Assembly (NCBI GenBank): GCA_048885925.1
Contig: JBHLLG010000087.1
Coordinates: 1 to 12,044 of the forward strand
Length of the DNA stretch: 12,044 nucleotides
Origin: Candidatus Hermodarchaeota archaeon
Lineage (GTDB): Archaea > Asgardarchaeota > Lokiarchaeia > Sigyniarchaeales > SOKP01
Direction of reading: 5' to 3'
Every line of letters starts with the position of its first letter. The first letter of the stretch is position 1. A model generated the notes under the pieces. It was not told where the DNA came from and did no database searches. It saw only the letters and a list, made by a program, of their open reading frames with translations. The translations under genes were made by a program, and so were the position numbers. Positions 1 through 12,044 of this stretch are shown here, in pieces.

Positions 1-513
1 GCTCTTACCCAATTCACAAAAAGCTTAACGATAATTAAAGGTGGAATAAAAGATAATGTAGTACCCGATAGATGTGAGGCAATCATAGATTTCAGATTGT
101 TACCAGGACAAGAAATAGAACCAATTTTAAATGCAATAAGAAAGCTAGTTGAAGTAGATTTAGGATATTCCGTAAAAAGTGAACCTTCAGGAGATCCACA
201 GGAAGTTTTTGTTTATATAGAAAATATACAATATTCTGAGCCTTCTTATTGGAAGGATTGGGATAAATCTTCAACACTAAAACGTTTTTATAAGATTGTA
301 GAAAAGGTACATAATAAAAAGCCATTTTATTTCTTATATCCCGCTAGTGCTGATGCGTCTCATTTACGAAATGGGGCTTATTGTACTGAAACAATAATGT
401 TTGGTCCTGGGAGTGGAGCAAGTGCTCACTCGATTGATGAATATATAGAAATAGAAGATTTCATTAATGCAATTAAAACCTATACTCTCTTCGCATATGA
501 TTATTTAAAATAA
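1..513 (+). CDS. M20 family metallopeptidase/deacylase (ArgE/DapE-like), C-terminal part, 5'-truncated by the window
   Basis: Frame 1 is open from base 1: ALTQFTKSLTIIKGGIKDNVVPDRCEAIIDFRLLPGQ matches the M20 dimerisation motif (GG..NVVP......D.R..P). The C-terminal FGPG....AHSIDEYI motif carries the metal-binding His. The TTG start at 97 in the ORF track is internal. Confidence 0.9.
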   Translation, partial: ALTQFTKSLTIIKGGIKDNVVPDRCEAIIDFRLLPGQEIEPILNAIRKLVEVDLGYSVKSEPSGDPQEVFVYIENIQYSEPSYWKDWDKSSTLKRFYKIVEKVHNKKPFYFLYPASADASHLRNGAYCTETIMFGPGSGASAHSIDEYIEIEDFINAIKTYTLFAYDYLK

Positions 514-603
514 CAAAATAATTTATAATAGATACAGAAGTTTAAATGATTCTGCTAATATTATTTTATTAATTTTAATATATATGGTTTCTATTAGATT
601 AAT

Positions 604-1779
604 TTGCCTTTATCAAAGATTGAAGATACAGTTATCCTTTTAGATGTTTCTAGATCAATGCTGAGAAAGGATTTTAAACCAAACAGATTGGCAGTAGAAT
701 TAGAAACAACTAAATATTTCATTCAATCCAAATTGTCTTATGATATGAAAGATCGAATCTCAATAATTACATTTGGCGAAATTACTAGGAAGTTAATTGA
801 TTTTGCATTTGAAGAAAATAAGCTAATCCAATCGTTAAAAAAGATTCAAATTTCAGGTCAAGGAATCTTACATGAAGGAATCGCTTTTGCATTACAAATT
901 CTTGTTGAAGAAATGCGAAAGGTTGGAGGAAGAGTTCCACGCATAATCATAATCACTGATAACAAGTTAATATTTGATATTACTAAATTAGAAAAAATAG
1001 TCAACATAGCTAAAGGATTAGGTGTTTTTATTGATGTCTGTCAATTAAGCGGAACGCAAGATTATGGAAAGTACTCATTGAAGAGGATAACTCAATCTAC
1101 TAACGGGGAATACGGCTTTTATAATAATTCTAAGGCTTTAATTAACGCAGGGAGTATTTTCGCAATGAAAAAGGATGTAAAAGAAACCAGTGATTACTTT
1201 TCGCCTGTGAATAAGGACAAAATTGCTCCTTTAGTTAGTGAAATTGCTTTACCGTTAAAAAGACCAACATTATTAGAATTACGACATATTATAACAGGAA
1301 AATTTCAGACTCAAGAAAAATGCCAAATCTGCCATTCTGCTAAATCGGCTGTTACTGGCGCTGACTTTTTTAGTGAAGGACGTTATTGCCCAAATTGTGA
1401 TCGTTCCATGCATCTTTCATGTGCTGCAATGTGGGCTAAAAAAACCGAATATAAAGAAAATGTTTTCAGATGCCCTTTCTGCTTCTTCCTTTTAGAGATT
1501 TCACCAGCAGCGTTGAAACTCATTAAAGATAAAGAAGATTTAATGCAAGAAATAAAAATTGTAGAAGAAGATTCAGAAACAAAGATGTTATTAATTTCAA
1601 ATCAAGAAATAGAACAAATAGATGCTTCATGCTCTTATTGTCATAGCATTTTTTTAGGTGATTTTAAAGTTTTTAAGTGTGAAAAATGCAATTCATATTA
1701 TCATGAACCATGCCTTCAAAAAATGAGTAAAGAATTAAAAGCCTGTAGGTATTGTGGAGCTAAAATAACCATAGAATAG
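604..1779 (+). CDS. vWA-domain protein (Ssl1/p44- or Rpn10-like N-terminus) with two C-terminal C4HC3 RING/PHD-type zinc fingers
   Basis: N-terminal VILLDVSRSM..KDFKPNRL (DxSxS MIDAS) and IIIITD. Fingers are CQIC-x18-CPNC-x4-H-x2-C-x16-CPFC (1321-1482) and CSYC-x12-CEKC-x4-H-x2-C-x10-CRYC (1630-1755). The TTG start is bounded by an in-frame TAG at 595-597. Confidence 0.85.
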   Translation: MPLSKIEDTVILLDVSRSMLRKDFKPNRLAVELETTKYFIQSKLSYDMKDRISIITFGEITRKLIDFAFEENKLIQSLKKIQISGQGILHEGIAFALQILVEEMRKVGGRVPRIIIITDNKLIFDITKLEKIVNIAKGLGVFIDVCQLSGTQDYGKYSLKRITQSTNGEYGFYNNSKALINAGSIFAMKKDVKETSDYFSPVNKDKIAPLVSEIALPLKRPTLLELRHIITGKFQTQEKCQICHSAKSAVTGADFFSEGRYCPNCDRSMHLSCAAMWAKKTEYKENVFRCPFCFFLLEISPAALKLIKDKEDLMQEIKIVEEDSETKMLLISNQEIEQIDASCSYCHSIFLGDFKVFKCEKCNSYYHEPCLQKMSKELKACRYCGAKITIE

Positions 1780-1852
1780 CTAATTATATATTCTTTCTTT
1801 GTTTAAATTATTTAAGGTATTAATTTTTTTTATATCTAAATAAGAATTAAAT

Positions 1853-1858
1853 GGTGGT
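1853..1858 (+). promoter_or_regulatory. Shine-Dalgarno-like GGTGGT upstream of the putative CTG start of metG
   Basis: GGTGGT ends 6 nt before CTG at 1865 and is the only G-rich patch in an otherwise AT-rich intergenic region. Confidence 0.45.
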
Positions 1859-1864
1859 TTTAAA

Positions 1865-3898
1865 CTGGCAAATAAGTGGATTGTTACATCAGCATGGCCT
1901 TATGTAAATTATACTCCTCATCTTGGTAACTTAATTGGAAGCACTCTTTCAGCAGATGTATTTGCCAGATTTTTACGATTAAAAGGAGACGAAGTTGTAT
2001 TTGTCTCTGGATCTGATTCTCATGGAACTCCTGTAGCTGTAGCAGCAAAAAAATTAAATGTATCAACTGAAGAATTAGCTTTAAAATATCATAAAATAAT
2101 TAAAGATTTACATAATAAATGGAAAATCTCTTTTGATAATTATACAGTAACTCATAATCCAATTCATATAGAATTTGTACAACAATTTTATTTAGATATA
2201 CAAAAAAATGGATATATTTTTGAAAAAGAAATAGAATCGCTTTACTGTGAAAAAGATAAATTATATCTTCCCGATCGCTTTGTAGAGGGAACATGCCCAC
2301 ATTGTGGTGAAAAAGGTGCCAGAGGAGATCAATGTGATAACTGTCAAAAACTTTTGACTCCATTAGAGCTAAAAAAACCTTATTGCGCGATATGTGGGGC
2401 TCCTCCTGAGATTAAAAAAACAAAACATTGGTATATGGATTTCCCAAAATTAAAAGATCGCCTAGAAAAATTAATTAGAGAAAATGAAATTATTCCTCAA
2501 AATGCCAGGCAAATGTGCTTAAATAGTATCGAGGAAGGTATTCCTGAAAGAGCAATTACTAGAGATTTAGAATGGGGTATTCCCGCTCCATTTGATGGAG
2601 CTGAAAATAAGACGATATATGTTTGGTTTGAGGCGGTTTTAGGATATGTTTCAGCTGTTAAAGAATGGGCGGAAAAAATAATTAATAAACCAGAGCAATT
2701 TGATTATTTCTGGAAAGATAAGGAAGCAAAAGCAGTTTATTTTATTGGAAAAGATAATATTATCTTTCATTTAATAGTATTTCCTGGACTATTAATGGCT
2801 TATAATGATAATAAACCTGAAAAAGAAAAATTGGTATTACCTTATAATGTTTCTTCCACAGAGTGGTTAATGTATGAGAATAACAAGTTTTCAAAATCCA
2901 AAGGTATAGGTATCTGGATTGATGAAGCTTTAAAATTGGCTCCATTGGATTACTGGCGTTTTAATTTAATCTATAATAGACCTGAAAAGAGTGATACCTC
3001 CTTTTTATGGTCTGAATTTGAAAATAATGTCAATACTATAAATGATGTTTTAGGAAATTTTATCCATCGTTCTTTAACATTCATTTATAGGCAATTTAAC
3101 AGCACTATACCGAAAAAGATAAAGTTAGACGATATAGATGAAGCATTTAGTTTAAAAATAAATTCAATTTCTTCAAAAATTGGTAATTTATTAGAAAGTT
3201 TTAAATTAAGAAAAGCTTTAAGAGAAATTGTTAAATTTGGAAGAGAAGGTAATATTTATTTAAACGATAAAGCTCCTTGGCATTTGATAAAGAAAAATAA
3301 AGATGCCGCAGGGCAAGTTTTTAATTTATGTGCTCAAGCAGTATATGCTTTAGCAATTCTATTAAGCCCATTCATTCCTGATACTTCTTTAAAAATTTTA
3401 CATTTTATTAATATTCCTCAAAAATTAGAAGAATTATCATGGAATAGTATCAATGATAATGCAATCAAGGAAGGGAGTAAAATTAAAAATCCAGAACCTC
3501 TCTTTGAAAAATTGGATATTAATGAATTAAATGAAAATTTAAAAAAAATTAGAGAAAAAGGTGAAAGTGAAAAAGAAATGGTATCATATGAAGATTTTAA
3601 AAAATTAGATATCCGTGTTGCTCTTATTGAAAAAGTTGATAAAGTTCCTAAAGCAGATAGATTATATAAACTTACCATTGATTTAGGAAGTGAAAAACGA
3701 ACATTAGTTGCGGGATTAGCTGAACATTATAAAGTAGATGAGTTAAAAGGAAAAAAAATTATTGTATTGACAAATTTAGAACCAAGAAAATTAAAAGGTA
3801 TTCAAAGTGAAGGAATGCTTCTTGCAGCGGTTGAGGGTGATACCGTATCAATTTTAAAACCAGATAAGGATATCCCACTTGGAGCAAGAGTGGAATAA
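1865..3898 (+). CDS. metG: Methionyl-tRNA synthetase with C-terminal Trbp111/EMAPII-like tRNA-binding domain (677 aa if started at CTG 1865)
   Basis: The reading frame of ORF 2354..3898 continues upstream to TAA at 1841-1843 and encodes KWIVTSAWPYVNYTPHLGNLIGSTLSADVFARF (HIGH motif HLGN), SGSDSHGTP and zinc knuckles CPHC/CDNC/CAIC. Downstream are ITRDLEWGIP, YVWFEA, FIGKDNIIFH, KFSKS (KMSKS motif) and the OB-fold DFKKLDIRVA...NLEPRKLKGIQSEGMLL. Identity is secure; the exact start codon is uncertain. Confidence 0.97.
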   Translation: MANKWIVTSAWPYVNYTPHLGNLIGSTLSADVFARFLRLKGDEVVFVSGSDSHGTPVAVAAKKLNVSTEELALKYHKIIKDLHNKWKISFDNYTVTHNPIHIEFVQQFYLDIQKNGYIFEKEIESLYCEKDKLYLPDRFVEGTCPHCGEKGARGDQCDNCQKLLTPLELKKPYCAICGAPPEIKKTKHWYMDFPKLKDRLEKLIRENEIIPQNARQMCLNSIEEGIPERAITRDLEWGIPAPFDGAENKTIYVWFEAVLGYVSAVKEWAEKIINKPEQFDYFWKDKEAKAVYFIGKDNIIFHLIVFPGLLMAYNDNKPEKEKLVLPYNVSSTEWLMYENNKFSKSKGIGIWIDEALKLAPLDYWRFNLIYNRPEKSDTSFLWSEFENNVNTINDVLGNFIHRSLTFIYRQFNSTIPKKIKLDDIDEAFSLKINSISSKIGNLLESFKLRKALREIVKFGREGNIYLNDKAPWHLIKKNKDAAGQVFNLCAQAVYALAILLSPFIPDTSLKILHFINIPQKLEELSWNSINDNAIKEGSKIKNPEPLFEKLDINELNENLKKIREKGESEKEMVSYEDFKKLDIRVALIEKVDKVPKADRLYKLTIDLGSEKRTLVAGLAEHYKVDELKGKKIIVLTNLEPRKLKGIQSEGMLLAAVEGDTVSILKPDKDIPLGARVE

Positions 3899-3899
3899 A

Positions 3900-5144
3900 C
3901 TATAATTTTAATGAAAATAAGGGATTTAATCGAGCAATTATTTCTCCAAGATCTAATTGGATTGTTTTAAGAACTACATCTCGTCCTCGATATTCAAATT
4001 GTAATTCACTTACGCTTCTAATTATTTTTAATCTGCTGATATCTGTTTTCAGAGAAGTAACAAAATATCTTTGATCTTTATATTCTAATATATCTAACAC
4101 GTCTTCTACATAATTAAATGCATATCCTCCTCCATGAGGAAGAATACAAGCATTGAATAGAACATCTAAAAGTTCTAAATCTTCTCCTCTTTGTAGAAGC
4201 TCCAAATTTTTAAGAGTTGTATTCGTTAAATTTTTTTTACCACTAAATAAATAAGCAGCAATATCTGCTCTTAAAGTAGTTGGAAAAATGTTAGATTTAA
4301 TAAGATCACAATCTATATCTGTACAATTACTTCCTAAGTACATATTATTATAATCTTTAAGAAACTGATGAGGTTGATTACAAATTATTTCTAATTCATC
4401 ATTAAACAGATGATTCGCAATAATCTGTCTTTTTAAGTTTGAAAATTCTAAAGCCTTTTTACTAAATTCAAAATAATCCCTTGCATCAGAATCTATTAAA
4501 ATATACTGGTTTCCGAATTTAGTGTCTTCTTCAATCGCAATTTCCTTTAAAGTTTTCGATTTATCAATGTAAAGCCCAATTCCATATTGATCATCCCTTA
4601 ATTCGGGACATGAACCGTGAATTAAAAATATATATGGAGAAAAACCGACATCAGATAAACTCTTGGTTTCAAAACAGTTAATAAAATGATTTGAAATTCC
4701 ATAATCCCAATTTAATAAGATATCATTATAATATAGTTCTTCTGATTTAATCATATCAATTCTTTTAATTAATTCGTAAGGATCAGGCAACTCCTTTAAT
4801 CCACCAACCAAGATACCGCAACAATTAGGTTTCGTATTAAGAAAAATTAATTTATCTTTCCCATCGCCCCAATTTATTCTTCCTCCATACCCTAAACCAG
4901 AATTCCATCTAAATTTATTCCGTGAAATCGTTTCATCAGGAGAAGAAATAAATGTTGCTTTAGGTTGCTGTCCATATTTTTCTTGAATAAGCTGAAATTG
5001 GGCTAATCCATATTTCATATTAGCCCTACATAAACGGGAGGTTCCATCATTCAAACCAGTTGAAAAAATAAATTGATTTGCTCTATCTAACAAATCTGAT
5101 TTTGATAACTCAAATAAATTTTGAGAAAGGATGGACGAAACCAT
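3900..5144 (-). CDS. Divergent RtcB-superfamily (RNA ligase-like) protein
   Basis: Motifs occur in RtcB order: SPD (cf. MPD), PNCCG (cf. DINCG), SNHFIN (cf. GNHFLE), IHGS (cf. VHTGS), PHQ (cf. HN), PHGGGY (cf. HGAGR) and the terminal ARLNPLFSLKL (cf. ARLRPIGVAKG). Confidence 0.7.
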   Translation of the reverse strand: MVSSILSQNLFELSKSDLLDRANQFIFSTGLNDGTSRLCRANMKYGLAQFQLIQEKYGQQPKATFISSPDETISRNKFRWNSGLGYGGRINWGDGKDKLIFLNTKPNCCGILVGGLKELPDPYELIKRIDMIKSEELYYNDILLNWDYGISNHFINCFETKSLSDVGFSPYIFLIHGSCPELRDDQYGIGLYIDKSKTLKEIAIEEDTKFGNQYILIDSDARDYFEFSKKALEFSNLKRQIIANHLFNDELEIICNQPHQFLKDYNNMYLGSNCTDIDCDLIKSNIFPTTLRADIAAYLFSGKKNLTNTTLKNLELLQRGEDLELLDVLFNACILPHGGGYAFNYVEDVLDILEYKDQRYFVTSLKTDISRLKIIRSVSELQFEYRGRDVVLKTIQLDLGEIIARLNPLFSLKL

Positions 5145-5280
5145 TTTATACTATTTATTGGTATATTTTATTTACGCTATCTAAAAATATATTGGAAAGA
5201 ATATATATATAATATTAATGATATTATTTTGAAAAAGTTAAGTAAAAAGAAACTAAATTATCATTACAAAACTAGTTACA
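5145..5280. promoter_or_regulatory. Divergent promoter region between the RtcB-like gene and the 207-aa gene
   Basis: 136-nt, very AT-rich gap between head-to-head genes containing TATA-like runs (ATATATATATAATATTAAT at about 5201-5219). Individual elements cannot be assigned at this AT content. Confidence 0.4.
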
Positions 5281-5904
5281 ATGAAAAATTCCTTTCACTT
5301 TGTATTATTTGATTCACTAAAGGAGAAAAAGATTAATGGAGAGTTTAAAGGTTCAATTGTCTCCAAGTGTCAAGACAAAATTATTTTTTCAGATAATATA
5401 AAAATCTCAGATTCTGAAGGGATTTATATATCGGAAGGTTTAATTGTAGGATTTGAAAAGAATGGAAATGAATTTGCGGCATTTTCAAGAAAATCTGATT
5501 TTAAATGGAATTCAAATGAAATACCACTAGAATATTCTATTTCCATTCCTGAAGAGACCATGGAAAAGTATGATCAAGGACAATTCTCAAGCGATTTTCC
5601 ATTTACTGTTAATCTCCTTCACACAGCAGGTTTGCTTCTAAATTCTTCCGATTTTAATATTAATCATCTAAACTTTTTCAAAGGTGAAATTCTTAAAAAT
5701 CCTGTTTCAATGATAAGAGATGGGATTATAATAGCTGATAGAGTTGTTATTGATGACAACGGTGATCCTGTATTTTATGATTGTTTAATTGTAGGAAGAG
5801 AAAAAAGTGAACAATTGAATATAAGCTATGAACATATTATCAATGTTGATGATGAAGCTCTAGAATATATCATAATTTTAGGAATTGAAGAATTAAAAAT
5901 CTAA
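5281..5904 (+). CDS. Hypothetical protein built from two ~100-aa internal repeats
   Basis: 207-aa ATG-initiated ORF with typical codon usage and no family recognised. The pattern FKGxI...II..D...I.D..G.....LIVG.EK occurs twice. Confidence 0.8.
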   Translation: MKNSFHFVLFDSLKEKKINGEFKGSIVSKCQDKIIFSDNIKISDSEGIYISEGLIVGFEKNGNEFAAFSRKSDFKWNSNEIPLEYSISIPEETMEKYDQGQFSSDFPFTVNLLHTAGLLLNSSDFNINHLNFFKGEILKNPVSMIRDGIIIADRVVIDDNGDPVFYDCLIVGREKSEQLNISYEHIINVDDEALEYIIILGIEELKI

Positions 5905-5922
5905 AGTTTACTCGAACTAAAC

Positions 5923-7143
5923 ATGCTAATTTTTGTGAATAAAGAACAGAAATTACTTAATCTTTTAAGATTTATGGGTTCACCTTTTAAAAAATTTGTT
6001 TCTACAGGAGAGATTGAAGAAGATCTAGGAATTGTCCAATCTCGGCAAGAAATATTAAATTCTATCATTAATACTGTTGAAAATAATGAAAATCTCATTC
6101 TACCAATTATAGGAGATGTAGGTGTAGGAAAAACCCATTCATATTGGGCTTTAAAACATGAATTATATTATTATAATATTGTCTATATTTCCTTGGAAAA
6201 TGTTATGAAGAAATTTTTTTATTACACTTATTCAGAATTTATTGAAAGTCTGGGAATTGACGTATTGAGAAATATTGCGAAAATGTTATGCAATAAGTGG
6301 GGTGCTTTAGAGAGAAAATTTGGCTTCTTTCATTTAGCAGAAATTGAAAAAGTAAGAAAAATTGCCTTAGAAAAGTGGGCTCCTCAATTCGAAAGTACAG
6401 AAGCGATAACTGATATAATAAATGCTATTACAGCTCATCAATTAGATCCATATAAGACAATAGAAGTTGAAAAATGGTTTTGTGGGGAATTATTAGACAT
6501 AAGAGAGCTTTCAAGATTAAATCTTAATAACGATTTAAGAAATAAAACCAATGCTTATACTATGTTGAAAGTATTAGTCGAAAATTCAATGATAAACAGC
6601 GTGCTATTTATTGATGACTTTGAAAAGATTTTATCAATGTTAAATCCTATATCGATAGAAGAACAAGAAGAAGAAGTTTTTGATCGTAGTTGGCTTTATG
6701 GAAGTAAAGAATCACCTGAAAAACAAACGGCAGAAAAAATAATTGATAAAATTGTTAAGTTAAATAAAATTAGTGGTTTAAAAATTATCATAACTTTGAA
6801 ATCTGCTGAATTTTATCAACAAATTATAAAAAAGTTTGAGGAAATAGATAGAAATCTTTTAAATTTAATAAAAGAGCCTATAGTAATTTCAAACTTTGTT
6901 GAACAAGATCTATTTAAATTTTATAAGAATAGTTTAGAATTATTTTTTGGAAAAATAAATTATTTTGAATATTTTAAGGATTTTTCTGATTCATATTACC
7001 CTTTAAATGAAAAAATTTTGAAATATATATATAATCAAGCAAAAGGCAATCCTAGAGAAATCCTTAAATTATTGATACAAATTTTTAATGAAATAACCTT
7101 ATCTAACAAAGATTTAGATGAAATTATTAAATTTTATCAATAA
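5923..7143 (+). CDS. P-loop ATPase of the AAA+/STAND-like class, BrxD/DUF2791-like
   Basis: Walker A GDVGVGKTH, Walker B VLFIDDFE, C-terminal helical-lid motif AKGNPREILK, and a large helical insert between the Walker motifs with W..GE. An alternative start is ATG 5974 (MGSPF). Confidence 0.8.
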   Translation: MLIFVNKEQKLLNLLRFMGSPFKKFVSTGEIEEDLGIVQSRQEILNSIINTVENNENLILPIIGDVGVGKTHSYWALKHELYYYNIVYISLENVMKKFFYYTYSEFIESLGIDVLRNIAKMLCNKWGALERKFGFFHLAEIEKVRKIALEKWAPQFESTEAITDIINAITAHQLDPYKTIEVEKWFCGELLDIRELSRLNLNNDLRNKTNAYTMLKVLVENSMINSVLFIDDFEKILSMLNPISIEEQEEEVFDRSWLYGSKESPEKQTAEKIIDKIVKLNKISGLKIIITLKSAEFYQQIIKKFEEIDRNLLNLIKEPIVISNFVEQDLFKFYKNSLELFFGKINYFEYFKDFSDSYYPLNEKILKYIYNQAKGNPREILKLLIQIFNEITLSNKDLDEIIKFYQ

Positions 7144-7153
7144 ATATTGTTTT

Positions 7154-7879
7154 TTATCTATTTTTTAGTAATACTTTCTCATAGATATCAATTTCATTAA
7201 GATACATTTCTTTAAAATTTTCTTCCCAATTTGAATCTACAATCATTTTACGAAAAGATTCCATATCAAGAGGAGATTTAAAATATGCCAATAATAAAAC
7301 TCTAATCGATATTGACTTCAAAATTTTATAATTTTCCTGATTATTTAATGAATTGAATAATTGATGAAAATCTGGAAGAAATTTATAAAAGATATCTATA
7401 TATAAGTCCTCTGTTCCAATATCTTTATAATTTAATGCTTGAAAAATATTCCTTAAAATCATACTAGGAAGATTTTCAAAATCATAAATTATCTTAAGAG
7501 CATTAATTTTAATTGGTTCATAATCATCATTTATCGCATATCCAATTAACTTTAATATATCGCCTGTTATTTCTATACGCTTTGAAATTTTTTCGAATGC
7601 TTGAATTATCTCATTTCTAATCCATCTATCTGAAGTATAATAACTTTCTAATAAGTAATTCAAATATTTATGATCTAATGGTGAATTTTTACCTATTTCA
7701 CCTATTAAAAACACCAAATTTAATTTAATTTTATTAATTATTTGAGGCTTAGGAATATCAATGAAATAATTTATATATTTAAGATATTCAATATCGGGAT
7801 TTTCACTTAATTTTATTAGGAAATCATTAATTTCTTCTGGATCTTCAAGCTTCTTAAAATTTTTTTTTAATAATTCCAT
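7154..7879 (-). CDS. HEAT/ARM-like alpha-helical repeat protein
   Basis: Successive HEAT-like units: KIKLNLVFLIGEIG, SDRWIRNEIIQAFEKI, DDYEPIKINALKII. Confidence 0.7.
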   Translation of the reverse strand: MELLKKNFKKLEDPEEINDFLIKLSENPDIEYLKYINYFIDIPKPQIINKIKLNLVFLIGEIGKNSPLDHKYLNYLLESYYTSDRWIRNEIIQAFEKISKRIEITGDILKLIGYAINDDYEPIKINALKIIYDFENLPSMILRNIFQALNYKDIGTEDLYIDIFYKFLPDFHQLFNSLNNQENYKILKSISIRVLLLAYFKSPLDMESFRKMIVDSNWEENFKEMYLNEIDIYEKVLLKNR

Positions 7880-8140
7880 AAATATCTATAATCTCTTTAG
7901 AATATCTACATAAAAAATACTTACATTTAATTTTATTTTCCTATGATTTTATATTTTTGAATATTTATTGAATCGAAAAATTATAAATTATTATATCAAG
8001 TATTTTTAATTTATTTTTATTAAAATAAAAGAAGGTTCAAGTTAAATTAATAAAATATCTAAAATTCAAGCCTTGAGAAAAAATTGCACTAAATTTTTAG
8101 GTTAGATTCCAATTAATAAAAAAAACAAGGAAACATTGAT

Positions 8141-8797
8141 ATGCTTAACTCTATAATCATTCGTATACTCCTCATCGTTAGTTTTTTTTTCTTTGGGTAC
8201 AACATTGTATTTATTATCCTCTATAAGAAAAGACATAAAAAGAATGAAGATACCAATAAAGAAAATAATTTTCTAAACGAAATAAGAGTTTTCGCGAGAT
8301 TAGGAATTCATATCATTAACATCTTCATCTTTTTAGTATGTTTAAATATCTTCTTATATGATTATTGGTTGTTAGTTTTTCCTAGAATCAATTTAGGCAT
8401 TTTAAGTGATGTTACTCAAATTATTGGTTTTACTTTAATTATTGGAGGGAATATCTCATTACTCTTAGCTTATCGTAAATTAGGAGTATACTGGAATTAT
8501 CCTATTGACGGTACAAGTAAGAAGAAAAAGTTAGTGAAAACTGGTATTTATGGCCGTATTAGACATCCAATATATCTCTCATTTAATATATTTTGCATTG
8601 GTTTCAATTTACTATTACTTGATTGGTTCTTATTAATATTATACGTTATTGGATCAATTGGTCTCTATATTCAGGCAATTGATGAAGAAAAAATATTGCT
8701 CAGACATTTTGGAGAAGAATATGCTGAATATATGGAAAAAACAGGGCGATTTTTTATTAAATTAAAAAAAAATAGTAGGAAAAAAATTAAAATTTAA
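8141..8797 (+). CDS. Isoprenylcysteine carboxyl methyltransferase (ICMT/Ste14/PEMT) family membrane protein
   Basis: Several hydrophobic segments plus the signatures LVKTGIYGRIRHPIY and EEKILLRHFGEEYAEYMEKTGRF. Confidence 0.9.
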   Translation: MLNSIIIRILLIVSFFFFGYNIVFIILYKKRHKKNEDTNKENNFLNEIRVFARLGIHIINIFIFLVCLNIFLYDYWLLVFPRINLGILSDVTQIIGFTLIIGGNISLLLAYRKLGVYWNYPIDGTSKKKKLVKTGIYGRIRHPIYLSFNIFCIGFNLLLLDWFLLILYVIGSIGLYIQAIDEEKILLRHFGEEYAEYMEKTGRFFIKLKKNSRKKIKI

Positions 8798-8808
8798 GGT
8801 ATGAACAC

Positions 8809-9045
8809 TTATTTCATTACTTCAAAATAAATATACCACTGCTCTTCATCATCGAGATATTCTGTTCCTAAATGTTTATGTTTAGTCTTCGCTAAATCAC
8901 GTGGAACAGATTCACTGGCGGGTTTGTAGTCTGTTACCACTTTCAAAACAGTTCCAGGTCTCATTTTCATGAGTTGTTTCTTAGTTTTTAAAGCTGGAAC
9001 AGGACATACTAATCCACAGACATTTAATTCCATATCATATTTCAT
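8809..9045 (-). CDS. tusA: TusA/SirA-family sulfur carrier protein (78 aa)
   Basis: LNVCGLVCPVP (CPxP persulfide motif) followed by PGTVLKVVTDY. Start reassigned to ATG at 9045, which has an SD-like AAGGAG upstream and does not overlap the preceding gene. Confidence 0.88.
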   Translation of the reverse strand: MKYDMELNVCGLVCPVPALKTKKQLMKMRPGTVLKVVTDYKPASESVPRDLAKTKHKHLGTEYLDDEEQWYIYFEVMK

Positions 9046-9054
9046 TTTATTTCT

Positions 9055-9060
9055 CTCCTT
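9055..9060 (-). promoter_or_regulatory. Ribosome-binding site (AAGGAG) for tusA
   Basis: CTCCTT on the + strand reads AAGGAG on the - strand, 9 nt upstream of ATG 9045. Confidence 0.6.
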
Positions 9061-9079
9061 GATTATTTTATTTAAATAT

Positions 9080-11548
9080 TTAATCACAAATTATAGAAAA
9101 TATCGGTTCTTCCATATCAGGTTCAGCTTTCATTTCAAGTTTCATTAACTGAACTAATCGAAGAGTTTCATATCTAACCTTCTTTGGTTCAATTCCTGTT
9201 TCTTTTGAAACATCTGATATAGTGCTTGGACCTTGAAGGGATATATAATCTAATACTCGCTGCCTTGGGGTTTTTTCAAAGCTCATTAAATCACGCTTTG
9301 CTTTAAGATTAATAGCAGTTTTCAATTCTTCTTCATTTACTTTTACTTGTTCGAATAATCCACTTTCTATTGCCTTCTCAACAAGTTCTTTGCCACGTTC
9401 CGTCCATATTACAACAGTAGTATAACCTTTTTTAGATCCTACTTCACCTGCTGTAAGATCTGAATATATTGCAGGGAAATCTTGACAGTGAGCGCAGAAA
9501 TAATTGCAACTTAAACATCTCCGCGCTTCTTGTAAAGCCATATCTTCATTGAACATTTTATCAATCTCTTCAAAACTCCAACTTATTTCTTCAGTAGCTT
9601 CATCAAGAGTTTCTGGTTTTATTGAGTAATCTTTTGGAGGTTTCTTTGGTCCTGTAAAAAATGAATTTACTATCTTAGATCTTCCTTCAATTAAGTTTTC
9701 CCCTTTTAAATATCGGTCAATTGAGATTGCAGCTTCCTTTCCATGAGCTATTGCAGCAATTGCAACAGCTTTAGAATTACTAATAATATCTCCTCCCGCA
9801 AAAACTCCAGATATATTAGTTTCAAAAGTGATTTCATTTACTTTTATTTTATTCCGGTCTTTCTCCAATTTATTATTTGTGGCTGCATCTATTTGTTCGA
9901 AATCAACAGCTTGACCAACTGCGATTACAATAGAATCCACAGGTATTTCATAATCTGATCCATTAATTTTATTTAATGGCTTTCTTCCATTTTCATCGGG
10001 ATTACCCCACTCGATATTGTAACAATTCAAGACTAATTTATCTTCTTTATTCTGAGTGATTTTAGAAGTTGAAGTCGTAAAGTGAAATTCCATAAATTCC
10101 ATTTCATTTTCAGGGATTTCCCTTAATACCAATTCAAGCTGTTCTTTTGTCATGATATCAACTAGGTGAACTTTTTCAGCGCCCAGTCTAAGAGCCGTTT
10201 GAGCAACGTCAACAGCAACAGGACCTCCCCCAATTATTCCTAAAGTTTTACCTCGAAATTCTTCTTTATTCTCCCAGTATCGATACTTCCTATCCATTAA
10301 GAATGTAATTGCTACATGTACATTTGGTAATGATTCCCCTTCTAAGTGAAGAGTACGAGGCTTATATTGACCTGTTGCTATGAAAATGGCTTTAAAACCT
10401 TCATTTTTCAGATCATCAATAGTCATATCAGGACCTAATGGTTTATTGAGTACAACTTTAACTCCGGAATCCATAATCCTGCCTACATCATAATCTAATA
10501 CATAATTAGGCAATCTAAATTGTGGAACACCAAATCTTAGCATCCCTCCAGTTTGATCTGTCTTCTCAAATATCGTGGGTGCATAACCCATTCTCTTTAA
10601 GAAATATGCTGCTGTTAATCCAGCTGGTCCAGATCCAATAATTGCAACCCTTTTAGCATTTCTATTTAATTTAGGTTTTGATTTTGAAGAATTTTTGACT
10701 CTTTCAATTTCCCATTCTGTTACAAATTTCTTTAATTCACGTATCGCAACTGGATGGTCATCTCCAATTAAGGTGCAACCATGTTCACATTCATTTGTAC
10801 AAATTCTTCCACAAATCGAGGGAAGCGGATTTCTTTCTCTAATTAAATCTACAGCTTCTTGATATTTTCCTTGACGTATTAATGAAATATACCCTTGAGC
10901 ATTAACTCCAGAAGGACAACCATTACAACATGGAGAACATACTAATCCTTTATCTGTTTGTTCAGTTCGAATCTGTGAATTACAAAATAAACCTATCTTT
11001 AATATATCTCTATTCATTTCTTCTTCAATTTCAGCAGCTCCTCGTATTTCACAAGGTACACCAACAATTCCAATTGGATCAAATGTTTCACCAGTAAGTT
11101 CTACCAATTTTTCTAGGACACCAGACCTACCATAAATAACACCAGCTTTTTCAATTACTTCATTAGGATCTGATATAATTGCTGCAGTAGGTTTCTCATC
11201 TTCCTCTTGAACCATAATTATTTCTTTGATTGTCCCATTTTCTAACAATTCTTTAGAAAATGTAGTAACAAATCCTCCACTTGAAGCTTTAGCTAAAGTC
11301 TCAGGATTTTTACTCCTTAATGAATAAATCGCAAGAGGTTGCTTTTCTTCGAATTTTTTTTGGATTACTTGGGGGCAATTTTGGTAACATTTACCACAAT
11401 CTTGCCCATCTCTTTCTAAAATACAATAATCTTTCAATTTCGGACGTCTAAATTCCATTTGAATATGTTTACATGAACCAGCACATAAGCCACATCCTTG
11501 ACATAGACCAGCATCTACTATTTCTTCTCGTAATAATTCAAAACTCAT
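9080..11548 (-). CDS. Multidomain Fe-S flavoprotein: ferredoxin + FrhB/FdhB-family domain interrupted by a GltD/NfnB(SudA)-type pyridine-nucleotide oxidoreductase module + C-terminal winged HTH
   Basis: Ferredoxin motifs CQGCGLCAGSC and CGKCYQNCP. FrhB motifs SSGGFVT, IVGVPC and KIGLFC. Insert with PCCNGCP, NPLPSICGRIC...CEHGC, VAIIGSGPAGL, GGMLRFGVPQFRLP, IIGGGPVAVD, GVFAGGD and EARRCLSC. FrhB resumes with CAHCQDF...SDLTAGEVGSKKGYTTVVIWTERG. The tail is RQRVLDYISLQGPSTISDVSKETGIEPKKVRYETLRLV. Confidence 0.9.
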   Translation of the reverse strand: MSFELLREEIVDAGLCQGCGLCAGSCKHIQMEFRRPKLKDYCILERDGQDCGKCYQNCPQVIQKKFEEKQPLAIYSLRSKNPETLAKASSGGFVTTFSKELLENGTIKEIIMVQEEDEKPTAAIISDPNEVIEKAGVIYGRSGVLEKLVELTGETFDPIGIVGVPCEIRGAAEIEEEMNRDILKIGLFCNSQIRTEQTDKGLVCSPCCNGCPSGVNAQGYISLIRQGKYQEAVDLIRERNPLPSICGRICTNECEHGCTLIGDDHPVAIRELKKFVTEWEIERVKNSSKSKPKLNRNAKRVAIIGSGPAGLTAAYFLKRMGYAPTIFEKTDQTGGMLRFGVPQFRLPNYVLDYDVGRIMDSGVKVVLNKPLGPDMTIDDLKNEGFKAIFIATGQYKPRTLHLEGESLPNVHVAITFLMDRKYRYWENKEEFRGKTLGIIGGGPVAVDVAQTALRLGAEKVHLVDIMTKEQLELVLREIPENEMEFMEFHFTTSTSKITQNKEDKLVLNCYNIEWGNPDENGRKPLNKINGSDYEIPVDSIVIAVGQAVDFEQIDAATNNKLEKDRNKIKVNEITFETNISGVFAGGDIISNSKAVAIAAIAHGKEAAISIDRYLKGENLIEGRSKIVNSFFTGPKKPPKDYSIKPETLDEATEEISWSFEEIDKMFNEDMALQEARRCLSCNYFCAHCQDFPAIYSDLTAGEVGSKKGYTTVVIWTERGKELVEKAIESGLFEQVKVNEEELKTAINLKAKRDLMSFEKTPRQRVLDYISLQGPSTISDVSKETGIEPKKVRYETLRLVQLMKLEMKAEPDMEEPIFSIICD

Positions 11549-11550
11549 AT

Positions 11551-12044
11551 TTATTCCTCTTTAATTTTAATTTCTTTTATAATACCAATTGGATCAATTG
11601 TAAATTCAACTAAGCCATTCTTATAGGTTCCCTCAACCACATCAAAAATATGGGTCCTATATTCTTCGAAGTTATCCTTATCATCAATTTGTGACCTAAA
11701 TCCTCCAAAGAATACATTTGATAAATTCATATTTCCGGCAATCTTACGAATTTCTTGAGTGATTTTCTTATAGTGATCTGGATTCTTATTTTGAATAGAT
11801 TCTTGAAGATTTTCTTCTAATTTTAATAATTCCTTTCGATATTTCTTAGTTTGATCACTAACTTCAATATTATTAGCTCCTTCGTAAGTTTCAATTATTT
11901 TCAATGTTAACGATATCGAATGATCTCCTCCTAATAATCCTGAAATTAAGGGTAATTCTTCAATCAATCTTCCTGTAAAAACATCCTCTAATAAATTACC
12001 TTTTGAAGGAATTCGGCCTTTTGGTAATCCTGAGGTTGGTAAAG
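11551..12044 (-). CDS. C-terminal part of a protein ending in a degenerate [NiFe]-hydrogenase large-subunit-like segment, 5'-truncated by the window
   Basis: The frame stays open from 11967 to the window edge: LPTSGLPKGRIPSKGNLLEDVFTGRLIEELPLISGLLGGDHSISLTLKIIETYEGANNIEVSDQTKKYRKELL. This resembles the group 3 large-subunit N-terminus (E....GR..EE.P.I..RICG.C...H.......E.A.GIEV......R.LL) without the cysteines. It stops 2 nt before the next ATG. Confidence 0.55.
   Translation of the reverse strand, partial: LPTSGLPKGRIPSKGNLLEDVFTGRLIEELPLISGLLGGDHSISLTLKIIETYEGANNIEVSDQTKKYRKELLKLEENLQESIQNKNPDHYKKITQEIRKIAGNMNLSNVFFGGFRSQIDDKDNFEEYRTHIFDVVEGTYKNGLVEFTIDPIGIIKEIKIKEE

Follow-up and report, generated by a model that had tools for sequence, protein, structure and literature searches.

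A FrhB-family protein split by a nested NfnL/GltD-type cassette, encoded in an Hdr operon of Lokiarchaeia

Domain anatomy of FrhB::NfnL

The window analysed in this study, that is, the whole stretch of 12,044 nucleotides, carries on its reverse strand a reading frame (9080..11548, stop codon at 9080-9082) that runs uninterrupted across 822 aa; its product is here called FrhB::NfnL. Upstream lies the 3' part (last 163 codons) of an MvhG-like gene (11551..12042, reverse strand), which is cut by the contig end and stops 2 nt before the FrhB::NfnL start. Downstream, a gene for a TusA-like sulfur carrier of 78 aa (8809..9045, reverse strand; PF01206, 66.9 bits) starts at the ATG at 9043-9045, the listed reading frame beginning further upstream at a GTG (9087), and its 34-nt spacing is that of the relatives. 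FrhB::NfnL consists, in this order, of a 2x[4Fe-4S] domain, the N-terminal half of a FrhB fold, a 487-aa cassette, the C-terminal half of the FrhB fold, and a winged helix, and the chain is predicted to hold two flavin sites and five [4Fe-4S] sites. Among the matches listed, 117 of 120 homologous clusters have 817-825 aa and the identical Pfam set.

A first-pass annotation, made from the letters alone, had claimed an insertion at about 10950-9506 and not an end-to-end fusion. This was borne out, since Pfam, NCBIfam, and PDB alignments all split FrhB around the cassette, with limits (10957-9497) that agree with those proposed. Its author had not recognised the architecture, and we likewise found no printed description of a FrhB split by an NfnB/GltD module in the literature searched, which comprised mostly titles and abstracts; the available parts of PMC11237513 and PMC13580544 hold nothing on it either. 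The AF2 model of the chain (pLDDT 71.9, pTM 0.52) falls below a pLDDT of 50 at the Fe-S regions and at both junctions (residues 1-63, 191-210, 251-268, and 632-690), and the cluster geometry and ligand assignments given below therefore rest on alignment.

The N-terminal half of the FrhB fold (residues 66-197; 10958..11353, reverse strand) extends up to GVPC166 and GLFC189, and the C-terminal half (residues 685-757; 9278..9496, reverse strand) begins at C685xxC688xD. The former is matched by FrhB_FdhB_N (PF04422) at residues 75-146 (52.7 bits, cut-off 22), by PRK09325, the NCBIfam model of FrhB (73-193 on profile positions 9-139), and by M. barkeri FrhB (74-189 on residues 13-138), and most of it is modelled with a pLDDT of 64-93. 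FrhB_FdhB_C (PF04432; 67 bits, cut-off 23.3) was expected to give a split match and does so, in two stretches separated by the insert, the best of which places residues 667-738 on positions 79-148 of the 150 in the profile. The NCBIfam model frhB (685-752 on 191-256), M. marburgensis FrhB (3zfs_C; 685-759 on 192-264), and residues 273-338 of 8rja_E align to the C-terminal half. All motifs on which the insertion had been argued, namely GVPC (C166), GLFC (C189), CAHC (C685 and C688), DLTAGEVGS, and TERG, are present in the translation, and the retention of all four FrhB cysteines was confirmed, as C166, C189, C685, and C688 occur without exception in the 71 aligned homologues. They align with the GxPC, GLFC, and CxxCxD motifs of the paralogues and are the presumptive ligands of the FrhB [4Fe-4S] cluster. 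From GLFC to CxxC the spacing is 496 residues; in the unsplit FrhB paralogues of this genome, seven of which show both motifs, it is approximately 58-62.

In the VIA comparison, solved FrhB chains superposed on model residues 66 to 760-764 with 224-232 residues aligned, Z scores of 22.8-23.1, and an rmsd of 3.1-3.3; 9r51_B, compared with residues 66..760, gave Z 23.1, rmsd 3.2, and 224 aligned residues, 6qgr_B gave Z 22.8 with 232, and ElpB (8rvu_E) gave Z 22.4. As the aligned residues exceed what either half could supply, the halves form one FrhB fold in the model, in which they thus reassemble across junctions of low confidence. Foldseek with the whole model returned matches to the GltD-type module only, and the FrhB match surfaced in the VIA comparison.

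The cassette itself (residues 198-684, 487 aa; 9497..10957, reverse strand) comprises an Fe-S subdomain (198-285), the FAD and NAD(H) Rossmann domains (approximately 298-617) followed by a linker, and a permuted tail (644-684) that ends in RCLSC (C678 and C681). Fer4_20 (PF14691) matches residues 195-282 (79.4 bits, cut-off 25.8) and Pyr_redox_2 (PF07992) residues 300-603 (99.3 bits, cut-off 26.1). PRK12771 spans residues 202-689 with a score of 398.6, below its curated cut-off of 516, and the other named models also fall short of theirs (gltA TIGR01316, 296.6 against 471.75; PRK12814, 360.8 against 916); judged by these scores, the protein lies outside every named GltD/NfnL subfamily of NCBIfam. 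Matches in the PDB were NfnA (9n5u_A, E 9.7e-91; 9bov_A, on residues 203-684) and StnC (8oh5_C, on 201-683), and in VIA 9bov_A gave Z 30.1 and rmsd 4.0 over 419 aligned residues. Its nearest counterpart is thus the NADPH-input domain of Bfu-type NfnA/StnC, which is non-bifurcating. According to the available text of PMC11829005, the NfnL-like domain of Bfu-type NfnA carries a chain-end FAD that is judged non-bifurcating and takes a hydride from NADPH, after which the electrons pass via clusters A7 and A6. The A7 ligands of 9bov_A (Cys108, Cys147, Cys151, and Lys170) correspond in the alignment to C211, C250, C254, and K273, all of which are invariant. The cassette appears to be circularly permuted, as a supporting permutation HSP suggests.

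The NAD(P)H coupling proposed in the first-pass annotation would be that of an NAD(H)-type module; the YRR motif of the NADPH type is not there, its place being taken by an NADH-type aspartate. Residues 463-465 read VDI, in place of the YRR of NfnA, StnC, and the classical paralogue, and NADPH-using relatives show YRR...MPA where FrhB::NfnL has VHLVD464IM. Asp464 (codon 10157..10159, reverse strand) stands at the end of beta-2 in the second Rossmann motif (VHLVDIM); nearly all of the 71 sequences share this D, and one distant member has E instead. Asp464 is an NADH-type signature, and by this single sequence rule the cassette would prefer NADH.

Concerning the FrhB flavin, the QDGG loop of FrhB surrounds the FAD pyrophosphate (PMC3930138, available part). 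FrhB::NfnL has SSGG there; of nine unsplit paralogues in its genome, eight have xDGG, the operon-linked clade has AS(N/S/D)GG throughout, and GVIYGR stands where canonical FrhB has GT(K/R)Y. From these residues, the FrhB site might not bind flavin in the usual manner. FrhB residues 128-188, a helix and a three-stranded sheet, wall the F420 access channel (same source, same part). This subdomain is absent from FrhB::NfnL, in which the cassette sits at its position, and the closest insert-less relatives have approximately 17 residues there. The suspicion that F420 binding is altered is therefore borne out as far as the canonical site is concerned, since both the subdomain and the QDGG loop are affected. 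The F420 biosynthesis genes CofG, CofH, CofD, and CofE are encoded in the genome, all above curated cut-offs, and the use of F420 by FrhB::NfnL seems doubtful from its residues.

Two terminal domains can be added to the earlier description. The N-terminal 2x[4Fe-4S] ferredoxin-like domain (residues 9-62; 11363..11524, reverse strand) has eight cysteines (C16, C19, C22, C26, C42, C51, C54, and C58), invariant in 71 of 71 sequences; it aligns to the N-termini of Fsr (7np8_A, 4-168) and of the FrhB-like 8rja_E, gives a weak Fer4_7 match in Pfam, and is poorly modelled (pLDDT about 30). The C-terminal winged-helix domain (residues 758-822; 9083..9277, reverse strand) was recognised by AF2, which modelled the tail alone with a pLDDT of 88.8, and by Foldseek, which retrieved MarR/ArsR-type regulators and Z-alpha domains (TMq 0.67-0.74). 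The tail also gave weak phmmer matches to PKZ Z-alpha (E 0.004-0.007), and a Pfam scan at E up to 5 found no significant family.

The operon, its distribution and its history

The operon reads TusA, DsrE/F/H, DsrE2, HdrC, HdrB, HdrA, MvhD, an orphan MvhG-like protein, FrhB::NfnL, and TusA, and its genes abut or overlap. The order DsrH-like, DsrE2-like, HdrC, HdrB, HdrA, MvhD, MvhG-like, FrhB::NfnL was found in six of six relatives, with TusA directly 3' in all six and in 35 of the 36 loci with a downstream flank. HdrA, MvhD, and MvhG-like stand immediately 5' of FrhB::NfnL in all 33 loci with an upstream flank, and FrhB::NfnL is the last redox gene of the operon at every one. Altogether, the hdr genes are flanked by two copies of TusA, two DsrE-like genes, one DsrH-like gene, and one DsrE2-like gene. 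The window's own genome has the same operon genes on C62, a contig sharing an overlap of 77 identical bases with the window end, and once the two are joined FrhB::NfnL is the last redox gene there as well; since the window's contig ends inside the upstream gene, this context was invisible to the first-pass annotation.

The MvhG-like protein is an orphan homologue of the [NiFe]-hydrogenase small subunit with 411 aa in relatives. The part in the window is 81% identical to its 411-aa counterpart in the relative L017 over residues 249-401 of the latter, and the N-terminal 273 residues sit on C62. It matches Oxidored_q6 in Pfam and, best among PDB entries, MvhG (9sw2_E and 5odc_E), and it keeps the cysteine-rich small-subunit motifs with many invariant cysteines; its C-terminal part, an extension of approximately 150 aa, matched no family significantly in a Pfam scan at E up to 5. 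Matches to the [NiFe] large subunit (PF00374) occur in the genome only on contigs C7, C39, and C11, with none on C62 or C87, the eight genes of the L017 operon that were scanned include none either, and the large subunit on C11 has an adjoining small-subunit homologue. The operon has no NfnS-like partner, and no FrhA or FrhG partner is encoded. A predicted complex of FrhB::NfnL with residues 90-260 of the MvhG-like protein scored 0.00 (mark 0.32), which speaks neither for nor against binding. The sole RNA contig (238 nt, run X20) maps to 11748-11985, within the upstream gene.

The long form occurs in at least 18 of 41 genomes of family f1 (four candidates scored per genome), and the architecture was found in 38 species-representative loci. 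A chimeric assembly, one possible explanation of the split, was thus ruled out by recurrence across clusters, genomes, and loci. Three DNA runs from three studies yielded short mixed-strain contigs with no joints or indels, and no piece spans the gene. The first-pass annotation had suggested an architecture search across Asgard genomes; that scope is too broad, as the long form was found in only one family of the phylum.

In another Asgard family, f7, the same operon carries an insert-less FrhB' of 345 aa at three of three loci examined. Therefore, the place of FrhB' in the Hdr operon predates the insert. A short form of 366-399 aa carries scars of the cassette, retaining the cassette-derived stretches GCTLIG..ELKKFVTEWE.. 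and F.EI.KM...RCxSC, and short forms are a single clade (SH-aLRT 100) nested among long forms when the tree is rooted with the 345-aa forms. This tree came from a quick search on 407 shared columns, from which a 60% fill rule dropped the cassette columns, and on rows of our own choosing (18 short, 29 long, and 8 outgroup). The remnants and the nested clade rule out the short 380-aa form as the ancestor of the long form. Based on these sequences, the long form arose in one family, and the short form came later by deletion; the winged helix was kept in long, short, and ancestral forms. The first-pass annotation had supposed that the insert replaces the normal segment between GLFC and CxxC. This did not hold: the closest unsplit relatives are already without that segment, so the insert entered a short loop and replaced no subdomain.

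Proposed function and alternative readings

We consider it fairly probable that FrhB::NfnL serves as the subunit through which electrons enter a cytoplasmic HdrABC-MvhD complex, one without a catalytic subunit of hydrogenase or formate dehydrogenase; all 33 loci with an upstream flank encode hdrA, hdrB, hdrC, and mvhD alongside the donor module. In the nested NfnL-type cassette, FAD would accept a hydride from NADH, and single electrons would leave through two cassette [4Fe-4S] clusters, a proximal one with the predicted ligands C211, C250, C254, and K273 and a distal one with C207, C258, C678, and C681. The distal cluster would be spliced directly onto the FrhB [4Fe-4S] cluster, with C678-x2-C681-x3-C685-x2-C688 spanning both. 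HdrA would then reduce ferredoxin and, via HdrBC, a disulfide or persulfide; the TusA/DsrE/DsrH carriers of the operon are the probable bearers of this group. The FrhB-type flavin would represent an older, second two-electron entry site, which may use F420H2.

The single-chain two-flavin enzyme of the first-pass annotation survives in its two predicted flavins and five clusters, but not as a free-standing enzyme, being the last redox component of an Hdr operon at every locus with an upstream flank. An independent role of the chain in oxidoreduction between NAD(P)H and F420, or among NAD(P)H, ferredoxin, and F420, perhaps with NfnSL-like bifurcation at the FAD of the cassette, would suit two flavin-type domains and five predicted clusters in one chain, the F420 biosynthesis genes of the genome, and an end-to-end FrhB-NfnL fusion beside glutamate dehydrogenase in the same genome, a pairing that recurs; the NfnL of NfnSL does bifurcate (PMC11829005, available part). 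We regard this as quite unlikely, given the strict linkage to hdrCBA-mvhD-mvhG-like with abutting or overlapping genes, the non-bifurcating NfnA/StnC input domains as closest solved relatives of the cassette, the lack of an NfnS-like partner in the operon, and the altered F420 site. As FrhB::NfnL is the last redox gene of an hdrCBA-mvhD-mvhG-like operon at each of these loci, bifurcation, which had been suggested for this enzyme, is more plausibly located at HdrA, and it is improbable that FrhB::NfnL bifurcates on its own.

Electron flow in the same complex may also run the other way. Hdr would then oxidise thiols or sulfur bound to a carrier, whether or not reduced ferredoxin takes part, and the cassette would be the output that reduces NAD+, following the pattern of sulfur-oxidising Hdr-like systems. 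The TusA, DsrE-like, DsrH-like, and DsrE2-like genes around the hdr genes form a set typical of sulfur-oxidising sHdr loci, and flavin/Fe-S modules are reversible in principle; however, the classical set of HdrABC, MvhD, and MvhG-like is that of bifurcating reductive complexes, and we hold the reversal unlikely. Hydrogen would be the donor if the MvhG-like protein, which keeps its small-subunit cysteine motifs, paired with one of the three large subunits encoded elsewhere in the genome and FrhB::NfnL served as the outlet to NAD+ or F420, giving an H2:NAD(F420) hydrogenase joined to Hdr. Against this, neither C62 and C87 nor the operon genes scanned in L017 include a large subunit, and that on C11 is already adjoined by a small-subunit homologue, which leaves it very improbable. 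PutA is a model for an enzyme that doubles as a transcription regulator, and the winged helix, confidently modelled, similar to MarR/ArsR and Z-alpha domains, and kept in all three forms, could make FrhB::NfnL a DNA-binding redox sensor as well. As no DNA-binding family was significant in Pfam and winged helices also act as protein-docking modules, we give this hardly any weight; it would be compatible with an electron-input role.

If FrhB::NfnL is the electron-input subunit, a wider reading can be offered tentatively, as a possibility more than an expectation: Lokiarchaeia would drive Hdr bifurcation with NADH and without a hydrogenase subunit in the complex, reducing ferredoxin uphill at the expense of TusA/DsrE persulfide reduction, through a plug-and-play input socket. 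Fermentative NADH, perhaps also F420H2, would then provide low-potential electrons via FrhB::NfnL for syntrophic release of H2 or formate. The permuted cassette, with both ends at one Fe-S cluster, could be inserted in a loop of FrhB, HdrA, or MvhD alike; here it would have been acquired a single time and afterwards cut out again, with the cluster remaining. The donor and role of many Asgard Hdr complexes without CoM/CoB are a question for models of syntrophic metabolism, and this locus offers a testable answer for one complex, with NADH as the donor via the nested cassette and the sulfur carriers of the operon as likely acceptors. Moreover, the insert-less ancestral, cassette-bearing, and cassette-deleted forms, the last with the cluster retained, provide a natural structure-function series in the same operon, and the permuted cassette may serve the engineering of electron-input modules.

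Comparison with known systems

The FlxABCD-HdrABC system of sulfate reducers likewise places an NADH-dehydrogenase module and an MvhD homologue on HdrABC, and a small sulfur-carrier acceptor has been proposed for it; the system is bacterial, and its NADH module is unrelated to that of the FrhB::NfnL system. With FrhB of F420-reducing hydrogenase (3zfs, 4ci0, and 6qgr), FrhB::NfnL has in common the fold, all four cysteines of the cluster, and, in the pyrophosphate loop, the GG, while residues 128-188 have no counterpart, QDGG is replaced by SSGG, and the FrhA/FrhG partners are missing, as far as the available FrhB literature allows comparison. The best matches of all were NfnA/StnC (9bov, 9n5u, and 8oh5; E 1e-78 to 1e-91, 32-38% identity, Z 28.8-30.1), with the same segment order, an RCLxC tail after the Rossmann domains, and the three Cys and Lys of A7 conserved; in the available descriptions, however, these domains use NADPH (YRR motif) and sit in end-to-end fusions, flanked by other domains, whereas here the cassette is nested and has the acidic VDI.

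In ElpABC-HdrABC and FdhAB-MvhD-HdrABC of methanogens, an FrhB-type subunit and MvhD feed HdrA (available part of PMC12350162). Within the scope of that part, Elp-Hdr resembles our system in keeping a relic of a catalytic partner as a scaffold or wire, which is ElpA, an FdhA remnant, in Elp-Hdr and the MvhG-like protein, a hydrogenase small subunit, here. ElpB is unsplit and receives electrons from F420H2 only, whereas FrhB::NfnL has the NAD(H) flavin cassette nested in it and lacks the F420-channel subdomain; the context is CoM/CoB in methanogen Elp-Hdr and sulfur-carrier genes here.

A cassette of the same kind is nested in an Fe-S domain of an Hdr system in ANME-1, where HdrA9-11 carry a 500-aa NfnB-like insertion, through which NAD(P)H was proposed to enter Hdr chemistry (PMC9012536, available part). 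In that case the inserted ferredoxin domain of HdrA acts as host, the lineage is another one, and the same part of that paper does not describe an FrhB host. Among the relatives of our cassette, forms nested in HdrA and in MvhD also occur (P0135, P0143, P0174, and P0133), and the apparent permutation, which joins the ends of the cassette at one cluster, would explain its nesting in several Fe-S proteins.

The split FrhB architecture

The FrhB::NfnL gene (window 9080-11548, minus strand) is an open frame of 822 codons, and the first-pass annotation had claimed, from sequence alone, that its product carries a FrhB domain split by a GltD/NfnB module. Pfam matched residues 75-146 to FrhB_FdhB_N and assigned two stretches to FrhB_FdhB_C, of which the best (667-738) covered only profile positions 79-148; both families scored well above gathering. 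Between them lay Fer4_20 (195-282) and Pyr_redox_2 (300-603), both well above their gathering scores, so the split FrhB_C match expected of an HMM scan was obtained. The NCBIfam FrhB model aligned residues 73-193 with its positions 9-139 and residues 685-752 with positions 191-256, and solved FrhB chains placed the split in the same way. The distance from GLFC to CxxC is 496 residues in the target, versus about 58-62 in the seven unsplit FrhB paralogues of this genome in which both motifs are present. Every motif named beforehand (GVPC166, GLFC189, C685AHC688, DLTAGEVGS, and TERG) was found. The nested order of N-half, insert, and C-half is therefore real.

The protein opens with a 2x[4Fe-4S] ferredoxin-like domain (residues 9-62), which has eight invariant Cys and matches the N-terminal parts of Fsr and FrhB-like subunits in alignment, followed by FrhB half 1 (66-197), the NfnL/GltD-type cassette (198-684), FrhB half 2 (685-757), and a winged helix (758-822). 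This tail, folded separately, was modelled at a pLDDT of 88.8 and resembles MarR/ArsR-type and Z-alpha domains (TMq 0.67-0.74), and no DNA-binding Pfam family was significant within it. Two flavins and five [4Fe-4S] clusters are predicted for this 92-kDa chain. AlphaFold2 gave a mediocre model of the whole protein (pLDDT 71.9, pTM 0.52), in which pLDDT dropped below 50 along the Fe-S regions and around the two junctions. Solved FrhB chains superposed on the model from residue 66 to 760-764, with 224-232 residues aligned (Z 22.8-23.1, rmsd 3.1-3.3 Å). Since the larger FrhB half has at most 132 residues, both halves must share one rigid superposition, and within the model they therefore make up a single FrhB fold again; the reassembly on which the first-pass annotation had staked its claim was thus recovered by AlphaFold2.

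Among the 120 best clusters in a 5.8-billion-protein collection, 117 have 817-825 aa, an identical Pfam set, and 71-100% identity, and the remaining three are truncated proteins. At the 50%-identity level, only two more full-length clusters (56% and 46% identity) were found, plus fragments, and an alignment of 71 homologues averaged 82% identity per column. In a phylum sample of 201 genomes, at least 18 of the 41 genomes of the window's own family had the long form, either complete or truncated solely by the end of a contig, a lower bound because four candidates were scored per genome. Species-representative genomes, when scanned, yielded 38 loci, all in MAGs, labelled Promethearchaeota/Promethearchaeia with a few other Asgard names, and no locus came from a named culture. 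A chimeric assembly is contradicted by these clusters, family genomes, and representative loci alike. The search across Asgard genomes thus showed recurrence within the window's own family, but the long form occurred in none of the 160 genomes of 26 other families (E <= 1e-100). The architecture is genuine and conserved, and is no artefact.

Clusters, nucleotide site, and relatives of the cassette

Among solved structures, the cassette is nearest to the NfnL-like domains found in NfnA of the Bfu type (9n5u_A, E 9.7e-91; 9bov_A) and in StnC (8oh5_C), followed by classical NfnB/NfnL, GltD, and DPD. According to PMC11829005, the FAD of the NfnL-like domain receives hydride from NADPH and sits at the chain end, bifurcation is judged incompatible with this FAD, and electrons leave via clusters A7 and A6, A7 being held by Cys108, Cys147, Cys151, and Lys170. 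In the HMMER alignment, the counterparts of these ligands in the target are C211, C250, C254, and K273, all four of which are invariant. A second cluster would be held by the other invariant cysteines C207, C258, C678, and C681, the last two lying after the Rossmann domains of the cassette. The string C678-x2-C681-x3-C685-x2-C688 at the C-terminal junction covers this distal cluster and the FrhB cluster, and chain geometry therefore predicts that the two are neighbours.

An acidic residue ending beta-2 conventionally marks NADH over NADPH. The target has VHLVD464IM at the nucleotide site, versus YRR...MPA in NfnA, StnC, and the classical paralogue; given Asp464 at the end of beta-2, the predicted donor of the cassette is NADH.

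A BLASTP comparison with a same-genome paralogue carrying a classical NfnL domain matched residues 644-681 of the target to paralogue residues 464-501 (E 0.002, two-sequence search), which directly precede the paralogue segment 506-919 that matches target residues 207-617. Because of this order, the cassette appears circularly permuted relative to classical NfnL/GltD. NfnA and StnC also have the N-terminal helix and the RCLxC motif at the C-terminal end, as in the target cassette and unlike classical NfnL/GltD. If permuted, both cassette ends would converge on one cluster, making insertion into a loop easy. Consistent with an easily inserted cassette, the relatives that the representative library contains occur nested within or fused with HdrA, MvhD, CCG/HdrD-like, NuoE-like, and NuoG-like proteins.

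Among these library proteins, P0133 (1172 aa) matches the FlpD/MvhD profile only at positions 1-83 of 123, after which the cassette begins, and P0135, P0143, and P0174 look like HdrA with the cassette inside; such nesting suggests a recurrent insertable module. The closest in-genome relative of the insert (55% identity) is the cassette of a 920-aa paralogue, L002 (contig C31, 23732-26494, minus strand), which has an NADH-type motif, DLVDIL, as does the target; P0130, the representative of this type, combines Fer4, the cassette, and two CCG (HdrD-like) domains. The same genome also encodes an end-to-end fusion of 920-925 aa, L004 (contig C1, 352693-355470, minus strand), in the order N-terminal helical region, 2x[4Fe-4S], unsplit canonical FrhB with QDGG and a 62-residue GLFC-CxxC segment, and classical NfnL/GltA-type domain with NADPH-type YRR. 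A glutamate dehydrogenase gene directly adjoins it.

Operon context and a proposed electron route

The window is the complete contig C87, and its end falls inside the gene upstream of the target. In six relatives, the target is the last of eight co-directional, abutting or overlapping genes, encoding DsrH-like (113 aa), DsrE2-like (138 aa), HdrC (186 aa), HdrB (304 aa), HdrA (679 aa), MvhD (154 aa), and MvhG-like proteins (411 aa, a homologue of the [NiFe]-hydrogenase small subunit) and FrhB::NfnL itself (822 aa in the window). The target's own genome has the same operon genes on contig C62, which begins with 77 bases identical to those that end the window; further upstream, C62 also encodes two DsrE-like proteins and TusA. 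A TusA-like gene directly follows the target within the window. HdrA, MvhD, and MvhG-like genes precede the target in all 33 representative loci with an upstream flank (38 loci in all), and TusA follows it in 35 of the 36 with a downstream flank; at some loci, the target starts within an overlap with the MvhG-like ORF. The three [NiFe] large-subunit loci of the genome are on contigs other than C87 and C62.

The MvhG-like protein (window 11551-12042, minus strand; in relatives, e.g. L017, 7068-8303) is extended beyond its small-subunit-like part by a conserved segment of about 150 aa, for which Pfam and PDB sequence searches gave no significant family or PDB match. About ten more FrhB-family paralogues are encoded on contigs C11, C13, C23, C47, C5, C86, C115, and C33, several adjoining MvhD- and HdrA-like genes (e.g. 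C11, 58440-63843), which indicates that FrhB-Hdr modules have expanded in this organism.

Elsewhere in the window, the methionyl-tRNA synthetase frame (1844-3898, plus strand) can be read from 1844 onwards and covers the N-terminal catalytic part. Its first 170 codons contain neither ATG, GTG, nor TTG, and the first listed start is TTG 2354; translation may begin at an unusual codon (CTG 1865 or ATT 1880, both in frame), or there may be a small assembly error near 1850. The ORF at 604-1779 (plus strand, 391 aa) has a vWA/Ssl1-like domain and then Cys-rich zinc-finger-like segments, with weak C1 and PHD matches. Four consecutive ORFs (3900-5144, minus; 5281-5904, plus; 5923-7143, plus; 7154-7879, minus) matched no Pfam family at E <= 0.001 and keep the same order in a same-genus genome (L021) at 50-76% identity.

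We lean towards the reading that the target feeds NADH electrons into the Hdr complex via the MvhG-like protein and MvhD; the complex itself, its direction, donor specificity, and acceptor are inferred. The cassette FAD would be reduced by NADH, and electrons would travel via the two cassette clusters and then the FrhB cluster to the N-terminal ferredoxin domain, and onward via the MvhG-like protein and MvhD to HdrA, where they would be bifurcated to ferredoxin and HdrBC. HdrBC would probably reduce a disulfide or persulfide carried by the co-encoded TusA/DsrE/DsrH proteins; persulfides of this carrier-bound kind were proposed in a 2025 preprint for the hydrogenase-linked Hdr of another Asgard archaeon. 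The FrhB' flavin may take F420H2, since CofG, CofH, CofD, and CofE are encoded above curated cut-offs in the genome. The FrhB flavin site is non-canonical, with SSGG versus QDGG, GVIYGR versus GT(K/R)Y, and no channel subdomain, in agreement with the suggestion of the first-pass annotation that F420 binding may be altered or lost.

History of the insertion and comparison with known systems

In a second family of the phylum (f7), an insert-less FrhB-type subunit, FrhB', occurs in four of the 43 genomes (E <= 1e-60). It has 345 aa, about 17 residues from GLFC to CxxC, and a winged-helix-like tail, and all three loci examined show the same operon, in the order HdrC, HdrB, HdrA, MvhD, MvhG-like, FrhB', and TusA. 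The FrhB-type position in the Hdr operon thus predates the insert. According to PMC3930138, FrhB subdomain 128-188 walls the F420 access channel; judging from the f7 sequences, this canonical subdomain was absent already before the cassette arrived. The cassette accordingly went into a short loop, and the earlier view that it replaced the normal GLFC-CxxC segment does not hold.

A short form of 366-399 aa was found in 19 clusters at full coverage within the window's family, and one cluster's member occupies the same operon position in another genome (G065). The short forms have cassette-derived stretches on both sides of the gap and keep four Cys that could still hold the distal cluster. In a quick-search tree of the shared columns, rooted with the 345-aa forms, the 18 short forms included grouped as a single clade (SH-aLRT 100) that falls within the long forms. 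The most economical history would be one insertion followed by one internal deletion. As both insert-less forms persist, the FrhB' flavin site probably functions alone, with the cassette as an added second input.

Literature searches, with supplements outside their scope, found neither a published description of FrhB split by an NfnL/GltD cassette nor an account of cassette permutation or of a gain-and-loss series, in keeping with the initial impression that the architecture is not described as characterised. The co-location of frhB, hdrA, and mvhD has already been noted in Korarchaeia. A conserved cassette-bearing FrhB is mechanistically suggestive for Asgard energy metabolism, though the target combines familiar parts in a familiar manner. 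Functionally, its nearest counterparts are the Elp-Hdr and Fdh-Hdr complexes of methanogens, where F420H2 is oxidised by an unsplit FrhB-type subunit that supplies HdrA via MvhD; architecturally, the nearest is ANME-1 HdrA, the host of a nested NfnB-like insertion.
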